A stretch of DNA of 64,000 nt from sequence record PZ386969.1. The stretch is one strand, 5' to 3'. The stretch comes from a phage. The notes under the pieces are model-generated. The model ran no database searches and was not told the DNA's origin. It saw only the letters and a list, made by a program, of their open reading frames with translations. Each line of letters starts with the position of its first letter. Position 1 is the first letter of the stretch. The position numbers were made by a program, and so were the translations under genes. Positions 1 through 64,000 of this stretch are shown here, piece by piece.

Positions 1-304
1 CGCCAAGGCGTGTGTGGGCTACAACCGTCTGGTTGAGAAGAACGAAGATCTGGGTCTACCGATGATCGAGTCGGGTGATAAGGTACAGATGGTGTTGTTG
101 AAGCCGGGCAACCCGTTTGGGCAGAACTACTTTGCATATCCTGAGTTCTTCCCTGAGGAGCTTGGTCTGGGCAAATGGGTGGATTATCAGGCGGCCTTTG
201 AGAAGTCCTTCATTGATCCGATTCAGTCTATCCTCGACGTGGTCGGCTGGTCACACAAGCGCCGTGTGAACCTTCTTGCCATGATGCAAAAGAAGAAAGG
301 TTGA
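1..304 (+). CDS. C-terminal fragment of a protein that starts upstream of the window
   Basis: Reading frame is open from position 2 to the stop at 302-304; the M at 14 is internal; no start visible in window. Confidence 0.5.
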   Translation, partial: AKACVGYNRLVEKNEDLGLPMIESGDKVQMVLLKPGNPFGQNYFAYPEFFPEELGLGKWVDYQAAFEKSFIDPIQSILDVVGWSHKRRVNLLAMMQKKKG

Positions 305-330
305 TTCAATAAACCAAAGGGGGATATAAT
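305..330 (+). promoter_or_regulatory. Promoter-like motif TTCAATAAA-N11-TATAAT; the -10 lies in the loop of hairpin AGGGGGA/TCCCCCT
   Basis: TTCAAT 305-310, TATAAT 325-330, inverted repeat 318-324/331-337; about 30 nt upstream of ATG 367. Confidence 0.5.
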
Positions 331-366
331 TCCCCCTGTTAACCCTTTGACAAACAGGTGATTGAA

Positions 367-708
367 ATGAAACTCAATAAGATTCTTCTGGTGTGCGCTC
401 TGGCTTTCTCTACCACTGCGTGTTCCACCCTTCTGGACGTTGCGTCTACTGTAGACCTTGACGCGCCGACGTTCACCAATGAGCAGGCTGTGTCCAAGAT
501 GGAAGACACCATTAAGGCGCATGCGGCGTTGGATAACGCCACCCCAGGTCCGCTCCAAACTGTCTGCAACTATGACGATTCCATCCAGGAAGACGAAACT
601 TACCACTGCATCACCTACGTGAAGCAGGCCTCCGTCGTTCTGTATGCAGATTGTACCGAAGAACAGTGTGTTGCTACAGGCTACGATAAAGTTGAGGAAG
701 ACAAATGA
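367..708 (+). CDS. Putative lipoprotein
   Basis: ATG at 367 preceded by AGGTGA; N-terminal hydrophobic signal ending in a lipobox-like ...STTAC; track start 358 is a GTG in the same frame. Confidence 0.55.
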   Translation: MKLNKILLVCALAFSTTACSTLLDVASTVDLDAPTFTNEQAVSKMEDTIKAHAALDNATPGPLQTVCNYDDSIQEDETYHCITYVKQASVVLYADCTEEQCVATGYDKVEEDK

Positions 709-1484
709 ACAACCTGGTTTGTATCTATGATATGAAATCAAAGGTCGGTGGCCTGTATCGCGTCCTCGTGGATGTTGACCTGACGTTGGTCGACAGCCTC
801 TCCCCTTGGGTGCAGTGGTTTAACGAAGAGAACATCGCCGCCGCTGCTATCGCTACGGGGGAACATAAGTCATACCAGTTCCAGCCGATTACCAAAGAGT
901 GTTATATGTCCCATGCTGGCGACCTGGCTATTCTGATGCGTGAACGTGCGCATCCGGCGTGGCTATACCATGAAGTCCAATTGGGGATGCACAAACAACG
1001 TGTGCCAAGCGGTAACGATCCTATGGACTGGTGGCGTCGCCCTGACTTGTACGCCAAGATGAACCCGCTCCCCGGCGCTTACGAGTTCCTGGTAAATCTG
1101 AAGGATATCTTGCTTGAAGATTTCGACAATGTTGAATTCATCGCAGTGTCCAAGTGCGAGCCGGAACACGAGCGCAGCAAGCGTCAGTTTGTCTATGACA
1201 AGTTCCCTGGTATCTTCAACGGGTTTGTCAGCACCGACGAAAAGCATCTGCTGGCTGGCGATGTCCTGATTGATGACAATCCGAAGTATGTCGAGCCGTG
1301 CGGCCTGAACAACATCTTTGTCATCTTTGTTCCTCAGGGCAATTATGAAAAACTGGATCTTTCGAATTCGGAAGACATGCTTTATATTAAACCAGTAGAA
1401 GGCCAGAATCACTTCGACTTCCTGAATTACAATATTGTTGAAGTGGTTAACCGCCTGATTAGTCATTATCAATACGTCCGATAG
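705..1484 (+). CDS. HAD-superfamily phosphatase (5'-nucleotidase / polynucleotide 3'-phosphatase-like)
   Basis: DxDxT motif (VDVDLTLVD) near N-terminus and downstream GDVLIDDN motif typical of HAD phosphatases; ATGA start/stop overlap with upstream gene. Confidence 0.6.
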   Translation: MNNLVCIYDMKSKVGGLYRVLVDVDLTLVDSLSPWVQWFNEENIAAAAIATGEHKSYQFQPITKECYMSHAGDLAILMRERAHPAWLYHEVQLGMHKQRVPSGNDPMDWWRRPDLYAKMNPLPGAYEFLVNLKDILLEDFDNVEFIAVSKCEPEHERSKRQFVYDKFPGIFNGFVSTDEKHLLAGDVLIDDNPKYVEPCGLNNIFVIFVPQGNYEKLDLSNSEDMLYIKPVEGQNHFDFLNYNIVEVVNRLISHYQYVR

Positions 1485-1493
1485 GAGGACATC

Positions 1494-1799
1494 GTGCAAG
1501 AACAATCCAAGTTTGGGGAAACCCCAGACAAGCGTTCCGGTGATAGCGACATGGATAGCGTGATTAACCATGTGAACAACTTCATTCGCCAGCAGGAGAC
1601 TCCAACTCCTATCGGTGCAGCCAAGGCTCTTCATGATGTACTGGTGAAGATCGGCCAGCGCTCTGAAGCGGATGAAATCTTCTATAACTTTGACGACCAG
1701 TATAAAGTTAAGTTTGAAGAGAATGGCCGCCCACAGGTTGCTGTGTTCTGGGCACCTTGGTTGGGCGGCGTGAGCTGGCGTATTGAGGATGCTGTGTAA
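1494..1799 (+). CDS. Hypothetical protein
   Basis: GTG start preceded by AGGAGG; stop overlaps next start. Confidence 0.45.
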   Translation: MQEQSKFGETPDKRSGDSDMDSVINHVNNFIRQQETPTPIGAAKALHDVLVKIGQRSEADEIFYNFDDQYKVKFEENGRPQVAVFWAPWLGGVSWRIEDAV

Positions 1800-2704
1800 T
1801 GGCAAAAATTATCGTAGTGAAAGGAACCAGCGGTACGGGTAAGGGCACCCGTGTTGTCCAGTTCATCGAATGGCTGCGCACTAAGCTGGAGCCTACCGAA
1901 CTGACCTACACCGTTGGTGACAAGACTCGCCCGTTTGGCCTGAAGTTCGGAGAGCTGAAGTTAATCTTCGTTGGGCAGTACACCGTGTCTAACAAATCCG
2001 GTCTGGCTTCTTGGACGTCGATGGACGCCATTCATGCTGCTACAGGCTCAGGCGATATTGCTCGTGATCTAATCAAGTGCTGGTTGGTTCAGGGATACAC
2101 TCTGGTGTGTGAGGGCGAACCTCTCATGCTATCGGACAAATGGCGTCCTGAATGGATGTTCAAGAACTATCCGATTGAATCATTGGCGCTGCTGTACTTT
2201 GCGTACCCCGACCGCTATCAGTACGATGCTCGTATCCGTGGTCGATCTGGTAAAGAAGCAGGGAACTCCGGCTGGTCGCGCAACGAATCTTACTACAAGG
2301 AGTTTGAGAAGTCGAAGGCCGAAATGCTGGCACTGGGGTGGAACGTTTTGGCAGATGTGTACAGCGGACAGGATGTTGAGTACATGAAACCTTCTCCAAA
2401 TGAGTGGGAAATGGACCCACGCAGCGAGCTGGCAGTCATGCCGTTTGATGCCCCTCTTTGGGTTGTTGGGGATGCTATCGCTTATCAGATGGATATCGGT
2501 GTGGTCGACCTTGACATCAAAGACTTCTATGCTTTCTGTGAAACCAATCCGATGACTCGTGAAATCGGCGGCCAAGATCCTTTGGCGCACAGAGTCCCTG
2601 AGAAGCCGCAGAAGGCATCCAAAACTAAAACCAAGGCGAGCGCCCAGCCAGAAGCAACGAAGGCAGCGTCGCGCTCTCTCCTTGACCTGATGAAGAAGGG
2701 GTGA
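1799..2704 (+). CDS. P-loop NTPase / kinase-like protein
   Basis: Walker A VVKGTSGTGKGT at N-terminus; lysine-rich C-terminal tail; paralogue-like to 45264-45935. Confidence 0.55.
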   Translation: MAKIIVVKGTSGTGKGTRVVQFIEWLRTKLEPTELTYTVGDKTRPFGLKFGELKLIFVGQYTVSNKSGLASWTSMDAIHAATGSGDIARDLIKCWLVQGYTLVCEGEPLMLSDKWRPEWMFKNYPIESLALLYFAYPDRYQYDARIRGRSGKEAGNSGWSRNESYYKEFEKSKAEMLALGWNVLADVYSGQDVEYMKPSPNEWEMDPRSELAVMPFDAPLWVVGDAIAYQMDIGVVDLDIKDFYAFCETNPMTREIGGQDPLAHRVPEKPQKASKTKTKASAQPEATKAASRSLLDLMKKG

Positions 2705-2706
2705 TC

Positions 2707-2904
2707 ATGAAACGGTTGTCTAATTATCTGTTGTTCATTGGTCTGGTTATGGCAGCCGTTTCAATGTGTACTGCCCTAGCCTATCATTTCACCCCTCTGG
2801 ACTTAACAACCTCAGAGAAGTTGAACGTGACTGTGATGTACTGTATTGGCGCGGTGATGTCTATCGGCGCTGCTGGTTACAAAATATTCAAGGAACCAAA
2901 ATGA
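2707..2904 (+). CDS. Small membrane protein
   Basis: ATG at 2707 in frame with track ORF 2701; two hydrophobic segments. Confidence 0.4.
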   Translation: MKRLSNYLLFIGLVMAAVSMCTALAYHFTPLDLTTSEKLNVTVMYCIGAVMSIGAAGYKIFKEPK

Positions 2905-3278
2905 AAATTCAAATCCCTCGCGATGCTGTGGCTGTTGCGATTGACTACACCGGAAACGCCAAGCACATTACTGCCGTGCGCCTGATTCCTGAAAAGAACT
3001 GCGTCATCCCTCAGTTCCAGCTGAATGCCAATCCGTCGTCCAAAGACTTCGGTAAGTGGTTGCAGGCTGCTCCGTTCCGTACCCAGACGAATGCCCAGAT
3101 GTTCATCTCGGGTAAGACCCACACTGTAGCCCGTCTTTGGTTTGTGACCGCCGACCGCCGCTTCATCGATATGTGGGAACGTCCGATGGGGTTCGTGAAG
3201 CCGGAAGATATTCAGCTGGCTCCTGAGCCTGAAGCTGTGGCTCCTGAAGAGGAAGCGAAAGATGCATCATTTATCTAA
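2901..3278 (+). CDS. Hypothetical protein
   Basis: ATG at 2901 in ATGA overlap with previous stop, preceded by AGGAA; same frame as track ORF 2766. Confidence 0.45.
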   Translation: MKIQIPRDAVAVAIDYTGNAKHITAVRLIPEKNCVIPQFQLNANPSSKDFGKWLQAAPFRTQTNAQMFISGKTHTVARLWFVTADRRFIDMWERPMGFVKPEDIQLAPEPEAVAPEEEAKDASFI

Positions 3279-4500
3279 AATGCCGACGGGTTATACGCCT
3301 CCGGCTGAATGGAAGTACCCGATTGACCTGGCTGTTGATTATCGCAAGCCTGAGAATCGCATGTACCTGCTCAAGGCTTGGGTGGAGGCGCTGTCCTACA
3401 CAGAAGAGCACAACCAGCAGATGCGTCTGATGGACTATGCGATCGAAGTCACTGAAGGCATCAGCCTCGAACAGAAAGTCGAGCGCAAGATCTGGATGGC
3501 ATTCCTGTGGGGTTGTTGCTATAACGCCGTCGGACCGTGGACGATCTACAGTGAGTTCCCTGTGCCGCCTCAGTCTAAGGAAGAGATGCAGCGCTTCTCT
3601 GATTGGTATAATCTGAACTTTGAACGCATGCGATTCGATACCGACTGTCGCTACCGCAAGTCCAAGATGATTCCGTGTGTTCAGTCCTATATTGACTGGC
3701 TGGCTGGCCGTACTCAATATGACGCTTTCCGTGGGATGTTGGTGTGCATCGATAAGACAGAACAATTCACCCAGCTGTGGGACACGGCGATGTCCTGGAA
3801 ATACTTCGGTCGCCTGAGCGCCTGGAACTTCCTGGAAGCCCTGAACATGGTCTTCGGGAACGAATACACCATTGACGTCCCTGGCTTCATGCTGCGTGAT
3901 CGTGATGGAAGCGAGTCCAACCGTAATGGCGCGGCGTTCTTGTCCAACCGTGACGATTGGGTGACTAAACACGGGAAGAAAAAGATCAACGGTTGTCCTA
4001 TCACGGATGAAGAGTGTGACATCCTTGAGGCCGACCTTGAGCAGGCGTTCCAGGATTGTGTGGCTGAGTTCGGGCACCTGACGTTCATCAACCGCCTGAA
4101 CTTTGAAACCTCCGGTGCTTGTTGGCTGAAGAAATTCTTCCGACTGAAGAATACCCGTTACATCGGGTGGGACGCAGAGCGTACCTGGGATGAGATAGAC
4201 TACATGGAACGCGTCTGGCCTGAATACTCCTGCGCAGCGCTCTGGGAAGCCCGTTCGCTCTGGCTGCCAGATACCCTGTTATGTGAAAAGGCTCCTGCAG
4301 GGCACGTTCCAGGCGTCCAGAAGTGGAAGATGCCTGTATTCTTTGAGACTGGTGTTCCTCTGCATATCTGGCACCTGCAAAAGGGTACGCGCTGGGAACC
4401 ATCCGAGGTATGTACGAACCTGAAGATGCCTGTGCGCAAGGTTGAGGACAAGCAGCCGCGCAAACATAGCGTCAACCTCATGACACTCTTGAAACGCTGA
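3262..4500 (+). CDS. Hypothetical protein (412 aa)
   Basis: Long ORF, start preceded by GAGGAAG; no family recognised by eye. Confidence 0.6.
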   Translation: MHHLSKMPTGYTPPAEWKYPIDLAVDYRKPENRMYLLKAWVEALSYTEEHNQQMRLMDYAIEVTEGISLEQKVERKIWMAFLWGCCYNAVGPWTIYSEFPVPPQSKEEMQRFSDWYNLNFERMRFDTDCRYRKSKMIPCVQSYIDWLAGRTQYDAFRGMLVCIDKTEQFTQLWDTAMSWKYFGRLSAWNFLEALNMVFGNEYTIDVPGFMLRDRDGSESNRNGAAFLSNRDDWVTKHGKKKINGCPITDEECDILEADLEQAFQDCVAEFGHLTFINRLNFETSGACWLKKFFRLKNTRYIGWDAERTWDEIDYMERVWPEYSCAALWEARSLWLPDTLLCEKAPAGHVPGVQKWKMPVFFETGVPLHIWHLQKGTRWEPSEVCTNLKMPVRKVEDKQPRKHSVNLMTLLKR

Positions 4501-4508
4501 TATAAATA
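4501..4508 (+). promoter_or_regulatory. T4 late-promoter-like TATAAATA
   Basis: Exact TATAAATA, followed by inverted repeat ATCCTC...GAGGAT and ATG 4537. Confidence 0.35.
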
Positions 4509-4536
4509 TCCTCGCCTATAAAGTGAGGATATTATC

Positions 4537-4704
4537 ATGTTACAAGATCTGTTGGTGTACGCGCTTCCTGGCGTTGTTGTCGGTTTCGTAGCTGGTGCTC
4601 TGGTCTTCCGTAAACACGCGCAAGACGGTGAAGTGATTGTTCAGAAGGGTAAGGACATCCTGGAACAAATCGAAGCCAAGCTGGAAGAGCTGAAGAAAAA
4701 GTAA
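4537..4704 (+). CDS. Small membrane protein (55 aa, not in ORF track)
   Basis: ATG 4537 to TAA 4702-4704 translated by hand: hydrophobic N-terminus then charged coiled tail; below the track size cut-off. Confidence 0.35.
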   Translation: MLQDLLVYALPGVVVGFVAGALVFRKHAQDGEVIVQKGKDILEQIEAKLEELKKK

Positions 4705-4724
4705 TCTGACTGCGGATTGCGTTC

Positions 4725-4750
4725 TTCAATAAAGGGGAATGGGTTAATAT
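4725..4750 (+). promoter_or_regulatory. Promoter-like motif TTCAATAAA-N11-TAATAT overlapping terminator hairpin
   Basis: TTCAAT 4725-4730, -10-like 4745-4750 in loop of hairpin 4734-4763. Confidence 0.45.
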
Positions 4751-4772
4751 TAGCCCGTTCCCCTTTCTTTTT
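4734..4772 (+). terminator. Rho-independent terminator
   Basis: 10-bp stem GGGGAATGGG/CCCGTTCCCC (one G-U) followed by TTTCTTTTT. Confidence 0.6.
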
Positions 4773-4786
4773 GCAAGGATTGATTT

Positions 4787-4978
4787 ATGACACCTCAATA
4801 CAAAATATTGGTCACCAGCCGTTGTTATGCTTATGGACAGGGTGAAGCAATATCAGTACACACAGTTGTAGTTGATTTTGAAAACAAAGAACAAGCAGAT
4901 TTGGCATTCTATAATATGCAGCAGAGCACAGCTCCTGCCGATATTGGCGTTAAACAAGTTTATACGAAATTATACTGA
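4787..4978 (+). CDS. Hypothetical protein
   Basis: ORF following terminator/promoter element. Confidence 0.4.
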   Translation: MTPQYKILVTSRCYAYGQGEAISVHTVVVDFENKEQADLAFYNMQQSTAPADIGVKQVYTKLY

Positions 4979-4989
4979 GGTCCTATATC

Positions 4990-5202
4990 ATGGCAATGCA
5001 ACGAATTGAAGACATGTCTGCGCTCGATATGGAAGCGACTTTTGGTGATTACTTTGAGTCCACCCCAAAACAAAAAGAACCTCTGGTTGGTCGTTTGGTT
5101 GTTTCTGAAGCGTTCGCCCAGAAGGTTCGCGAAGGTCTTCCTGCAGAATATAGTTGTTTCCGTAATGGCGCTCCTGTTATCGTCATGGGAGAATCTAAAT
5201 GA
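4990..5202 (+). CDS. Hypothetical protein
   Basis: ORF with GAGG upstream; tight spacing to next gene. Confidence 0.45.
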   Translation: MAMQRIEDMSALDMEATFGDYFESTPKQKEPLVGRLVVSEAFAQKVREGLPAEYSCFRNGAPVIVMGESK

Positions 5203-5585
5203 CACAGTCCGAATACAAACAGTACCTGTACGATCTGTTCATGAAAGAAACGGATGGTACACTCCACCCTAAGAAAGCCACTATCGTCGCGTTGCATTCT
5301 GAAGGTAATTTGTCTATAGCATATATCCGAAAAGAACTCGATTTGTTGGGAATCGAATACGAAGACCACATCACGGATACACGTGCTTTAAAAAGAGCAA
5401 CAGCAATCGTTCTTCACACCGTTGCAACAATTATGCATCGCCACCATGTTTCTTTTGACGATGCAATAACTCCACAGTACCATGAAGAGCGTTGGGATTT
5501 GTTGTTAAAGAACGGTGCTAATCCTGAGCATAAAGATCAACTCCTTGGTATGACCAAGGCGCAGCTCGTCGGTGAATCCAAATGA
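5199..5585 (+). CDS. Hypothetical protein
   Basis: ATGA overlap with upstream and downstream genes. Confidence 0.5.
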   Translation: MTQSEYKQYLYDLFMKETDGTLHPKKATIVALHSEGNLSIAYIRKELDLLGIEYEDHITDTRALKRATAIVLHTVATIMHRHHVSFDDAITPQYHEERWDLLLKNGANPEHKDQLLGMTKAQLVGESK

Positions 5586-6697
5586 TCTACCTCCTGTTTG
5601 GTGTGCCATTGGTACTGGCTATCCTCTTTGTGACCTACCACCGCAAGACCCATGAGCCGAAAGAGACTCTGATTGCGACGGCGATTGTGGTGGTGCTGTC
5701 CTGTCTGATTCAGGTCGGGGCTTATGCTGCGTTCTCCCTCGGCAGTTCAGGGGACGTTGAGATCCTGAACGGGTACGTCACTGCAAAGGAGCGGAATAAG
5801 GTGAGCTGTGAGCATTCATATGAATGTATGTGCTATTACACAACATCTTGTACAGGTTCAGGAAATAACCGATCTTGTACACAAACGCGTCATTGCAGCA
5901 CATGCTATGAGCACTCTTATGACGTTGATTGGGATGTATTAACAACCGTCGGCGATCTGAGCATTGACCGTATTGATCGTCAGGGTACTACAGAGCCTCC
6001 GCGTTGGACACAAGTTAAAATCGGGGAACCTGTGGCACGTGAACATTCATATATGAATTATGTGCTGGGTAACAAAGACTCTCTGTTCTCTCGTTCAGAC
6101 CAGCAGTTTGCTGAGCGCTTCAAAGACAAGATTCCGAAGTATCCCGAAGTCTATGACTACTATCGCGTCACTCGTGTACTGAATGTGTCTGGTCTGGCGT
6201 TACCGACCACATACTGGAACGATTATCTGAATGATGCCCTGAAGAAGCTGGGCGCAGCCAAGCAGGTGAACATCGTCTGGGTTGTGACTTCCGGGCAGCC
6301 AGTTGAATACTTCCAGGGCTTGGTCTATGCTTGGGATGGTGGTAAAAAGAACGACGTTATCGTCGTGACCGACATCAACAAAGACCTGAAGATCAACTGG
6401 GGTAAGAGCACTTCGTTCGCTGATGGTATGCACAACCGTGAACTCCATTCTCGCAATGGCATGGCTCTCACAGGCCACGACATGGGTGTCGGTGTCATGG
6501 CTGATGTTGTCACTAACATCACCAAAGGCTACAACCGCGTTGAGATGAAGGAAATGGAGTACCTGAAGTGGCGGGAACTCAAGACCTGGGAAGTTGTGGT
6601 TGTTGTTCTGCTGGGCTGCTTACCATTCACCGCAATTTTCATATTACAGCGAATGGAGTACAATGGTGGCCGTCGTCGTTATCCGTTTAATTTTTAA
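5582..6697 (+). CDS. Membrane protein with cysteine-rich extracytoplasmic segment
   Basis: N-terminal and C-terminal hydrophobic helices; Cys cluster CEHSYECMCYYTTSCTGSGNNRSCTQTRHCSTCYEH. Confidence 0.55.
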   Translation: MIYLLFGVPLVLAILFVTYHRKTHEPKETLIATAIVVVLSCLIQVGAYAAFSLGSSGDVEILNGYVTAKERNKVSCEHSYECMCYYTTSCTGSGNNRSCTQTRHCSTCYEHSYDVDWDVLTTVGDLSIDRIDRQGTTEPPRWTQVKIGEPVAREHSYMNYVLGNKDSLFSRSDQQFAERFKDKIPKYPEVYDYYRVTRVLNVSGLALPTTYWNDYLNDALKKLGAAKQVNIVWVVTSGQPVEYFQGLVYAWDGGKKNDVIVVTDINKDLKINWGKSTSFADGMHNRELHSRNGMALTGHDMGVGVMADVVTNITKGYNRVEMKEMEYLKWRELKTWEVVVVVLLGCLPFTAIFILQRMEYNGGRRRYPFNF

Positions 6698-6715
6698 TCA
6701 AAAGAGGAAGTAAGA

Positions 6716-7285
6716 ATGTCTCAATCTAAGGGTATCGCAACAGGTTGGATAGTTGGTTTGGCTTTGCTGGGTATAGTGATTCTCGGCATCAGTACAGTCA
6801 TCAGCTACTTCAACGACTTCAACCGCACTGAGCAGCAGGTCAAGAAGTTCAACAAAGACTCCGAGAACTACCTGAGCAACTACACGCTCAAAGTTCAGGA
6901 GACGGCGCAGATTCCTGACATGTATAAAGACGGCCTGAAGGAAGTGATCAAAGGCACGTTCGAAGGGCGTTATGGTGCTGATGGTTCCAAGGCCGTCATG
7001 CAGTGGATCCAGGAGCAGAATATTCAGTTCGATTCCAGCCTGTACAAAGAGATCCAGGTGGTGATCAGTTCTGGGCGTGATGAATTCCGCATCAGCCAGA
7101 CCAAGAAGCTGGATATCTGCACAATATACGAAACCAAGCTGGCTCAGTTCCCTGGTTCGTTGATTGCTGGCATGTTCGGCTACCCGCGCATCGACCTTGA
7201 CAAGACCTGCCAGGTGGTGAGTGATACCCGTACCCAGGCCGCGTTCGACGCTGGTATTCAGAAACCGATTAACTTCAAAGGCTGA
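6716..7285 (+). CDS. Membrane-anchored hypothetical protein
   Basis: Single N-terminal TM helix then soluble domain. Confidence 0.5.
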   Translation: MSQSKGIATGWIVGLALLGIVILGISTVISYFNDFNRTEQQVKKFNKDSENYLSNYTLKVQETAQIPDMYKDGLKEVIKGTFEGRYGADGSKAVMQWIQEQNIQFDSSLYKEIQVVISSGRDEFRISQTKKLDICTIYETKLAQFPGSLIAGMFGYPRIDLDKTCQVVSDTRTQAAFDAGIQKPINFKG

Positions 7286-7289
7286 TGTC

Positions 7290-7703
7290 ATGAGCGTGAA
7301 ACTCACTGAATCCCTGACACTGGACCAACAGCAGGCTCTGTTGGATGAAGTGGTGATCTCTGCTATCAAGCAAGGGATTATCAAAGACGACATGTTGATT
7401 GACCGCCCCGAGATGATCCATCATCTGGTGGTGTGCCTGGGTGAGGCCAGCAACCCTCGCAAGAAGATCGTGCTGTTTACTGATGGTGTGATCCTTCCGA
7501 GCGGGAAATGTGCGTTCTTGGATGTGGTTGAACATCCGAACACGAAAGGCAAAGAGGTCAAGACTTCTGTTCCGGTGACCCCATACACCGAGGGTGTTGA
7601 CCAGCTGTCTTGGTTTGAGACAATCAACACCATTTATGTGATGGCACCGGACGGTAAACCAGTTCGGGATCTACGAGGCGGCAAAGTAGAATCTGAAGAC
7701 TAA
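7290..7703 (+). CDS. Hypothetical protein
   Basis: ATG at 7290 (MSVKLTE) in frame with track ORF 7221, avoids overlap with previous gene. Confidence 0.45.
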   Translation: MSVKLTESLTLDQQQALLDEVVISAIKQGIIKDDMLIDRPEMIHHLVVCLGEASNPRKKIVLFTDGVILPSGKCAFLDVVEHPNTKGKEVKTSVPVTPYTEGVDQLSWFETINTIYVMAPDGKPVRDLRGGKVESED

Positions 7704-7709
7704 TCGTTC

Positions 7710-7735
7710 TTCAATAAAAGGGGATAGGGTATTAT
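7710..7735 (+). promoter_or_regulatory. Promoter-like motif TTCAATAAA-N11-TATTAT overlapping terminator hairpin
   Basis: TTCAAT 7710-7715, -10-like 7730-7735. Confidence 0.45.
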
Positions 7736-7751
7736 TGCTCTATCCCTTTTT
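7720..7751 (+). terminator. Rho-independent terminator
   Basis: Stem GGGATAG/CTATCCC with A-tract upstream and T-tract downstream. Confidence 0.55.
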
Positions 7752-7814
7752 CGTGGACAGGAACATGACAGACAAGCCAAGAAAGATGAAGAACAAACGC
7801 CGGAGCAAACGCTG

Positions 7815-8282
7815 ATGACTACCAAACCAACTTATGAAGAACTGGCGCAGACCGTTCTGACCTTCGACAGCACCCTGAAGAATCTGTACAAGGTGCTGGG
7901 AAAGAACCCGACTTCAGAGTCAGGAGAAACAGTTAATCTTCTGTTACTGCTGAACCCTCTGTGGGATATTGATGCCACTGTTGCTGCCACTGTTGCTGCC
8001 CTGAAAGATCCTGGGGAACAGGAACCGGAGCCAACCCCTGTATCCACTGGGATTCAGAAATACCTGGAGAACTTTGACGAGTACTCCTTCACCGATCTGC
8101 TCCTGCGTGATATGATCAACACAGAACGCCGTCGCCAGGGGAAGAACTGTCCTGTGGTCCAGTCTGATGAAGAAATCGAGCAGAGTGTTCGAGAAGATCT
8201 GAACAGCACCTACTCGCCGATCGATCTGGCTGTAATGATTGTTCAGGCACTGTCCTATGCTGCCAAGGGGGAAACGAAATGA
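7815..8282 (+). CDS. Hypothetical protein
   Basis: ORF after terminator; acidic protein. Confidence 0.5.
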   Translation: MTTKPTYEELAQTVLTFDSTLKNLYKVLGKNPTSESGETVNLLLLLNPLWDIDATVAATVAALKDPGEQEPEPTPVSTGIQKYLENFDEYSFTDLLLRDMINTERRRQGKNCPVVQSDEEIEQSVREDLNSTYSPIDLAVMIVQALSYAAKGETK

Positions 8283-8479
8283 AGAAATCATCTGCGGCTG
8301 TTGCTGCTATGCTAGCGCTGTCAGAAATGGAAATCGTCGCCGCGCATCGTGGTGATGATATGTGGGGGCGTCGTTACACTCAGGGTGGCACACCCGGCGA
8401 ACCGGGACATGGTCGTCCATCTGTAACCCGCAAGAAGAAGGCGAAGACCTATGGAAAGAACAAGCGCAAACGTAAGTGA
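8279..8479 (+). CDS. Small basic protein
   Basis: ATGA overlap; Lys/Arg-rich C-terminus. Confidence 0.35.
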   Translation: MKKSSAAVAAMLALSEMEIVAAHRGDDMWGRRYTQGGTPGEPGHGRPSVTRKKKAKTYGKNKRKRK

Positions 8480-8620
8480 GGAGCGCCTGAAGGATCTTTC
8501 TGTAGGCAATCCAAAGTTGGCCAGATCATGGGTGATGTTTGATGACCGACGAGATAATCTTCCTTCGAGCAGAGGTCGCTCGATTAAGTAAAACCGAACC
8601 CAAAAAGTAGAGGATATGTT

Positions 8621-8968
8621 ATGAGTTCTATTGAACAGCTGATCACCCCACAGTATGTGTACTCCAACATTGTTGAGCACCTGCGCTCACAGTTGAACGT
8701 GGGAACCCTGAGCAGCACTGAACTGAAAGATCTCCAGATCACCAAAGTGGAAGTGGCAGCGTTCGGTAGCCGTTATCATTTCAACGTGGATTATACCCGC
8801 ATTGAAGAAGAGAAGGCATCTATCATCGCACTGGCTACTCCAGTCAACCCACGCAAAGAGCCTGTGTCGGTCACTCGCACCATCATCGGCTATCTGGAAG
8901 AGAAGTTGGAACCTGGTGCCCAGCGCCCAACATTCGACTTCCAGGCGCGATTTGCCACCGAAGATTGA
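8621..8968 (+). CDS. Hypothetical protein
   Basis: ORF followed by terminator. Confidence 0.45.
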   Translation: MSSIEQLITPQYVYSNIVEHLRSQLNVGTLSSTELKDLQITKVEVAAFGSRYHFNVDYTRIEEEKASIIALATPVNPRKEPVSVTRTIIGYLEEKLEPGAQRPTFDFQARFATED

Positions 8969-8976
8969 TCTGAACA

Positions 8977-8999
8977 AAGCCCTCAGCCGAGGGCTTTTT
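8977..8999 (+). terminator. Rho-independent terminator
   Basis: Stem GCCCTC/GAGGGC loop AGCC followed by TTTTT. Confidence 0.65.
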
Positions 9000-9024
9000 C
9001 AATTGAAGACACCCACCGTATTAT
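8998..9024 (+). promoter_or_regulatory. Promoter-like motif TTCAAT-N15-TATTAT upstream of rIIA
   Basis: TTCAAT 8998-9003, TATTAT 9019-9024, about 50 nt upstream of ATG 9075. Confidence 0.4.
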
Positions 9025-9074
9025 ACCCACTCAACCAATATGTTCCCCTTTGACATTGATAGGATTTCTATACT

Positions 9075-11831
9075 ATGAAAATGCGCAAGTCCGAGCACTT
9101 TATCCGCTCGTCGTCTTCCATTCAGGGGCAGGCGTTCAACGTGAAGATGAACGATAAGATGTTTGAGACTCTGTTCTCATCATTGTATCGTTACAAAGAG
9201 GCTGCAGCCCTGCGCGAAACCGTCTGTAACGCCATCGACTCCCATGGCATGCGTGATCGTATGCACCGTGTGATGGCATCCCACTACGCGCCTCTCACTC
9301 CGCCTCCTGCCCGCCATAGCAAATACCTTGCACCGAAGGGTAAGCAGGTTGTTGTGCATCTACCTGATGACTTTGAACCATGGCTGGAAATACGTGATTA
9401 CGGCATCGGTCTGCCACTTGAGAAGATCATTGGCGAGCCTATCCCAGCGCAGGAAGATGAGGTGCTGCTGGAAGGCAACATGGTGGTTAAGGAAGATGAG
9501 ATCCCTGACTCAGCTGAGGTCATCGGCGTGCCTGCGTTCTATAATGGTGGTCTAGTGTTCCGTCGCGAAGATGGTGAAATCATTCGTACGCCTGGGTTGT
9601 ATACCACTCTCTTCCACAGTACGAAGGAAGAAGATGATGATCAGATTGGGGCATTCGGTCTTGGCTCCAAATCACCATTTGCGGTATCGGATTCGTTCAC
9701 AGTGGAAAGCCGCATGGACGGTAAACTCCATCGCTTCCTGATGTACCTGAATGCCAAGCGCATCCCGACTGTTGATCTGATCACCAAAGATCTTGAAACC
9801 CGTGATCCTAAGCCGGAAGACACCGATGAGTTCAACGGCATGACGGTGAAGATCCCGGTGAAGAACGCTCGCTTCTCCGCATTCTCTGATGAACTGGTCC
9901 GTCTTGGTCGTGTTATGCGCCCTGAACAACGTCCAATTGTTGAGAACGCTTCATACCGCTTCAGCTGGGAAGATATCAGTTATGATTTCAAGGTCAACAA
10001 CACGTACATCCAGCCGAAAGGCCAGGGGAACACCCACTACGCTGTGATGGGCGGCGTGTCATACCCGATTGACCTGGACCAGCTGGACCCGGACACTGCT
10101 TCCATCATGAGCAAGTTCCCGTCGTCTTATACATTCTTTGAACTCGGTTCCCTGAACGTACCGCCGTCGCGTGAAGACCTGTCGTATGACGAATTCACCC
10201 GTGAGACGCTCTCTGAGGAGTTTAAGGGCACCGCCAATGCAATCTTGACAGAAAAGATGCGTGACCTGGAGCTGGCGTGTAAGCGCGGTCCTCTTGCCCT
10301 GTATATGGAGAAGGTAAAACTGAGTGAAATGTTCGGCAGTGGGTTCCGCAAGATGGTTGAAAAGGAATACCCGGCAGACAAGCGCTTTCATGATTCATAT
10401 TACCGTTACCCGCTGCCTGTTGAGATCGACCGTGACTATGACCACACCGCGCCGTTCAATGAATTGTCGTCGCCGTTCTCTATGGAGATCTTCTATGACT
10501 GGGGTGAGTCCAGTAATTTGACCATTTCAGAAATCCAGAAGTGGATTGATCGCGGCCAGCATGTTACTGTGGTGATCGAAGATAGTGTTCGTGCACGTAA
10601 TCTGAAGATCAAGCAGCTGAAAGATACAGGGACGATAGTCATCGTGGCCAAGCCGAACACATCCTATGTCACCAAGCGCAACCAATCTAAGGACAACCCT
10701 GCGTTCAAGAATTCTCAGGCTCTCTATGATTTCTTTGAAACTTGGATTGGTAAAGAAGAAACGACGGTTGATTATCTGTGCTTCGCTGACAAGTTCGTCG
10801 ATTGGCTGAGTGCGGTGCTGGAGCCTGCTGAAGTTAAGTTCATGAACGAACTGACGTATGTCACGCCCCCGGTCACCAAAGACCCTGGCCTGTTTCCGTT
10901 CACGCGCAGCAACTTCGACATATACCAGTATGAAGAACTGACGGGCGACCAGATCTCAGATATCATCAACAAGGGCGAGCGCATCGTCTATATTGAGGTG
11001 TCTGGCCATGCGTGTATCCATCAGGTGATGGACAGAACGTTGACGACTGCGGCGGCGCGGGGTATTCGTAAATCTCTGTATGAGCACGCAGTCAGTGTCG
11101 ACGATGAAGGCAAGCCAGTGTACATCAGCGATATGTTGAACGTTCACAACCGAATCTTCTTGGCTCGTCGTAAATCCGTGCCAATGATGAAGAAGTTCCC
11201 AGAGGTCTTCATACCGATCGATGAAATCCTGAAGATCATGTTGGAAAACGTGAAGCCTATGATGGAGCGCGATAGCGCCAGGCGCATACTGGAATCATAC
11301 CGCCGCATGCGCCTTGGGGCGGATCGATTAAAATACGGGAGTCATCTGGTTCATCAGGCGTTTGGTGATGTTGAAGACGATCGTTATGGCAAATTGGTCA
11401 GCCGTTACAACAAGTTAATGAAAGTTGTGGACGATATCTTGGATGAGCAGACTGTACGTCATTACCAAAGCCTGGCGAAAGCCCCGGTTTCAATCAATGA
11501 CAAGCGTCGATTTAGCCATTTCCAGGACACAATACATTCTCTTAACGTGAATTTGTACGCCAACGAGCGTGACGAAAAGATCTTCCGTTCAGAACATCAG
11601 ATGCTACAGATCTTTGAATACGCTTCGGATGTGTTGCTGTCTCATGGATTTACACCGTTTGATATATCGAGGACTCCGTCATTGAAAGCAAGGCGGGAAA
11701 ACCGATTGACCATCGAGCGTCATCGTGTTGTCCGGTTCTTGAAAGAGAATTACAAACCAAGCGCCCTGAACCCGATTGAAAAATCTTCGGATTACTTGGA
11801 CGTTATTTCAAATTCCATTATCAGGGCATAA
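9075..11831 (+). CDS. rIIA: rIIA protein
   Basis: N-terminal region matches T4 rIIA by eye (VFETLFSSLYRYKEAAALRETVCNAIDSHG; FGLGSKSPF motif of the ATPase-like domain). Confidence 0.85.
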   Translation: MKMRKSEHFIRSSSSIQGQAFNVKMNDKMFETLFSSLYRYKEAAALRETVCNAIDSHGMRDRMHRVMASHYAPLTPPPARHSKYLAPKGKQVVVHLPDDFEPWLEIRDYGIGLPLEKIIGEPIPAQEDEVLLEGNMVVKEDEIPDSAEVIGVPAFYNGGLVFRREDGEIIRTPGLYTTLFHSTKEEDDDQIGAFGLGSKSPFAVSDSFTVESRMDGKLHRFLMYLNAKRIPTVDLITKDLETRDPKPEDTDEFNGMTVKIPVKNARFSAFSDELVRLGRVMRPEQRPIVENASYRFSWEDISYDFKVNNTYIQPKGQGNTHYAVMGGVSYPIDLDQLDPDTASIMSKFPSSYTFFELGSLNVPPSREDLSYDEFTRETLSEEFKGTANAILTEKMRDLELACKRGPLALYMEKVKLSEMFGSGFRKMVEKEYPADKRFHDSYYRYPLPVEIDRDYDHTAPFNELSSPFSMEIFYDWGESSNLTISEIQKWIDRGQHVTVVIEDSVRARNLKIKQLKDTGTIVIVAKPNTSYVTKRNQSKDNPAFKNSQALYDFFETWIGKEETTVDYLCFADKFVDWLSAVLEPAEVKFMNELTYVTPPVTKDPGLFPFTRSNFDIYQYEELTGDQISDIINKGERIVYIEVSGHACIHQVMDRTLTTAAARGIRKSLYEHAVSVDDEGKPVYISDMLNVHNRIFLARRKSVPMMKKFPEVFIPIDEILKIMLENVKPMMERDSARRILESYRRMRLGADRLKYGSHLVHQAFGDVEDDRYGKLVSRYNKLMKVVDDILDEQTVRHYQSLAKAPVSINDKRRFSHFQDTIHSLNVNLYANERDEKIFRSEHQMLQIFEYASDVLLSHGFTPFDISRTPSLKARRENRLTIERHRVVRFLKENYKPSALNPIEKSSDYLDVISNSIIRA

Positions 11832-11862
11832 TAGTCCTGTTAACCAACGTGGGAACTACAAG

Positions 11863-13428
11863 ATGAACAAGATTGACGAAAAGATCCTGAAGTATTTGAA
11901 GGAAGGCAAAAGCCAGAGCGCAATTGCTACTCTGTTGGGCATACCCCGCTCGACTGTACAACGTGTTTCCGACACGGAAATTGGTGTTGACCCTACTTCG
12001 CTGAAATCCCTGACAACAGATCAGATCGCCAATATCCAAAGGGATTCGGCGGCAGGTAATGTCAGCAATGCATTCTTGGCCAAGGTGTACGGTGTGTCCG
12101 CCAAGACCATTGCTCGCGCTCTGTTGGTCCGGATTACCGAGGAGAAAAACAAGGTAACTGTGATCTCTCCTATCAAGCCGGAAGAACAAGAAGTATTCGA
12201 GGTCCAACCGGGCGGCACGGCCAAAGACAAAGATGGCACAGAATGGTATGTTGGGGCATATCTGCCGAACCACAACAAGTATCTGTGTCTCACTAACGAC
12301 GGCAATTTCAAAGGGGCTTTCTTTGAAAAGTCTGAATTGACTCCTGTGGAAGGTGATAGTTGCGCTTTCGATGTTGAAGCTATCGGCGAGATGGCAGAAA
12401 TTTCTGTGGCACTGTCAGAAGGTGCGGACAAAGTTCCGAGCAACGTTGAAATCAGCGTTGTGGTTGACGGGGAAACCTATCCTATCCGTGGATCCTTGGA
12501 TGCCCGTCGCCGTGTTGGTTACTTTGATGGCATCCTCGGTCGCACCCTGCGTCTGGCTCTGTCTTCTGTAGAATTCGCCGTCGCTGTCAAAGACGTTGAA
12601 GAAGTGGCTGATGATAAGAAGACCAAGCAGGACTTCGGCGCGAAAGACCTGGACGTGTTCCTGAACGAACACCAGATCCTGATTCTGCCTGACAGCGTTG
12701 TTATCGCGATTGACGGCAAGCCGGAAACGATCACCACTTCACACCCGGCCTATGACCGCATCGTACAGGCGATCAAAGACAAAGACGTGAAGCTGGCATA
12801 CTCGCTGATGCGTCCTCGTGAAGCCATCGCGAAGTACGCTGCTGGTCTGGTAGACGTGTCTGACAACCGTGTCCGCTGGTCCGGTCATGACATCACAGGC
12901 ACATCCATCGCCAAGCGTGTACTGGCGCTGATGCTGAAGGGTGACTTCCACAACCTGGACCGCATGGCGAAGTTTATGGACAAAATGTTCCAGAACCCGT
13001 CAGCTTCTCTGGTTCAGTCTGGGCGCATCTATGAGTTCATGGCGTACTCTGACATCGAAATTGACGACGATGGTGACATCATCCTCTACAAATCGGTGCG
13101 CGGCAACTACATGGACAAGCACAGCAACACGATCAGCAACGCCCCAGGCACTATCGTGCGGATGGCTCGCTCATTCGTGAACGACAACAACTCTGATCTG
13201 TGTTCATACGGTCTGCACGTTTGCTCCCTGGCCTATCTGAAACAGTGCTTCGGTTCTGTTGGCCAGCGCGTTGTTCGTTGTAAGCTGAACCCGCGCGACA
13301 TCGTGTCTATCACCAACGATTACGGCTCCAGCAAGATCCGCTGCTGTGAATATCTGGTGTTGGATGATTACACGGCTGAGTACAATCGCCAGCACAAGTC
13401 TATTGACGTCACTGGTCTGTACAAGTAA
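11863..13428 (+). CDS. rIIB: rIIB protein
   Basis: C-terminal region matches T4 rIIB by eye (SYGLHVCSLAYLKQCFGS..VVRCKLNPRDIVSI); start set at ATG 11863 (MNKIDEK) after rIIA stop. Confidence 0.85.
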   Translation: MNKIDEKILKYLKEGKSQSAIATLLGIPRSTVQRVSDTEIGVDPTSLKSLTTDQIANIQRDSAAGNVSNAFLAKVYGVSAKTIARALLVRITEEKNKVTVISPIKPEEQEVFEVQPGGTAKDKDGTEWYVGAYLPNHNKYLCLTNDGNFKGAFFEKSELTPVEGDSCAFDVEAIGEMAEISVALSEGADKVPSNVEISVVVDGETYPIRGSLDARRRVGYFDGILGRTLRLALSSVEFAVAVKDVEEVADDKKTKQDFGAKDLDVFLNEHQILILPDSVVIAIDGKPETITTSHPAYDRIVQAIKDKDVKLAYSLMRPREAIAKYAAGLVDVSDNRVRWSGHDITGTSIAKRVLALMLKGDFHNLDRMAKFMDKMFQNPSASLVQSGRIYEFMAYSDIEIDDDGDIILYKSVRGNYMDKHSNTISNAPGTIVRMARSFVNDNNSDLCSYGLHVCSLAYLKQCFGSVGQRVVRCKLNPRDIVSITNDYGSSKIRCCEYLVLDDYTAEYNRQHKSIDVTGLYK

Positions 13429-13444
13429 CCAAACCCCATCCACC

Positions 13445-13470
13445 AAGGAGGCCGGAGCCTCCTTTCTTTT
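13445..13470 (+). terminator. Rho-independent terminator
   Basis: Stem AAGGAGGC/GCCTCCTT loop CGGA followed by TCTTTTG. Confidence 0.6.
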
Positions 13471-13479
13471 GAGGTCGAT

Positions 13480-13785
13480 ATGTTAACCAACGACGTCTAC
13501 TTCAAATATGCAAGGCAGACATACGGCTCGCACCGCGTGACAGACAAGTTCCTGATTGACTCCTTCCAGTTTGAAGGGGAGATGAGGGAATACTCACACA
13601 AACAATTCCCACCCCGTGAAGTGCATGGTGACCAGTTCGTGAAATTGTTCTGTCGCTGTGGTGGATGTGATTTCACGGATGATGGTTACGCAATGCACGT
13701 GTACTGCTGTAATTGCTGTGGTAAATACGTAACAGTCTATAGGAGAACCGAACATGGCCAAGAAACCAGAAGTCAAGAAAGTTGA
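13480..13785 (+). CDS. Cys-rich hypothetical protein
   Basis: ORF with CxxC-type clusters (CRCGGC, CCNCCG); 3' end overlaps next gene by 32 nt. Confidence 0.35.
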   Translation: MLTNDVYFKYARQTYGSHRVTDKFLIDSFQFEGEMREYSHKQFPPREVHGDQFVKLFCRCGGCDFTDDGYAMHVYCCNCCGKYVTVYRRTEHGQETRSQES

Positions 13786-14179
13786 AATTAAAACCGAAGC
13801 CCCAGTCGATGACATCCAGGCGAAGGAGGAAGGTGTGTTGCCTACCTACCTACAACGCGCCATCGATAACATCCCTCCAGGGGGAGACGGAGGCGTCGTC
13901 TACGCTGGCGGGTACGGTTGGGTGTGCGAATACCAAGACGGCACGAAGGAACTCCTCCAGGAGCTTCCAGGGCTGGCTGCGACCCTCAAGCGTTATGGTC
14001 GCGACAAGTTCGGCAAGCCGTTTGAAACCGGGGCTGTGATTGAAACCAACATCACAGTCGAGACTCTGAACCTGCTGGGTGAAGATGATCTCAAGTTGTT
14101 GGCTGCGCCGCTGGGTATCACAGAAGAAGATCGCATTCAGCTGATTGCGAAGCTGATCGAAAAATTGCAGATTAAATAA
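13754..14179 (+). CDS. Hypothetical protein
   Basis: ATG preceded by TAGGAG. Confidence 0.45.
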   Translation: MAKKPEVKKVEIKTEAPVDDIQAKEEGVLPTYLQRAIDNIPPGGDGGVVYAGGYGWVCEYQDGTKELLQELPGLAATLKRYGRDKFGKPFETGAVIETNITVETLNLLGEDDLKLLAAPLGITEEDRIQLIAKLIEKLQIK

Positions 14180-14209
14180 GCCGGTGTACAACAGCTGAAC
14201 TTATTCAAT

Positions 14210-14602
14210 ATGCCTATCGTTGACGAAAGCAACTTGATGGATTATGCACTGAGGCATTATATTGTAGATTCTGTCTCGTGGGATGAACTGCTGGTAGACA
14301 TTCAGCGGATTTCGCTAATTAATCAATCATTGAAGAGATTTGTCCCTGGTAAGAGTCCTCGGTTGATTCTCAATCAATTGATTACTGTCTTCAATACGTT
14401 CGAAACAGAGGCTGCTTGTCGCATGCTCGTTTTGAAGGTGGATAAGCCCCAGTTGCCACGCCTCAAGGCTGCTTTGTTGACATTAGGCGTATGGCGCGAT
14501 GATTTATGTTCCGGTTCATACGAACCAGATAATGAGCTGATGATGGCTCTGAACAACGATTTGGATGAGTGGAGGAAACCATGCCAACGATCACTGTATT
14601 AG
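14210..14602 (+). CDS. Hypothetical protein
   Basis: ORF; 3' end overlaps next gene. Confidence 0.4.
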   Translation: MPIVDESNLMDYALRHYIVDSVSWDELLVDIQRISLINQSLKRFVPGKSPRLILNQLITVFNTFETEAACRMLVLKVDKPQLPRLKAALLTLGVWRDDLCSGSYEPDNELMMALNNDLDEWRKPCQRSLY

Positions 14603-15390
14603 TAGCACCGGAAGTTGTTCGCAACAAACCGGAAACTGAGCGTCTTCACACTGTAACAGGTACTGCTCGTGGTTGGGAAAAGACCAGTCTTAACCAAGAC
14701 CCAGACGAGATCCTGACTGAGTGTAAAGGTCTGGATGCACTGCTGACCAAGAGCAATTTGCAGGCCGATGGCGTCACCAAAGTGGATCCAACCAAGCCCG
14801 TTGGCTTCCAGCTGTCTTATGAAATCCACGACCCAAGCGCTGTGCTGACCACTGGCCTGACCATCACCCCTGAAACTGCTAATGGTGAAGTCGGTCAGGT
14901 TGTTGAACTGAAGGCGGTCGTCGCTCCGGAGAACGCGACCTACCAGGGTGTCAACTGGTACTCTGGCGATCTGACCAAAGCTGTGCACATCGGTGGTGGT
15001 AAATTCAAGCTGCTGGCACCGGGTTCAGTGACTGTTTACGGTGTAACCATCGAAGGTGACCACACCGACTCTACCGTCATCACAGTGGCTGGCGCTCTGT
15101 CTCTGTCTACCGATCTGGCCGCTTCTCAGGATGTAACAACAGGTGAATCCGCAACCTTCACCATCGCTGCTACAGGCGGCACTACCCCATACACACATAC
15201 TTGGTACTTCTCTGATGTCCCTGGTGGTGAAGGTGAGGTGATCGATGCTGGCACTAACCCCACTGCTGCAACTGCGAGCCTGGTTATCACTACAGTTGCT
15301 GCCGAAAACGAGGGTGAGTACTGGTGTGTTGTTGAAGACGCTGACGGCCACTCTGTGACCTCTACTCGTTGCGAAATGGCTGCGGTCTAA
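14581..15390 (+). CDS. Ig-like domain protein (Big_2-like plus I-set-like)
   Basis: ATG 14581 preceded by GGAGGA; Big_2-like segment and Ig I-set-like segment (EGEYWCVV). Confidence 0.55.
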   Translation: MPTITVLVAPEVVRNKPETERLHTVTGTARGWEKTSLNQDPDEILTECKGLDALLTKSNLQADGVTKVDPTKPVGFQLSYEIHDPSAVLTTGLTITPETANGEVGQVVELKAVVAPENATYQGVNWYSGDLTKAVHIGGGKFKLLAPGSVTVYGVTIEGDHTDSTVITVAGALSLSTDLAASQDVTTGESATFTIAATGGTTPYTHTWYFSDVPGGEGEVIDAGTNPTAATASLVITTVAAENEGEYWCVVEDADGHSVTSTRCEMAAV

Positions 15391-15392
15391 TC

Positions 15393-15626
15393 ATGAAAGG
15401 CTTCCAGGACTTCCTTGAAGACTCAGCAGCCCCTGGAACCACGACCGCCGATGTGGGGAAACCCGAAGGCGGTATGGTGAAAGAGCCTGTCAAGAAGCCC
15501 AAGGATCTTGAGGAAGAACAAGAGCAGACCTCCTTCCAAAAGATCTTTGGAAACATCTTCAAAGACCTCGACCTGAAGAATGCGCGAAAGTGGAACTTCA
15601 GGACAGGCAAATATGAAGAGGAATGA
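15393..15626 (+). CDS. Hypothetical protein
   Basis: ATG 15393 in frame with track ORF 15369. Confidence 0.35.
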   Translation: MKGFQDFLEDSAAPGTTTADVGKPEGGMVKEPVKKPKDLEEEQEQTSFQKIFGNIFKDLDLKNARKWNFRTGKYEEE

Positions 15627-15657
15627 GCCATGAACGCGATGATCATGGGTTAACAAA

Positions 15658-15677
15658 AGAGGCTCCGGCCTCTTTTT
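15658..15677 (+). terminator. Rho-independent terminator
   Basis: Stem AGAGGC/GCCTCT loop TCCG followed by TTTT. Confidence 0.6.
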
Positions 15678-15695
15678 CATTTCCAGCATTTGGTG

Positions 15696-15701
15696 TATAA
15701 T
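15696..15701 (+). promoter_or_regulatory. Sigma70-type -10 element
   Basis: Exact TATAAT directly after the terminator; possible -35 TTTTCA 16 nt upstream. Confidence 0.35.
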
Positions 15702-15744
15702 GGAACCGTTCCCCATGAGCGGAACCTATCTGAGGATACACCAA

Positions 15745-16245
15745 ATGAAATCCATGGTCAAACGTAAAGTCGAAATCTCCCTGACTGCCCATATTGAAAT
15801 GGTCCAACAACTTATCCTGGATGCGTATGAAATCCAGAAAGATCGCCAATCGAGGGGAGGTGTGACGGACCCCACCTGTCCTGGAAACATACTGTACTAT
15901 CGCATGCTGCGCCAGACTGGGCACACCGCCGCGCTGAAGAAGATTCTGTCCTATGATTTCCAGACAGAGAACAACCTCAACATCATGGGTGTCTTCCATA
16001 GCGTTAGTGAACGCGATTCTTTCTTCCGCTCCCGAGCAGGCGCGGATGTATCATTGCCCGATGTAGACAAGAAACAGCACACGACAACCATCTCCCATTA
16101 CATGGGCACGGGCATCGATAAAGCAAATATCATCGTGTTCTCTGATACGTTGCATGACCCCAAGCGCCTTGCATCTGCGCATGAAATGCTGCGGGAAGGT
16201 CGCAGCGCCCTCACTAATTTGACTTTAGTAGTGTTTCTGGGCTAG
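15745..16245 (+). CDS. Hypothetical protein
   Basis: Start taken at ATG 15745 (GAGGA upstream) because track start 15700 overlaps the TATAAT; start uncertain. Confidence 0.45.
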   Translation: MKSMVKRKVEISLTAHIEMVQQLILDAYEIQKDRQSRGGVTDPTCPGNILYYRMLRQTGHTAALKKILSYDFQTENNLNIMGVFHSVSERDSFFRSRAGADVSLPDVDKKQHTTTISHYMGTGIDKANIIVFSDTLHDPKRLASAHEMLREGRSALTNLTLVVFLG

Positions 16246-16294
16246 ATAGTTACAGGGGAGTTTCCTCCCCTATTTCCCTAACAGGAGGTGCGCA

Positions 16295-16492
16295 ATGTAT
16301 AAGTTCAGAATTAACAGAGAACGTAATTCGTTCAAATTCGGTGTAATCGCTGGGGTGTGTTTGTTCCTGGCGCTCGAAAGCGTTATCGGCCTGCTTACAA
16401 CACCACAAATGCAGGTGACTCGTTACCTTCTTGCCATTATATTTTCTGTTGTCGGTTTACTCTGCTCCTATTTGGGGTGTGTGAAGAAATAA
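16295..16492 (+). CDS. Small membrane protein
   Basis: Strong RBS AGGAGG; two hydrophobic helices. Confidence 0.5.
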   Translation: MYKFRINRERNSFKFGVIAGVCLFLALESVIGLLTTPQMQVTRYLLAIIFSVVGLLCSYLGCVKK

Positions 16493-16534
16493 ACTGGCTA
16501 CACACAGCAATACTTTGATTTGAGAAACTACATC

Positions 16535-17023
16535 ATGATGCTGTTAATGAGCGTTCCACAGAACAAGATGACCCCTGCAACAGAGGGTAAGAATCACTTC
16601 AACATCTATAGCCGGAGCCAGACGGAACTCGGGCGCTTCCTCTCGCATTTTACCCATCATCCAATGACTACCCATGAACATGGTGTGTTTAACTCCATGG
16701 AGGGGTACTGGTATTGGCTGAAGTATAGGGATGACAACCTGCGCCTGCTCGACGGTTATGAGGCCAAGCAATATGGACAGGGATTGGCGGCTTCCCGCGT
16801 GATTGTCCTGGACCCGTCTACCGAAGAATTCAAGCGCGATATCCTATTTGCAACTAGTATGAAACTCCAGACAATGCCTGAACGTCTGAAGATCAGATTG
16901 GCGTACAGTCGCCTACCCCTGATCCATGCATATGTTCAGAACGGGAAATACAGTTTTCAAAACTCTATGGACTATATCATTGCCCACATTAATCGTCTCC
17001 GCATACAAGGAACTTTGAAATGA
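16535..17023 (+). CDS. NADAR (YbiA/DUF1768)-like protein
   Basis: Pattern FNIYSRS...THEHGVFNSMEGYWYWLK parallels remembered E. coli YbiA (NFYSTS...TSEHYFQAQKF); divergent. Confidence 0.45.
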   Translation: MMLLMSVPQNKMTPATEGKNHFNIYSRSQTELGRFLSHFTHHPMTTHEHGVFNSMEGYWYWLKYRDDNLRLLDGYEAKQYGQGLAASRVIVLDPSTEEFKRDILFATSMKLQTMPERLKIRLAYSRLPLIHAYVQNGKYSFQNSMDYIIAHINRLRIQGTLK

Positions 17024-17601
17024 AATTTCTACACACTATCGTCGACACTTCTTATGACTGCACTGCTCATACCCCAGACCGTTCGCCTGTGTTTGTTCTG
17101 AACAAACTAGGTGAAGAGATCTGTGAACTGTCTGATGTGTTTCATGGCATAGTATCTTCCGAGCCGTTGAATGGCGAAGTTGCTGATGTCATTATCTCTG
17201 CTATTGACCTTCTGTACGTCATGGATTATGACGACGTCCAAATGCGCGGCTCTCTGAACAAGGCCGAAATGATCGACTCTGTCATCAACCACATGGCGAC
17301 AGTGAACGATATTTCTTCTAATCTGTTGGAAGAAGACTGGTTCCGTCTGATTGATCGTGATCCTCAAAAGCATCTGAATCTTATCCATCATTATCATGGC
17401 CGGATTATCCGGTTGTGCAACCAGCCTTATCGCAGTCAAGACAGATTGGATCATCTTGTCAATGACCTAATCAAGCATGTTGCGCGCATGGGGTGTGGGG
17501 AAGGGGCGATCCGTGGATCCTCTTTGACGGCCACTCGCATTAAAGTGGAGCACGCTATTGAACACAAGGTTGAAAAGTGGCGTAGCAAATTTGGTCTATA
17601 A
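17020..17601 (+). CDS. MazG-like nucleotide pyrophosphohydrolase
   Basis: KLGEEICELSD ... EVADVIISAIDLLY resembles the MazG/HisE EExxE...D motifs. Confidence 0.5.
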   Translation: MKFLHTIVDTSYDCTAHTPDRSPVFVLNKLGEEICELSDVFHGIVSSEPLNGEVADVIISAIDLLYVMDYDDVQMRGSLNKAEMIDSVINHMATVNDISSNLLEEDWFRLIDRDPQKHLNLIHHYHGRIIRLCNQPYRSQDRLDHLVNDLIKHVARMGCGEGAIRGSSLTATRIKVEHAIEHKVEKWRSKFGL

Positions 17602-17650
17602 GCCGACCCCATACATAATCTTGTGTGTTTACCATTGACGGGATAGGCCG

Positions 17651-19561
17651 ATGTCCAACAAAATTGATATTGAACGCAAGTACAAGAAGCTCACTCACGT
17701 TGAGCATATCCTACTCCGCCCAGAGCGTCATCTGGGCAGTATTCGTTCGTCTGTGGGGACGGTGTGGGTGTATGACCCAACTAAGGACAAAGTCATCTTC
17801 CGTGACAACTTTGAGTACTCCCCCGCGCTGATCAAACAGTTTGATGAAATCATCACCAACTGTGTTGACCACAGCAAGACCCCTGAGGGCAAATCCCTGA
17901 CGGAAATCACCGTCACAGTTTCCCCTATGAACGGTCAAATCATCGTTGCTGACAACGGGGGTATCCCTGTGGTCAAGCATGGCGTCACCAACGAGTGGCT
18001 TCCTGAAATGTTGTTCGGCTCTCTATATGCGGGATCGAACTTCAACGACGAAGACGAAGAGTACAACAACCAGAAGTCCGGTGGTCAGAATGGCGAAGGG
18101 GCGTCCCTCGTCAACGTGTTCTCCAAATGGTTCCGCGTCACGACTAATGACGGCAAGAAGTCTTATACTCAGACGTTTGAAGACAACATGAGCAAGAAAT
18201 CTAACCCAGTCATCAGCAACGTGAACAGTCCTGGCACATCCATCGCCTGGATCCCTGACTATGCTCGTCTGGGCGTCAAAGGACTTGACCAGAACAACCT
18301 GCTGATGATCTATCGCCGCGCGTTTGAAGTGGCTGCGTGTAACCCGCGCCTGAAGATTGTTCTCAACGGGAAGCAAATCCGGATTGACCGCTTTGGCCAC
18401 TTCGTTGATTACTTCCATGCTGGCTCGGCTGTTGACGAAACCGGGGATTGGTCTGTTGCTGTAGCCCCTTCATCCGGTACGTTCATGCACGCATCATACG
18501 TGAACTCTATTGCCACCCACATCGGTGGTCCTCACGTTGATTATGTTGCTGACCAGATCGTGGCAGCGATTCGTCCCCAGCTGGTGAAGAAGTTCAAGAC
18601 CGAACTGAAGCCAGCAATGATCAAGAACCACATGTCCTTGTTCATCGCTGCCGACATCAACAACCCGCGCTTTGACAGCCAGACCAAGGAGCGCATGACC
18701 ACTCCTGTCAGCCAGTTCGGTACGTCGTACAAGCCCAGTGATAAACTGATCCGCAAGGCGCTTGAGTTCGTTACGGCTGGTCTGAGCAAAGAACTGGCTT
18801 CCCTGCGCAATGAGCAGGATGATGCTGAGTTTGAAAAGGCCAAGAAGGACATCAGCAAGCGGGATTATCGTGAGATTGAGAAGTATTACCCGGCGACCGC
18901 CCGTGGTGACCGCAGCGGATGCTCCCTGTTGCTGACAGAGGGTGATAGTGCCTCCAATCCTATCCTGAACGCCCGCGACACCAAGAAGATCGGGTTGTTC
19001 CCGCTTCGTGGTAAGTTCATCAACTGCCTGAACGCCCCGCGCTCAAAGGTGATGAACAATGAAGAGTTCAAGAACCTGTGTACGATCCATGGCGGCGCAG
19101 TGCCAGGCCAGCCCCTTGATATCACCCGTTACCCACAGACTGTTGTGGCTACCGATGCGGACGATGACGGCATCCACATCCGTGGGTTGTTGATCACCCT
19201 GTATTGCACCTACTGGCCGGAGTATGTCCGTCAGGGCAGGCTGAAGCTCCTGCGCACCCCTTACATGCGTGTGTGGTGTGGTAAGGTGATGCATGAGTTC
19301 ATGAACAACGCCGAGTATGAGGAGTTCCTGAAGACGCCTGATGCCAAGAAGATCACGAAGAAGAAATATCTGAAAGGTCTTGGTGGTAACAGCACTGAAG
19401 ACTTCAAACGTATTCTAAACAACCTAGATGCGTATACTACGACGGTCACGCTGGACGATGGCTACCAACAGTCACTGAAGAATGGCTTCGGTGATGAGGC
19501 TGCCGATTACCGTAAAACCTGGTTTAGCGATGTTTGCCTGTTTGAAACTGAGGATGAATAA
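17651..19561 (+). CDS. DNA topoisomerase II large subunit (T4 gp39-like)
   Basis: GHKL ATPase-type N-terminus (NCVDHS, DNGGIPV) and TOPRIM-like region (LLLTEGDSA). Confidence 0.9.
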   Translation: MSNKIDIERKYKKLTHVEHILLRPERHLGSIRSSVGTVWVYDPTKDKVIFRDNFEYSPALIKQFDEIITNCVDHSKTPEGKSLTEITVTVSPMNGQIIVADNGGIPVVKHGVTNEWLPEMLFGSLYAGSNFNDEDEEYNNQKSGGQNGEGASLVNVFSKWFRVTTNDGKKSYTQTFEDNMSKKSNPVISNVNSPGTSIAWIPDYARLGVKGLDQNNLLMIYRRAFEVAACNPRLKIVLNGKQIRIDRFGHFVDYFHAGSAVDETGDWSVAVAPSSGTFMHASYVNSIATHIGGPHVDYVADQIVAAIRPQLVKKFKTELKPAMIKNHMSLFIAADINNPRFDSQTKERMTTPVSQFGTSYKPSDKLIRKALEFVTAGLSKELASLRNEQDDAEFEKAKKDISKRDYREIEKYYPATARGDRSGCSLLLTEGDSASNPILNARDTKKIGLFPLRGKFINCLNAPRSKVMNNEEFKNLCTIHGGAVPGQPLDITRYPQTVVATDADDDGIHIRGLLITLYCTYWPEYVRQGRLKLLRTPYMRVWCGKVMHEFMNNAEYEEFLKTPDAKKITKKKYLKGLGGNSTEDFKRILNNLDAYTTTVTLDDGYQQSLKNGFGDEAADYRKTWFSDVCLFETEDE

Positions 19562-19562
19562 G

Positions 19563-20894
19563 ATGGTTGCTAAGAGCATTACTGTAACGGACTTTGTCAA
19601 CACTGACCATAAGCAGTTTTCTGTGGTCAACAGCATCCGTCAAATCCCTCAGCTGATCGACAGCCTCAAGCCAAGCCAGCGCAAGATCCTTTTCGCTGCT
19701 CTTGAGTACAACAAGGAGGAGATTGTTGACCGCCTTGGTATGTTCGCCGCCGCTCGCACCAACTACAAGTCTGGTGGTGAGAACATGAGCGGCACTATCG
19801 TGAACATGGCTCAGGGGTTCCCAGGCACGAACAACATCCCGTACTTTGACCGCGATGGCCAGTTTGGTTCTATCATGGGGCGTGATGCTTCATCTGCCCG
19901 ATACATATCCGTCGCTGTATCTGACGTTATCCGCAAGATCTTCCGCAAGGAGGATGAGGGTATTTTGGAATACAACTACCTTGGTGAAGAAAGACTGGAG
20001 CCGAAGTTCTTTCTGCCCATCCTACCCATGTTCCTGGTGAATGGGATCAATGGTATCGGCACCGGATATTCCACCGACACCCCGTGTCATTGCGTTAAGT
20101 CCGTGCTGAATGCCCTGAGAGCGCTTCTCCGTGGCGAAGACCCGAAAGACTTAAAACCGTACTGGAACGGCTTCAAAGGAGAGACAGGCTATACTGAGGA
20201 AGGAAGAGCATACAGTCGCGGCATCTTCCGTCGCGTCAATGCCACGACCCTGCATATCACCGAAGTCCCAGTGGGTTGGTTTGCCAAGACCTATGAGACC
20301 AAGGTGTTGCTGCCTCTGTACAAGGCAGGTATCCTCACCGAGTACGCCAACGACACGACGGAAGATGGCTGGGATATCACGGTTGTGTTTAAGCGCGGCG
20401 AACTGTCCAAGCTGGATGATAATCAGGTTGAGCAGATGTTCAAGTTGTATTCAGCCAACAAGCCTGTTTGGACGGCCTGGGATGAAGACGGGGTCATTCA
20501 TCGTTATTCTGGTTGGCGGGATATGCTGCTGCCGTTCTTCAATTATCGCCTGTCACGGTATGAAGACCGTCGCCAGTATCTGTTGAAGGACATGGCAGAC
20601 AGGATCCGCAAGCTGGGTGACCGGGCGGTGTTCATTGAATGGGCGACGCGTGTTGATCTCCGCCAAAAGATTGACGTGCTGAAGTCTCTGTTCATGCAGG
20701 ACTACCCGGACTTTGGTGGTGATCTTGACGAGTTGTTCAAGATGCCTCTGTCGTCTATTACTCTGGATGCCCGTGAGCGCCTACTCAAGCAGATTGAGAA
20801 CCTTGAAGCACAGCACAAGGAATTAAGTAAGAAAGAGGACATCGATCTTTACACTGAAGACCTTGATGACCTTGAAAAGGCTCTTGGCCTATAA
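19563..20894 (+). CDS. DNA topoisomerase II medium subunit (T4 gp52-like)
   Basis: Follows the large subunit; start re-set to ATG 19563 after its stop; topo IIA breakage-reunion-like region. Confidence 0.8.
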   Translation: MVAKSITVTDFVNTDHKQFSVVNSIRQIPQLIDSLKPSQRKILFAALEYNKEEIVDRLGMFAAARTNYKSGGENMSGTIVNMAQGFPGTNNIPYFDRDGQFGSIMGRDASSARYISVAVSDVIRKIFRKEDEGILEYNYLGEERLEPKFFLPILPMFLVNGINGIGTGYSTDTPCHCVKSVLNALRALLRGEDPKDLKPYWNGFKGETGYTEEGRAYSRGIFRRVNATTLHITEVPVGWFAKTYETKVLLPLYKAGILTEYANDTTEDGWDITVVFKRGELSKLDDNQVEQMFKLYSANKPVWTAWDEDGVIHRYSGWRDMLLPFFNYRLSRYEDRRQYLLKDMADRIRKLGDRAVFIEWATRVDLRQKIDVLKSLFMQDYPDFGGDLDELFKMPLSSITLDARERLLKQIENLEAQHKELSKKEDIDLYTEDLDDLEKALGL

Positions 20895-20935
20895 CATCGG
20901 AGGGGTTCGCCCCTCCTCACCTGGAGGGTTGTGCT

Positions 20936-21223
20936 ATGTTCTATCTCCGTTCTGCAGCACCTGTGGTATTCATCATTATCCTATTTGATTTCTTGGTTCC
21001 TCGCTTTATCAAAGAAGAGGTAGCGTTTGGTCTCTATGGTGAGACGGAAGACCCAGAGGTCGATGAATATTACCCAATGTGCGCCCTGAAAGATATCGAG
21101 GAAGGGGAAGATGTTGCAATGGTCGGCACTATGCGTTCTTTCAACCTGTTCGGGCTTGCACTCTTTCCGAAACTGGTTGGTGAACTGCGCCCCTACGATC
21201 CTGAAGCCACTGTAGATGGTTGA
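20936..21223 (+). CDS. Hypothetical protein
   Basis: ORF with N-terminal hydrophobic segment. Confidence 0.4.
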   Translation: MFYLRSAAPVVFIIILFDFLVPRFIKEEVAFGLYGETEDPEVDEYYPMCALKDIEEGEDVAMVGTMRSFNLFGLALFPKLVGELRPYDPEATVDG

Positions 21224-21258
21224 TCATAACATAGCTTCTGAGCCCTAAACTTCTGTCT

Positions 21259-21480
21259 ATGGATGATTCCTTGTATTTTCATTGTCCTAGGTGTGATATG
21301 CTTCATCTATATCACATTAAGGGCGAAACCCAAGGTCCGATGTGGTCGTGGAACAACAATGTTATTGAGCCTACGTTCACACCGAGCCTGCTGGTGAATG
21401 CATCTGATCCAGCATCACGTTGCCATCTGTTCCTGACCGACGGCAAATACAATTCCTCGGCGACTGTTTCCACGATCTGA
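21259..21480 (+). CDS. Hypothetical protein
   Basis: ORF only. Confidence 0.3.
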   Translation: MDDSLYFHCPRCDMLHLYHIKGETQGPMWSWNNNVIEPTFTPSLLVNASDPASRCHLFLTDGKYNSSATVSTI

Positions 21481-21539
21481 AGAACCAGACAGTGGGTATG
21501 GTCGACATCCATGAACCTGAAATTTGGATTGAATAGATT

Positions 21540-21950
21540 ATGAAATTACTGGGATATTTTCGTGAACTCCCAACGGGAACTGAAGGCAAGTTGTTCTCAC
21601 AGGTGAAGGGGGATGACATCGGCGATACGATGATTCCATTGTACACTCGTGAACTTCCTGCCGAAGGTGCCTGGGAGCGCCGTGTGGTCGCTGCCGCCAA
21701 CAAATATGGTGACGTGATTGTCGTTGCTGACCGTCACCACAGCCGATTCATGAACAGCCAGCTCAAGATCCTGAAAGAAGCAGGCGTCATTAAATCCACC
21801 CATACCCGCGAACAGGGCTTCATCGACAACCAGGGCAACTTCCTCACTCGTGAAGAGGCGTGCATCGTAGCCCGTGAAGCTGGACAGATTAATCAGGTGC
21901 GCCTGAAGACAACCCCTTTCCGAGAACTCTTTTCCGAAGACCTCTATTGA
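21540..21950 (+). CDS. Hypothetical protein
   Basis: ORF followed by hairpin GGCGGTA/TACCGCC. Confidence 0.45.
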   Translation: MKLLGYFRELPTGTEGKLFSQVKGDDIGDTMIPLYTRELPAEGAWERRVVAAANKYGDVIVVADRHHSRFMNSQLKILKEAGVIKSTHTREQGFIDNQGNFLTREEACIVAREAGQINQVRLKTTPFRELFSEDLY

Positions 21951-22000
21951 AGAAAAAGGCGGTATTATTACCGCCTCGACCTCTTGTTTGGTAACATCAA

Positions 22001-22243
22001 ATGAGCCCAGAATTTGAAAACCTGTTCGAGCGATGCTTCGAACCAGGTTCTGTGTCCGGTTACATGGACCGCCTTTGCACTGCCATTGTAATACGCCTTG
22101 CTGCCAAGGGTATCGTTGTCAACACCATTATCCGCAATGGGAACAACTTTATCATGCAGATGACTGATTATCACCACCGCACAGGCATCATCCAGGTGTC
22201 ATGTGTTGACAACAGCATTATTGAATGGAGACAGTACGCATGA
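22001..22243 (+). CDS. Hypothetical protein
   Basis: ORF; ATGA overlap with next gene. Confidence 0.4.
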   Translation: MSPEFENLFERCFEPGSVSGYMDRLCTAIVIRLAAKGIVVNTIIRNGNNFIMQMTDYHHRTGIIQVSCVDNSIIEWRQYA

Positions 22244-22839
22244 CAACTTATGTAATCAATGGCGGCGATCTACTGAAAGCCGCCTGTAGCTTCAATCTGA
22301 TCGACATCTTTGCCCACGGTGCCAACTGTTGGTCTACCATGGGCGCGGGTATTGCCCTGCACATCGGCAACAACTTCCCAGCGCTGCGCGAAGTCGATGC
22401 GAACGACCCTCGTGGTCCAGAGCAACGCCTGGGTGGCATGTCCTATGCATTTGACCACAGCACTGGTGTCTGGGGTGCGAACCTCTACACTCAGTTTTAT
22501 CCAGGTCCGAACGCTCGCATGCCGTCTGTCATCAGTTCTGTTCAGATGTTATTCGAGCAGGTTCACGAAATTGTGGAAGCAACTAAAGACGAAACTGTCT
22601 ATGTCGGCCTGCCTGCTATCGGCTGTGGTATTGGTGGCCTGAACCTCTACAGTGTAGTGCGCCATATCAATCGAATCTCTGAAAGCGTGTATGAAGAGAC
22701 CCGCCGTCGTGTCGTCCCAGTCTTCTATATCAGGGAAGGAGACGGATTCGATGATGATCTGATGGAACTTTCTCATCTGGGCACAGAAGGTATCATGATT
22801 GTCGAAGATGAGCAAGAAATCATCGACGAGGAGGGGTGA
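22240..22839 (+). CDS. Macro domain protein (ADP-ribose binding / hydrolase family)
   Basis: Macro-like motifs GDLLKAA..DIFAHGANCWSTMGAGIA and GLPAIGCGIGGL. Confidence 0.6.
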   Translation: MTTYVINGGDLLKAACSFNLIDIFAHGANCWSTMGAGIALHIGNNFPALREVDANDPRGPEQRLGGMSYAFDHSTGVWGANLYTQFYPGPNARMPSVISSVQMLFEQVHEIVEATKDETVYVGLPAIGCGIGGLNLYSVVRHINRISESVYEETRRRVVPVFYIREGDGFDDDLMELSHLGTEGIMIVEDEQEIIDEEG

Positions 22840-22842
22840 ATA

Positions 22843-23094
22843 ATGATATGTGCGTTTGATCAAGAATTTTATAAAAAGGTCAATATTCTAAAACTTGTCA
22901 TGTCTGGAACTAGTTCGAAAGAAGTATCAGAAATTTATTGTATTTCACAGGCCAGGGTGAGCCAGATTTTGAGGGAAACTATAGGGTTACTTTGCCCAGA
23001 GATAGAAATTAAGCGCGTCAACAAAAAGTTCATTGATGAAAATTATTATACAGTAAAAGCCAAAATAAAGTGTTGGGAGAATAAACATGTATAA
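22843..23094 (+). CDS. Small helix-turn-helix protein
   Basis: HTH-like segment SSKEVSEIYCISQARVSQILRE; sits in a locally AT-rich stretch. Confidence 0.4.
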   Translation: MICAFDQEFYKKVNILKLVMSGTSSKEVSEIYCISQARVSQILRETIGLLCPEIEIKRVNKKFIDENYYTVKAKIKCWENKHV

Positions 23095-23719
23095 ATCAAA
23101 TTTTTTGGCTGTGGCCGACAGTGAAACCTTGGGGCGCTGGGATGATGCAGTCATGCTGTCTTGGGCGCACACCATCGCCGACCTGACCAAGCGTTATACT
23201 CTTCAGCAGCTGGTTGAGGAGCGCACGACGTTCATTAAGCTGAATGTCAAAGAGCAGCTCGAACTTGGTCGCGTGAAGGACACTGGGACAGTTGAATGGT
23301 GGCTGGGCACGGGCAAGCGCAACCCGTGTGATGCGGCTCGCGCCGTCAGTCTGTACCCGACCGAGCAGGACATCTCTATCTTCCAGCTGGCCGATGAAAT
23401 CCGCAAAGGTTGTCATCGTCTTGGGGTAGACCCGCGCTCGGTTGACTGGTGTGACCGTAACTTGTTCGATCTGCGCAAGGCTCAGCACATCATTGAGGTG
23501 ACATGTAAGCAGGACTCCAACGAGCCTTGGGACTACCACCACACCTTCGACATCGTGAGTTGGCTGAAGGGTGTTGGACAGCAGGATCGGTATGCTGGTA
23601 TCAAGGCGTGGGAACTGGAAGGTATGGTCTATCATGACCCTCGTTATGACGCTGCGCTTGACTGGCTGCGTATTCAGAAGACCATGGAAGATCTGATGGG
23701 TCTGGAGGTTGTGGGATGA
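23087..23719 (+). CDS. DEDD-family 3'-5' exonuclease (DexA-like)
   Basis: Exo I-like ADSET motif near N-terminus and YHDPRYDA (Exo III-like) near C-terminus. Confidence 0.5.
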   Translation: MYKSNFLAVADSETLGRWDDAVMLSWAHTIADLTKRYTLQQLVEERTTFIKLNVKEQLELGRVKDTGTVEWWLGTGKRNPCDAARAVSLYPTEQDISIFQLADEIRKGCHRLGVDPRSVDWCDRNLFDLRKAQHIIEVTCKQDSNEPWDYHHTFDIVSWLKGVGQQDRYAGIKAWELEGMVYHDPRYDAALDWLRIQKTMEDLMGLEVVG

Positions 23720-24018
23720 TTGTATTCACTGTCATCGGTGTGATCGTAACAGCTGGGGTATTCACAGCCATATTGGGCTACCTGTACTTCATGTTCCTTC
23801 ATCCGTTATTTCAGGCGTTCAGTCTCACGAATTGGTACTTGGCCTGCCTAAAGGCCGACGGCGGCGTGAACACGGCCTCTCTTCCTTACTGGCGGCTGGT
23901 GGCGCATTACTACTCGGTCGGTGGCTGGCCTGGGGAAAGGACATGGAACTCTATCGGTGAGTGGTATGGAATAGGTCGATGGCGTATATTCCCTGATGAA
24001 GACGATCAAGCCCCGTGA
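23716..24018 (+). CDS. Membrane protein
   Basis: N-terminal TM helix. Confidence 0.45.
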   Translation: MIVFTVIGVIVTAGVFTAILGYLYFMFLHPLFQAFSLTNWYLACLKADGGVNTASLPYWRLVAHYYSVGGWPGERTWNSIGEWYGIGRWRIFPDEDDQAP

Positions 24019-24029
24019 GGGGCTTTTCT
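24008..24029 (+). terminator. Rho-independent terminator
   Basis: Stem AAGCCCC/GGGGCTT loop GTGA followed by TTC; overlaps the stop codon of the preceding gene. Confidence 0.5.
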
Positions 24030-24082
24030 ATATCCGGGATAGAGTATCATTGGTTCACCAACGAATCCTCGGGAGAGGCGAT

Positions 24083-24424
24083 ATGAAACGTTCGGTTGTT
24101 GTAAATGACATCACGAGATTGATAAACCTTGTCAAAGATGTGTTTCCACAACAGGTGGATGTCGAGTACGTGGGGAAGAACGGGAAGTGTTACCAGGTCG
24201 CTCTGTTGTTGAAGCACGTGTACCCTCAAGCAGAGATCCATTACAGTCAGACCGAAGGTCATGTGTATACTCTGATTGATGGGCATTACTACGACATCGA
24301 AGGCATCCACTTCAGTGTCCCACCGGATACGTGTTTGCTCGAACACAACAGAGGCCATAAACCCCATCGCTGGCATAAAGGGTTTGTGAACGTACCGATT
24401 TTAGAATGGTTGAGGAGACCATAA
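24083..24424 (+). CDS. Hypothetical protein
   Basis: ATG 24083 preceded by GGGAGAGG; in frame with track ORF 23996. Confidence 0.4.
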
Positions 24425-24984
24425 TGGCAGGAATTGTAAAGTATCTGGGCGACACTCACCTCGGACACAAGAAGATCTTCAAGCCCCGTGGGTTCGACAC
24501 GCAGGAAGCCCACGACGCTGTGGTCATCGACAGTATCTTTCAGGGGCTGAAGTCTCGAGACGTCCTTGAACTTGCAGGCGACATCTGCTTCATCGGGGCT
24601 GAGGGGTTCATTCGCCTGATGCGCGAGGGTGCCAAGCGGAATATTGATGAGTTCAAGCGCCGCCCCGTCCCTGATGACTGGCGTCCGAACTTTATCATCA
24701 GGGTGGCGCAAGGCAACCATGACAGATTCAAGATGTTGATTCAGCTGTATCAAGAGGGATGGATTAGCTCCTTTGGTGCGATGTATGAGCGTGATACTCC
24801 GGTTGGTCGTGTACTGACCACTCACGTTCCTTATCAATTAGACCGCTGGGCGTATAATATCCATGGCCATCTTCACGAAAATATTCGCGAAGAGCGCGAA
24901 TACCTGAACTGCAGCTGGGAACAATTCAAGCGTCCTGTAACCCTGTCTGAGTTGTTATACACCAATCTGGGGATTGAAATATGA
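24424..24984 (+). CDS. Metallophosphoesterase (calcineurin-like)
   Basis: GDTHLGH, GNHD and GHLHE motifs; ATG 24424 overlaps previous stop. Confidence 0.55.
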
Positions 24985-25298
24985 AAATTTATTTTCCTGG
25001 CCAAAAAGTGCCTTCTGAAGTGCAGAAGGTCACAATCACAGGCTACCGGAAAGGGGATCCGTATCTGCGCTTCTCCTCTCCATGTATCGTGAAGCGAACT
25101 AAAACGGGTTATTATATCAGGCCGATTGTGTTGATGGGCTGTGTAACGACGTTCAGAGCTTCCTGTGAACACGTTCTTATACAAGGAAGTCCGAACATCG
25201 AAGGTGGAGAAACCCACATGAACTGCAAGCCGATTATCCCGACATGGTTGATTATTGGTGTGCTTTCCGTTTTAGCTCTGAAAGGAGTATTTTCATGA
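24981..25298 (+). CDS. Hypothetical protein with C-terminal TM helix
   Basis: ORF; ATGA overlap. Confidence 0.4.
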
Positions 25299-25624
25299 AA
25301 AAGCCGCGCATCACAGGACATCAACTCTGCGTCCTTTTAGGAATGTTGAACTTTGAGAAAGGTCATTGCCGTTATGGTGAATGGTACTTTCATCCCAAAT
25401 CCTGGACCAATGACAAGGGCAACACCGTCTGGACGTTCCAGGTATGCCCGAACGCTGGTGGTTTCACCTCCGTCAAAGGCAACCCCCGCACTGGGGCTTC
25501 CCTGCTCGCCAAGGGGTTGATCGAACCAGCTGGCTCAATGGTTCATGACGGTTCTTACGTGAACTGGCCGAACGCTGAGGTGACGTTCTATCGCCTGACC
25601 GAACTCGGTAAATCTTACCTCTGA
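25295..25624 (+). CDS. Hypothetical protein
   Basis: ATG 25295 preceded by AAAGGAG; in frame with track ORF 25244. Confidence 0.4.
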   Translation: MKKPRITGHQLCVLLGMLNFEKGHCRYGEWYFHPKSWTNDKGNTVWTFQVCPNAGGFTSVKGNPRTGASLLAKGLIEPAGSMVHDGSYVNWPNAEVTFYRLTELGKSYL

Positions 25625-25680
25625 ATAAAGATTCAGCGGTTATTGAAGAAGGGGGAGTATATACTTCCCTTCGTTTATTA
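25621..25680 (+). terminator. Terminator region with two hairpins
   Basis: CTGAAT/ATTCAG hairpin and G-rich hairpin GAAGGGGGAG..CTTCCCTTC followed by GTTTATT. Confidence 0.45.
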
Positions 25681-25693
25681 AGAGGAACCGGAA

Positions 25694-26008
25694 ATGACCC
25701 CATTAAAAGAAATGTATGAGCGCCTGGCTGAACTGCAGGCGAAGGAAAAGCGCTTCTCAGAAGAAGAGTCTGAAATCTCCGAGCTGAACAACCTGATTGC
25801 CACTCGCGAGAAGTACCTGCAGCGCTACATTAATCACCCGCCGCGCATGGTAGACCGCGTCAGCACTATCATGGACCTGGATGAAGTTACTCCTGGTAAA
25901 GAAATCATTGTCAGGGAAGTCCACCAGATGGTCGCCATGGGTCAGATCTTTGGTCGTGCAGACCAAGACGACATGATCTTCCTCCTTGAAAAGAAACTGG
26001 TGATGTGA
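25694..26008 (+). CDS. Hypothetical protein
   Basis: RBS AAGAGGAA; ATGA overlap with dCMP deaminase. Confidence 0.45.
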   Translation: MTPLKEMYERLAELQAKEKRFSEEESEISELNNLIATREKYLQRYINHPPRMVDRVSTIMDLDEVTPGKEIIVREVHQMVAMGQIFGRADQDDMIFLLEKKLVM

Positions 26009-26514
26009 TGGCTATCAAACCCCGTATGTTATTTGCGCATATGCGCTCGGCTCATGCATACGCCCTGTCCAGCTATGCCCAGCGCCTGAAGGTCGGCTGT
26101 GTTATCGTTGACCCGCGTGTTGACCAGCCCCTGTCTATCGGTTGGAACGGGACTGCTCCTGGCGCTCCTAATGTCTGTGAGAAGGAAGTAGACGGTCAAC
26201 TGGTATCGGTGGGTGTTATCCACGCCGAGGAGAATGCTCTGAGCAAACTCCCCCAGCACACCGAAGACTGTTGTGGCCTGGTGATGTTTGTCACTCATAG
26301 CCCATGCCCAGAGTGCACCCGTCGTATTATCGACAGTGGCAAGATCGCTAAAGTGTTCTATGACCGACCATATCGTATCATAGACGGCATTATTGAAATG
26401 CTGAATGCTGGGATTGAAGTATATCGCATGGTCGATCAGTTTGTTGTAGTCCAGCATTCTGTGAAGAACGGCGAACTGGTATCCACCCCTGTTTTAGTGA
26501 ACCCTGACAAATAA
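26005..26514 (+). CDS. dCMP deaminase
   Basis: Zinc-binding cytidine/deoxycytidylate deaminase motifs HAEENAL and PCPECTRRI. Confidence 0.8.
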   Translation: MMAIKPRMLFAHMRSAHAYALSSYAQRLKVGCVIVDPRVDQPLSIGWNGTAPGAPNVCEKEVDGQLVSVGVIHAEENALSKLPQHTEDCCGLVMFVTHSPCPECTRRIIDSGKIAKVFYDRPYRIIDGIIEMLNAGIEVYRMVDQFVVVQHSVKNGELVSTPVLVNPDK

Positions 26515-26524
26515 GGAATTTATC

Positions 26525-26932
26525 ATGCGTTATGTAGATCGTATGCTCGGCAAAGACGAGCACGTTATTGCCTTCACCCGCCCGACTTGGTGGAGCGGTT
26601 TTTGGATTTATGTTCTGGTTATTTTAACGTTTATCCCAACATTTGGATTCAGCTTGTTATTTCTGATACCAACAATTTTAAATGTATTGACAACTGAATT
26701 CGCTGTGACTAATAAGCGTGTCATCGTCAAACGTGGTTTCATCCGTCGTGATGCTGATGAGTTGCGCATCGGTAAGGTGGAGACAGTGAAGGTTGATCAG
26801 TCCATCACAGGCCGTATCTTGGGCTTCTCAACAATCAGCGTGATCGGTACGGGCGGCACCCACCTGCTGGCCAAGGGTTGTGCTGGTGGTAATGCGTTCC
26901 GTCAGAAGATCTACGATCACCTAGAAGACTGA
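26525..26932 (+). CDS. Membrane protein with bacterial PH-like domain
   Basis: Two TM helices followed by a PH-like beta-rich segment. Confidence 0.4.
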   Translation: MRYVDRMLGKDEHVIAFTRPTWWSGFWIYVLVILTFIPTFGFSLLFLIPTILNVLTTEFAVTNKRVIVKRGFIRRDADELRIGKVETVKVDQSITGRILGFSTISVIGTGGTHLLAKGCAGGNAFRQKIYDHLED

Positions 26933-26934
26933 TT

Positions 26935-27147
26935 ATGATCATTTCAGGTTACACCATCGATCTTTATTGTGAATGCTCAGATTGCAAGGCATGCAGTTGG
27001 GCTTGGGAAGAGCATCACCCCAAGTGCGGGTTCAAACAATACACTGGTGAGACTTGGGGTGATTGTGTCAAACAGGCGCGAGCAGACGGCTGGCAAATCG
27101 GGCGCGACAGGCATACCTGCTACGCCCCTGGCCACAAAAGAAGTTAA
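26935..27147 (+). CDS. Small Cys-rich protein
   Basis: CxCxxC and further Cys/His pairs. Confidence 0.4.
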   Translation: MIISGYTIDLYCECSDCKACSWAWEEHHPKCGFKQYTGETWGDCVKQARADGWQIGRDRHTCYAPGHKRS

Positions 27148-27152
27148 GGTAG

Positions 27153-27767
27153 TTAAGGTAATAGAAGTCCATCATCCCGCTCCGTTGGGGCGGGTTTAAT
27201 CTCCTTCCGCATCTGTTCCTTCAGCACCCTGACACGTTCGGCATGTCGGCGATCTTGCATCTCCATATCCCGTTTCTTTTTCGACTTCAGCTCAAACTGT
27301 TTACGAACATCCGGATCTTCACCTGGAACAAGATGCTCTTCGGTCCAGATAATGAACTTCCAGTTCTTCTTGGCACACAGTTCGCGGGTGGCCTCCCACT
27401 TGGCAGAATTGACCAACCAGGTTCGCATCGCATTGTTGAATGTCGACTCCTTCATGTTCGGAGTCTTCTTCGGCTGCTTGATCTGGTCTTTGGGCTTGAT
27501 CTCAATGAGGGTGACCTGTAGTTCCTCTTGCCCTTCACGGCGCGTCCAGACCTTGAGGTCCATGAAGTAACGATGGGTGCGCCCGTCGACTGGGGAAATG
27601 TAAGGGATTACGGTCTCCTCACTAGACCACTTCACTATCGCGGAGTTCATATCACAGAACTTGAAAGCCACCAACTCCAGCGAAGAGCGGAAGATGATGT
27701 TATTCACATTCCCCTGATACTTCTTGGGATTAACCGGGGTGTACTTCCCCTGAAGATAGTTGCTCAT
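27153..27767 (-). CDS. Head completion protein (T4 gp4-like)
   Basis: Pattern YRSSLEL..VIPYISPVDGRTHRYF..IEIKP..KWEA matches remembered T4 gp4; divergent from the following late genes as in T4. Confidence 0.55.
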   Translation of the reverse strand: MSNYLQGKYTPVNPKKYQGNVNNIIFRSSLELVAFKFCDMNSAIVKWSSEETVIPYISPVDGRTHRYFMDLKVWTRREGQEELQVTLIEIKPKDQIKQPKKTPNMKESTFNNAMRTWLVNSAKWEATRELCAKKNWKFIIWTEEHLVPGEDPDVRKQFELKSKKKRDMEMQDRRHAERVRVLKEQMRKEIKPAPTERDDGLLLP

Positions 27768-27817
27768 AATCTAGTCCTAAATAGCCATAACACTCTATCT
27801 ATTTAAGGGCTGAGACC

Positions 27818-28786
27818 ATGGCCGACTTCAAGAAGACAATCGATAAGATCAAGGTTCTGAACACGAAGGGATTGTCCCAGGCTCAGAAGCAATTGTCTTA
27901 TCCCCTAGACGTTACTGGGGGTAAGACCTTGGGACACTATGTCCTATTCAACATCAACCGCATCTCCGGTTCATCTTATGGCAACACGGCTGCTCAGACT
28001 ATCGAGAACCCAATACAGAACCCTCTGGGGAATACTCCTGTGGTCTATGGGTCCAAGTCTGGTTCCATCACCAAATATGCATGGGCGCGTCACGTTCGTT
28101 CGAACGAATCTATTGTTCTGTGTATGCCGGAGTCCATTACAACCAACTATGGTGTTGGCTGGAACGGTAGCGAGCTGGGGCTGGCTGGTATGGGGGCACA
28201 GTTCCTTTCCCGCGCCGCCCAAGACATGACTCAGTTTAAACTGGGTGATGCGCTCAACGTCGGGAAGGAGATGGGGCGATTCGCTGCCACCAAGGCTATC
28301 CAATCTGCGTCGGAGGCTATTCCATTCCTGCCGAGCATTAACGCTCATGACACCCTTGAGTTGTTCACAGGCACCATGACCAACCCATATGTGGAGATGA
28401 TCTTCCAGGGTGTTCGCAACCGTGAGATTCCATTTACATTCAAATTCACGCCGCGATCTCAGAAGGAAGCCAAGATGGTCCGTGAGATCATCCGCATGTT
28501 CAAGATGCATATGTACCCAGAGTACAAGTACAACAAGAATTCCAGCGCGTTTTACTTGCATCCTTCAACATTCGACATTACGTTCATGGTCAATGGGGAG
28601 CGTAACCAGTGGCTGCACCGCATATCCACTTGTGTACTTTCCAACATGTTCGTCAACGAGACGCCGGACAGTTCATATGCGGTTCACAAAGATGATGGTA
28701 TCGTGTCCACGCAGGTTGACATGACCTTCATTGAACTGGAGCCTCTACATAAAGGGCGCTTTGAAACCGAAGGCGATAGCTTCTAA
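27818..28786 (+). CDS. Tail-tube-fold baseplate protein (T4 gp48/gp54 family)
   Basis: Tube-protein-like C-terminal region; adjacent to other virion genes. Confidence 0.45.
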   Translation: MADFKKTIDKIKVLNTKGLSQAQKQLSYPLDVTGGKTLGHYVLFNINRISGSSYGNTAAQTIENPIQNPLGNTPVVYGSKSGSITKYAWARHVRSNESIVLCMPESITTNYGVGWNGSELGLAGMGAQFLSRAAQDMTQFKLGDALNVGKEMGRFAATKAIQSASEAIPFLPSINAHDTLELFTGTMTNPYVEMIFQGVRNREIPFTFKFTPRSQKEAKMVREIIRMFKMHMYPEYKYNKNSSAFYLHPSTFDITFMVNGERNQWLHRISTCVLSNMFVNETPDSSYAVHKDDGIVSTQVDMTFIELEPLHKGRFETEGDSF

Positions 28787-28797
28787 GAGAGGATGCC

Positions 28798-29352
28798 ATG
28801 AAATATTTTGAGAAGTTTCCTCTTGTTTGGCATCAATTACAAGATGTCCAAGAGAACGATCAGGTGCTGTTACAGAACTTAACGCGCCGTGTAATGATCT
28901 TACAGAAAATTAAGGACATCGAAGGGCTTCTCCTGCCGTATACGATCCAAGATGGGGAAACCCCAAGGTCTTTCGCAGAACGCGTTTACGGATCCTTCGA
29001 GTTGTTTTGGATACCTTGTCTGATAAACGGCATCATGGACATCAATAAGGACTGGCCGAAACCGGAACGCCGTATTGTTGAAGAACTGACTGCAGATTAC
29101 GGCATCGATGGTATGTGGGATACAGCCTATTATGTCGACCAGTTCAACAATGTGACCGACGCCCGTGCTATCAAATTTGCATATAACCTAGACCTAGATG
29201 AGCCGTCCATAATTGCTAACTATGGTCTGACGGCAGTTTCATACCATGATGATGCAATCAGTAAGAATGAAGCCAAACGGAACATCCAAGTACTCGACCC
29301 AGATTATGTGTCTTCGTTTGTCAATCAGCTGGAGCAGGAGTTGGCGAAATGA
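28798..29352 (+). CDS. Putative baseplate-associated protein
   Basis: Position in structural block only. Confidence 0.35.
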   Translation: MKYFEKFPLVWHQLQDVQENDQVLLQNLTRRVMILQKIKDIEGLLLPYTIQDGETPRSFAERVYGSFELFWIPCLINGIMDINKDWPKPERRIVEELTADYGIDGMWDTAYYVDQFNNVTDARAIKFAYNLDLDEPSIIANYGLTAVSYHDDAISKNEAKRNIQVLDPDYVSSFVNQLEQELAK

Positions 29353-30737
29353 TCGAAAACAGAGAGACCCAAGACGGTATTGTAACACCGTCAACAACAT
29401 TTGACCTGAAGTATATGGCGATACTCCCTCATACACCCCAGGGCGGATCACCAACGCCATATGACCTGACGGCGTTGTTTGAGGAGTTCAACGTCTTCCA
29501 GGATCTGGGTCTTGAAGGGAAGTCATCTCCATCACTTACAGCCAATGTCTTGATAAAAGAAGGGTGGGACATTCTTGACACAATGCCTATCTTGGGTGGT
29601 GAAGAAGTTGTGGTGTCATTCAAGAGTCCGGCGGCCTCGGAATACACCACTCTATCCCTGCGCGTAGCGCGTGTTGGGCGCGTAGCTGATGAGTCCAACA
29701 GCTCGTCCAAGAAAGCATTCTGGTTACACATGGTGACCACCGATGCCTACAAGGACAGCATGATCCGCTGCTCCCTCGGTCTTGAAGGTTCGTATTCTGA
29801 CATGGCGAAGGCAATCTTCAATCAGTTGGAGTCGCGCACCAAGTTCGAAGACATCGACCCGTCATATGGTATTCAAGAGCGGTTCGCCACCCCGCTCTGG
29901 CCTGTGCTGCGATCTATTGATTATATGGCAAGCCGTTCTTATGACGAATTGTTCATGCCATTCGTTTTCTATGAAGACTTCAATGGCTATCACTTCAAGA
30001 GCCTGACGACGTTGTTCAACCAGGGCAGCCAGTCATTGACGGCAGAAGAGAAGCAGGAACTGGCTCAGCAGAACAAGTTATTCCGTGATCCTCAGGACGC
30101 ACCGCTCATGCAGGATAACAACTTCAACTCTGAGCGCTTTATGCGCACGATCATCAAGGCAGAGAAGAAGCTGGCGCGTGACCAGTTCATGGCAAACTAC
30201 CGCGATGTCCTGGCGGTGAACGAGCGCGTCTACGACTTTGAGACCAAGACAGTCACCCCAACACAGCGCATCTATACTGAGTGGTTTGCAGAGACGGCTC
30301 ACCTTGATCCGTTCCCGATGTTCTCAGATGAATTCAATCGTCAGAACGTCCGTTACATTGAAGCCCAGCCGGATGGAGCGGAGCAGATTGATTATGCTCG
30401 TCGTGTTATCAACTTCAGTCTTGCCAGCACTGTGATGCGCGTGTTGCTCGTTGGTGATAACCGCCTGAACGTCGGTCAGGTGTTCTACGTCGAAGACCAG
30501 TCCAACCGTCCTAAGAAGAACGAAAACCTGGCAGAGTTAAGTAAGCTATCGACAGGCCACTATATCGTGACCAAAGTGCGTCACAAGATTTCCCGCCTAA
30601 CCAAAGATTATCAGTGTATCGCTGAGATTGCCAAGGACAGTTTGCTGGAGCAGGTGCTTCCACCTCAGACCAATCAGACAACTGCTTCCACCACTACTCC
30701 TCAGGCGATTGAGAAAGGCCAAGCACAGAAGGTTTAA
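29349..30737 (+). CDS. Putative baseplate hub/virion protein
   Basis: Position between baseplate genes and the tape-measure-like gene; no motif recognised. Confidence 0.4.
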   Translation: MIENRETQDGIVTPSTTFDLKYMAILPHTPQGGSPTPYDLTALFEEFNVFQDLGLEGKSSPSLTANVLIKEGWDILDTMPILGGEEVVVSFKSPAASEYTTLSLRVARVGRVADESNSSSKKAFWLHMVTTDAYKDSMIRCSLGLEGSYSDMAKAIFNQLESRTKFEDIDPSYGIQERFATPLWPVLRSIDYMASRSYDELFMPFVFYEDFNGYHFKSLTTLFNQGSQSLTAEEKQELAQQNKLFRDPQDAPLMQDNNFNSERFMRTIIKAEKKLARDQFMANYRDVLAVNERVYDFETKTVTPTQRIYTEWFAETAHLDPFPMFSDEFNRQNVRYIEAQPDGAEQIDYARRVINFSLASTVMRVLLVGDNRLNVGQVFYVEDQSNRPKKNENLAELSKLSTGHYIVTKVRHKISRLTKDYQCIAEIAKDSLLEQVLPPQTNQTTASTTTPQAIEKGQAQKV

Positions 30738-30748
30738 CGAGGTGACCC

Positions 30749-32695
30749 ATGGCACAGGAAGCAACGAACAACGATGTTGTCAAAGTTCTAGACAAGATCA
30801 AGGCGGAGATGATGCAGCGCAAACAACTCCGCGCTCAGAATGAAACCAACAAACAGCTTGACCGGATGAACAAGAATCTGGCCAAGCTGGAATCTGCCAC
30901 CAAACAGGGCACCAAGGCCGAGTCCAAGCCATTTGAAATCCGTATCCCGACGGTCAATGAGATCGTCATGGGATTCGCTCGCATGTCTCCGATCTTCACC
31001 CGCGACTTCAGCGTATGGATGAAAGATACTGTCGATGTGGGTAACGAAGGCAATCGGGAACTGGAGAATATCGCAGGCAAGATTGACCGCCTCGGTGAGA
31101 TCACCCGTATGCCAACAGATGACACGTCCCTGGAGTATCTTAACCTGATCTCAGACCAGCTGAAGTCTGCCAATGATGACACCCTCAAGCGCATGGACGA
31201 GCAGAGTGTGTCTCTGGTCCGCGTGGGATCATTCTTGAACATGATCGACGGAGTGATGATCGAAGTTCGTGACGATGTTGCTGAACTGAAAAAGAACTCC
31301 GATGACACCCTTACTCGCCTGTCTAGTATTGAAAACAAGATTGGGCGCACGGGTGGTCATATCGTTGGAGTGTTGACACGCATCTTTGATGAAGACCAGA
31401 AGTGGCGTGAGAAGGACGAGATGCGCCGTGGGGAAACCGACAAAGAAACAGGTGGTCATCCTCAGGCGGGTTCTGTTATACCCAAAGACGATGACCAGAA
31501 AGACGATTCCTCCGGTATCGGGGCTGCTGTGGCTGCTATGCTCGGTCTGAATGCACTGAAGGGATTCTTGCTCAAGCCGTTCAAGATCATCGGTGGCGTT
31601 GTCGGGGCTTTCCTCGGTATGTTCTCCAAGCTGGGAGAAGGTATCACCAAACTTCTGGGTCCATTTGGGAAGGTGTTCAAGTTCCTGAAAGTCGGCCCAC
31701 TGGCTCTCCTGTCTATGATCTGGGACTTCGGTAAAGGCTTCATTGATGCGAAGGAGATCCTAGGTAAAGGTGCTGTCACGATAGTTGACCGAGTACGGGC
31801 GGGGATATCAGAACTGGTTGGTGGATTTGGTGATCTATTTGACTGGGTGTCCAAGATCTTTGGCTTTGATACCGAGGCGGGTGAAACCCTGCGCAAATAC
31901 ACCCTCATGATCACTGAGGCTCCCGCTCGTTGGCTGAATGGTATTATCGACTGGATTAGCAACGACTTGTTTGCAGGGATCGGGAGAGACACGTCTCTTA
32001 CGGATATCCCTGGCAAGTTAGCAGACAACCTACAGTCCGAGTTGATAAAGCTGGTAGGCTGGATCACAGGGGGTATCAGTAGTGTGATCGACGAGGGCAT
32101 GGGTGTGGCCAACAAGGTCATTGACGATATCAAGAAGGGATTTGCCGAAAATGTGAAGAAACCTTTCTTCAACATGCTGAACACAATCACCAATGCGATG
32201 TTCGATATCGTTGACAAGTTCGTCAGCATCATCCCTGACGCTCTGGGTGGACAGGCTGCGAAGCAGAAGATGGATGAGGCTCGCCAGTCTATGCTGATTG
32301 ACACTGATGAGAATCCGTCTCCTAATGTGACAGAGACCCAGCAGCCACAGACGCCAGCACAACCGAACATCGATCCACAAACGCTGACTCCAATACCTTC
32401 TGGTGCGTCTTCGGATGACAAGAATATGACTAATGACCGCACCTCTCAGCTGAAAGCTGCGTATGGTTCTATCGGGGGTGGTACTCTGGGCGGGGCCATG
32501 CCATCACAAGGGAGGGCGCTGTCTAATATTGAGCAAGTACAAGGCGGCTATTCACCGCCTCCAGCCAGCGTCGTGATACCAGTACAGCAGAATGTGGATG
32601 CTTCTAAGAGGATCAACACGACCAATAACTTCAACAGCTCATATCTTGAGCCTGAGAACAAAACAGATAATTCCCGCATCCTGTGGGAATGGTAA
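30749..32695 (+). CDS. Tape-measure-like / baseplate hub protein (T4 gp29-like)
   Basis: 648 aa; coiled-coil N-terminus and Gly-rich hydrophobic core typical of tape measure proteins. Confidence 0.5.
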   Translation: MAQEATNNDVVKVLDKIKAEMMQRKQLRAQNETNKQLDRMNKNLAKLESATKQGTKAESKPFEIRIPTVNEIVMGFARMSPIFTRDFSVWMKDTVDVGNEGNRELENIAGKIDRLGEITRMPTDDTSLEYLNLISDQLKSANDDTLKRMDEQSVSLVRVGSFLNMIDGVMIEVRDDVAELKKNSDDTLTRLSSIENKIGRTGGHIVGVLTRIFDEDQKWREKDEMRRGETDKETGGHPQAGSVIPKDDDQKDDSSGIGAAVAAMLGLNALKGFLLKPFKIIGGVVGAFLGMFSKLGEGITKLLGPFGKVFKFLKVGPLALLSMIWDFGKGFIDAKEILGKGAVTIVDRVRAGISELVGGFGDLFDWVSKIFGFDTEAGETLRKYTLMITEAPARWLNGIIDWISNDLFAGIGRDTSLTDIPGKLADNLQSELIKLVGWITGGISSVIDEGMGVANKVIDDIKKGFAENVKKPFFNMLNTITNAMFDIVDKFVSIIPDALGGQAAKQKMDEARQSMLIDTDENPSPNVTETQQPQTPAQPNIDPQTLTPIPSGASSDDKNMTNDRTSQLKAAYGSIGGGTLGGAMPSQGRALSNIEQVQGGYSPPPASVVIPVQQNVDASKRINTTNNFNSSYLEPENKTDNSRILWEW

Positions 32696-33355
32696 TCAGA
32701 TTCCGTGGGCTTGTATTAGCTCACGGAGTCTCTGTTTTGAATATGTGGTATCCTCATCCGGAACCACAGCATTCGTCTTCCTGAGCAAGAACGCCTCTGA
32801 GTTCCAGTAGATGTCATCACGCAGAATCGTATCGTATAGATGAATGAAACCAACGATCTTGTTCAGACCGACAAGGAACCAAATCGGGAACTTCTTGATG
32901 ATGATGTCTGTCAGCAACGGTGGATGACCTGTACCCGTCCCCTTGATGTACTCAATGAAGGTGCAGTTGCGCTCCCTTATGGCAGGGATCATCTCCCGCT
33001 CGAACTCCTCAAGGAAGTTATATGTGAAGTTCTCGTACAGCTTACGGTATTCATCATAATTGGCCTGAGCCTGGCGTGTAAGCAATGTCGTCACCCAGGT
33101 CTTGGGTGATTTGATGAAGTTGGCAATGATGTAGTTCTCTACCACTTCACCCTGTGTTGACTCGAACCGACGGGCAAGGCGAGCAAACTGTTTGCACACG
33201 GCCTCCTTCGCCAAGAACGTCTCGAACTTGTAATTCATCGGTCCATACAAGCTGTAATCGAAGTCCTTAGTGGTGAAGTGCAGCTTGATCGCCATGAAGA
33301 CACAGTAAACGTTGAACGCCCGTTCATACTCCATCTTTTGCCACTCTGTCAGCAT
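32696..33355 (-). CDS. Helicase loader (T4 gp59-like)
   Basis: N-terminal pattern YCVFMAIKLHFTTKDFDYSLYGPMNYKF parallels remembered T4 gp59; next to DNA ligase. Confidence 0.55.
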   Translation of the reverse strand: MLTEWQKMEYERAFNVYCVFMAIKLHFTTKDFDYSLYGPMNYKFETFLAKEAVCKQFARLARRFESTQGEVVENYIIANFIKSPKTWVTTLLTRQAQANYDEYRKLYENFTYNFLEEFEREMIPAIRERNCTFIEYIKGTGTGHPPLLTDIIIKKFPIWFLVGLNKIVGFIHLYDTILRDDIYWNSEAFLLRKTNAVVPDEDTTYSKQRLRELIQAHGI

Positions 33356-33603
33356 TTGCGTTCCTCTTCTTTAATAAATTGCAATAACTCTTCCATCAGC
33401 CCTTTCTTCTTGATGAACTGTAACACTAGGATGAAGCGACGGAAGGAACGGGGGACAACACGATAACCCTTCGCCCAGTAGTTCACAACATTGGAACAAT
33501 CCAATAAACGAGCCAGCCCAGATTGTGACACCCCGAGGCTCAGCAGAACCTTGTACATGTACTTCTTGTCATTTACCGGAAGCTCTTTCATTCTTAAACT
33601 CAT
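33349..33603 (-). CDS. XRE-family helix-turn-helix protein
   Basis: HTH segment LGVSQSGLARLLDCSNVVNYWAKG. Confidence 0.5.
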   Translation of the reverse strand: MSLRMKELPVNDKKYMYKVLLSLGVSQSGLARLLDCSNVVNYWAKGYRVVPRSFRRFILVLQFIKKKGLMEELLQFIKEEERKC

Positions 33604-33826
33604 GATACTTGTCCGCTAATGTCTTGTAATATTTGTTAGGATTATACTCCTGTTTGGAATAGTGAAGAGTAAGGGAAGCACTCAGACCGAGGATAATCAC
33701 GACAACGAGCGCCTTGTGGTTATTGATCTCGGGAATAGCTATCCACACCAGCAGCATCACAAGCGAGCTGATAATCAAGGACAATAAGAACGTTAATGCA
33801 ATCACCAATGCGAATAGCTCGTCCAT
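33569..33826 (-). CDS. Small membrane protein
   Basis: Two hydrophobic helices. Confidence 0.4.
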   Translation of the reverse strand: MDELFALVIALTFLLSLIISSLVMLLVWIAIPEINNHKALVVVIILGLSASLTLHYSKQEYNPNKYYKTLADKYHEFKNERASGK

Positions 33827-33830
33827 CAGA

Positions 33831-34064
33831 TCACACCTCTTTGTGTTTCTTCATCTTGCGAACAGTGCCCACAAACCCAAGATCCTTCCCGCAATGGGTG
33901 CAGATAGCATGGCAAGCGTGGTTCTCACGATAGGTGCTGTGTTTGCAGCGCCATTGCTTGAACGCCGAACGGGCAACTAGGATCACGGCGATCAAGAAGA
34001 CGATGCCGGATATCTGAAGTTCAACCAAGAACTTCGCCCACCAGAAACTCATGTACTCACCCAT
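33831..34064 (-). CDS. Small membrane protein with Cys-rich tail
   Basis: Start set at ATG 34064 (MGEYM), 2 nt after ligase stop, GGAGAAGG upstream; track start 34154 overlaps ligase. Confidence 0.35.
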   Translation of the reverse strand: MGEYMSFWWAKFLVELQISGIVFLIAVILVARSAFKQWRCKHSTYRENHACHAICTHCGKDLGFVGTVRKMKKHKEV

Positions 34065-35487
34065 TTCCCTTCTCCAACAGGAATGCAATGTTTTCGATGT
34101 ATGCTTTCTGTATCGCATAGACTTCATCCAGTGTGTTGGCCACTTTCTTGTCAATGCGGACTTCTACAAGGCGAGGTAGGAACAAAGACTTCATCGCATC
34201 ATCTGTCTTATCCTGTACGCCATTGGAGAGCACTGCGGCGATCTTGCCAATGTAGTCGCCCTGGTTCTCCCACATATGGCGTCTCAGCTCATCTGAGATC
34301 CCTGATACGCCAACAACAAGCAGGCTGTCGGAAGTTTTACAAATCAGTGAGCCAAAAGTCTTGGCGTGTTTACCCTTCTTGTCAGCCTCGTTGAAGCCCA
34401 CAATTTCAAGGTCACACTCAACCTCCATCTTCAGCTTCAGACCTTCAGAAGAAGTCCCATCTTCCCAAGGCATGTCGGCGGCCTTACATATCGTGCCTTC
34501 TTCTTTGCGAGCCAGCGCGTCTTTGAAGTGGTCGACGGCTTCGGCAAATGAGTGAACAACATGAGTTTCCTGAACCTGAACCAGACCGTCGTCTTCATCA
34601 AACAGTTGCTGGATAATATCGAAGCGGCGCTCATACGGGGTGTCCACGCGCTGGGCGTTGAACCAGTTGTCGTACGGGATAACATCCCACACCCGGTAGA
34701 TCACCCGATAACGATCTTCTAGGGGTTCTCCTGTCTGAATCACGCTGTTGAGTTTACCGTTACCGACAGCACGAGGCAGGATGGTATTCGACTTGAGGTC
34801 AACAACGAGAAGTTCACCATGGAACACACTCTCACCAATCCCCGCATCGTAGATCAGGTCTTTGAACACCAGTGAAAGGTTATCAACCGAACCACCTGCG
34901 ATAAGGGAACCGGAGCGAGAGCGAATCTCAGGCTCTTTATTGTACCGACATATGATGTTGGCGAACATACCGTCTGACTTCAGCTGGCTGTAGACGCCGC
35001 GCTTGAAGTCCATCTTCTTCAGCAGGTCAATCGTCATGTTGTCATAACGATGATATGGAAGGATGTTGATCAGGCGTCCAGTGCCTCCGGCGGCGTTGAA
35101 TGCAGCGTTGATGCCCTTCTCAGCGATACCCGCCTTGATATCACGGTCTAGGATCATCTGAATGAGTTCGTGGTATTGGGGATCCATCTTCAGGGCGACA
35201 GAGGCCAACAGGGCATCAGCCTTTTGGCCACCGACAAGGCGCTGCGCCATCTGGTCGAGGACGTCATAGACTTCGCTGATGTCATCAGTCTTCTCACGGA
35301 CGAGCATGCGAGGATACGCGCTGAGCTTCAACTCAGTCCGATAGAACGACATCATTGGGTCATAGACATACTGCAGGAAGTCTGCCAAGTCTGGGTTGTT
35401 CTTGAATGCTTCGGTCAGCACGGCTTTCTTCGCATTGCTGCCTTTGGTTTCGCGAAGTCGGTGGACTGTTTCAAGGATAGGGATCAT
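34057..35487 (-). CDS. ATP-dependent DNA ligase (T4 gp30-like)
   Basis: Adenylation motif KSDG (YSQLKSDGMF); N-terminus parallels remembered T4 DNA ligase. Confidence 0.85.
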   Translation of the reverse strand: MIPILETVHRLRETKGSNAKKAVLTEAFKNNPDLADFLQYVYDPMMSFYRTELKLSAYPRMLVREKTDDISEVYDVLDQMAQRLVGGQKADALLASVALKMDPQYHELIQMILDRDIKAGIAEKGINAAFNAAGGTGRLINILPYHRYDNMTIDLLKKMDFKRGVYSQLKSDGMFANIICRYNKEPEIRSRSGSLIAGGSVDNLSLVFKDLIYDAGIGESVFHGELLVVDLKSNTILPRAVGNGKLNSVIQTGEPLEDRYRVIYRVWDVIPYDNWFNAQRVDTPYERRFDIIQQLFDEDDGLVQVQETHVVHSFAEAVDHFKDALARKEEGTICKAADMPWEDGTSSEGLKLKMEVECDLEIVGFNEADKKGKHAKTFGSLICKTSDSLLVVGVSGISDELRRHMWENQGDYIGKIAAVLSNGVQDKTDDAMKSLFLPRLVEVRIDKKVANTLDEVYAIQKAYIENIAFLLEKGNG

Positions 35488-35506
35488 GTGGTGTCTCCAG
35501 GGTTAT

Positions 35507-35539
35507 ATGTGCTGCTATTATAACCCTGGGGACTTCAAT
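35507..35539 (-). promoter_or_regulatory. Perfect 11-bp inverted repeat containing a TATAAT on the - strand, upstream of ligase
   Basis: CCAGGGTTATA-11 nt-TATAACCCTGG; - strand TATAAT at 35532-35527, 40 nt upstream of ligase ATG. Confidence 0.5.
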
Positions 35540-35601
35540 AGATTATTGGCGGGTACGGGATCTTGCTTGGCTGATAATGACCGCAAATGTTTCTGTATCC
35601 A

Positions 35602-36162
35602 TCATGAACCCTCCGCCCAGACAAAGCCGTATTTGTTCAGTAGATCCACGGTTTCACCACGAGCGCGAGCCACGATAGATTCTACTGATTCTTCCACCTC
35701 GAGTGGTGGGCAACCAGCCTTTTCGTACGTGTTAAGCAAGAGAGCAAGTTCTTTTACAAACTCTTCTTGTTCCTCTCCTCCAAAGAACCACATCCGCAGA
35801 TCGTCGCGTTCCCCGTGCTTGTTCAGGGAAGCCATATTCACGTACACGTAATCAGTTTTCTGAACAACGCCGTTTATCTCCGGCCATCGCAACCCAGCCA
35901 TCGCATAATTGAAGAATTCCGAAGGGGTGACTTCATCCGACAAATAATACAAACGGAAGTCACCGCTGGGGCCATGTTTGCAAGTTCTATCCAGCATTAT
36001 TTTGTGGATGTCAATACGGTCTCGCTTCAAGACTTCCCGTTTCTTCAGTCGACCTCTCAGCCAGGCACTGCCAATACACAAAAGAACGAAAGCAGTAGCA
36101 CCAGTGAGTATGTTGAAAGAATCAATAATGTTCATAAGATCCCCGAAGTGATAGAGGGGCAT
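35602..36162 (-). CDS. Membrane-anchored hypothetical protein
   Basis: Hydrophobic N-terminal helix; start uncertain (internal M at MNIIDSF). Confidence 0.45.
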   Translation of the reverse strand: MPLYHFGDLMNIIDSFNILTGATAFVLLCIGSAWLRGRLKKREVLKRDRIDIHKIMLDRTCKHGPSGDFRLYYLSDEVTPSEFFNYAMAGLRWPEINGVVQKTDYVYVNMASLNKHGERDDLRMWFFGGEEQEEFVKELALLLNTYEKAGCPPLEVEESVESIVARARGETVDLLNKYGFVWAEGS

Positions 36163-36176
36163 AAGCCCCTCTGATG

Positions 36177-36785
36177 TTATTTGCTCAGGCTGGCGAGGTA
36201 GTTGTCGGCTTCGATAGACGACGGGCTGTTGGCGGAGTAGCTCGAATCAGCGATTTCGGTTTCGCGCAGGATGGCATCGATATCGATGGTGGTCATACCA
36301 GCGGCATAATCGATATCTTCAGGGAGCACCAGACCCAGGTCGTTCGTCTCTTTCTGAACACGAACCAGCTCGAGATTGGACTTGACTTCGTCCAGTTTGT
36401 CACCCAGCTGGATGATCGCACCGTTCAGTTTGTCGCTGCTTGCTTCGATGTCCTTCACCTGAGCCAACAGGGCTTCACCGATACGGCGGCGATGCAGAAT
36501 AATCAGGGCGTCGGCGCGGGTTGGTGTGACACCACGAGCGATGGCGTCCTTCAGAACTTCTTCGCGCTTGGCGGCTTCACTTAGGTTCTGTTCTGCGGTC
36601 TTCTTCAGCTTGACGCCGTTGCGGACGTTGGTGACACGGGCTTCCTCCAGGCGACGGATTTCGTCAGACAGCTTGCGAGCAGCCAGGTTCAGGCGCTTTT
36701 CGGTGTCGGTCAGTTTATCCAGACCTGCGGTGACGTTAGCTTCAACAGTGGTGAAGATGCGTTTCAGTAAGTTTTTCAGTGACAT
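36177..36785 (-). CDS. Coiled-coil protein (PspA/IM30-like, tentative)
   Basis: Long helical heptad-like sequence; PspA family suggested by eye only. Confidence 0.35.
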   Translation of the reverse strand: MSLKNLLKRIFTTVEANVTAGLDKLTDTEKRLNLAARKLSDEIRRLEEARVTNVRNGVKLKKTAEQNLSEAAKREEVLKDAIARGVTPTRADALIILHRRRIGEALLAQVKDIEASSDKLNGAIIQLGDKLDEVKSNLELVRVQKETNDLGLVLPEDIDYAAGMTTIDIDAILRETEIADSSYSANSPSSIEADNYLASLSK

Positions 36786-36802
36786 CAGTGTGTAGTCCTC
36801 AG

Positions 36803-37144
36803 TTATTTCTTCGGGGGTTCAATTGAGGTGAAAGAATCCTTCCAACTCTTGAATTTTTCAACCAGGGCTTCTTTACCCAGCTTGTCATTTGACACGCTGT
36901 GAATATAGGCGAATGCTCCATAGCCGGATCCTGGCATAGCCTTGCAGATGCGCAGACTGACCAAAGAATCTCCTACGGAAACAAGATAGTGGTCACGACG
37001 ATTGTTCAGGGCATAGTGGTTGTCGTGAAACTTGTCAACAATAACACAGTTCTGAGGTTCGACGTCAATCGGTAGCCCGTTGGCTTCGGATCCACCGCGC
37101 CCAAGCACGCAGCCTGGGAATAATGTTTCTACGAGTGTAGTCAT
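36803..37144 (-). CDS. Hypothetical protein
   Basis: ORF with AGGAA RBS. Confidence 0.45.
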   Translation of the reverse strand: MTTLVETLFPGCVLGRGGSEANGLPIDVEPQNCVIVDKFHDNHYALNNRRDHYLVSVGDSLVSLRICKAMPGSGYGAFAYIHSVSNDKLGKEALVEKFKSWKDSFTSIEPPKK

Positions 37145-37171
37145 GGTCTGTTCCTTCTGTAAGTTCCCATG

Positions 37172-37197
37172 TATTATATGGGTGAATAGTTTATTGA
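37172..37197 (-). promoter_or_regulatory. Promoter-like motif TTCAATAAA-N11-TATAAT (- strand)
   Basis: - strand TTCAAT at 37197-37192, TATAAT at 37177-37172, about 30 nt upstream of ATG 37144. Confidence 0.5.
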
Positions 37198-37374
37198 ATT
37201 ATTTGTTATGAAACCCAGAGCCTTGTGGACTTCTTCACGATTTTAATTTCGGCCTGAGCCTTTGTGCGATTAATCCGGCGCTCGCCATTCCATTTCAACA
37301 TCGATCGCATCTATCAGACAACGGATTTCGGTGCTCAGGGGCTTGCCAACAGCCAGTTGAAATACTTGCGCATG

Positions 37375-37590
37375 TCACTTCCTCATCAATGAGAGTAGGT
37401 TGACCGTAGCCGGACGCGCATCAGGAGCGTAGAAGACGTCCTGAGAGTGCCTCTTACAGCACGGGCAATCCTTCGTGGCGATTACACAGGGAGCCTTGTC
37501 CACGGCAAATCCAGCGGCTTCGGCTTCCTTCACAGTGGTGAATGGCAGGTAAGCACTTGTGCCCTGCCCTCCGCATGAACATTCCATCAA
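37375..37590 (-). CDS. Small Cys-rich protein
   Basis: CSCGG and CPCC motifs. Confidence 0.4.
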   Translation of the reverse strand: MMECSCGGQGTSAYLPFTTVKEAEAAGFAVDKAPCVIATKDCPCCKRHSQDVFYAPDARPATVNLLSLMRK

Positions 37591-37699
37591 CGTTTCCTCT
37601 TAAAGGGGATGACCAGGGCTATGATGAGAAGCATAGCTGTAATCATCCCACATGCTATCAGACCGAAGGCGAACGACTTCAGAACAAACTCAATCAAAT

Positions 37700-38926
37700 T
37701 CATAACTTCCTCAATTTAGCTCTGGTGACCTGAGTTTGTTTAACGCCGTTGTACTCAGTCAGTTCTTTAACACGACCACGGATGATCATATCACCCTGCA
37801 AGAACTCTGTATCCATATAAGAGGTCTTCCAGGTAATTGTATTGCCTTCTGCTGTTTTGAAAGTAAACAGGTAGCTATCACCATATTCATTGGAGAAGAG
37901 GAAGGTGCGCTTGTCGAACCTGACTTGCACTTCCAGCATTTCACCGACTTCACCCACCCATTTGTTCTCCGCCTTGCGGTCAGTACGAGGACGATGGATG
38001 TAATCGTAATACTTCTTGGCACCCCAGCGGACTGTGTTGTTATCCTTGATGAGGTGATAGCCGGGTTCACACATGCGTTTCAGGCGAACATTGAACTCAT
38101 TAGATTCGGACAGCGCACTGATGAAAAGCTTCATATGGTACATTTCCGACTCGGCATCTTCACGGTATTCGTGTGCCTTGTTTACGAAATACTCTTCATC
38201 GGAACCTGCTTTTGGTTTCTGATGAGACCGGACATAGCCCAGTACTTTGTCAAACAGTTCAGACTTGATATCCACGCCTGCTAGCATCACCTGGAAGCAT
38301 GCGCGCAGGAAACTGTGGGTGTCGACGAAGCGCTCATTTTGGACGCGATATATACCCTCTGGGTCGTCCTCGTCTGGCATGAAGAACTCTTGGATTTCCA
38401 GATAGTAAGACATAATCGCGTCAAGGGACTTCTGATGAGGCACATAATGATGCATACAGGTGCTACCAATCAGCATCTGGGTATGCGTTTCCTCATTTTC
38501 AATCACATACGTGTTCTTGCGACGGATGACTAGATTGCAATGCTGACACCAAGAGACGTTCTCTGTCTCGAAGTGACGGATGAAGTCAGGATTGATGTTG
38601 TCGGACAGGCGGTTAAGAATAACCTTTGGATATTCGTGATTGAACTGACCGATGATCTTCCAGCCACCATAAGAGACGGGGCGGTCAATGCCTTCGCCTT
38701 CGAGAGTAACAGGTTTCCACCAGTGAGTAAGGATCTCACCAGTGAAGTCGCGGGTGTGGGTTTTGAAGGGTTCACCATAAGTCACAGTCGGAAACGGAAC
38801 ACCCAACCTTTCGGCAGTGCGCTCGAGCTTCTTCAGTCGCTCAACTACCAACCCTTCATTGTCGATCGGAATATTGAATGTTTTGACGTTCATTTCCAGC
38901 CTCATGATGTAGTTGTAACTCTTCAA
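37700..38926 (-). CDS. Hypothetical protein (408 aa)
   Basis: Long ORF in replication-gene neighbourhood; no family recognised. Confidence 0.55.
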   Translation of the reverse strand: MKSYNYIMRLEMNVKTFNIPIDNEGLVVERLKKLERTAERLGVPFPTVTYGEPFKTHTRDFTGEILTHWWKPVTLEGEGIDRPVSYGGWKIIGQFNHEYPKVILNRLSDNINPDFIRHFETENVSWCQHCNLVIRRKNTYVIENEETHTQMLIGSTCMHHYVPHQKSLDAIMSYYLEIQEFFMPDEDDPEGIYRVQNERFVDTHSFLRACFQVMLAGVDIKSELFDKVLGYVRSHQKPKAGSDEEYFVNKAHEYREDAESEMYHMKLFISALSESNEFNVRLKRMCEPGYHLIKDNNTVRWGAKKYYDYIHRPRTDRKAENKWVGEVGEMLEVQVRFDKRTFLFSNEYGDSYLFTFKTAEGNTITWKTSYMDTEFLQGDMIIRGRVKELTEYNGVKQTQVTRAKLRKL

Positions 38927-38975
38927 TACAGATTAAATATTAGGCGATTATTTCTTGAAAGTAAAGTTATTGAAG

Positions 38976-39002
38976 TTAAAAAGCCCAGTACTTGACTGGG
39001 CT
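38976..39002 (-). terminator. Rho-independent terminator (- strand)
   Basis: Stem AGCCCAGT/ACTGGGCT followed on the - strand by TTTTTAAC. Confidence 0.6.
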
Positions 39003-39020
39003 TCTTGGTGTTCTATTGAC

Positions 39021-39335
39021 TTATTCGCCACTGGCATTCGGATCTCGATCGGGCTTGGCGTTCGGGAATAGAGACTCGTACAAGTCTTGATATTTCTCGC
39101 TCGTTTCGATCGTCTTATGGTAAGTTCCATTGGCGCGGTCGGATACAACCTTGCGCAGGTCGCTGGCCTTGATGCCCGTCTCTTTCGCCAGCTCGGCCAG
39201 AGTCTCAGTAATGAAAGTCTGTTCCGACTTGATGCGGACCTGGGCGGCACGACAGTTTTCAATCGCACCTATCAGCTTGCGACGGGATTCAGGATCAGAA
39301 GGTAGTACATAAAAACCGATTTGTTCTACAGACAT
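39021..39335 (-). CDS. Hypothetical protein
   Basis: ORF followed by terminator. Confidence 0.45.
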   Translation of the reverse strand: MSVEQIGFYVLPSDPESRRKLIGAIENCRAAQVRIKSEQTFITETLAELAKETGIKASDLRKVVSDRANGTYHKTIETSEKYQDLYESLFPNAKPDRDPNASGE

Positions 39336-39350
39336 TTGGTGTTCCTCTTG

Positions 39351-39686
39351 TTAGGATCTCATACCTTGTGGGATCAGATTAGTCCCGCAACGGCGTAAAA
39401 AGAAGTTTACGATGGAGTGATACTGGAACTTCGGGATGATCTCTACACCATCTTCCGTCGTATACCATTCCACTGTGTTAGTGCGCACTGGAAGGGGGAA
39501 TGACGGCAGATCCAGCTGTACGAGTTCACCCTCTTGGCATATCATACCAATTCCATATTCCTCCCAGATTTTACGATTGTTGAAGAACTCCAGAGTCTGC
39601 TCCGGACTCAGCTCAATCGCTTGTTTGGTGTGGCACACCTGTTTGGCGGCCTGCACCAGGCCAGCCATAAAATCATTGTGTGACAT
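39351..39686 (-). CDS. Hypothetical protein
   Basis: ORF with CCAGGAG RBS. Confidence 0.45.
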   Translation of the reverse strand: MSHNDFMAGLVQAAKQVCHTKQAIELSPEQTLEFFNNRKIWEEYGIGMICQEGELVQLDLPSFPLPVRTNTVEWYTTEDGVEIIPKFQYHSIVNFFLRRCGTNLIPQGMRS

Positions 39687-39718
39687 GATGTGCTCCTGGT
39701 TTACATTCAGATCATAGA

Positions 39719-39746
39719 ATTATACCCTATGACCCGCTTTATTGAA
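39719..39746 (-). promoter_or_regulatory. Promoter-like motif TTCAATAAA-N13-TATAAT (- strand), -10 in hairpin loop
   Basis: - strand TTCAAT 39746-39741, TATAAT 39724-39719, within TCATAG/CTATGA hairpin. Confidence 0.5.
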
Positions 39747-39750
39747 TTGC

Positions 39751-41175
39751 CTAGAATTTCCAATTATTGACTGTTTGGGCTTTCTGCTCATCGCTGGCAG
39801 CAGCCCCGGACTTGTTGAGGTCATGTTTGATGTGTACGTTTTCGACATATTTGGCCTCAGCCTCAGTCAGATCCTTCTTAACTTCGTTCCAGTCCAGGTC
39901 AAACAGGATCTGTTTGTCTTGGTCCATACCAAACAGGAATGACTTCAGCTTCTGCTTGTTGGCATAACGGTTCTTGAGTATTGAGGCTCGGGCTTTCTTG
40001 ACCGCCGCCAGTTCGTCAGGAGCATAGAATGCCATGATGAAGTCGGCCACCTTCGGAATACCGATAGCATCTGCCAGATCACTGATTCCACCATCAGTGC
40101 TATTCTGATTCTCACGATTGAACTGCATACCAGTCCATACAGGGACATCAAACTCAAATCCCAGCGCACGAAACTCACGAGCCACAGACGTGTAATAGAC
40201 GTTCGTGTTCTGCATCAGGTGGGAAGGCAGGCGCGAGGAAGCAGCTTCGCCAAGATAGTCAATAACGATAACATCAGGAGCACGACCTGTTGCCTGGATG
40301 TACTCAAGGATATCGCGGCGGAATAAACCCGTGTGTCCAGTACCAGAAGGATATTCCTTGATGACGATATCACCCTTGGGCGCACCATCTTGGCGACTGC
40401 GGAGCTTCTCTATCGTTGCAATATACTCGTGCCTTGTGAGTTTCTCTAAAGACTCAAAGTCGCGACGCATGATACGGGCATCAAGACGGTGTCGCCAGAC
40501 GTTCTCGGCCACTTCAAGGGTGAAGACAAAGACGTTCAGCCCCTGCTCCGAGTACCCTGCGGTCAGGTCAATCAGCGTTGTGGTCTTACCTGCGTTGATC
40601 GCACCTGTTACGATGTTCAGTGTCTTCTTACCAACGCCACCACGTGTCGCCTTATTGAAGATCTCAACTGCGAACGGGATCTTGGCCTCGTTGGAGTTCA
40701 TGTGGTCATACTGCTCTGCCGCCATCTCCCAATAGATGTGGCCGAGGTATGAATCAAACCGGATAGCCAGGGCTTCCTGCAACATGGTCGGGATGTTGTT
40801 CATCTCGTCCTTGCGCTTCTCGTCACCGTAGATGTTGACGGCGGTCTTGATTGCGTTGTGTACGGCTTTTTGCCGCGCCCAAGCCTCGGTTTCCTTCGCC
40901 AGCCACTCTTCATTGAAGGTGTTGTCGTTGATGTTCTCCAGGGCAGTCACTGCCTGGTCAAACACATATTCGTTCAACTTTGTCCGTTCAAGAATGATAG
41001 ATAGTGCTTCGACAGACGGGCGGGCATTGTACTCTGAGGTATAACTGTCAATCAGGCCAAAGATGACCTTTTCGCCTTCGTTGTCAAAATAATCGGCTTT
41101 CAGGTACGGCAGGATCTTTCTTTGGTAATCTTCATTGTAAATCAACTGTGAAAGCACGACAGATTCGAGTAACAT
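39751..41175 (-). CDS. Replicative DNA helicase (DnaB family, T4 gp41-like)
   Basis: Walker A GAINAGKTT; DnaB-like N- and C-terminal domains. Confidence 0.85.
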   Translation of the reverse strand: MLLESVVLSQLIYNEDYQRKILPYLKADYFDNEGEKVIFGLIDSYTSEYNARPSVEALSIILERTKLNEYVFDQAVTALENINDNTFNEEWLAKETEAWARQKAVHNAIKTAVNIYGDEKRKDEMNNIPTMLQEALAIRFDSYLGHIYWEMAAEQYDHMNSNEAKIPFAVEIFNKATRGGVGKKTLNIVTGAINAGKTTTLIDLTAGYSEQGLNVFVFTLEVAENVWRHRLDARIMRRDFESLEKLTRHEYIATIEKLRSRQDGAPKGDIVIKEYPSGTGHTGLFRRDILEYIQATGRAPDVIVIDYLGEAASSRLPSHLMQNTNVYYTSVAREFRALGFEFDVPVWTGMQFNRENQNSTDGGISDLADAIGIPKVADFIMAFYAPDELAAVKKARASILKNRYANKQKLKSFLFGMDQDKQILFDLDWNEVKKDLTEAEAKYVENVHIKHDLNKSGAAASDEQKAQTVNNWKF

Positions 41176-41181
41176 TGGCCA

Positions 41182-41511
41182 CTACCCCACCAAAAATTTA
41201 TTATATTCCTGAGCATTACGCTGCATGAGGTCTACAAGGATATCCCCTGATACCTCAGTGAACAAGTCATTTTCTTTCAAATTCACAAACATCAGACGCA
41301 ATGGTTTCTTCAATATATCAGTCACGAAAGACAGGCGGGGTTCGCCGTCCACTTCGTTAATAGCCACCTTGCCGAACCGGAATTGAACACCACGGAATTT
41401 GCCAGAAGTGATCTTGATGATCGCCAGCTGATCAGCACCAGGGTCGATGATTGTGTAGTTATTGGGGGAGTCTCCTCCCCCTCCACTATTATTCGCTTGT
41501 GTTAATAACAT
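41182..41511 (-). CDS. Hypothetical protein
   Basis: Start set at internal ATG (MLLTQ); overlaps the UvsX 3' end by about 23 nt; uncertain. Confidence 0.3.
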   Translation of the reverse strand: MLLTQANNSGGGGDSPNNYTIIDPGADQLAIIKITSGKFRGVQFRFGKVAINEVDGEPRLSFVTDILKKPLRLMFVNLKENDLFTEVSGDILVDLMQRNAQEYNKFLVG

Positions 41512-42574
41512 GGTCCATTTGCTCCAGCATGTTAGCAGGCATAACAGTACCGTTAGAAACACCGAACATTTTCTTCACGTCATCGGCGAAGTTGACATTC
41601 TCCAGCAGCGGATACCAGAAATCATCACCCATCTGACGCTTCTGATATTTCTTTTCCTTCTCAGGATCGAAACCGCCCTTGGCTGTACGCACATACCAGC
41701 CGGAAGACGGCATATCAACATAACCCAGAGCACGAGCGATCTCAAGCAGGCCGCTCCAGCGATCAATACCACCGTTGTACAGTACCGTGACAGGGAGCTT
41801 GGCTTTTTCTTTGACATGGCGGCCTTTCATGATGCTTATGTTGAAGTTCCAGCCCAGCAGATCTTTGTCTTCCTTCACCTGAGAACGGGTGATAAACCAG
41901 ATCAAGTTGGAGGATAAGAAGCCCTGTTTGCCGCCTTTGATGTTAGGCTCGGCATATTGGTTGCCGATCTCATCGTAATAGGAGTTGATCCAAACACACA
42001 CGAGATTTTTGCTGTTGATTTCGGGAGTCATGACACGCCAGAAGCTGTTGAGGGCACGGGCGCGGGTCATGTCTTGAGTGTCGTTCCCTTTGATCGCATC
42101 TTCAACTTCCTTGGTGGAGGGAAGTTGGCTGATAGAGTCGATGAAGATTATAACATGGTCGCCTTTCTTGACTTCCTGTAGGATCTGTAGCAATCGGATC
42201 TTGGTCTGTTCAACGTTGTCGATCGGTACGTACAGGACGCGATCCATGTCAATGCCCATAGAGGTCCAGTAATCAGCGTTGGCACCCTTTTCTGAGTCCG
42301 CAAAGACGCAGATAGCATCAGGGAACTTGTCCATGTACGCCTTGACGTCCACCAGACCGAACATCGTTTTGAAGGTACGGGAATCACCCACCATCATCTT
42401 GATACCGGAGATCAGGCCGCCGTCAATACGCCCAGACCATGCGATGTCGATCAGGGGAATACCAGTAGAACAGATGATAGACGGTTCCAGAGCGTCTGAT
42501 TGGGACAGCACTGAAGCCTGGTCATCGTGTTTCTTAGCAACCTTCAGCATGCGGTCCATTAATGAACTGGCCAT
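41489..42574 (-). CDS. uvsX: UvsX recombinase (RecA-like)
   Basis: Extended by-eye similarity to remembered T4 UvsX across the RecA core (FIDSISQL, MTRA). Confidence 0.85.
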   Translation of the reverse strand: MASSLMDRMLKVAKKHDDQASVLSQSDALEPSIICSTGIPLIDIAWSGRIDGGLISGIKMMVGDSRTFKTMFGLVDVKAYMDKFPDAICVFADSEKGANADYWTSMGIDMDRVLYVPIDNVEQTKIRLLQILQEVKKGDHVIIFIDSISQLPSTKEVEDAIKGNDTQDMTRARALNSFWRVMTPEINSKNLVCVWINSYYDEIGNQYAEPNIKGGKQGFLSSNLIWFITRSQVKEDKDLLGWNFNISIMKGRHVKEKAKLPVTVLYNGGIDRWSGLLEIARALGYVDMPSSGWYVRTAKGGFDPEKEKKYQKRQMGDDFWYPLLENVNFADDVKKMFGVSNGTVMPANMLEQMDHVINTSE

Positions 42575-43101
42575 TTCACTTCCTCTTTGTTGTTAATCGT
42601 CGTTAGTAAGTCTACACCCATAACCTTCTGGGACAAAATGTTAACCGCCTCTTGGATGCTCTTCAGGGACATTATCTCAACAAGTGACGATGCGTCATTA
42701 TGCCGGTCGGTTAGGTACATATTGCGCAGATTGTTGTAGTTCGTGCGGTTGATGCACGCAGTGTTCAGTGCTATATTCAGGATATACATCATCTGTTCAA
42801 TGGTTATATCCTTTGGCATAGCGTGGATGTAATAGATCGATCCTTCAAAATAGACGTCTACCAGTTCATCTGGTATCTTGATACCACCACTGGCATACTC
42901 TTCGATCATTCTGAACAGAGACTCTGGTTGCTCGCTGGCGATCTTATGCGTAACAGTCGCCGAAAGACCGTCGCCCGGTTTAACAGGCCTGTTGTATTCA
43001 GTAAGGAATACATTATGGCCGCCGCCGATGATGTGCTCGGCGAATTTGGAGGATGCCTGAGCAGCGTTCTCCGCATGGTATGAAACGACGACTGTAAACA
43101 T
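42559..43101 (-). CDS. Hypothetical protein
   Basis: ORF between uvsX and the nucleotide-metabolism cluster. Confidence 0.45.
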   Translation of the reverse strand: MFTVVVSYHAENAAQASSKFAEHIIGGGHNVFLTEYNRPVKPGDGLSATVTHKIASEQPESLFRMIEEYASGGIKIPDELVDVYFEGSIYYIHAMPKDITIEQMMYILNIALNTACINRTNYNNLRNMYLTDRHNDASSLVEIMSLKSIQEAVNILSQKVMGVDLLTTINNKEEVKWPVH

Positions 43102-43655
43102 TAGAACTCCAGGGTCAGAGGGGTTTCTGCGGACTTGTCGTAATCCGCGCCACCAGAAGCACGCAGACGATTGCGATCGTTCTTGCGTTTGTGCGCCAGC
43201 ATGTAAGTCTCAATGTCGATCTCCATATAAGAACACGCAGACGACAGGAAGAACATGAGAGTCTCAACGCAAGGATCGTTCATGAATTGCCCAAGGCGGT
43301 ACGTAACATTGCGATGCCCTACAACACCCAAAGCAGATGGGGTGAATTCGCGATTACTGAGGACTTCAAATTCTTCTTCGATCTCACCTTTGGTTCGGTC
43401 CACAAGGATGAAGCACAACATGAAGTGTACCACGTCCACCAGTTCATAAACTGCGTTCGTATGGTCAAACCCGATGTCGTTGCCATAGACCTTCCAGTCA
43501 CGGGTGGTTTCATCAAGGAACTCTGCCCACTCACGATAGATGGAGTTGATGACTGCGTTCTGACTCCATACATTCTTCCACTCTTCCCCAAAATAGGCCA
43601 CGTTGGTGACCTTTTGGAGTTCGAGCAGGCTTTTGATATGTCCTGCTGTGATCAT
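43101..43655 (-). CDS. Nucleoside triphosphate pyrophosphohydrolase (T4 gp56 dCTPase/dUTPase-like)
   Basis: YELVDVVHFMLCFILV parallels remembered T4 gp56 FELVDIFHFVLNMFV. Confidence 0.5.
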   Translation of the reverse strand: MITAGHIKSLLELQKVTNVAYFGEEWKNVWSQNAVINSIYREWAEFLDETTRDWKVYGNDIGFDHTNAVYELVDVVHFMLCFILVDRTKGEIEEEFEVLSNREFTPSALGVVGHRNVTYRLGQFMNDPCVETLMFFLSSACSYMEIDIETYMLAHKRKNDRNRLRASGGADYDKSAETPLTLEF

Positions 43656-44221
43656 TTACGTTCTCCGTAGAATTTAACGAACGGTTCCCAACCATCAAAT
43701 GGATTGAGGAATTCGTAGTCCACTTTCATTTGGTCAATGAAAGCCTCTATATCGTCCTCTATGATACCAGCACGGTCGGCCTTTGAAATACGGGTGATAG
43801 GACATTTCGTACTCAGCGCCCATTCATATTCCTGAGGGGTACGCAGATCGCTCACGATATAATGGACGTGGGGGTTCTGCTCTACCAGAGGAAGCTGGAA
43901 GCGCTTGAAGAATGCCAGGAACAGATCGGGTTGTACGTAACGCAAGCCCGTATCGCTGCCTAGATGAAGCCAGATCTGCCGTGGAGTTAAGCCCTTGGGG
44001 TTATCAGGGTGCACGTAAGGAACGTCCTTCACGGCATCCTCTACCTCCGCTGGGAGCCATGGGTAGATGTAGTTGGCCACACGGCGCAGTTCATCTGAGA
44101 ACGAAAGGCGCTGGATGTCCATATCACCCTGTAGTTGGTGATAGCTGATGAGGGACTCCAAACAGAAGTCCTTACCGGAGCGTTTGCGCCCCGTAAAGAA
44201 TTCAAGATTTGGGTACATCAT
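43652..44221 (-). CDS. Deoxynucleoside monophosphate kinase (T4 gp1-like)
   Basis: FTGRKRSGKD and YIVSDLRTPQEYEWA match T4 gp1 motifs (LSGVKRSGKD, YIVPDTRQDHEMDAA). Confidence 0.6.
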   Translation of the reverse strand: MMYPNLEFFTGRKRSGKDFCLESLISYHQLQGDMDIQRLSFSDELRRVANYIYPWLPAEVEDAVKDVPYVHPDNPKGLTPRQIWLHLGSDTGLRYVQPDLFLAFFKRFQLPLVEQNPHVHYIVSDLRTPQEYEWALSTKCPITRISKADRAGIIEDDIEAFIDQMKVDYEFLNPFDGWEPFVKFYGERK

Positions 44222-45264
44222 ACTACACCTTCCAGGAACTTAGGATCAACGATCTTGCGGTCAACCGGAGAATGGGTGAGCGCGGTGTTCAAGCCATGAT
44301 CCTGAATCAGGTCCAGGTTAATGAGCTTTTCGTTCAGTTTGCAGTGCAGACAGTACGCCATCTGTACAATCAGGCCGCGATCCGCATCGTATTCCTTCAG
44401 GTGAGCAACCACAGTTTCCCACGGGCTACCGATATCACAGTGATGAAGCACACCAGTGAACAGATTGCGGATATGGTTCTGGTTGGTCACGTTCGTGAAG
44501 TGGATCATGGAGTTGATGAACCCAGCTTCTACTTTGGTGTCCTTCGTGATCTTGCCCAGCTGCTTCTGGCTGACTTCATTGTTGTAGTAATGAAGATTGT
44601 TAGAGAATAGCTTGTACTGACCGACATCAACATCTAACACCCGAGCAATCACTTCCTGAAGAATAGAGAACTCAATGAAGTTGATTGAACTCATCCCCCA
44701 CAGAACATCCTGTGAGCGATTGATGACCGTCAGGTTCAGACGACCTTCAACGATGGCGAACAACAGAGCCAGGTTACACACCATGTCCTTAGTCTTTGCT
44801 TCGCCGCTCTCGCTGAACTTCGCCAGACCAGCATCCGAATCTAGAGCCGGGTCATAGATGGTGAGGTACGCCTGACGAGTGTTTGGGTTCTTGCGCAGGC
44901 GGTTGATAACGCTATCCAGCTGGCCATGGGCGTACAGACGCGGACCATAAGCAGCTCGCCATGTTACCCCATCATCCGAAAAGTTAGCAGCGCGAGGCAA
45001 TACGCGTGACAGGAACTTTATGTCGTTGCGGCCTGACAACACCCAGAAGGTCTCGCCGATGGCAGCGATAGCCGATGAGTTGCGACCTTCAACGGAGAGC
45101 CAGCGGTCACGAATATCGGAAACAGTGATAGTCACACCATCAAGGAAGCGGGTGCTATCAGTATTGATTTCAGCATTACCAGGATCAGATTCGATCCCGA
45201 ATTCACGGATAGCCAAGACAGCCTGCTTCAGCATGTCATTGTTGTTAATTGCTTTGATTTCCAT
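44218..45264 (-). CDS. Pyrimidine deoxynucleotide hydroxymethylase (ThyA superfamily, T4 gp42-like)
   Basis: ThyA-fold motifs RQAYLTIYDP and NRSQDV; catalytic Cys in MVCN context as in T4 dCMP hydroxymethylase (FMCTN), not the canonical PCH. Confidence 0.65.
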   Translation of the reverse strand: MEIKAINNNDMLKQAVLAIREFGIESDPGNAEINTDSTRFLDGVTITVSDIRDRWLSVEGRNSSAIAAIGETFWVLSGRNDIKFLSRVLPRAANFSDDGVTWRAAYGPRLYAHGQLDSVINRLRKNPNTRQAYLTIYDPALDSDAGLAKFSESGEAKTKDMVCNLALLFAIVEGRLNLTVINRSQDVLWGMSSINFIEFSILQEVIARVLDVDVGQYKLFSNNLHYYNNEVSQKQLGKITKDTKVEAGFINSMIHFTNVTNQNHIRNLFTGVLHHCDIGSPWETVVAHLKEYDADRGLIVQMAYCLHCKLNEKLINLDLIQDHGLNTALTHSPVDRKIVDPKFLEGVV

Positions 45265-45935
45265 CAGATACTCCCAAAATCACGACAGAGGAATGCCATC
45301 ACAGCCTGGTCTACCGTTAGGCCGTGAGACTTCATCATACCCGCAGCCACCGTAGGGAACAAGTCTTTATGTCGTTGACGATGGTCATGAACTCTCTCCC
45401 ACTTCTCGACCACCAGACTTTCATTGAAGTCCACACCGCCGTTACGTGATTTAACGCGGGTGATACACGTTTCAAGAGGAGTGTCCATAAAGAGCACAAC
45501 CAATTCACGTGGTGGGCGTGTCAGACGGGGGATCCAAGAACTCAATAATGTGGATGGAATGATACCTTCGAAAATCACATCATATTTCAAGTATTCTGGT
45601 TGGTCAGCAATAGACAACGCGAACAACATCTGCTCAGTGTCCTTCAGGGAATCAACCCCCTTGGACTTCGACTTGTCATATTTACCGATACAGACCACGT
45701 TGAACGAAGGACAGACAGTCAGCATGACCTTGCCATTATGGGTCACGACATACGCCTGAGGATCCCTCTCCGCCAGCTGAGACGGCACAGTGGATTTACC
45801 GCTACCATTGGAGCCTTTGACGTAGTAGATTTGCCCTCGTGCTGGGTAGATCCCCTTTACGACGGGTGGTTTAAAGAATGTGTGGACGGGGCGCTTCATC
45901 AACCCCTTCAGGGAGTAGGACATAAACTGCTCCAA
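45264..45935 (-). CDS. P-loop kinase-like protein
   Basis: Walker A YVKGSNGSGKST; several aligned blocks with the 1799-2704 protein. Confidence 0.55.
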   Translation of the reverse strand: MEQFMSYSLKGLMKRPVHTFFKPPVVKGIYPARGQIYYVKGSNGSGKSTVPSQLAERDPQAYVVTHNGKVMLTVCPSFNVVCIGKYDKSKSKGVDSLKDTEQMLFALSIADQPEYLKYDVIFEGIIPSTLLSSWIPRLTRPPRELVVLFMDTPLETCITRVKSRNGGVDFNESLVVEKWERVHDHRQRHKDLFPTVAAGMMKSHGLTVDQAVMAFLCRDFGSI

Positions 45936-45968
45936 TAAACAAAAGGAGCTGCTATTATAGCAGCCCCT
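45936..45968 (-). terminator. Rho-independent terminator (- strand)
   Basis: Stem GCTGCTAT/ATAGCAGC followed on the - strand by TTTTGTTTATTGG. Confidence 0.55.
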
Positions 45969-45997
45969 TCATCTTTTGAACAGTTTCTGAACTTAAA

Positions 45998-46837
45998 TTA
46001 CGCAGCAGCTTTCGCTTCAGCCAGAGCCTGTGGAAGCCATTCATTGATCGCCTTAACCAGAGACTCAGCATCAGACTCTTTGATCTTCTGACGTTTGGTG
46101 AAGGACTTGCCGTTCACGTACAGACTGAAGCCCCAGCCACCGGAAACGATAGGCGCAACGTCGACATACGTATTGGTGCGGGCGTGAAGGTTTTCAGGGT
46201 TAGCCAGTTCGGTGACCGGGAACTGGAACCAACGCATGTCTGGGTTCACGTAGCTCAGGAACACGCCGGGGACAACACCAGCTTCAATCGCCGCCAAGAC
46301 CGGACCGTGATTAGAAGCGCGAGCCAAGTCAACCATTTCCTCACGTTTGGTGTGACGGCGTTTACGCTCTACCAGCGCTGCCTGCGGGGTCAGGGTCTTA
46401 CCCTTCGATGCTTCTTTCAGCATAGAAGACGCTAAGGAACCGATTTTCGCGTCGGACGGCTGATTGCCTTCTTCCAGCGCCGCGTTGACTGCATCTTTAA
46501 CCGCGTCTACCGGGGCGTCGGACACTGGGGCTTCACATGCATCGGCAGAGATCGGTGCTTCAGCATCAACGGTTTCAGCGACTTTCAGGGATACTTCAGC
46601 TTGGGCTTGCTCTTGGGCTTGCGCCAGAGCCTGCTGAGTTTCTTCCTTCTCTTCGGCGCTCAGACCTTCAATCAGTTCGAAGCCGTTGGCAGCCTGAAGA
46701 ACACCTTCAACCATACGGCGCAGGGTAACGTTTCCGATGACCAGACCTGCTTCTTTGATTTCAGCCTGAATAGCAGCAACGTCTTTGCCTTCAATTTCAA
46801 TTTTGGTTCCAGAATCCACATGAAGAATATATGACAT
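45998..46837 (-). CDS. Hypothetical acidic protein
   Basis: ORF; Ala/Glu-rich linker and C-terminal globular region. Confidence 0.5.
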   Translation of the reverse strand: MSYILHVDSGTKIEIEGKDVAAIQAEIKEAGLVIGNVTLRRMVEGVLQAANGFELIEGLSAEEKEETQQALAQAQEQAQAEVSLKVAETVDAEAPISADACEAPVSDAPVDAVKDAVNAALEEGNQPSDAKIGSLASSMLKEASKGKTLTPQAALVERKRRHTKREEMVDLARASNHGPVLAAIEAGVVPGVFLSYVNPDMRWFQFPVTELANPENLHARTNTYVDVAPIVSGGWGFSLYVNGKSFTKRQKIKESDAESLVKAINEWLPQALAEAKAAA

Positions 46838-47026
46838 AATAAAAACCCTTTCGTTATTAAGACCGTATCCGCGGCATATTGTTGTTCTGACTGTGTAGTG
46901 AGAACATAATATACTGCATTTTCATAGATGTAAACTACTTTTTATTGAAAAGAAAGTTAACACCTTAGTGTTATAAGGTGCGCGACCAAGCGGAGCGCGA
47001 ACTTGCGTGAATATTAACTTTCTACG

Positions 47027-47308
47027 TCAATATAGAAAAACCATTTCCGGCGGCCAACAATTTGTTAGCTCGACTTTTGCGAACCGTGGTTGGCAGTACG
47101 CATCAACCGACTCATCAAACAGACAGTGTTCTACATTTGCAATCATCAGATCATCATCCACCACTTCAACAGAATGGACAATGATCTTGTGGTCATACGT
47201 CAGGCAACCGTCTAAATGCATGTTGTCGGCGCGGAGGTGTTGCATGATGAAATACTCTATGATCGACTCAAGGACAGTCGTCAGCTTCAGATAACGTTTC
47301 ATACACAC
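47027..47308 (-). CDS. Hypothetical protein
   Basis: ORF only. Confidence 0.3.
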   Translation of the reverse strand: MCMKRYLKLTTVLESIIEYFIMQHLRADNMHLDGCLTYDHKIIVHSVEVVDDDLMIANVEHCLFDESVDAYCQPRFAKVELTNCWPPEMVFLY

Positions 47309-47322
47309 CTCTCACAGTGGAG

Positions 47323-48072
47323 TTATTTGGACAGGTAGAAGTTTGGAACTTCAGGGAAATGCTCTGGTAGATATCCCACCAGAACATCCTGTTTCACCTT
47401 CCCTTCGATATCTTCGCGGATACGACGAATCACTTCTTCCTGTTGTTCTGCTGCCATCACTTCTTCCATGGCTGAGTACAAGTTTTCTAGAATGGCACCT
47501 ACGTAGTTGTGGATGGCACGACAGGAGTTCTGATCATACTCCATATCCGGATGAATCGCCAGGTCGACCTGATCACGCCCTACCAGCAGATGCCCAGACA
47601 CCAGATTTATCGGGTGTTTGAATACTTCACTAGATTTGACAGCAACTCCGTCAGCTTGCTTCAGCAGGAATTCGGTTTCAGAGAAGCGTTCAAGCAGTTC
47701 CGATGGGAATACCATATCGAGATTCTGACGCTTGCGACCAAAGAAGTATAGACAATGCGCCAGCTTCAGGCAAGCCTCTGTCGCCATCTTCATATGCGCT
47801 TTGGCATGTTCATATCCAGCGATCACATCACGGACATAATCGTACAGGTCGGCATGACCAAAACGAATGTCTTCGCTGAACTGAATTGCGGTTTCGCTGT
47901 CTTCTTTCAGACCCAGCGCGTCGAAGATATTGTGTTCACGGACAGATCTGCCATTGCGATCGAACCCCAGGACGCAACCGACTTCGAACCCGCTCTTTTC
48001 AAAGTTTGGGAGTTTCATTTCAAGACGGGCTGGCGTAAACTCCAGACCGAACAAACGATACATTTGTGACAT
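47323..48072 (-). CDS. Hypothetical protein
   Basis: ORF in the modification-gene neighbourhood. Confidence 0.5.
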   Translation of the reverse strand: MSQMYRLFGLEFTPARLEMKLPNFEKSGFEVGCVLGFDRNGRSVREHNIFDALGLKEDSETAIQFSEDIRFGHADLYDYVRDVIAGYEHAKAHMKMATEACLKLAHCLYFFGRKRQNLDMVFPSELLERFSETEFLLKQADGVAVKSSEVFKHPINLVSGHLLVGRDQVDLAIHPDMEYDQNSCRAIHNYVGAILENLYSAMEEVMAAEQQEEVIRRIREDIEGKVKQDVLVGYLPEHFPEVPNFYLSK

Positions 48073-48135
48073 GTTATAGCCTCATTGTTGAAGGATTACC
48101 CGTTCACGAATTATCCCTCGGAACAGGTTATAGAA

Positions 48136-48840
48136 CTATTTCTTCTTATGCATACGACGTGCATCTTTCCACACAGACATCTGGCTCTGTTTCTGGAAGC
48201 GAGCCGTGCGCATGAAGAGAACGATCTCCCAGTACTGTGGTTCAATCTCGTAAAGCTGTGAACGGAACTGATCGGCGCGGTACAGCTTCACACAGTGATT
48301 GTACAGCGGATGGTTGGCGAAGCGCTTCAGGGCTTCCCAGGTGAGCTTCAGACGCGTCTTTGAGCGGTATGCCCGTTCGTTACGCAACTTAATCAGATCC
48401 TCAAACACCAACAGCCTGAGCTTCGGTGGCAGGTAGTGCATGTTGAGTCCCCAGAGGTATGTCACACCCTTCTCTCCAAAGGTGATACCATCACCCTTGA
48501 CAAAGTTGAAGAAGAACACCAGAGGGTACATATCCCAGTAGGGTAGTTCATTCTTCGTCAGAGCATCATATTTGAAATAGAACATACGCCCGACTATATA
48601 CCGCACACCTTGTACCGGACGTTTGTGATCAGCAAACGCCTGTTTCATATGGTTGGGATTCAGGTTGGCGTCCTTAGACACACGCTCCATGAACCACACA
48701 TGCGAACGGCGGATGTTACGCTTCGCCTCTGGACCGAAGTGTTGACGGTACTTGCGGATGTAACGCTTGACCAGCTCGGGGGCGTCCATCTCGGCCGGAA
48801 ACAGCAACGGATCTTCTTCGCCAGCTGCATTCTTTGCCAT
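48136..48840 (-). CDS. Hypothetical protein
   Basis: ORF in the modification-gene neighbourhood. Confidence 0.5.
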   Translation of the reverse strand: MAKNAAGEEDPLLFPAEMDAPELVKRYIRKYRQHFGPEAKRNIRRSHVWFMERVSKDANLNPNHMKQAFADHKRPVQGVRYIVGRMFYFKYDALTKNELPYWDMYPLVFFFNFVKGDGITFGEKGVTYLWGLNMHYLPPKLRLLVFEDLIKLRNERAYRSKTRLKLTWEALKRFANHPLYNHCVKLYRADQFRSQLYEIEPQYWEIVLFMRTARFQKQSQMSVWKDARRMHKKK

Positions 48841-48851
48841 TTGTCAACTCC

Positions 48852-48859
48852 TATAAATA
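48852..48859 (+). promoter_or_regulatory. T4 late-promoter-like TATAAATA
   Basis: Exact TATAAATA 35 nt upstream of the GTG start of a tail-tube-fold gene. Confidence 0.45.
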
Positions 48860-48893
48860 ATAACAGTTATTTTATTTAAGTGGAGTCCTCACC

Positions 48894-49838
48894 GTGGAAG
48901 ACTATCGCAATTTTATCACACAGATATTACAGCGGGGCTTGTCGCGCAAGAACCGCTTCAGAGTGACCATCCCTCTACCACCAGGGATCTTTGACTCCAA
49001 TGCCACTCTGGCTAATGACGGAAAGGCGTACAGAACCAATTCATCTTTCGGTGACTTGTTTAAGCAGTCAGCCCGTATTGTAAACGCTTTCTTTGGAGGG
49101 ACAAACCAGACGTCCCGTTCCCTTCAGATGATGTGTATGGTTGCCTCATTGCCAGGGGTTGGTATCGACACCACTCCAATGACAAGCAACGGTAATCACA
49201 TCAAGATGCCGAACAACAAGTCCAACGTCGACCTCGACTTGTCATTCTTATTAGCCAATGACTATTATGAGAAGTCTGTGATGGACAAGTGGAAGAGTCT
49301 GATCTTTGATCCACACACCACCAAAATGGGATATTACGAAGACTTCGTGACTGACATATGCATTGAACAGCTTGACACCGAAGATCAAGTGGTCCACCGC
49401 GTCTACATCGTCGAGGCTCACCCAATAAATTTCAGTTCTATTGAGCTGGATAAAGGTGCCACAGACCAGTTCAACCAGTACAACATTTCTTTCTCTTACA
49501 ACAAAGTGCTTTCGGAGACAGAATATGAAACACGCAGCCTTTCCAGCGATTTTCTTCCTCTCGGTATTGCTGACGCTCTTACCAGTGGTGACTGGGAAAC
49601 TGCGGCCTCAAAAGCCGGACAGCTTTATCGCAAGGTGAAAGAAGGGAACTTCACAGGAGAGGCTCTCCTGGCTTACAAACAGCTTGACCAACTTGTAAAC
49701 AACCTGGCTGGGATAAGCATACAGGACTTCGAGCGCATCTCGGTAGGTATCTCTCGTGACATCATGGGCAACGATAACCTGACGGCGGCGGAGAAGACAA
49801 GCCTGTTGGGGATATTGAAAGACGTGATGGGAAAATAA
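48894..49838 (+). CDS. Tail-tube-fold baseplate protein (T4 gp48/gp54 family)
   Basis: N-terminal RFRVTIPLPPGIF resembles the tail-tube N-terminal motif; GTG start with GGAG RBS. Confidence 0.5.
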   Translation: MEDYRNFITQILQRGLSRKNRFRVTIPLPPGIFDSNATLANDGKAYRTNSSFGDLFKQSARIVNAFFGGTNQTSRSLQMMCMVASLPGVGIDTTPMTSNGNHIKMPNNKSNVDLDLSFLLANDYYEKSVMDKWKSLIFDPHTTKMGYYEDFVTDICIEQLDTEDQVVHRVYIVEAHPINFSSIELDKGATDQFNQYNISFSYNKVLSETEYETRSLSSDFLPLGIADALTSGDWETAASKAGQLYRKVKEGNFTGEALLAYKQLDQLVNNLAGISIQDFERISVGISRDIMGNDNLTAAEKTSLLGILKDVMGK

Positions 49839-49864
49839 AAAGCCATCCGAAGATGGCTTGTTTG
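49836..49864. terminator. Bidirectional terminator between convergent genes
   Basis: Stem AGCCATC/GATGGCT loop CGAA, A-tract upstream and T-rich downstream. Confidence 0.6.
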
Positions 49865-49865
49865 A

Positions 49866-50876
49866 TCAGTTAGACTTGAGATACTGCTCGAATTCATCAA
49901 TGGTAGCCGTGTTTCTGGCATCCGGTTGAGTCTGAGCCTGCGACGGCGCGGCCTGTTGCTGTTTCAGGCTGTCTTGAGCAGTTGGCTGATGTGTAGTCTG
50001 GGTGCTAGGAGCATGAGCCATCGTGGCTGCACCACCTTCAACCAGAGGCTGGTCATCAGGAATTGCCAGAACTTTGCGCAGGCGCTTTTCCAGGGTGTCG
50101 TAGTCTTTGAAGTTAGCCGGATTGAAGAATTCAAACAGGCTATGCTCACGAGACCAGACGTCTTCCATATACGCTTCGTCATCACTCAGCGGGGCAGGGT
50201 TCTCCCACACCACCTTACTGAAGTTTGCCACCAGACCTTCCCAGTTCCCAAACTTCTTCTGCTCGCCAAAGAGCTTCAGGTTCAGGTTGGCACCTTCCCA
50301 CAGATCGAACGGATCGAATTTAGGGTCGGTTGGGAACTTAGGATTCTGCGCCTGATCCAGGATTTTCTTGATGGCGTTACCAAATTTCAACAGGAAGACC
50401 TTGCCGTTGTTTTCCGGTACGTTGACATCTTTGATCACCAGAATGTTAGCGTAGTAATCGGTGTTGGGTAGACGTTTCTTCAGGATGTCCTTCAGCTTTT
50501 CGTCGTTCGTTTCTTTCTGCTGCGCCCACAGCGGACGGTCATGGTCGCGCACCGGATCGTCGTTGCCGAACGTCTGAGGTGAGTTCTCAATGTACCAACC
50601 ACCAGGTCCTTGGAACTGATGCTTCATGATCATGGCACAAGGGGTGAGGATCTGATCTTTATCGATCGTCCCTTCTTCCTGTGCCTTGAGGTCTACCAGC
50701 GGGACTGGCAGGAAGCGGATGATATTCTCGGAGATACCATCTTTGTTCCAAGTCCATTTCCAGATGCGAGGATCCTTCTGGAAACCGGACTTCTGGCCTT
50801 GCTGTGCAAGACGCGCCTGCATTGCTTCAGTTTGCTGGCCACGAGATGCTTTCAGACGATCGAATAAATTACCCAT
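49866..50876 (-). CDS. Single-stranded DNA-binding protein (T4 gp32-like)
   Basis: IIRFLP, YYANILVIKDVNVPENNGKVFLLKFG and WEGANLNLK match T4 gp32 blocks. Confidence 0.85.
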   Translation of the reverse strand: MGNLFDRLKASRGQQTEAMQARLAQQGQKSGFQKDPRIWKWTWNKDGISENIIRFLPVPLVDLKAQEEGTIDKDQILTPCAMIMKHQFQGPGGWYIENSPQTFGNDDPVRDHDRPLWAQQKETNDEKLKDILKKRLPNTDYYANILVIKDVNVPENNGKVFLLKFGNAIKKILDQAQNPKFPTDPKFDPFDLWEGANLNLKLFGEQKKFGNWEGLVANFSKVVWENPAPLSDDEAYMEDVWSREHSLFEFFNPANFKDYDTLEKRLRKVLAIPDDQPLVEGGAATMAHAPSTQTTHQPTAQDSLKQQQAAPSQAQTQPDARNTATIDEFEQYLKSN

Positions 50877-50950
50877 TTCTTAATTTCCTCTGTTTCCGCC
50901 CCTCAGGGCTATTCTGTTACATGTATTTCAGTTTGCTACAAAGCGGGGTA

Positions 50951-50974
50951 ATTATACCCCGATCTTACATTGAA
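50951..50974 (-). promoter_or_regulatory. Promoter-like motif TTCAAT-N12-TATAAT (- strand), -10 in hairpin loop
   Basis: - strand TTCAAT 50974-50969, TATAAT 50956-50951, inside hairpin CGGGG/CCCCG (50944-50961). Confidence 0.45.
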
Positions 50975-51214
50975 TTAACCTTTAAGCACTTGATTTGCTG
51001 GGTCAATTTCAATAATGTCGAACACGTCCGAAAACGTCTTCTTGCCTTCGTCGTGCGTGTGATACTCAACGACATATGAGCGACCATCAGGGGTAACGTA
51101 ACGAATACGATCCGTCTGGTCGGCATGCTCGTTCAGGCTACCCACACGCCAGCGCATAGAGCCAGGAAGGAATTCGGAGGCTTTCATTGCGCTGTAAATT
51201 GATTCTTTGCTCAT
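50975..51214 (-). CDS. Hypothetical protein
   Basis: ORF only. Confidence 0.4.
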   Translation of the reverse strand: MSKESIYSAMKASEFLPGSMRWRVGSLNEHADQTDRIRYVTPDGRSYVVEYHTHDEGKKTFSDVFDIIEIDPANQVLKG

Positions 51215-51221
51215 AATAGAC

Positions 51222-51467
51222 CTACACTAATTTCTTAGACTTTAGCGCGTCTTTGATCAGGCGCGCATCGGAGCACTCAGCTGTCAGTCGTGACAACAAT
51301 GGTGCTGTAATCATCTTTTTGACTTTGGTCTCGTCTATGTCGTTCTCTTCACAGACAGCTGCCAGAGTCTCAAGGATACTATCCTTGGTTTGGGCGGCGC
51401 GTAGTAGGACGATTTCAGAAAATAATTCTGGTGTCATCACAAGCGCTGGCTGTTTTTCGTCAGACAT
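51222..51467 (-). CDS. Hypothetical protein
   Basis: ORF only. Confidence 0.4.
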   Translation of the reverse strand: MSDEKQPALVMTPELFSEIVLLRAAQTKDSILETLAAVCEENDIDETKVKKMITAPLLSRLTAECSDARLIKDALKSKKLV

Positions 51468-51705
51468 CGATTGTGTTCCCCTTACCCGAACCCTTCTTTA
51501 TCGTACGCAAGACGTCCTTGAAGCCGTCTGGAGCTGATTGTGGTCCCTTCACCCCAGAGACAATCTTGGGAGCACCCACGATCATTTTAATCTCCCCTCC
51601 GCACTCAGTGCAAGGGTTGGATTCAGGCTCATGGCGATCTGCAATAGATTTACGCAGTGTCATCGCGTTACCACAGCCCTTGCATTGATAATCATACAGC
51701 GGCAT
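51460..51705 (-). CDS. Zinc-ribbon protein (FmdB-like)
   Basis: MPLYDYQCKGCG ... CTECGG paired CxxC. Confidence 0.45.
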   Translation of the reverse strand: MPLYDYQCKGCGNAMTLRKSIADRHEPESNPCTECGGEIKMIVGAPKIVSGVKGPQSAPDGFKDVLRTIKKGSGKGNTIDV

Positions 51706-52006
51706 GGAACACCCCCACGGTTGTCAGTACGAAACGCACCATAATGATAACCAGCAACATCACTGTAGAAAACACTACACGCTTGATCATTTTATCGCGC
51801 ATGTGGATGAACTGATATGAGAGGATAGCCTCGGCCTGTTGATCGGCACGAACGTTCGTGTCACGATGTGGGGACAGCGTGTAGAAGTTGATCTGGTACA
51901 CATACGCATGAACCAGAGTGAAGAACGACTTCACCCAGACCAAGACAACCACTAACAACAAAGCGAACGTCAGGAAGTTCGCCAACAACCAATAATCGAC
52001 CATCAT
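51692..52006 (-). CDS. Membrane protein
   Basis: Multiple hydrophobic helices. Confidence 0.4.
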   Translation of the reverse strand: MMVDYWLLANFLTFALLLVVVLVWVKSFFTLVHAYVYQINFYTLSPHRDTNVRADQQAEAILSYQFIHMRDKMIKRVVFSTVMLLVIIMVRFVLTTVGVFHAAV

Positions 52007-52593
52007 ATACCTCTGTTGAAGTCTGGATTATTCTCAATGAAGTAAGAGCCACAAGCCATTATCGCAAACGAATCCACGAGGTCATCGATTGGCTTAGGAT
52101 CCTTAACTTCCAACATATCCATTATACCGCGCATATTAACATTGAACAGCGACTCGAAGTGAGCGATCATGGCGTGTTTATCCGCGTTGCCCTTGTCGGT
52201 GAACATCTTCTTCACATGGGATGGCGTCACGATCTGGAAGTCGAAATTGTTACGGCGCAGGGCTTGCTTCAACAGTGAGGTATTCTCTGCGGTCTGGCAT
52301 ATGTTGTTGGAGTTCTTAGAGTTGCCCATAGCATACCCTTCAAGAGTGATCACATCCGGCTTCTCAGTCAACAGGACAGCCTCAGCCCATTTACAGATGT
52401 TATAGAAGCGTTCTTCTGGGGTCTCCCACTTCGGTTGCTTCATGATAAGGATATTCTGACGAATCTGAGTGCAGTACTTCTCCACAGTATAATATGCGTA
52501 GAAGCGCAGATGATCAAAATCAAGAGGGTCTTTGTCATCCCAGAAGCACAGGGATGGACAGCCATAGGAGTAGTCGATTCCGCAATATTTCAT
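52003..52593 (-). CDS. RuvC-like Holliday junction resolvase
   Basis: YCGIDYS N-terminus, ITLEGY and DDLVDSFAI acidic motifs. Confidence 0.45.
   Translation of the reverse strand: MKYCGIDYSYGCPSLCFWDDKDPLDFDHLRFYAYYTVEKYCTQIRQNILIMKQPKWETPEERFYNICKWAEAVLLTEKPDVITLEGYAMGNSKNSNNICQTAENTSLLKQALRRNNFDFQIVTPSHVKKMFTDKGNADKHAMIAHFESLFNVNMRGIMDMLEVKDPKPIDDLVDSFAIMACGSYFIENNPDFNRGI
52121..52146 (-). promoter_or_regulatory. Promoter-like motif TTCAAT-N14-TATAAT (- strand), internal to a coding region
   Basis: - strand TTCAAT 52146-52141, TATAAT 52126-52121, about 115 nt upstream of the next - strand gene start. Confidence 0.4.
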
Positions 52594-52644
52594 GTAAATA
52601 GCCCATAACGAAGTTTCATTGGTGTATGGGCTATTTACGCCGGG

Positions 52645-53154
52645 TTAACGGGTGATGATTTTGCTATCAGGTAGGATCAGACCAGGGTGGTCCAGGTTCT
52701 TCTGCATCTGTTGGATACTCTGCAGGATCACGGTAGTGTCGATGTGGCGTTTCACTTTGCGCGCTTCATCACCGTAGGAGATCTGTCCCTGAGGATCGAT
52801 GTAGTGGGCTGTCACAACCTGCAGATCATAACCACACTTGATCAGGTACTTAGCAATGTTGCTAACTTCGAGAGACAGGGACTCACCGTCCACACCGATG
52901 TTGGCTGAGTAGACGATTACGCCATTTTCTACTGCTTTTGGTTCAAACAAAACCATACCAGCGATCGTCTGGATCAAAGGAACTCCCTCTGTATCGAAAG
53001 CCACCTGATCGAACGCACCGATGAACTCATCCGGCACTTTACCTTCGGCATCAGAAACTGTGTGTTTCATAAGGTCCAGGACGTGTTGTTGTACTTCCTC
53101 AATCGGAGCACGTTCAACGGGTTTTTCGTTTTGCATTACTTTTCTCCAGTTCAT
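52645..53154 (-). CDS. Hypothetical protein
   Basis: Start uncertain; the track N-terminus overlaps the upstream gene, internal ATG 53154 chosen. Confidence 0.4.
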   Translation of the reverse strand: MNWRKVMQNEKPVERAPIEEVQQHVLDLMKHTVSDAEGKVPDEFIGAFDQVAFDTEGVPLIQTIAGMVLFEPKAVENGVIVYSANIGVDGESLSLEVSNIAKYLIKCGYDLQVVTAHYIDPQGQISYGDEARKVKRHIDTTVILQSIQQMQKNLDHPGLILPDSKIITR

Positions 53155-53644
53155 AATCGCGCTCCACAACGTATTGGTAGACACGCATCTTAATATAGTC
53201 AGCACTGCCTGCTGAAGACAGCACCATCCATCCACTACTAAGGGCATTCATCTTATATTGACCAACACCCTCTTGAAAATAACTTTTAATCTGTTCCAGC
53301 TTTCGCACACGATGATAATACGAGATGAGTTCGCCGATGACAATACAATCTGGATAATGCTTTTCCAATGTATTGATGTTGCGGTGAACATATACGGGTA
53401 GAACTTCTTCATCGTCGATAGGGCTGTAGTATGGGTCTACAATGACCACTTGTAGACCATAACGCAGCAGGTCTTTGACACCCAGCCGACAGAACTTATA
53501 ATCTTCGTGTTTCATTGCCACATGGAGGATATTCTCTTTCTTGGCATAATCAGTCAGGAAGATAAAGAAGTCTGTGTTGGGATCGGGATATTGTATAGAC
53601 AGTTCTTTGCCTATTTCACTAAAACAAAATCCGCGCATTTTCAT
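53114..53644 (-). CDS. Hypothetical protein
   Basis: ORF only. Confidence 0.45.
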   Translation of the reverse strand: MKMRGFCFSEIGKELSIQYPDPNTDFFIFLTDYAKKENILHVAMKHEDYKFCRLGVKDLLRYGLQVVIVDPYYSPIDDEEVLPVYVHRNINTLEKHYPDCIVIGELISYYHRVRKLEQIKSYFQEGVGQYKMNALSSGWMVLSSAGSADYIKMRVYQYVVERDYELEKSNAKRKTR

Positions 53645-53687
53645 TCCTCGTTATAATTACTCTTACAATATACCGTGGAGATACATT

Positions 53688-54494
53688 ATGAATTTACCAT
53701 CATTGCCCAGAACAGAAAAGACATATAAAAGCGACTTTTGGCCTACTGTGATCAAATATCGCGCCTTTACTGCGGGGCAACAAACTTTATTACTTCAGGT
53801 GTCAGATCCGCAAACGCCGATTGAAGAACGCGCGGCCATGATGGAGAGTCTCTTTAGCGAGTGTGTAAATGCAGGCGCACCTTTCAGTAAACTGCCAATC
53901 GGCGTTGTTGAGGAAGTGTTCATCCGCATGCGCATGATCTCCATCGGTGAATTGATGAAGATTCGTTATAAGTGCAATAATCAGATTGAAGAAACGATCG
54001 ATCTGGGAGATGGTCAAGAAAAGCACCAGATGGTTCCCTGTGAGCAGGAACTGACTCTACCTATCCCGTTGAACAACGTCAAATGCATTGCTCAGGACGG
54101 CTTCCGGGAGACGTTTGACCTGCCAGGTGGATATCACCTCAAGATGCGCCAACCTTCCTTCTCGGACGCTACGGCACTGTCTGATGCTGCAAGCGTTGAG
54201 ATGATGCTGGCCACCTTTATCGACTGTCTGTACGATGATGACGGTCAGGTGTGGAAGGTTGAGAATCCTGAAGAAATCGGAATCACTCCGGAAGAGGCTA
54301 CTGAGCGCCGCCGTGTGAAAGAAGCGTTTGTTGAGTGGGTGAAGGATAACATCGAATCAGATGTTATTGACAGCATTACGAAGAACTTCTTCCATAAAAT
54401 ACCGCGCATCCACTACAAGAGTTCGATCAAGTGTCCGAAATGTGGTAAGGAGCACAAAATCGAATTCAATAGTATTAATGAAATTTTCATTTAA
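53688..54494 (+). CDS. Hypothetical protein with C-terminal zinc ribbon (possibly baseplate-associated)
   Basis: ATG 53688 with GGAG RBS; TTATAATTA upstream; CPKCG motif near C-terminus. Confidence 0.5.
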   Translation: MNLPSLPRTEKTYKSDFWPTVIKYRAFTAGQQTLLLQVSDPQTPIEERAAMMESLFSECVNAGAPFSKLPIGVVEEVFIRMRMISIGELMKIRYKCNNQIEETIDLGDGQEKHQMVPCEQELTLPIPLNNVKCIAQDGFRETFDLPGGYHLKMRQPSFSDATALSDAASVEMMLATFIDCLYDDDGQVWKVENPEEIGITPEEATERRRVKEAFVEWVKDNIESDVIDSITKNFFHKIPRIHYKSSIKCPKCGKEHKIEFNSINEIFI

Positions 54495-54643
54495 TGTTTG
54501 AAACTGATTTATTATCCTACTTCGTGATGTGTGATGAATTGAAGTTACACGGCTATAGCATATTTGAAATCAACGAGTCGATGCCATGGCATCTTGACTT
54601 GTTAACCGAAGCCCTCAAGGTCAGGTTGTCTAAGAAACAGTAA
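54494..54643 (+). CDS. Small ORF (49 aa, not in track)
   Basis: ATG overlapping the previous stop (TAATG); followed directly by a strong terminator. Confidence 0.3.
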   Translation: MFETDLLSYFVMCDELKLHGYSIFEINESMPWHLDLLTEALKVRLSKKQ

Positions 54644-54666
54644 TCCCGCTTCGGCGGGATTTTTAT
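54644..54666 (+). terminator. Rho-independent terminator
   Basis: Stem TCCCGC/GCGGGA loop TTCG followed by TTTTTATT. Confidence 0.7.
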
Positions 54667-54964
54667 TGGCTTAACTGTAAAATCGGTTAACACGCGCTCT
54701 TTTTACCTGAAATTGCTATAATGGGCTTGTTCCCGAGTCATTTGTTGGTGTTTGTCTGTTTTGAATCAGATTGTCAGTAAAATACCATTTTTCAAGGAGT
54801 GTTCTGGGGTGTACAGTTATTGCCTCGCCCTTATGCCTCCATGGCATTGGAATGGTGCTGCCCGCATAGGGCGGTTTGATGAGCGAAGCGAATAGGATCG
54901 AATAAAACAAATAAAATGAACGGAAGCAGAGCTTCCTATAGTATATAAGGCAAAATCAGCTGCG

Positions 54965-54972
54965 CATAAATA
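54965..54972 (+). promoter_or_regulatory. Late-promoter-like CATAAATA upstream of the hub gene
   Basis: 7 of 8 match to TATAAATA, 35 nt upstream of ATG 55007. Confidence 0.3.
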
Positions 54973-55006
54973 CCTTCAAATCCTTGTTTGACAACCGGAA
55001 CTCAAT

Positions 55007-56617
55007 ATGTTAGACAATATGAGATGGTTTTACGGCACCGTTGAAGATGTCAACGATCCAGACCAAAACGGGCGCGTCGCCGTCCGCATCTATGGCGTAC
55101 ACACCGACGATCCCGTCCTCCTGCCTACAGACAAACTCCCGTGGGCGAAGGTACTGATGCCTGCTTCTAACGCCTCCTCTGCTGGTTTAGGTTGGTCTCC
55201 AACGGGTATCATTCCTGGTACTGAGGTTATGGGGTTCGCCCTTGACGAAGCATACCAGAATTTACGCATCACCTGGACTTGGACTGGTTCAAGTCCTACT
55301 GATGGCGCCGACACAAACCCACTGGCTCTCGGGCAGGTCGTTCAATCTGTAGAACGTCAGGCGTACAACGCTGTCACTGACGTTCCTGTGAAACAAGAAG
55401 ACGAACCACAACCAGATCCACAACCACCTGTTGGTGGGTATGATCCAGAGAAGTGGATGACAATCGCTCGTGGCGAATTAGGTATCAAGGAGTATGCCGG
55501 AAAGTTCAACAACAACCCGCGCATTATAGAATATCACAAGACAACCTCCCTTGGTGCTTCTGAAGATGAAGTGTCGTGGTGTGCGGCGTTCGTGGGTTGG
55601 GTTATGATACAGGCTGGATACACGTCTACACGCTCCGCTCTTGCCCGATCTTACCTTACATGGGGTACTGCACTGTCAGCACCACAATATGGCGCTATCG
55701 TAGTCTTCCGGCGTGGTAACAACCCCACATTTGGACACGTAGCGTTTGTGCAGAAGTTCGATGCAAACTATGTCTGGTGTATTGGTGGCAACCAATCCGA
55801 TTCAGTGAAGGTCAGTCGTTTCAGACGTTCTTCGGTCTTGGGATATCGTTGGCCTGGTCCTGCTAACACAGCCACAGCCGCGCCTGCGCAGCAGAATGGT
55901 AAATGGTCAGAACCTATCCCAGATCGTACCCCAAAGGAACAACCGACTCCGGCTCCTACTGGGCGAGTACAGGATATTGACAACACTGGAGAAACCATGG
56001 TTCCGGCTGCGGGTGGATCTAAATACCCGTACAATAACGTCATGGTGTCCCGAGCTGGGCATATTATGGAAGTGGACGACACCCCTGGTGGTGAACGTCT
56101 TCACTGGATGCATAAGTCTGGGTCTTACAAGCAAATGTTGCCGGATGGTGATGTGGTCAACAAGTCCGTCAAAGACCACTATGACCTGACGATGTTCAAC
56201 AAGCGTTATTATGTCGGCGGGGACCACAACCTGACGGTCAAAGGAACTGAAGTTCAGCGCAAGACAGGTGAGGTCTATCATTTGCATTCCAACAATTACT
56301 CCAACGTGGTTGCGGGCACAGCGCTGATGAAATTCAGTGACCTAGCGGAAATGCAAGCGCAGAATATTCTGCGCATTATCTGCGAGACTCTGGAGGTCGG
56401 TGGGACATTGAAGGTTCCTAAGATTCTAACGACTGAGATAATCGCTGACAAACTGACTGTCGCTCAGACGATCAATGGTAACATCATATATGCCGAAGGT
56501 GCTGGTCGCGCTTCTTCTCTGTCAGGTGCAACCCCTGCATCCCCTACGGGTCCGGGTGAGATTGACATCAAGGCAGAATTAAAAGACAATGGTGGTAATT
56601 TCGGCACCAAAGAGTAA
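55007..56617 (+). CDS. Baseplate hub / cell-puncturing protein (T4 gp5-like) with CHAP/NlpC-P60-like domain
   Basis: gp5-type N-terminal OB region; central Cys...His peptidase-like pair (SWCAAFVGW ... FGHVAFV); beta-helix-like C-terminus. Confidence 0.7.
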   Translation: MLDNMRWFYGTVEDVNDPDQNGRVAVRIYGVHTDDPVLLPTDKLPWAKVLMPASNASSAGLGWSPTGIIPGTEVMGFALDEAYQNLRITWTWTGSSPTDGADTNPLALGQVVQSVERQAYNAVTDVPVKQEDEPQPDPQPPVGGYDPEKWMTIARGELGIKEYAGKFNNNPRIIEYHKTTSLGASEDEVSWCAAFVGWVMIQAGYTSTRSALARSYLTWGTALSAPQYGAIVVFRRGNNPTFGHVAFVQKFDANYVWCIGGNQSDSVKVSRFRRSSVLGYRWPGPANTATAAPAQQNGKWSEPIPDRTPKEQPTPAPTGRVQDIDNTGETMVPAAGGSKYPYNNVMVSRAGHIMEVDDTPGGERLHWMHKSGSYKQMLPDGDVVNKSVKDHYDLTMFNKRYYVGGDHNLTVKGTEVQRKTGEVYHLHSNNYSNVVAGTALMKFSDLAEMQAQNILRIICETLEVGGTLKVPKILTTEIIADKLTVAQTINGNIIYAEGAGRASSLSGATPASPTGPGEIDIKAELKDNGGNFGTKE

Positions 56618-56690
56618 GTTGGTATAAGTTTAGTGGCAGAGGGACAGCACGTCTCTCTGCTCCTTATAGGCATCCTGAGAGGATCGCGAA

Positions 56691-57071
56691 ATGAAAGAGT
56701 ATAAAGATGTCGATCTGAAGTTCGGCATGCATCCGGTGACCAAAGATGTCACCATGAAATCAGGTGTGTATGCTGTCTTACAATCCGTGCGGAATATCGT
56801 CATGTCTTCAGTCGGGGACTGGCCCACTTATCCTGGGATCGGCGCGGGACTTTATGGGCTGCTGGGTGAAAACACGACACCGACTATCCAGGTAGATGTG
56901 AAGAACAAAGTAGAGGACGCCATCGCCCTGTATGAACCCAGAGCAGAGGTAGAAGAAGTCACGGTGAGTCTGTCAGAGGATTACCACTCTCTGGGCGTGA
57001 CCATCACATTCTATGTGGTCAACAATCCAGATCCAATAACAGACACCGTGTGGTTGAAAAGGACGAATTAG
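56691..57071 (+). CDS. Baseplate wedge protein (T4 gp25-like)
   Basis: 126 aa; gp25/GPW-type sequence including DWPTYPGIG. Confidence 0.7.
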   Translation: MKEYKDVDLKFGMHPVTKDVTMKSGVYAVLQSVRNIVMSSVGDWPTYPGIGAGLYGLLGENTTPTIQVDVKNKVEDAIALYEPRAEVEEVTVSLSEDYHSLGVTITFYVVNNPDPITDTVWLKRTN

Positions 57072-57418
57072 AATTTCGTCCTGAATGCCGGAGCCACGAC
57101 TAACATGAAGTGGCTCAATAACCTGAACATTTCTTTGCCGTTGAATTGGTAGAGGATAATCATCGGCCTGACGTCAACCACTGATCCCTCCAGCTTCTTG
57201 TTCAACACAAATCTGGAACCCACACTGACCTTTCCGCGCTCTTCGTCTCCTGGTTTGTCGTAGACCACGCAACTGGTGGCATAACCGATCTGAGATCCAT
57301 CCTCAGACCGCAAGGGCAGCATATGCCCTTCAGACATCAGATGATGCAGGTTCTGGTATAAACCTTTGTCTGGTATGGGGACTGCCAGCTGCATTCTCAA
57401 CTCTTTGTAATCTTGCAT
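57068..57418 (-). CDS. Hypothetical protein
   Basis: ORF convergent with gp25. Confidence 0.4.
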   Translation of the reverse strand: MQDYKELRMQLAVPIPDKGLYQNLHHLMSEGHMLPLRSEDGSQIGYATSCVVYDKPGDEERGKVSVGSRFVLNKKLEGSVVDVRPMIILYQFNGKEMFRLLSHFMLVVAPAFRTKF

Positions 57419-57423
57419 GAGGA

Positions 57424-57885
57424 CTACTCCGCCAGGGTGATCACAACCATATTTAAGACTGTGTCGATAGCTCGGCCTGTTTCCTCTTCATGGAGGGTTT
57501 CGGCGCGGAGGTGCACGTCGGTGATGAAATTGTCGATGTGCATTGACGTCAGATACGGGCGGTGTTGACTGACCGGGCGGTTGACCAGAACATAATTGCG
57601 CAATGTGTTGAAGTCCTGATGAGAGCACCCCGTTGTATCGATACGAAGGAAGCGTTCGTTGTGGCTTGTCTTCAACTCAGTCACCTTGCCGAGGTAGACC
57701 AGAGGTCCATTGCGACCGATACGGAACATGACATCAACAACAGACTTGAAGATTTCGCGTTCAATCAGTGCGGTGGGTGACCAGCAGATCTCTTCTTTGT
57801 CGTCGGCGTACAGGGTGTCGATCACCAGAGGGAGTTGAATGTAACCGAAGTTGTGCAGTGGGTTGGTGAGTACTTTGTTTGTCAT
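57424..57885 (-). CDS. Hypothetical protein
   Basis: ORF only. Confidence 0.45.
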   Translation of the reverse strand: MTNKVLTNPLHNFGYIQLPLVIDTLYADDKEEICWSPTALIEREIFKSVVDVMFRIGRNGPLVYLGKVTELKTSHNERFLRIDTTGCSHQDFNTLRNYVLVNRPVSQHRPYLTSMHIDNFITDVHLRAETLHEEETGRAIDTVLNMVVITLAE

Positions 57886-57896
57886 GATATAGTTCC

Positions 57897-58157
57897 TTAT
57901 TTCACATATTCAAGGGCTTTGGTCAGACCAAAGCGAAGACGTTCACGAGCAACCTTCAATTCTTCTCGGTCTTTACCTTGACCGTTGTTGTCGTGATTCA
58001 TAATGATTTCGTGGTTGACCACGGCGCGGAGGGTTCTGAGTTCACCTATCCAATATGCCTTGTTAGCAGCACAGCCGCGTTTGGCTGTCATGGCGTGGTA
58101 TTTCATTGAGGTGTCGTAGACTTCAGAGTCGGTCATGATATAGTTCCTGCTGTTCAA
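57897..58157 (-). CDS. Hypothetical protein
   Basis: ORF only. Confidence 0.4.
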   Translation of the reverse strand: MNSRNYIMTDSEVYDTSMKYHAMTAKRGCAANKAYWIGELRTLRAVVNHEIIMNHDNNGQGKDREELKVARERLRFGLTKALEYVK

Positions 58158-58202
58158 TTTGTGGCGAATGCCAATGAATTACTGGGAAGTATAAGCGCAG
58201 GG

Positions 58203-58236
58203 ATTATAGAAGTAAAGCCCCTCAATGAGGGGCTTT
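58203..58236 (-). promoter_or_regulatory. Hairpin followed by - strand TATAAT downstream of the RNR operon
   Basis: Stem AGCCCCTC/GAGGGGCT at 58216-58234; - strand TATAAT at 58208-58203. Confidence 0.4.
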
Positions 58237-58242
58237 GGCTTG

Positions 58243-58467
58243 TCAGCGTTTAAGGCTGGCGGCGAGTCCATTAACGTCGGTCACGGTCTGGTCAGCGAGG
58301 ACGATTACAGGCATCGACACGCGCGGCTTACCCGTCAACTGCTGAAGTTCTTCCAGCCGGTAATCTTTGTCCAGCTTGAGGATCTTGTGTTCCAGCCCTT
58401 TCATTTTGCACAGATTTTCGGCTGTTACACACTGAGCGCAACCTTGTTTGGAATAGATCGTAATCAT
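58243..58467 (-). CDS. Glutaredoxin / NrdH-like redoxin
   Basis: 74 aa with CAQC redox motif; directly downstream of nrdB. Confidence 0.65.
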   Translation of the reverse strand: MITIYSKQGCAQCVTAENLCKMKGLEHKILKLDKDYRLEELQQLTGKPRVSMPVIVLADQTVTDVNGLAASLKR

Positions 58468-58476
58468 TTCTCACCT

Positions 58477-59580
58477 TTAAGCGAATTTGAGGCCATCGGA
58501 TACCGAACCAGTCAGTACACCCATCAGATAATCAGGAGCTTCCGCTTCCTGCAACGCGTACTGCATTGCCTTATTATCTAGCCAGTCATTAATCCATGGG
58601 ACTGGGTTCTCCTTGCGAGGTTCACCGGGATATGGGTGCCCGATAGCGCCCATCCGGTGGGTTGCCAGCCAGTCTACCATCTGATGAAGGATCTTGGCGT
58701 TCAGCCCCAGGATGGAACCGTCTTTGAATAGGTAGTTCGCCCACTCCTTCTCCTGATGGACCACGTCCAGGAACATCTGGGTCATCTCACCACGCAGTTC
58801 CTCACGGATGATTGCAAAGTCAGGGTCCATACCAGGCAGGCGGTTTAGCAGCGTCTGGGTCAGGATCAGGTGATCCTGCTCATCACGGGCGATCTGTCGA
58901 ATGATTTTGGCATTGCCTTCCATCTTCTTCTGGAACTGTGTGAATGCCCAAGAGCATGCAAAGGACACGTAGAAGCGGATGCCTTCCAGTGTGTTGGCAG
59001 CAAACAGAGCACGCCAGAATGCGCGTTTGGCATTCATCAGATCTTCTCGGGTGAAGATGCGTCCGGCCATACGCATGCCACTGTACTGTACCATGTCATC
59101 GTAGTACACACTGATCTGGTGAGCACAGTCCACGATCTCCACAACATCCAGTACGTGGTCAAACACAATACCTGGATCGTTCACAGTATTGCGCAAAATG
59201 TGGGTGTAAGATAAAGAGTGAATGGCTTCCTGGCGCGTCCATTCAAGGACAGCAAACTGCATTTCAGGGGTAGACGCCCATGGACCAAACGCCTCGAACG
59301 GAGCCGCACCCTGGATAGAGTCCAGCATGGTCTGGCGCTTCAGGTTGCTGAAGTAGACATGTTTCTCTGCTTCGTTCAGAGTAGCGAAGTCTGCCTTGTC
59401 CTTGGTGATGTCCACCTCTTCAGGACGCCAGAATTGACTGAGACCTTTCTCATACCACTTCTGTACGAATGGCCAGGCCACGACATCGTAACGCTGAATG
59501 CTCACTGGGTCACCGAAGAACGGCAGACCAGTGTTATCGGAGCTTGGGTCGAATACGGAGAATTGTTTCTGTTCGCTCAT
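58477..59580 (-). CDS. nrdB: Ribonucleotide reductase class Ia beta subunit
   Basis: Ferritin-like di-iron R2 sequence; start re-set to ATG 59580 (MSEQKQ), 1 nt after upstream stop. Confidence 0.85.
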   Translation of the reverse strand: MSEQKQFSVFDPSSDNTGLPFFGDPVSIQRYDVVAWPFVQKWYEKGLSQFWRPEEVDITKDKADFATLNEAEKHVYFSNLKRQTMLDSIQGAAPFEAFGPWASTPEMQFAVLEWTRQEAIHSLSYTHILRNTVNDPGIVFDHVLDVVEIVDCAHQISVYYDDMVQYSGMRMAGRIFTREDLMNAKRAFWRALFAANTLEGIRFYVSFACSWAFTQFQKKMEGNAKIIRQIARDEQDHLILTQTLLNRLPGMDPDFAIIREELRGEMTQMFLDVVHQEKEWANYLFKDGSILGLNAKILHQMVDWLATHRMGAIGHPYPGEPRKENPVPWINDWLDNKAMQYALQEAEAPDYLMGVLTGSVSDGLKFA

Positions 59581-59581
59581 G

Positions 59582-59875
59582 TTATGCCTTGCCTTCGTGG
59601 AGTTTGATCTGTTCGGTGGTAATGTAATTCTTGATGTTAACAACAAAATCCCGGCGTTTGTCTGCAGGTAATTTGCTGAGGTCTAGAAGGATGTGAGTAC
59701 GGTTCACAGTATCCATTGGATCCGTGTAGTTCAACGGGATAGCCGTGACTTCGCCGCCGTTGTGCCAAGCAGTGGCCACCTTCACGTTGCGCAGAACATT
59801 CTCCGCTTCCATTTTGCTGTTGTGTTCGAGCAAGATACCTGGTTGGCCAGGGACTAACAATAACGTTTGGAACAT
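59582..59875 (-). CDS. Hypothetical protein between nrdA and nrdB
   Basis: ORF filling the nrdA-nrdB gap. Confidence 0.4.
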   Translation of the reverse strand: MFQTLLLVPGQPGILLEHNSKMEAENVLRNVKVATAWHNGGEVTAIPLNYTDPMDTVNRTHILLDLSKLPADKRRDFVVNIKNYITTEQIKLHEGKA

Positions 59876-59944
59876 ATAGAACTCCTGATGAATAGGGGTG
59901 ATCTCTCACCCCTGATGATATAACGGTAGTAGGTTTAGACCAAT

Positions 59945-62227
59945 TTATACAACACAGCTATCGCACTGAGTTTCCTCAGCCTGCTTCAGCTCTTCGTCTT
60001 CCTTGGCGTCCTTGTTTGTGTTGTAATACAGAGTCTTGCCACCCCACATATAGAACGACAGGATATCCTGCATCATCTTGGCGCGAGGGATCTTGCTGTC
60101 AGGGTACTTCTCTGGGTCATACCACGTGTTGGTACTGATGGACTGGTCAACCCAGCGCTGGATGACAGCAGCGGTCTTCAGGTACTCAATACAGTCCAGG
60201 TCCCACTTGAGGTCATACATCGGTCCAAGGGTCTCAACGTCCGGGACGACCTGCTTATAAGTGCCGTCCTTGCTACCCTTGATGCTCACCAAGCCCTTCG
60301 GTGGCTCAATGCCGTTCGTTGCGTTGAGGACCTGTGAGGAGCTTTCGGTAGGGGCTACTGCCAGCAGAGTGGCGTTGCGGATACCATAGGTCTTCAGATT
60401 ATCCTTCAACTCATCCCAATCCAGCCCGTATGCCATCCCTTCTGGCTTCTTGCCATTTGGTAGGATATCAAGTGGAAGCGGCTGAAGGTCGGCGGTGACC
60501 TGCCCATTATTGTGGATGGTTCTGCGTTTACACGCCCCGAACTTCATGGCCAGACGGTTGGACGCCTTGACCAGATAGAAGTGCAGGTGTGCCATCCACG
60601 CATCCAGCATTTCAAGACCAGCTGGTGAGCCATAGCCCGTGAAGTTCTTGGCCAGGAAGTGAGCCACATTCACGATACCAACACCCAGAGGACGATAGTC
60701 TTCAACAGCCTTGCGAGCCTGAATCGCTGGATAGTCCTGATATTCCAACAGCATGTCCAGCGCAGACACCAACACGAACGCCACGTCTTCCATTTCCGTA
60801 GGATCTTCGAACGCTGTCAGGTTGAAGGAAGCCAGGGTGCACAGAGCCACGCGCCCGTTTTCATCGTTGTACTGCTCAAACTCACGGGTCGGCAGGGCGA
60901 TTTCTAAACAAAGATTTGAAGAATAAATCGTGTCTAGGTTGAATGGACTGTATTCATTCATGTGATCGACAAATGCGATGTAGATGCGGCCTGTGTCTGA
61001 ACGCTGGTCTAACAGCATCTGGAACACCTCTTCTGCCTGCAACTTTTTAGCACGAACCAAACCAGCATCAGCGGCCTTGATCATGTTCTCATACAGAGTA
61101 CGGAACTTGTCAACGTCAGCGAAGTATGCTTCATACATTTCGCGGTTGTCTTTCGGGTCGAACAGATACAGAGGCTGCTTGGCAACAAGGCGCTCAAACA
61201 TCACGCGGTTGATCTGAATGCCATAGTCGATACGACGTTCGCGGTTTTCTTCAGTACCACGGTTGTTCTTCAGAACAACGACGTCATCGAACTGGTAATG
61301 CCACAGAGGGATGTACGCTGTTGCTGCACCACCACGAATGCCGCCCTGAGAGCACGATTTGAGTGCCCCAGTGAGATACTTGATGAACGGGATCAGGCCT
61401 GTGTGAACCATCTCTCCGCCGCGAATAGGACTACCAATCCCACGGATTGCCCCGACATCGAAGCCGATACCCGCACGTTTGGACACATAGTCAACGATGG
61501 TCTTGGCTGTTGCGTTGATAGAGTTCAGGGTGTCATCAGTCTTGATTAACACACAGGAACTGAACTGACGGGTAGGAGTACGAACACCTGCCATAATCGG
61601 GGTGGGAAGACTGAACTTGCCTGTGCTGGCATATTCATAGAACTTTTTCACCATCTCCAGGCGGCTGGCTTTGTCCCAGTTAGAGAACAACGCCATGGCG
61701 ATGCCCATGTACATGACCTGAGGGGTTTCGTAGAAGATCTTGCTGTCTTTCTTGGAACGGTCGCGCAACAGGTACTTCTCAGTCAGCTGACCCATGGCCG
61801 CCCACGTGAAGTTCTTATCGCGTTTGTGATTGATGACGTCGTTCAGCTCGTTGAACTCTTCGGTCGTGTAGAGATCAAGGAACTCACGATCATACACGCG
61901 CTGTTTGATGTTCTTGACGAAGATGTCCAGCAGGTGAGGCGGCTTGTACTGACCATAGACAGCCTTGCGCAGATCATACGACTTCAGACGAGCAGCCACA
62001 TACTGGTAATTGGGTTTGTCTACAGAGATCAGTGAAGCCGCAGCCTGGATGAGGATATCCTGAATGCGATCTGTTCTCATGTTGTCGGTGAACTGAATCT
62101 TAGATGCAGCGATCACCTCTGACATTGACACACCAGACAGGCCATCACATGCGCGGTCTACGACTGCGTGTAGTTTCTCAATATCAAATGGGACAGAAGA
62201 TCCGTCACGTTTTATAACGTTAATCAT
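59945..62227 (-). CDS. nrdA: Ribonucleotide reductase class Ia alpha subunit
   Basis: 760 aa; ATP-cone N-terminus (MINVIKRDGSSVPFDIEKL) and RNR large-subunit core. Confidence 0.9.
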   Translation of the reverse strand: MINVIKRDGSSVPFDIEKLHAVVDRACDGLSGVSMSEVIAASKIQFTDNMRTDRIQDILIQAAASLISVDKPNYQYVAARLKSYDLRKAVYGQYKPPHLLDIFVKNIKQRVYDREFLDLYTTEEFNELNDVINHKRDKNFTWAAMGQLTEKYLLRDRSKKDSKIFYETPQVMYMGIAMALFSNWDKASRLEMVKKFYEYASTGKFSLPTPIMAGVRTPTRQFSSCVLIKTDDTLNSINATAKTIVDYVSKRAGIGFDVGAIRGIGSPIRGGEMVHTGLIPFIKYLTGALKSCSQGGIRGGAATAYIPLWHYQFDDVVVLKNNRGTEENRERRIDYGIQINRVMFERLVAKQPLYLFDPKDNREMYEAYFADVDKFRTLYENMIKAADAGLVRAKKLQAEEVFQMLLDQRSDTGRIYIAFVDHMNEYSPFNLDTIYSSNLCLEIALPTREFEQYNDENGRVALCTLASFNLTAFEDPTEMEDVAFVLVSALDMLLEYQDYPAIQARKAVEDYRPLGVGIVNVAHFLAKNFTGYGSPAGLEMLDAWMAHLHFYLVKASNRLAMKFGACKRRTIHNNGQVTADLQPLPLDILPNGKKPEGMAYGLDWDELKDNLKTYGIRNATLLAVAPTESSSQVLNATNGIEPPKGLVSIKGSKDGTYKQVVPDVETLGPMYDLKWDLDCIEYLKTAAVIQRWVDQSISTNTWYDPEKYPDSKIPRAKMMQDILSFYMWGGKTLYYNTNKDAKEDEELKQAEETQCDSCVV

Positions 62228-62257
62228 GGTGTTCCTCGGGTTTGTTTACGCAGGTTT

Positions 62258-62283
62258 ATTATACGCCGCCCTCGTAGATTGAA
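62258..62283 (-). promoter_or_regulatory. Promoter-like motif TTCAAT-N14-TATAAT (- strand) upstream of nrdA
   Basis: - strand TTCAAT 62283-62278 in the loop of hairpin CGCCGCC/GGCGGCG, TATAAT 62263-62258, 30 nt upstream of ATG. Confidence 0.5.
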
Positions 62284-62309
62284 GGCGGCGGGGAGGGTTG
62301 GTGAGTTAC

Positions 62310-63152
62310 TTAAATGTCGTACAGATCGTTGACTTCCAGCATCAGGCGGGTGAAGTCGCCGCGCCCGTTGCGGTCAGACTTGTCGAACTCGATGATACTG
62401 AACGGCTGAACCCATTCAGGGTACTCATCACCGACGCCAACACCATCGATCTTCAGGGTTCCGGCCTCCAGCTTGGCGTTGAAGTCGCGGAAGGAACTGA
62501 CGTACTTTTCAAGGGCGCTGTCGCGCAGGCGCTTGTTGGACTGTTTGATGTCACCGTTGACGAAGATGTAAGTCGAGTCGGATGCGCGGGTCAGTAGGTT
62601 CTTCAACTGCTCCATATCACATTCCTGCGCTTCTTCAATGATCAGGAAGGTGTCGTCGAAGGTCATCCCCTTGATGGTCTCCAGATCCTGGATCTCAATG
62701 ATCCGCTTCTCCCACAGATAGTTGAAGAAACCGTCGCTACCTGTGTCAGTCTTCAGCACCTTCTTCAGCGTCTGAATCAGGGGCATCAGATATGGCATCA
62801 GTTTTTCGTATGTGTCGCCAGGGCGGAAGCCTGCAGTCTGGCCTGTTGGCAGCGGAGAGCGCGTGATGACGATCTTGCTGACCACTTTATCGATCAGGAG
62901 CTTGGCGGCGGCTGAGGCACCACAATACGATTTACCTGTGCCTGCCGGACCGATTGCGATGGTGAGGTTTTCTTCAAGAGCAGATTGATACGCGAGGTTC
63001 TGATTTTCTGAGAGGCCATTGAACGGAGCGATTCTGAAGTCACCTTTAGAGAACTTCATCCAGTCATCTTCTTTCTGGATTGTCTCTTTCTTACGTGCTG
63101 ACTTGGTCTTGCCCGCTGGCTTCTTACTTACAACTTTGGTGGCAGATTGCAT
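62310..63152 (-). CDS. phoH: PhoH-like ATPase
   Basis: Walker A GPAGTGKS and PhoH-type downstream motifs. Confidence 0.8.
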   Translation of the reverse strand: MQSATKVVSKKPAGKTKSARKKETIQKEDDWMKFSKGDFRIAPFNGLSENQNLAYQSALEENLTIAIGPAGTGKSYCGASAAAKLLIDKVVSKIVITRSPLPTGQTAGFRPGDTYEKLMPYLMPLIQTLKKVLKTDTGSDGFFNYLWEKRIIEIQDLETIKGMTFDDTFLIIEEAQECDMEQLKNLLTRASDSTYIFVNGDIKQSNKRLRDSALEKYVSSFRDFNAKLEAGTLKIDGVGVGDEYPEWVQPFSIIEFDKSDRNGRGDFTRLMLEVNDLYDI

Positions 63153-63254
63153 GGGAACCTTCCTATATCTCAGGGTGTCATCACCTCTAATTAAGGTGAC
63201 AACCCCAGCATACCTGAGGATTGGATAAAGAAAAGGCCGTTTCCGGCCTTTGAG

Positions 63255-64000
63255 TTAACTGAAACTCTTGTATGCTGCTGCGAGCTTCTTGTCGTACTGG
63301 TTCTTGGCATACGCCGGACCATTATAGCGCCGTGCAAATTCAGACCAGTTCTTGTCCTTCAGAGCCTGCCAGAGCTTGGCGTCAGCCTTGATGAACTTCA
63401 CGAATGCCATCAAATGAGCACGTTCTCCTGTCAGGAAGTCGTTGAACATCTCCTTGGCGTTGGCATATCCACAGACCTGGCAGTTGAATCCCATGATCTG
63501 GAAGAGACCGTAAGAGGCACTCTCGTACGCACAATCCTCGTCGATGTTGATCGCTGCATGAAGTCGATCCAACTCCGCGTCACCACCCGTGTACCCGCCT
63601 GCGGAAGGACTGACCAACGTCGGGTACATATGTCCCATGGCATTCGCCCGAGCCTGTCCGAACTTCGCCGTCAGCTTCTTATACATGATGTGGCGCTCAA
63701 ATAATGTCTTGATCTTACCTGACTTGGTGAAGCCCGTACCGCGTGACTCAACCTGATTCACCGCCTTGGCAGAGGCGAGGTCAACACCCAGATCGTTAGC
63801 AGCATCAATCAGGTCTGATTCAGTTAGATGATCCTGATGGGCGTCTCCGGCGTTGCGAATAGCATAGGAGGTCTTTGGACCTACGATACCATCAATGACA
63901 AGCCCCGCACCCGCCTGAACAGTCTTGACAGCGTTCTCTGTTGCCTTGCCAAAGATACCATCAGCGACGAGGGTGAAGCCGATTTTGTTGAGGCTATTCT
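63255..64000 (-). CDS. Endolysin, partial (peptidoglycan-binding domain plus muramidase-like domain), N-terminus beyond window
   Basis: Frame stays open upstream of the track start to the window edge; hand translation of 63762-64000 gives a PG_binding_1-like repeat (ADGIFGKATENAVKTVQAGAGLVIDGIVGPKT); C-terminal catalytic domain. Confidence 0.6.
   Translation of the reverse strand, partial: NSLNKIGFTLVADGIFGKATENAVKTVQAGAGLVIDGIVGPKTSYAIRNAGDAHQDHLTESDLIDAANDLGVDLASAKAVNQVESRGTGFTKSGKIKTLFERHIMYKKLTAKFGQARANAMGHMYPTLVSPSAGGYTGGDAELDRLHAAINIDEDCAYESASYGLFQIMGFNCQVCGYANAKEMFNDFLTGERAHLMAFVKFIKADAKLWQALKDKNWSEFARRYNGPAYAKNQYDKKLAAAYKSFS

Follow-up and report, generated by a model that had tools for sequence, protein, structure and literature searches.

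Three genes on the + strand of a phage genome, encoding NADAR-like, MazG-like and macrodomain proteins, raise the question of whether they act together against host defence. A preliminary description of the window, that is, the whole stretch of 64,000 nucleotides analysed here (PZ386969.1), had regarded them as one candidate anti-defence set. The source of the window is an Agtrevirus (Ackermannviridae), since its DNA is ~97-98% identical to that of the phages AV101 and fGh-Ecl02, and the candidate genes lie in the T4-like early/replication gene block of this genome segment. The three open reading frames were found where they had been described (Table 1), and the first two are indeed adjacent and overlapping: the stop codon of the NADAR-like gene and the start codon of the MazG-like gene share four bases (ATGA). 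TTG 16520 is an alternative start of the NADAR-like frame (16520/16535-17023). The macrodomain frame has two candidate start codons, ATG 22225 (204 aa) and ATG 22240 (199 aa), of which the latter is more likely because of a GGAG at 22227-22230 and an ATGA overlap with the stop codon of the upstream DUF7234 gene (sequence at 22227-22243). The topoisomerase II genes (17651..20894) stand between the NADAR/MazG-like pair and the macrodomain gene and are outside the candidate set. A scan for promoters and terminators gave background levels and was uninformative on the timing of expression.

Table 1 Predicted products of the three candidate genes and of the genes around them.
Predicted product	Position	Strand	Size	Basis
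Divergent phage-type NADAR protein	16535..17023	+	162 aa	phrog_652
All-alpha NTP pyrophosphohydrolase	17020..17601	+	193 aa	phrog_1247 'MazG-like'
T4-type topoisomerase II large subunit	17651-19561	+		PF00204, PF01751, PF00521 and phrog_543/551 (topoisomerase pair); annotation of close relatives
T4-type topoisomerase II medium subunit, probably	19563-20894	+		Same Pfam/phrog set (topoisomerase pair); annotation of close relatives
DUF7234 small protein	22001..22243	+	80 aa	PF23881 at 7.7e-41
Tk.4/AdfM-type macrodomain protein	22240..22839	+	199 aa	phrog_335 at 7.6e-64

The single sequence of the 162-aa protein gave no match in Pfam (gathering threshold), NCBIfam or PADLOC; PF08719 did not match even at E ≤ 1, and PF08010 (Phage_30_3) did not match either. 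Relatives of the protein matched PF08010 below threshold (18-27 bits, cut-off 36) in the same motif region. Searches of the PDB with the sequence and with the family profile retrieved no NADAR protein. When an AF2 model (pLDDT 92.6) was compared with the PDB by Foldseek, a probability ≥ 0.95 was reached only by 2b3w (YbiA), 8bat (Geobacter NADAR) and 8bau (Phytophthora NADAR), with TM scores of 0.48-0.58 and probabilities of 0.95-1.0. Alignment of the family with T4 gp30.3 by hhalign (57% probability, 53 columns) placed E56 on E36 and K63 on K43, and in the alignment with gp30.3 and YbiA the residues E56, K63 and H131 as well as an AKxxG motif fall on catalytic or motif positions of NADAR proteins. 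According to the literature, NADAR catalysis involves a Glu, a Lys (E43/K50 in PnNADAR, E36/K43 in AdfN-T4) and a residue of the last strand, for which YbiA has Glu, DarG1 has Asp and phage NADARs have His. E56 is invariant in the family, as is H131, which lies in the last strand within LPLIHAYV, aligned to E125 of YbiA and one column off H123 of gp30.3. K63 is present here and in the Ackermannviridae, and is variable among distant members of phrog_652. Counted against the NADAR link were the low TM scores, the short motif alignments, the 57% obtained with hhalign, the sub-threshold Pfam matches and the variability of Lys63. Nevertheless, the fold and the Glu/Lys/His pattern of phage NADARs agree with the original NADAR assignment, and, judging from sequence and model, the protein belongs, as a divergent member, to the phage branch of this superfamily.

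T4 gp30.3 is AdfN, a demonstrated DNA ADP-ribosylglycohydrolase that strips ADP-ribose from DNA and defeats DarTG1. Like AdfN, the window protein is a small stand-alone phage protein of ~150-160 aa with a NADAR fold, an LSxF motif, a Glu followed by a Lys seven residues on, the AKxxG motif and the last-strand His. It differs from AdfN in that there is no significant pairwise similarity, in that both PF08010 and PF08719 miss it, and in that it sits in a separate large family, phrog_652, in which the Lys varies. By analogy, it is most likely an AdfN-like enzyme with a predicted guanine-ADP-ribose DNA glycohydrolase activity. A section heading in the literature on AdfN has the T4 protein effective only in the T-even context, unlike other phage NADARs; activity may therefore depend on DNA modification. 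AdfN-Bas60 and AdfN-Bas32 are unlikely to belong to phrog_652, as they appear to have been found via conserved-domain matches that this family does not have. If the assignment is true, the large family phrog_652, which comprises 1838 clusters at 50% identity, is at present blank and escapes the Pfam NADAR models, would gain an annotation.

The 199-aa protein scored 16.1 bits against PF01661, below the gathering cut-off of 22, but many of its homologues carry this domain. Its family profile matched the DarG macrodomain (1e-16), TARG1 (4e-12), SCO6735 (1e-11) and Poa1p (2e-10) in the PDB, and the protein matched T4 Tk.4 with 99.9% probability in hhalign (E 1.2e-31) and at 8e-14 in phmmer. These matches bear out its description as a macrodomain protein; from sequence, it is clearly a homologue of T4 Tk.4/AdfM and a macrodomain of the DarG/TARG1 (ALC1-like) class. 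Tk.4, a family whose members are annotated as 'phosphatase (A1pp)', was identified as AdfM in a 2025 preprint: a tk.4 knockout makes T4 sensitive to DarTG2, from which AdfM protects T4, probably by removal of ADP-ribose from phage DNA. Both proteins have the motifs HGxNC, MGxGxA, NLYTQ and GxGIG, but they are only ~28% identical, an acidic C-terminal tail of ~45 residues is found in the Ackermannviridae form alone, and the window gene adjoins DexA and topoisomerase genes instead of tk.

DarG of DarTG2 and human TARG1 share the ALC1-like class with the window protein and are its best matches among solved structures, and models of DarG matched it as well (PADLOC DarG, 5e-7; NCBIfam antitoxin_DarG, 4.7e-8). 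The NCBIfam match covers only positions 6-135 of 338 of the model, and its score of 32.7 bits is below the cut-off (250). The protein was not classified as DarG, because both the catalytic Lys and the C-terminal, DarT-binding domain are absent: K80 of DarG, or K84 of TARG1, is replaced by a Gln, Q90, that is invariant in the family, and Asp125 of TARG1 by Gly. Q90 falls in the column of Gln85 of SCO6735 from Streptomyces coelicolor (PDB 5e3b), the NLYTQ of a family member being aligned with ANMIGQ. SCO6735 removes ADP-ribose from thymidine on DNA, a reaction for which Gln85 is essential, and gives protection against DarT. SCO6735 and BT1257 from Bacteroides are likewise ALC1-like with Gln at the catalytic-Lys position; unlike the phage protein they are bacterial and DNA-damage-regulated, SCO6735 has a longer, Lys-rich mobile loop, and its profile similarity is distant (E about 1e-11). 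By analogy, the macrodomain protein is most likely a thymidine-ADP-ribose DNA glycohydrolase.

A link between the two putative erasers is suggested by natural fusions. Among 149 representative relatives of the NADAR-like protein, 14 carry a Tk.4-type macrodomain in the same polypeptide (E down to 2e-37), which supports a functional linkage of the two proteins as far as sequence can tell. The NADAR-like protein keeps Glu56, Lys63 and His131, and the macrodomain has Gln90, as in the active SCO6735, instead of the catalytic Lys.

All-alpha dimeric-dUTPase-type enzymes cleave linear (deoxy)nucleoside triphosphates, not cyclic signals. The 193-aa protein has no match in Pfam, including MazG and dUTPase_2 (PF08761), or in NCBIfam or PADLOC, and besides phrog_1247 only a weak match to MazZ (7ody, E 0.14-0.25) was obtained. 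It has, however, the four-helix core and the EExxE and ExxD metal ligands that define the all-alpha NTP pyrophosphohydrolase superfamily, the metal-binding residues are invariant, and the architecture is that of dimeric dUTPases, such as those of Campylobacter jejuni (1w2y) and a staphylococcal phage (5myd); from these and from MazG/HisE it differs in lacking the Pfam dUTPase_2 and MazG matches. It is an active-looking all-alpha NTP pyrophosphohydrolase of dimeric-dUTPase-like build that most likely cleaves, as a prediction, a linear (deoxy)nucleoside triphosphate. Single-sequence Pfam searches at the gathering threshold called none of the three domains named in the preliminary description, but deeper profile and fold tests back all of them.

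Ackermannviridae replace thymidine via a 5-hmdU pathway. Since the gene of the 193-aa protein is core in this family, a role in the nucleotide pool is at least as likely as one in anti-defence, and curation of the dNTP pool for thymidine replacement, e.g. as a dTTPase, is our leading guess; a role in anti-defence is conceivable but found no support. Counted against the pool reading was a second enzyme of the phage, a canonical dUTPase_2 at 43101-43655 (PF08761 at 1.8e-8) that adjoins a hydroxymethylase gene. Using hhalign, no similarity was detected between the MazG-like family and either this dUTPase_2 or T4 gp56, so that paralogy could not be argued.

The locus probably encodes two separate DNA ADP-ribosylation erasers plus an unrelated-looking nucleotide hydrolase, with substrates and phenotypes predicted from folds, homologies, conserved residues, distribution and fusions. 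Guanine in phage DNA modified by a DarT1-type toxin would be freed of ADP-ribose by the NADAR-like protein, in which Glu56 and His131 would flank the distal ribose, with Lys63 at the diphosphate. Thymidine modified by a DarT2-type toxin would be restored by the macrodomain protein using a Gln-based, water-activating mechanism as in SCO6735, not the Lys mechanism of DarG. Together, both could keep the phage DNA replicable in hosts with either DarTG type, while the 193-aa enzyme would cleave a linear (d)NTP and might curate the dNTP pool for thymidine replacement. The anti-ADP-ribosylation part is well supported by homology to T4 AdfN and AdfM; it is a further example of a known counter-defence, and the kind of mechanism is not new. 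All three genes are core in the Ackermannviridae. Accessory anti-defence genes usually are not, and this was counted against the anti-DarTG reading. The anti-DarTG literature searched does not mention the Ackermannviridae homologues, nor are these genes mentioned in an Ackermannviridae review and two papers on thymidine hypermodification.

That the three genes form one anti-defence kit, in which the NTPase degrades (p)ppGpp or a linear nucleotide with a signalling or toxic function, is unlikely. The one precedent is Atd1, a phage MazG-like enzyme; by depleting (p)ppGpp it gives protection from TIR-STING toxicity. Any kinship of Atd1 with the window protein is hypothetical. The NTPase with its invariant metal ligands looks active, and its gene is not only translationally coupled to the NADAR gene by the ATGA but also adjoins it in those Ackermannviridae annotations that were examined. 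Evidence for joint action of the three was not obtained, and the proposed degradation of signalling nucleotides was not supported, given the dimeric-dUTPase architecture and the core status in 5-hmdU phages.

Quite unlikely is a function of the NADAR-like and macrodomain proteins in the phage's own metabolism, i.e. in the removal of ADP-ribose-1''-phosphate or O-acetyl-ADP-ribose, in the reversal of phage-written ADP-ribosylation or as YbiA-like N-glycosidases on nucleotide intermediates. The A1pp annotation of the Tk.4 family, the profile match to yeast Poa1p and the action of YbiA as an N-glycosidase on riboflavin intermediates would fit, as would the position of these core genes among replication and nucleotide-metabolism genes and a fused homologue that adjoins genes for thymidine kinase and ribonucleotide reductase. 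However, T4 genetics ties both homologous families to DarTG1/DarTG2 resistance, with otherwise no growth defect, the last-strand His is the signature of phage NADARs and not of YbiA, and DarG is the best match of the macrodomain protein in the PDB and among defence models.

It is tempting to speculate that the Ackermannviridae conserve a dual eraser kit, made of a model-invisible NADAR clade and a Gln-type macrodomain and fused elsewhere as 'pan-DarT' proteins, with the coupled dUTPase-like enzyme as a third, new counter-defence component acting on ADP-ribose or a defence-made nucleotide and not on the dNTP pool, but this is very unlikely. Hardly tenable is a Nudix-like role of the NTPase downstream of the erasers, converting free ADP-ribose (or NAD-derived products) to AMP and ribose-5-phosphate: both erasers would release ADP-ribose and the gene is translationally coupled to the NADAR gene, but no ADP-ribose hydrolase was among the all-alpha NTP pyrophosphohydrolases found as structural neighbors, and no co-occurrence was found outside the Ackermannviridae.

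Ackermannviridae are studied for therapy and biocontrol. The hosts in the records retrieved are Salmonella, Klebsiella, Escherichia, Shigella and Dickeya, and DarTG systems occur in bacteria such as E. coli and Vibrio cholerae; if both erasers work as predicted, neither DarTG type would be effective against Ackermannviridae, and the natural NADAR-macro fusions would be ready-made candidates for broad ADP-ribosyl-DNA hydrolases. For the unassigned dTTP-removing step in the thymidine replacement pathway of these phages, the dUTPase-like enzyme is a candidate. Further fusion partners of the NADAR-like relatives are Macro, SLOG/YAcAr, DUF4326 and DUF488-N3a.

In the preliminary description of this early region, a NADAR-like, a MazG-like and a macro-domain protein were read as an anti-defence set. 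The three ORFs are indeed present as described, the first two overlapping. For the macro gene, ATG 22240 is more likely the start than 22225, since GGAG is located 10-13 bases upstream and this ATG overlaps the DUF7234 ORF by ATGA; most macro homologues are 199 amino acids long. Pfam at gathering score, applied to the single sequences, confirmed none of the three proteins. Taken literally, this alone would mean that the domain assignments fail, but deeper tests (fold search, family profiles, hhalign) reversed that verdict. In PHROGs, the proteins are phrog_652 (unknown function), phrog_1247 (MazG-like pyrophosphatase) and phrog_335 ("phosphatase", Tk.4 family), respectively.

Features of the window and, where a phage or contig is named, of records carrying relatives
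Feature	Position	Strand	Remark
NADAR-like ORF	16520 (TTG)/16535 (ATG)-17023	+	
MazG-like ORF	17020-17601	+	start overlaps NADAR-like stop by ATGA
Four small conserved genes	20936-22243		between topoisomerase II and macro gene
Predicted membrane protein	within 20936-22243		phrog_2241
DUF6527 zinc-ribbon protein	within 20936-22243		
phrog_839 protein	within 20936-22243		labelled "Arn.3" in relatives
DUF7234 ORF	22001-22243	+	translationally coupled to macro gene
Macro ORF	22225/22240-22839	+	
ACT_phage domain protein	42559-43101	-	
Canonical dimeric dUTPase	43101-43655	-	dUTPase_2, PF08761
dNMP kinase	43652-44221	-	
Thymidylate-synthase homologue	44218-45264	-	probably dUMP hydroxymethylase
5-hmdU DNA kinase	45264-45935	-	PF18748, E 1.7e-108
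P0208 fusion gene	L009 1088-2020; L010 561-1493		
Serratia phage BF (L012) genes	3971-4456; 7044-7973		NADAR-like; ARH-type annotated neighbour

Among homologues of the NADAR-like protein, a family of 1838 clusters at 50% identity, there were no precomputed Pfam domains. An AlphaFold model calculated from an alignment of 26 sequences (pLDDT 92.6) gave meaningful Foldseek matches among solved structures, with moderate TM-scores, only to E. coli YbiA, the NADAR of Geobacter lovleyi (a DarG1) and a Phytophthora NADAR; every remaining match had E > 3. With E. coli YbiA and T4 gp30.3 as queries, phmmer reached family members in this same domain, which is also matched by Pfam Phage_30_3 at scores below threshold. 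By hhalign, at a probability of only 57%, and MAFFT, the LSxF motif, Glu56 (gp30.3 Glu36), Lys63 (gp30.3 Lys43), the AKxxG motif and the invariant His131 in the last strand line up with gp30.3 and YbiA; Lys63 is replaced in distant members of the family. Glu56, Lys63 and His131 fall exactly on the published NADAR catalytic set; according to the literature, the residue of the last strand differs by type, with Glu for YbiA, Asp for NADARs associated with DarT and His for those of phages. T4 gp30.3 is AdfN, which strips ADP-ribose from DNA and allows T-even phages to replicate on DarTG1 hosts, and it is weakened by E36A and K43A. From the fold matches, the aligned positions and the literature on NADAR residues, we take the 162-residue protein to be a divergent NADAR of the phage type, whose active site is predicted to be intact. 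Recognising phrog_652 as a NADAR clade that present models overlook is new.

The family profile of the macro protein matched the DarG macrodomains 5m3i (1e-16) and 5m31 (8e-16), TARG1 (~4e-12), SCO6735 and BT1257 (~1e-11) and Poa1p (2e-10). Searched singly, the sequence matched the DarG models of PADLOC and NCBIfam (antitoxin_DarG), in both cases only along its macro part, and hhalign (99.9%) shows clear homology of the protein to T4 Tk.4. According to a 2025 preprint, tk.4, renamed adfM, is the single gene that T4 requires on a DarTG2 host. Where DarG (K80) and TARG1 (K84) have their catalytic Lys, the macro family has an invariant Gln90 in the motif NLYTQ, which T4 Tk.4 shares; in one family member NLYTQ was aligned with ANMIGQ of SCO6735. 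The latter cleaves thymidine-linked ADP-ribose off DNA and protects from DarT. By analogy, Gln90 is not the signature of a dead enzyme, since active SCO6735 has Gln85 at this position and loses its activity by Q85A. That the macro protein is itself a DarG was rejected: it has neither the catalytic Lys nor the C-terminal domain that binds DarT. It is predicted to work like the eraser half of DarG.

Natural fusions connect the two putative erasers. The commonest partner domains in 60 multi-domain relatives of the NADAR-like protein were DUF4326 (12), Macro (9), SLOG/YAcAr (6), DprA-type SLOG (5) and DUF488-N3a (4). With the window's macro profile, direct fusions to a Tk.4-type macrodomain were found in 14 of the 149 best representatives, in either order and with E down to 2e-37. 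On Tara Oceans (marine metagenome) contigs one of them, P0208, adjoins thymidine kinase and ribonucleotide reductase, an echo of the T4 tk/tk.4 neighbourhood. The existence of such single-chain proteins is independent evidence for a shared process of the NADAR-like and macro proteins, which are 5 kb apart here. Other fusions are P0182, P0256 and P0191, among others; the catalytic position is Gln in some and Lys in one (P0256), and P0191 additionally carries a DUF488-N3a/DUF4326 domain.

For two of the three genes, the anti-ADP-ribosylation interpretation is well supported by homology. It is backed by T4 genetics, in part published and in part preprinted, so counter-defence is not new in kind. 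New are the natural NADAR-macro fusions and, to our knowledge and as far as the searchable literature shows, the first assignment of ADP-ribose-eraser functions to Ackermannviridae.

For the MazG-like protein, in contrast, membership of the anti-defence set is not supported. Degradation of a signalling nucleotide has one precedent in the literature, Atd1, a phage MazG-like enzyme depleting (p)ppGpp. The adjacency of the MazG-like to the NADAR-like gene carries little weight, because this arrangement is specific to Ackermannviridae and ATGA overlaps are common here. We favour a role in the nucleotide pool over breakdown of a signalling nucleotide. The minus-strand genes from 42559 to 45935 are the thymidine hypermodification (5-hmdU) cluster, which includes the thymidine replacement genes of the family. 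In ViI-type phages, DNA is first made with 5-hmdU in full place of thymidine, and hmU phages are described as requiring dTTPase and dTMPase activities. As a second, divergent dUTPase-fold enzyme confined to Ackermannviridae, the MazG-like protein can reasonably be proposed for such a step. A literature search found no report of it in this role, and hhalign found no sequence link to T4 gp56 or to the window's canonical dUTPase_2. Of 50,697 phage records, 2659 from many phage groups contain the macro type, 576 (Ackermannviridae, jumbo phages, Vibrio phages) the NADAR-like type and just 279, essentially Ackermannviridae, the MazG-like type.

Over 16400-23000 the DNA shares 97-98% identity with Agtrevirus phages (Ackermannviridae), among them Escherichia phage AV101 and Enterobacter phage fGh-Ecl02, and it is recognisably akin to 279 phage records. 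Annotated relatives share the order rIIA, rIIB, small genes, histone-like protein, NADAR-like, MazG-like, topoisomerase II large and medium subunits, four small genes, Tk.4-like gene, small gene, DexA, phosphoesterase and dCMP deaminase. Such an order, entirely on the plus strand, is that of a T4-like early/replication block.

Relatives vary in several respects. In P0253 (1415 residues), a canonical Pfam NADAR domain (10-143) is joined by a phrog_652-type domain (550-694) and DUF4326 (1185-1274); both NADAR types thus occur side by side and probably do not duplicate each other. In Serratia phage BF, a jumbo phage, a gene annotated as ADP-ribosylglycohydrolase (ARH type) lies 2.6 kb from the NADAR-like gene and is another ADP-ribose-processing neighbour. 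Macro proteins of Ackermannviridae end in a conserved and strongly acidic tail, about 45 residues long (22705-22839 here; residues about 155-199), that is absent from T4 Tk.4 and most other relatives; for its role, DarT binding or DNA mimicry can only be guessed at. Between its MazG-like and topoisomerase II genes (17601-17651) the window lacks the HNH homing-endonuclease gene found there in ChubbyThor and vB_CECAV_050; likewise missing, at 19561-19563, is the 447-bp ORF that AV101 has between its two topoisomerase subunits. Within the genus, this locus is thus a hot spot where mobile genes insert.

Follow-up and report, generated by a model that had tools for sequence, protein, structure and literature searches.

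An AT-rich single-gene cassette, probably acquired horizontally, encodes a small HTH protein and candidate regulator between Tk.4 and dexA in Agtrevirus-like phages

Several described systems resemble the locus that is the subject of this report. Morons, described for lambdoid phages, are accessory genes located between conserved genes, and the classical moron has its own promoter and terminator. The free-standing homing genes of T4-like phages (seg, mob) are AT-rich intergenic insertions with a sporadic distribution and co-conversion of the flanking sequence. On plasmids, ArdK (R388) and KorA (RK2) are small HTH repressors with an N-terminal HTH and C-terminal dimerisation helices. The interface between sigma region 4 and the β-flap of RNA polymerase is often targeted by phages, for example by T4 AsiA, T4 gp33, Xp10 P7 and P23-45 gp39, and we know of no phage factor acting there that is itself a homologue of sigma region 4.

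The locus reported here, a 247-bp cassette carrying an 83-aa open reading frame (ORF), shares features with each of these systems and is identical to none. As with morons, an extra gene of deviant composition is present in one phage and missing in close relatives; in contrast to the classical moron, the cassette has neither promoter nor terminator and depends on translational signals and the operon around it. With the T4-like homing genes it shares AT-rich intergenic insertion, sporadic distribution and co-conversion of the flanks, but it encodes only 83 aa, contains no nuclease domain and has no endonuclease gene next to it. The gene is thus neither a sigma factor, nor a homing endonuclease, nor a classical moron, and its product would work most like a stand-alone HTH regulator of the sigma-4/LuxR type. 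It is a new, nearly orphan case of a familiar class, namely small HTH accessory genes that are exchanged among lytic phages.

The reading we favour, with a probability of roughly 55%, is that of a horizontally acquired single-gene accessory cassette that encodes a small, trans-acting, DNA-binding regulator. According to this proposal, 247 bp from an AT-rich donor would have entered a hypervariable slot between the genes Tk.4 and dexA, and homologous recombination via the flanking genes would then have passed them on among phages of the Agtrevirus and Kuttervirus types. The cassette ORF borrows the Shine-Dalgarno sequence of dexA and gives dexA a replacement, so that the neighbouring genes stay intact. 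The Tk.4-dexA operon would supply the small HTH protein early in infection, and the protein would bind DNA and alter the transcription of pre-existing host or phage targets, with its C-terminal helical hairpin as a plausible dimerisation element. The observations below show the insertion with its composition and patchy distribution, the recombination tracts, the intact frame with its surplus of synonymous changes, and the HTH fold; DNA binding and modulation of host or phage transcription in trans, and hence the term regulatory, are what we infer from them.

The window, i.e., the whole 64-kb stretch of DNA that was analysed (PZ386969.1), is by nucleotide identity derived from an Agtrevirus-like member of the Ackermannviridae, a family of candidate therapeutic and biocontrol phages. 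In a BLAST search that matched 208 records, a 3-kb region containing the locus showed 97.3–97.4% identity to the Escherichia phages vB_EcoA_4HA11 and AV101, the latter being an Agtrevirus (PMC10791037), 96–97% identity to a group of Ackermannviridae of E. coli, Enterobacter and Salmonella, and 82–90% identity to many Kuttervirus-type Salmonella phages. The 83-aa ORF lies on the + strand within an early-gene cluster that comprises rIIA, rIIB, topoisomerase subunits, Tk.4, dexA, a phosphatase and dCMP deaminase, and is situated in the early host-takeover region. The features referred to below are the following:

22225–22839, + strand: Tk.4, the macro-like gene on the left flank (PHROG 335, E 8e-64; named Tk.4 in relatives)
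22830–22834, + strand: Shine-Dalgarno sequence GGAGG inside Tk.4 at its 3' end, 8 nt upstream of the ATG of the 83-aa ORF
22835–23129, + strand: recombinant tract in the lineage of the window, made up of the substituted Tk.4 stop region, the cassette and a dexA 5' end of Kuttervirus type
22840–23086, + strand: 247-bp insertion relative to cassette-less relatives (from the annotation of RPN242 and fGh-Ecl02 and from junction alignment)
22843–23094, + strand: 83-aa ORF for a small HTH protein (from the ORF list)
23075–23079, + strand: cassette-borne Shine-Dalgarno sequence GGGAG, 7 nt before the ATG of dexA
23087–23719, + strand: dexA, the exonuclease gene on the right flank (PHROG 255, E 8e-53; DexA exonuclease in the annotation of relatives)

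The 83-aa ORF is located between the stop codon of Tk.4 (22837–22839) and the ATG of dexA at 23087. In annotated relatives Tk.4 starts at the ATG at 22241, and its match to the Pfam Macro family is below threshold (E 0.011). The records of 4HA11, AV101, SilasIsHot and vB_STmST313_KE31 (KE31) list the ORF product as a hypothetical protein.

A preliminary description had judged the segment by eye to be more AT-rich than its neighbours, and had seen in it a recently acquired insert between a macro-domain gene and an exonuclease gene; both impressions are borne out by measurement. The ORF has a GC content of 32.5%, whereas the window as a whole has 49.5%; its z-score is -4.4, and no more than 0.04% of the 252-nt windows reach so low a value. 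The minimum of the sliding-window curve over the entire 64 kb (31.0% for 252 nt) starts at 22855, inside the ORF. The edges are sharp, as the GC fraction of 60-nt windows falls from 0.47–0.57 to 0.25–0.32 and is back at 0.62 by 23111. Every other ORF of ≥50 aa in the window has a GC content of 37% or more. Among the 87 non-overlapping ORFs of ≥70 aa in the window, the 83-aa ORF also has the lowest GC3 (0.34 versus 0.575 ± 0.063, z = -3.8), which places the skew at synonymous positions and means that it is not solely an effect of amino-acid composition. Such a skew at synonymous sites is as expected for foreign DNA that has not been ameliorated.

The position as an insert follows from the comparison with near relatives. 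4HA11 and AV101 have the 83-aa ORF annotated between Tk.4 and DexA, and nine other relatives that are ~96–97% identical over the region (RPN242, LHE287, ZQ1, YX22, A221, fGh-Ecl02, PC3, PH4 and CECAV_050) lack it, their BLAST alignments falling into at least two pieces with a gap of ~250 bp and 92% coverage. In the two of these nine that were inspected, RPN242 and fGh-Ecl02, exactly 247 bp are absent and the ATG of dexA directly follows the stop codon of Tk.4, the empty junction reading GGAGGCGTAA|ATG; for the other seven, absence is read from the BLAST gap. The gene is therefore far from being conserved in all relatives, and, given the GC difference as well, neither of the two refuting outcomes named in the preliminary description is observed. 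Its presence also does not track overall relatedness, since over the adjacent 24 kb the closest of the 16 records listed are cassette-less (fGh-Ecl02 98.2%, CECAV_050 98.1%), followed by the likewise cassette-less YX22 and RPN242 (97.9%) and ZQ1 (97.8%), and the carrier AV101 stands at 97.5%; 4HA11 is outside these 16 records.

The borders of the cassette lie in Shine-Dalgarno sequences, and the translation signals of the neighbouring genes are thereby kept. The GGAGG motif at 22830–22834 is the Shine-Dalgarno sequence of dexA in cassette-less phages. Only 3 nt separate the stop codon of Tk.4 from the start of the 83-aa ORF, and at the other end the stop codon of the ORF (23092–23094) and the start of dexA overlap in ATGTATAA, with 8 nt shared by the two genes. 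The two borders carry an imperfect 10-nt direct repeat (GGGTGAATAA / GGGAGAATAA), which fits recombination at Shine-Dalgarno microhomology, although a match of 9/10 could also be due to chance; other repeats in the cassette are short and at chance level. A scan that covered sigma-70-type signals only detected no such promoter and no intrinsic terminator in or beside 22840–23086, so that the cassette is presumably transcribed within the surrounding + strand operon, and an Rfam search of 22500–23400 gave no match. A non-coding or regulatory element was rejected on these grounds: no Rfam match, no promoter, no terminator, and chance-level repeats beyond the Shine-Dalgarno-like borders. No operator or DNA target for the 83-aa protein was found in the cassette segment. 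Nearly all of the 247 bp is coding, which means that a DNA target cannot have travelled with the cassette; as the cassette leaves no space for its own operator, whatever target there is would already exist in the recipient phage or in the host.

The reading frame is intact in the seven copies compared, despite their AT-richness. Nine sites vary among them, six synonymously and three non-synonymously (I2M, T23S and K72N), which, with 47.7 synonymous against 201.3 non-synonymous sites available, is an excess of synonymous change (Fisher p = 0.002). This suggests purifying selection on the 83-aa ORF, with the reservation that the test draws on nine sites and on copies that are closely related and not independent. 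We accordingly consider it extremely unlikely that the segment is no gene but regulatory DNA, or an AT-rich spacer in which the ORF arose by chance. The ORF is indeed short, lacks a significant family match and is annotated as hypothetical everywhere, but AT-rich DNA is rich in stop codons, and yet 83 codons are open in all copies. Furthermore, the tight packing, the Shine-Dalgarno sequence and the 8-nt overlap with dexA, the predominance of synonymous over non-synonymous changes, the segment being devoid of promoter, terminator and Rfam match, and, as set out below, a confidently predicted helical fold with a canonical HTH and significant similarity to region 4 of a sigma factor all speak for a gene.

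The assignment of the protein to a family comes from one significant homologue and from a predicted structure; the curated family models place it near several HTH families, with scores that reach none of the Pfam or NCBIfam thresholds. The best Pfam matches are Sigma70_r4 (PF04545; 16.6 bits, E 0.0055, residues 24–47, threshold 24.1), GerE/LuxR (PF00196; 16.4 bits, E 0.0069, gathering threshold 23.5) and HTH_28 (16.7 bits, E 0.0077, below its gathering score); among NCBIfam models, TIGR02937 (sigma70-ECF) matches with E 7e-5, under its cut-off, and FliA/WhiG with E 0.029, and the PHROG matches are to sigma-factor PHROGs. The resemblance to sigma region 4 or to a LuxR-type HTH lies in residues ~11–50. 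No nuclease domain was detected with Pfam, PHROGs or NCBIfam. Sigma70_r2 gave no match in the protein, and no region-2 ORF is adjacent to it in the window; as the protein has neither region 2 nor region 3, it cannot be a sigma factor. A defence or anti-defence system was rejected, PADLOC having returned no match.

A HMMER scan of 1.84 billion representative proteins returned five proteins. One of them, P0004 (64 aa), is 59% identical over residues 11–47 (37 aa), with E 3.9e-4 against 1.84e9 proteins, and itself scores 41.5 bits on PF04545, above the threshold. On its two contigs, which come from a bacterial chromosome of 35% GC, P0004 immediately follows a Sigma70_r2 ORF, and reading of the frames showed that it is the 3' part of a single sigma-factor gene split by a frameshift. 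The sole outside relative is thus a genuine sigma region 4, and the 83-aa protein has a significant match to a true member of PF04545. Three other HMMER matches are tandem HTH repeat proteins. Weak tblastn matches were obtained to the C-terminal HTH of a LAGLIDADG endonuclease of a Streptomyces phage (41% over 39 aa, E 0.01) and to a hypothetical protein of a Klebsiella jumbo phage, and both are generic HTH resemblance. A search of PDB chain sequences gave nothing meaningful, the best match being a designed repeat protein (E 0.19).

AlphaFold2, run on an input alignment of three sequences only, yielded a model with a mean pLDDT of 88.5 and a pTM of 0.77 (the other four models: 88, 72, 71 and 46). 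The predicted helices span residues 2–20, 25–32, 36–50, 61–66 and 68–82, with the HTH formed by 25–32 and 36–50 and a loop at 51–60. The fold is accordingly predicted to be a sigma-4/LuxR-like HTH (residues ~2–50) followed by a C-terminal helical hairpin, which might possibly serve dimerisation. In Foldseek searches, no match to another protein reached E < 0.09 and none in the PDB E < 0.2; locally, 38–48 residues superpose at 1–2 Å on LuxR/GerE-type domains and on sigma region 4, the targets being VpsT, GerE, NarL, ComA, DosR, SigF region 4, chimeras of SigA region 4 with the β-flap, and a SigF/anti-sigma complex. VpsT, GerE and ComA align over 38–45 residues at 1.2–1.5 Å with a probability of 0.95–0.97 and E 0.7–0.9, and SigF region 4 (46–47 residues, 1.8–2.2 Å) and SigA region 4 (48 residues, 2.2 Å) with a Foldseek E of ~1. 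In BFVD the sole strong match is the same protein, and weaker matches comprise 74–78-aa phage proteins named sigma-70 region 4 domains as well as uncharacterised small phage proteins. Taken with the homology to P0004, the local superpositions uphold the earlier proposal of a sigma-region-4 or LuxR-like HTH, for which the preliminary description had named assignment by HMM as a check; all of the HMM matches concerned remain sub-threshold.

The likeness to sigma-70 region 4 thus consists in the HTH pattern '..KEVSEIYCISQARVSQIL..', in the 59% identity to P0004, in a long helix followed by the HTH, and in the occurrence of the 74–78-aa domain-only phage proteins among the structural matches; the 83-aa protein differs from it in an extra C-terminal helical hairpin of 33 residues. 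With the LuxR/GerE HTH (PF00196) it shares the local superposition of 38–45 residues, and GerE is likewise a stand-alone small regulator; however, the model has a 10-residue loop after the recognition helix where the fourth helix of LuxR is tightly packed, and the Foldseek E-values are only 0.7–1.5. ArdK and KorA, which are of similar size and also have an HTH followed by a helical tail, are the top full-length Foldseek matches (77–81 columns), but these are weak (E 0.2–1.3), with an rmsd of 8–13 Å and 14–22% identity; the two parts do not superpose, and no sequence relation was detected. The protein can be placed among the sigma-4/LuxR-type HTHs although it is nearly an orphan.

The kinship with sigma region 4 raises the alternative that the protein is a sigma-region-4 mimic, which docks on the β-flap tip of RNA polymerase or titrates away one of the partners of sigma region 4 (an anti-sigma factor or activator, for instance), and which would shift host -35-dependent transcription in early infection. 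P0004, the nearest outside relative, is a true sigma region 4, the best NCBIfam models are those of sigma factors, the Foldseek matches include the SigA-region-4/β-flap chimeras and the SigF/anti-sigma complex, and the gene sits in the early host-takeover region, with an interface in question that phages commonly attack. On the other hand, the phage factors known at this interface are not homologues of sigma region 4, the similarity is centred on the DNA-recognition HTH (residues 24–48) and not specifically on the residues that contact the flap, and LuxR-type DNA-binding domains match just as well, so that we regard the mimic as unlikely. A more elaborate version, to which we would give still less credence, is a nuclease-free mobile gene that arose as a free-standing sigma-4 decoy, captured from an AT-rich sigma-factor gene and reprogramming host transcription; the decoy would occupy the β-flap of RNA polymerase or titrate an anti-sigma factor or activator. 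To our knowledge, a homologue of sigma region 4 that acts as a mimic has not been described as a class of phage takeover factor, and, if true, the decoy would constitute such a class in lytic Ackermannviridae. Were the target of the 83-aa protein to be identified, the protein could join the early host-takeover functions of Ackermannviridae as a small transcription modulator; as it stands, the gene is an ordinary accessory gene and leaves the general picture unchanged.

The cassette is rare within the family. Among 50,697 phage records, its DNA (blastn, E <= 0.01) and its protein (tblastn) were found in four, namely 4HA11, AV101, Salmonella phage SilasIsHot and KE31, and one further copy each is present on the IMG/VR contig L007 and on the metagenome contig L031. 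All full-length copies are in Ackermannviridae and at the same Tk.4|dexA site. The cassette was not found in the genomes of 185,579 prokaryotic (bacterial and archaeal) species, represented by one genome each, and among 5.8 billion proteins the 83-aa protein forms a single cluster of its own (P0001). An AT-rich donor or another genomic context was detected neither in the phage records, IMG/VR, metagenomes and prokaryotic genomes nor in the protein sets (5.8 billion proteins and 1.84 billion representatives). The 83-aa gene is not discussed in the AV101 paper, in which several variable genes are listed as hypothetical, nor in a review of the Ackermannviridae.

Copies of the cassette are far more alike than the DNA on either side of it: they are mutually 97.6–99.2% identical, whereas the identity of the flanks goes down to 60–90%. 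SilasIsHot is 96–100% identical to the window only across 22620–23218, i.e., the cassette plus short flanks, and ~60–90% identical in the neighbouring genes, a rise from ~75% to 97–100%. In KE31, the left identity break coincides with the border of the cassette. The genome on L031 is window-like (95–100% identical) except for the last 200 nt of Tk.4, which are only 64% identical and are of the Kuttervirus type, matching the KE31 / L027-type end; this 3' end evidently travelled together with the cassette. Altogether, three different haplotypes of Tk.4 3' ends are joined to the cassette.

In the lineage of the window, the recombinant tract consists of two substitutions at the stop of Tk.4, the cassette and a Kuttervirus-type dexA 5' end of ~30–45 nt that was carried along. 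In dexA, 10 differences between the window and RPN242 fall within the first 48 nt and 18 within the remaining 585 nt; the 10 lie in 23092–23129, and all 10 are synonymous. Up to 23115, dexA of the window equals that of the cassette-less Kuttervirus-type contigs L024 and L025, from which it differs by ~20% over the whole gene. That the clustered silent changes represent a cassette-specific immunity allele was rejected, because the same allele occurs in the cassette-less Kuttervirus-type contigs L024–L026; its presence in such phages rather marks the silent changes as a co-converted donor flank. These patterns indicate a Kuttervirus-type background as the source of the cassette in the lineage of the window, and they further indicate that the cassette has spread horizontally, recently and by recombination. 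The notion of a recent acquisition is hence in keeping with copies that are much more similar than their flanks and with the rarity of the cassette in the family. With recombination tracts still visible in its flanks, the locus offers a clean, well-delimited case of a single gene moving across genera of lytic phages. Selfishness or neutral hitch-hiking, and not a benefit to the phage, could lie behind the spread.

A relic of a selfish element would account for several of these patterns, i.e., the DNA-binding module of a degraded homing endonuclease, or the passenger of an endonuclease encoded elsewhere, that would persist through gene conversion and not through usefulness. The intergenic insertion, the AT-richness, the patchy distribution, the co-conversion of the flanks and the near-identity across diverged backgrounds agree with such an origin, as do the weak HTH likeness to the LAGLIDADG endonuclease of the Streptomyces phage and the variation of homing nucleases across Ackermannviridae (PMC10791037). 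However, the 83 aa contain no nuclease domain or motif, and neither the tblastn search of the phage records nor the searches of 5.8 billion and 1.84 billion proteins revealed a larger, nuclease-bearing homologue. The predicted domain is complete, the ORF has a Shine-Dalgarno sequence to itself and varies mainly at synonymous sites, the silent dexA changes are a pre-existing allele of cassette-less phages, and in AV101 the closest gene annotated for homing, SegD-like, is ~21 kb away. A homing origin thus fits the population-genetic pattern but fails the defining test, as there is no nuclease here or adjacent, and a homing endonuclease or its remnant was rejected; the relic is, in our judgement, quite improbable.

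The remaining alternative to the acquired cassette concerns the slot itself, namely that the gene is ancestral, that most lineages have lost it by precise deletion, and that its AT-richness has a functional cause. A survey of 19 IMG/VR relatives and of GenBank loci revealed at least four states of the Tk.4|dexA slot:

State 1: empty junction
State 2: an unrelated 112–130-aa ORF of normal GC content, in most Kuttervirus-type phages
State 3: other sequence, in L024
State 4: the 247-bp cassette

Some gene is thus held in the slot by most Kuttervirus-type phages, and T4-like phages commonly lose small early genes by deletion, both of which would suit an ancestral gene. Nevertheless, the usual occupant is unrelated to the cassette and of normal GC content, the GC3 of the 83-aa ORF is an extreme outlier, and the copies of the cassette have stayed nearly identical while their flanks have diverged. 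In addition, the cassette-less near relatives carry a different dexA 5' allele, and are therefore not simple deletion derivatives. An ancestral gene with repeated losses is disfavoured by these findings and appears very unlikely. The 112–130-aa ORF that most often fills the slot belongs to no Pfam family, and it is also present in a distant phage with 75% DexA identity.

The junction between the macro-like gene Tk.4 and the exonuclease gene dexA (window 22839/23087) is a hot spot that takes several states among Ackermannviridae, as read from the window together with the loci of its IMG/VR relatives (L012-L030, around position 2500). The junction can be empty, or it can hold an ORF of 112-130 aa with normal GC and without a Pfam family, which is the state of most Kuttervirus-type phages and of a distant relative whose DexA is 75% identical. 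A different sequence occupies the site in the cassette-less Kuttervirus-type locus L024, and a further state is the AT-rich HTH cassette itself.

Mosaic identity is seen inside Tk.4 (window 22320-22570), where the cassette-bearing phage KE31 matches the window at 99-100% over 22370-22519 and at 62-78% on both sides, and where SilasIsHot, also a cassette carrier, has the opposite pattern, which points to additional short recombination tracts that are independent of the cassette. In one IMG/VR Kuttervirus-type genome (L015, 1552-2167), Tk.4 is split into ORFs of 108 and 144 aa, an apparent frameshift or sequencing error.

On the other side of the junction, the dexA start (window 23090-23096) reads ATGTATAAATC in the cassette-bearing and Kuttervirus-type alleles. 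This includes TATAAAT, which is similar to the T4-type late-promoter core TATAAATA and is absent from the RPN242-type dexA allele, ATGTACAAGTC, of a cassette-less relative; the motif is probably a coincidence of Met-Tyr-Lys codons. Two features lie further downstream:

Window 24008-24025, hairpin resembling a terminator (AAGCCCCGTGAGGGGCTT, then a T-run), overlapping the stop of ORF 23716-24018
Window ~24019-24083 (L004 3773-4734; L005 3880-5007), second variable slot, ~1 kb downstream of the Tk.4/dexA junction

The hairpin is a possible end point for the transcription unit to which Tk.4, the cassette and dexA belong. The second slot holds one or two additional genes, among them a "putative alpha hydrolase / QueC-like" gene, in fGh-Ecl02, SilasIsHot, Gloob, ChubbyThor and others, and none in the window, 4HA11, AV101 and RPN242.

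The taxonomy labels of several of these records look inconsistent. 4HA11 (GenBank MN445184) and AV101 (OQ973471) are each ~97% identical to the window over the cassette region and their cassette copies are nearly the same, yet their records place them in different subfamilies (Cvivirinae/Kuttervirus and Aglimvirinae, respectively), and the cassette-less fGh-Ecl02 is also filed as Kuttervirus.

Further low-GC patches occur in the window at 4650-5100, 46690-47158, 53425-53839 and 54259-54736, with minimum GC of 0.35-0.37 in 252-nt windows. None of the four contains an ORF of at least 50 aa with GC below 37%; the patches may therefore represent intergenic or regulatory sequence.

P0004, the sole outside relative of the HTH protein, is the region-4 part of a frameshift-split sigma-factor gene, which lies on a bacterial chromosome of 35% GC and was located in two contigs:

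L008 5565-6195, split sigma-factor gene
L009 3506-4136, split sigma-factor gene

The gene consists of a 93-aa region-2 ORF and a 64-aa region-4 ORF, and the split, present in two independent assemblies, could mean that the gene is a pseudogene, that its frameshift is programmed, or that the sigma factor is genuinely made in two pieces.

Follow-up and report, generated by a model that had tools for sequence, protein, structure and literature searches.

A perfect inverted repeat directly in front of the DNA ligase gene of this phage raises the question of which molecule it serves: the DNA, as a protein binding site, or the RNA, as a hairpin. A first-pass annotation of the window (the whole 64,000-nucleotide stretch analyzed here) had offered three readings, namely an operator for a dimeric regulator, a processing site or a structured promoter.

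The ligase gene and the genes upstream of it

The window belongs to an Ackermannviridae (ViI-like) phage and, across this region, is 97.5% identical to Escherichia phage vB_EcoM-ZQ1. The gene downstream of the repeat had been called a DNA ligase, and a PF01068 match bears this out and identifies the enzyme as ATP dependent. The gene sits in a minus-strand block for replication and nucleotide metabolism whose members are primase, NrdAB, a gp32-like SSB, thymidylate synthase, UvsX, a gp41-like helicase, the ligase and a gp59-like helicase loader. The genes just upstream of the ligase are accessory (a membrane protein, a PspA/IM30-family protein and one without assigned function) and vary between relatives. 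Two features frame the locus:

34057..35487, minus strand: ATP-dependent DNA ligase gene, 476 aa, T4 gp30-like (ATG 35487-35485; PF01068)
35543..35605, minus strand: 20-aa remnant ORF, MMDTETFAVIISQARSRTRQ-stop, whose ATG shares bases with the stop of the gene upstream (ATGA) and which fills the upstream half of the intergenic gap

The gap had been described as 114 nt (35488-35601) between two minus-strand ORFs, which holds when only ORFs of 40 aa or more are counted. The last codons of the remnant ORF correspond to the final part of a longer gene that relatives carry, and its stop lies 9 nt before the stem described below. Most relatives examined have a real gene that ends at the counterpart of 35543 (6 nt further upstream in some Kuttervirus), so the effective spacer in front of the ligase is ~55 nt. 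Between the upstream genes and the ligase stem no terminator-like site was found, which makes read-through from the upstream genes into the ligase gene plausible.

The PspA/IM30-family gene (36177-36785) and the membrane-protein gene (35602-36135/36162), both on the minus strand, are present in ZQ1 and absent from AV101. At the AV101 junction, the start codon of the first gene leads to inside the tail of the lost small gene, which leaves the 35605-35543 remnant. The membrane-protein gene probably starts at 36135 and not at 36162, given a PHROG match that begins at residue 10 and a GGGGA before the ATG at 36135.

Coordinates of the repeat and its occurrence by chance

The repeat CCAGGGTTATA - 11 nt - TATAACCCTGG is present in the sequence as reported, but the coordinates given for it, 35507-35539, were off by +10. 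The perfect 11-nt arms occupy 35497-35507 and 35519-35529 around an 11-nt loop (35508-35518), and with one mismatch the arms reach 15 nt (35493-35507 and 35519-35533). The repeat had also been taken for the longest perfect one in the window, where it is in fact exceeded by one 14-nt and two 12-nt repeats:

52594-52607 / 52625-52638: 14-nt perfect inverted repeat
15687-15698 / 15736-15747: 12-nt perfect inverted repeat
27014-27025 / 27052-27063: 12-nt perfect inverted repeat

Chance occurrence was estimated from Markov-simulated 64-kb sequences, which were searched for perfect inverted repeats of 11 nt whose loop did not exceed 40 nt. At least one such repeat arose in 44% of the simulations, with a mean of 0.7 11-mer hits, so the repeat by itself is statistically unremarkable. 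The real window holds five distinct perfect repeats of at least 11 nt with a loop of at most 40 nt, which is an excess over the simulations. What is non-random about the ligase repeat is its position and its conservation across genera.

Anatomy of the ligase leader

On the coding strand, the 55 nt ahead of the ligase ATG read TAA-TCTATTGAAGTC-CCCAGGGTTATAAT-AGCAGCACA-TATAACCCTGGAGAC-ACCAC-ATG, where TAA is 35545-35543. The leader contains the following elements, listed in the direction of transcription:

35531..35542, minus strand: upstream box TCTATTGAAGTC, conserved, at about -32 to -21 relative to the predicted start
35519..35533, minus strand: 5' RNA arm GUCCCCAGGGUUAUA (perfect core 35519-35529), which carries the first four bases of the -10 hexamer
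35517..35522, minus strand: -10 hexamer TATAAT, perfect, sigma-70-type, with four bases closing the 5' arm and two opening the loop
35508..35518, minus strand: 11-nt loop AUAGCAGCACA, with the last two TATAAT bases, a variable discriminator-like stretch and the predicted start
35510, minus strand: predicted transcription start, A then C, both invariant, 7 nt past the -10 and in the loop
35493..35507, minus strand: 3' arm UAUAACCCUGGAGAC (perfect core 35497-35507), with the ligase Shine-Dalgarno sequence within
35495..35498, minus strand: Shine-Dalgarno sequence GGAG of the ligase, 7 nt ahead of the ATG and inside the stem

The most telling of these features, absent from the first-pass annotation, is the ligase Shine-Dalgarno GGAG inside the 3' arm, where three of its four bases pair with 35528-35531. 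The TATAAT had been noted on the minus strand 40 nt upstream of the ATG; the hexamer is there (35522-35517), but its first base lies 35 nt from the A of the ATG at 35487. A G stands at -14 ahead of it. No TTGACA-like -35 was found at the ligase TATAAT, where the hexamer at -35 to -30 is TAATCT; a conserved TATTGAAG box stands 10 nt ahead of the -10 instead.

The stem is followed by no U-tract: the following bases are ACACCACAUGAUCCC and the tail is ACACCACAUG. It thus lacks the combination of a G+C-rich stem and a U-tract that marks an intrinsic terminator. Scans of the 33-38 kb region for sigma-70 consensus promoters and for terminators called the element as neither, and a search of 35350-35700 against the covariance models of Rfam 15 gave no match with E up to 1. 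We also considered TATAATAG as a gp55-type late promoter and rejected it, since it gave no gapless alignment to the (C/T)TAAATA motifs before the late genes of the window.

Conservation across genera

Lack of conservation in related phages had been named as evidence against a role for the repeat; the element proved to be conserved. The 55-nt block is kept in Agtrevirus-like phages, Limestonevirus, Kuttervirus and Taipeivirus, where the DNA of the ligase region is only ~75% identical. BLAST alignments of the ligase 5' end cover the element and stop at window positions 35544-35580, and the upstream genes beyond are unrelated. Across 14 distinct aligned sequences, drawn from four genera, the TATTGAAGTC box, the TATAAT, the AC 7-8 nt past the hexamer, ATAACCC and GGAG are invariant or nearly so. 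The TATAAT is invariant at all six bases, the unpaired AT in the loop among them; A43/C44 (alignment A2), the AC just mentioned, are likewise invariant, and the rest of the loop is variable. The stem takes in exactly the GGAG, at a fixed distance from the ATG, in every phage examined.

Other relatives depart from this arrangement. In representatives of more distant genera (phiEa2809, phiMAM1 and one contig from IMG/VR), a (T/C)TCAAT box is followed by CAGG(G)T(T)AAAAT at the same place, and the long stem is missing. Two of these three have another short hairpin instead, with its 5' arm just past the hexamer and its 3' arm at the start codon; phiMAM1, from a distant genus, has no comparable hairpin. 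The inner stem is broken in IME250, and in the Vibrio relatives the ligase gene comes directly after the previous gene, without a spacer. A metagenome scan with a ligase profile returned only one close relative and four irrelevant loci, and scans of IMG/VR returned mostly phages already in the set, plus one informative distant contig (L061).

Pairing in the RNA and symmetry in the DNA

Each arm of the repeat has a function of its own (the -10 and the spacer in one, the Shine-Dalgarno sequence in the other), so part of the conservation is expected even without pairing. The stem could then be a functionless by-product: the promoter GGGTTATAAT and the Shine-Dalgarno leader ATAACCCTGGAG would be conserved separately and be complementary by accident. 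The ease with which a perfect 11-nt repeat arises in simulated 64-kb sequences (44% of them) and the independently functional motifs in both arms are compatible with such an accident, and so is the weakness of the covariation. Only one stem pair, which varies as A-U, G-U and G-C, has changed on both sides, and 43 of 500 shuffles match the observed covariation score. The covariation is therefore weak, consistent with a stem and not proof alone; since GGGTTAT is fixed by promoter function, there is little room for covariation.

The pattern of substitution nevertheless argues against an accident, because the variable arm positions change so that pairing holds. Over the 15 proposed stem pairs, 92.4% of the alignment cells are paired by standard pairs, and three pairs vary on one side only, with a G.U retained each time. 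A C.A mismatch is confined to the window clade, where it favors the antisense strand. ATAACCC is invariant without a known role of its own, next to flanking loop bases that vary, and this is most simply explained by pairing with GGGTTAT, itself fixed by promoter function. Predicted folding also stands against the by-product reading: the isolated hairpin of the window reaches -18.9 kcal/mol (z = -5.7), z runs from -4.4 to -6.7 across the four phages computed, and the sense hairpin is similarly stable in all six arm haplotypes. A like architecture, moreover, recurs at other genes of the window (see below). We regard a functionless stem as highly improbable, and the repeat as, with high probability, real and functional.

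If the stem is functional, it could still act as DNA. A dimeric phage or host regulator might bind the palindrome as an operator and repress or activate the ligase promoter. The arms in the window clade would suit such a protein, being perfect 11-mers with centers 22 bp apart (~two helical turns) that overlap the -10, and small proteins without assigned function are encoded nearby, one of which (22843-23094) has sub-threshold helix-turn-helix and sigma-70 region 4 matches. The symmetry decays in other genera, however. Only 11-13 of the 15 positions remain Watson-Crick symmetric in the DNA of Limestonevirus, Kuttervirus and Taipeivirus, and the one-sided changes there are all transitions that retain a G.U in the sense RNA. 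The sense hairpin stays at a uniform -16.5 to -21.3 kcal/mol over the six arm haplotypes, and the antisense hairpin ranges from -12.4 to -23.7 kcal/mol. This strand asymmetry of stability, together with the reduced DNA symmetry, argues against a DNA operator. The sequence comparison indicates that the perfect palindrome of the DNA is a local state of the window clade and that the property conserved is the pairing of the sense RNA.

Two other expectations of the operator reading fared no better. Further copies of the arm had been suggested as something to look for, and across the 64-kb window the arm sequence is single-copy, at the ligase site. The nearby "HTH proteins" that had been put forward as binding partners lack support: ORF 33349-33603 has no Pfam match, and hence no DNA-binding domain match, and the matches of 22843-23094 all fall below threshold. 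Binding of the repeat by these proteins was thus rejected for want of domain support. An operator is in our judgment very unlikely. Of the three readings of the first-pass annotation, the operator drew the least support; the structured promoter came closest, with an invariant TATAAT, an invariant A 7 nt on, and a statistically strong family of sites with the -10 in a hairpin.

What has been described to this point, from the anatomy and its conservation to the pattern of pairing and the folding predicted for it, is read directly from the sequences.

A probable promoter combined with a stem-loop

We think it probable, with moderate confidence, that the ligase leader is a composite cassette of promoter and stem-loop, in which the ligase has a promoter of its own and the hairpin hides the ribosome site on read-through RNA. 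At the DNA level, the TATAAT, the G at -14 and the TATTGAAG box near -30 would form a -10-driven promoter for the host RNA polymerase. Transcripts from this promoter would begin at the loop A, 35510, and would thus lack the 5' arm, which would leave the Shine-Dalgarno GGAG free. Read-through RNA from the variable accessory genes would carry both arms and fold into a 14-15 bp stem (~-19 kcal/mol) that buries the GGAG. The ligase would then be poorly translated from read-through RNA, and the stem may attenuate such RNA as well. The net effect would be a ligase output set by its own promoter and insulated from the upstream gene set.

Predicted accessibility agrees between phages: in all eight, the mean probability that the Shine-Dalgarno region is unpaired is 0.00-0.20 in a 120-nt read-through RNA versus 0.35-0.57 in RNA from the predicted start, and the 26-nt leader from A35510 is predicted to be essentially unstructured. 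Conserved pairing of the sense RNA also implies selection on RNAs that have both arms, i.e., read-through transcripts. From these patterns we infer an active promoter with its start site, the presence of read-through RNA and the effect of such RNA on translation; a search of the literature for Ackermannviridae transcript 5' ends, RNA-seq or reporter data found nothing usable. Translational coupling from the 20-aa ORF was considered as the main mechanism and rejected. Its stop lies 9 nt before the stem, where a terminating ribosome would barely reach the first pairs, and in Kuttervirus coupling from the upstream ORF is further disfavored by an upstream stop that is 6 nt farther away.

The hairpin could instead act on the upstream transcript only, as an attenuator or terminator, as a 3'-end stabilizer or as an RNase III-type processing site between the accessory and ligase mRNAs. 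The overlap with the Shine-Dalgarno sequence would then be incidental, or processing would free it. Intergenic processing hairpins are a familiar feature of phage mRNAs, which counts in favor of such a role, as do the conserved sense-strand stem and the T-run that stands behind roughly half of its sister elements elsewhere in the window. A precedent exists in RB49/phi1, where stem-loops that overlap the -10 are strong terminators or attenuators in reporter assays (PMC2839356). The ligase stem, in contrast, runs into ACACCACAUGAUCCC without a U-tract and was not called by the terminator scan, and against a role confined to the upstream transcript, the GGAG falls exactly in the stem, with a fixed distance to the ATG, in all phages examined. 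Usual RNase III substrates are also longer than a 14-15 bp stem, which speaks against processing. We hold a role on the upstream transcript alone, the strongest of the rival readings, to be possible, though unlikely.

Precedents in T4 and its relatives

The proposed cassette has two precedents. [quoted passage not shown] 2010, PMC2839356; Comeau et al. 2014, PMC4122927). [quoted passage not shown] PeSL units end in the Shine-Dalgarno sequence and ATG of the next gene, terminate or attenuate transcription, occur in several copies along the genome, and border variable gene sets (PMC2839356; PMC4122927).

The ligase element resembles a PeSL in that (i) it has a sigma-70-like -10, a perfect TATAAT that is invariant in the 14 sequences from four genera; (ii) its stem-loop is stable (-18.9 kcal/mol, z -5.7) and has G-runs and C-runs, with the 5' arm over the -10; (iii) it is intergenic and ends in a Shine-Dalgarno sequence (35498-35495) and the ATG at 35487; (iv) it belongs to a repeated family of 9 + 3 sites, 7 of 11 with a hairpin around the -10, although the arm sequence itself is unique; and (v) it stands at a border of variable genes, where similarity ends at 35544-35580 and AV101 lacks two upstream genes. 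It differs from a PeSL in the absence of a -35 at 15-18 nt upstream, in place of which a TATTGAAG or TTCAAT box lies ~10-14 nt before the -10. Its stem differs as well, with an 11-nt loop, no U-tract and an extension into the Shine-Dalgarno sequence, and so does the phage family, Ackermannviridae, in which we found no description of PeSLs in the literature.

The second precedent comes from the T4 genes e (lysozyme), soc, 49 and I-TevI. In long upstream transcripts of these genes the Shine-Dalgarno sequence and/or the AUG is paired, and translatable RNA comes from a promoter located in the stretch of DNA that codes for the helix's 5' strand (Uzan and Miller 2010, PMC3014915). The predicted geometry at the ligase is alike: the GGAG lies in the predicted stem, with a probability of being unpaired of 0.00-0.20 in eight phages, the 5' arm takes in the -10, and transcription would begin in the loop, at A 35510. 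The T4 genes differ in using late promoters (TATAAATA, gp55-dependent), which delay a late function, whereas the ligase has a sigma-70-type TATAAT and is a replication gene. Ligase is an early or middle function, and a reason to silence its read-through RNA is harder to see than in the case of T4 lysozyme or endonuclease VII. By analogy with these two systems, the ligase element would join the idea of the PeSL cassette to that of ribosome-site sequestration in T4.

The mechanism is thus already known from T4 and its relatives and hence not new. If it is correct here, an essential replication gene is under its own control beside fast-changing accessory genes, and the locus provides a first concrete handle on early/middle promoters of ViI-like (Ackermannviridae) phages. 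Phages of this type are widely used for biocontrol and as engineered reporter phages, so native promoter/insulator cassettes would be of practical use. The promoter family to which the element belongs is of somewhat greater interest than the ligase element itself.

A family of promoter-like sites in the window

TATAAT occurs 24-50 nt ahead of several replication genes on the correct strand, among them nrdA, the SSB gene, the helicase gene and others. The pattern TTCAAT-N10-17-TAWWAT was observed nine times in the window versus 0.16 expected, and ATTGAA-N9-16-TAWWAT three times versus 0.2 expected, at the following positions:

305, 4725, 7710, 8998, plus strand: TTCAAT-type sites (also written TTCAAT(AAA)-N12-16-TATAAT)
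37198, 39746, 50974, 52146, 62283, minus strand: TTCAAT-type sites
9002, 21946, plus strand: ATTGAAG-10 nt-TAT(A/T)AT sites besides that of the ligase, with equal spacing

The motif family sits before nrdA, the SSB gene and several small genes. Read on the opposite strand, the TATTGAA of the ligase box gives TTCAATA, the box that precedes other TATAAT sites of the window, and the two overlap at 8998 in a palindrome, TTCAATTGAA. The -10s linked to a motif lie in stronger hairpins than other TAWWAT sites (mean z -3.5 vs -0.34; Mann-Whitney p = 0.0009). At 7 of 11 motif-associated sites the stem brackets the -10 hexamer, and a T-run follows at about half.

The box stands too near the -10 for a sigma-70 -35, and its spacing is like that of a MotA box. 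In T4, MotA-dependent middle promoters have a MotA box ~12 bp upstream of a sigma-70 -10. The sites of the window share with them a good -10, no -35, a conserved box centered near -30 and a location before DNA-replication genes, and differ in the sequence of the box, which is unrelated to TGCTT. ViI-like phages have been reported to lack MotA and AsiA homologs (PMC3184105), and the ViI-like genome papers of 2011-2012 left early and middle promoters unidentified or gave them only tentatively (PMC3184105, PMC3121705, PMC3296691). Speculatively, and we consider this rather improbable, the TATTGAAG/TTCAATA box and a -10 within an inverted repeat may define an undescribed class of Ackermannviridae promoters, read by the host polymerase with a phage factor analogous to MotA/AsiA. 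In such a class the hairpin or cruciform might join in recognition, and the ligase element would be among the most conserved members.

The 83-aa ORF at 22843-23094 (plus strand) has Pfam matches to sigma-70 region 4, GerE and HTH_28 that stay under the cut-offs, at ~16.5 bits. If it is region-4-like, so small a protein would be a candidate reader of the box near -30.

Other promoter-like hairpins and late-type motifs

Two of the longer repeats, at 15687 and 52594, share the design of the ligase element: the 5' arm is promoter-like, and a start codon stands at the other arm. At 15687-15747 (plus strand), the 5' arm shares bases with a perfect TATAAT (15696-15701), and the last bases of the 3' arm form an in-frame ATG (15745), with GAGGA before it; the gene here probably starts at 15745 rather than 15700. 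A terminator-like hairpin with a T-run (15658-15678, plus strand) precedes this repeat.

At 52594-52638 (minus strand), where the longest perfect repeat of the window lies, the arms enclose a 17-nt loop and the 5' RNA arm carries the late-promoter-like GTAAATAG, of the form (C/G)TAAATA. The 3' arm runs up to the ATG of a gene for a RuvC-like Holliday-junction resolvase (52003-52593; PF02075). This hairpin is conserved in Taipeivirus, Kuttervirus and Limestonevirus (Menlow, Mutine, XF4), with a matched loss of one base in each arm. It is a close parallel to T4 gene 49 and looks like the counterpart of the arrangement there, where early RNA conceals the ribosome site and the hairpin contains a late promoter.

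On the minus strand at 45943-45969, before gene 45264-45935, lies a terminator-like hairpin with a T-run and a TATAAT in its loop (GGGGCTGC TATAAT AGCAGCTCC TTTTG); it has the 12-mer TATAATAGCAGC in common with the ligase element. The late-type motifs of the window are TATAAATA at 48852 and (C/G)TAAATA at 27777 and 52631. Two divergent late spacers hold such motifs: 27768-27817, between gp4-like and gp48-like genes, has the T4-like late motifs CTAAATAG (plus strand) and TTAAATAG (minus strand), and 48841-48893 has the motif at 48852 on the plus strand, before a gp54-like baseplate gene. TAAATAG is restricted to these two spacers and the resolvase hairpin.
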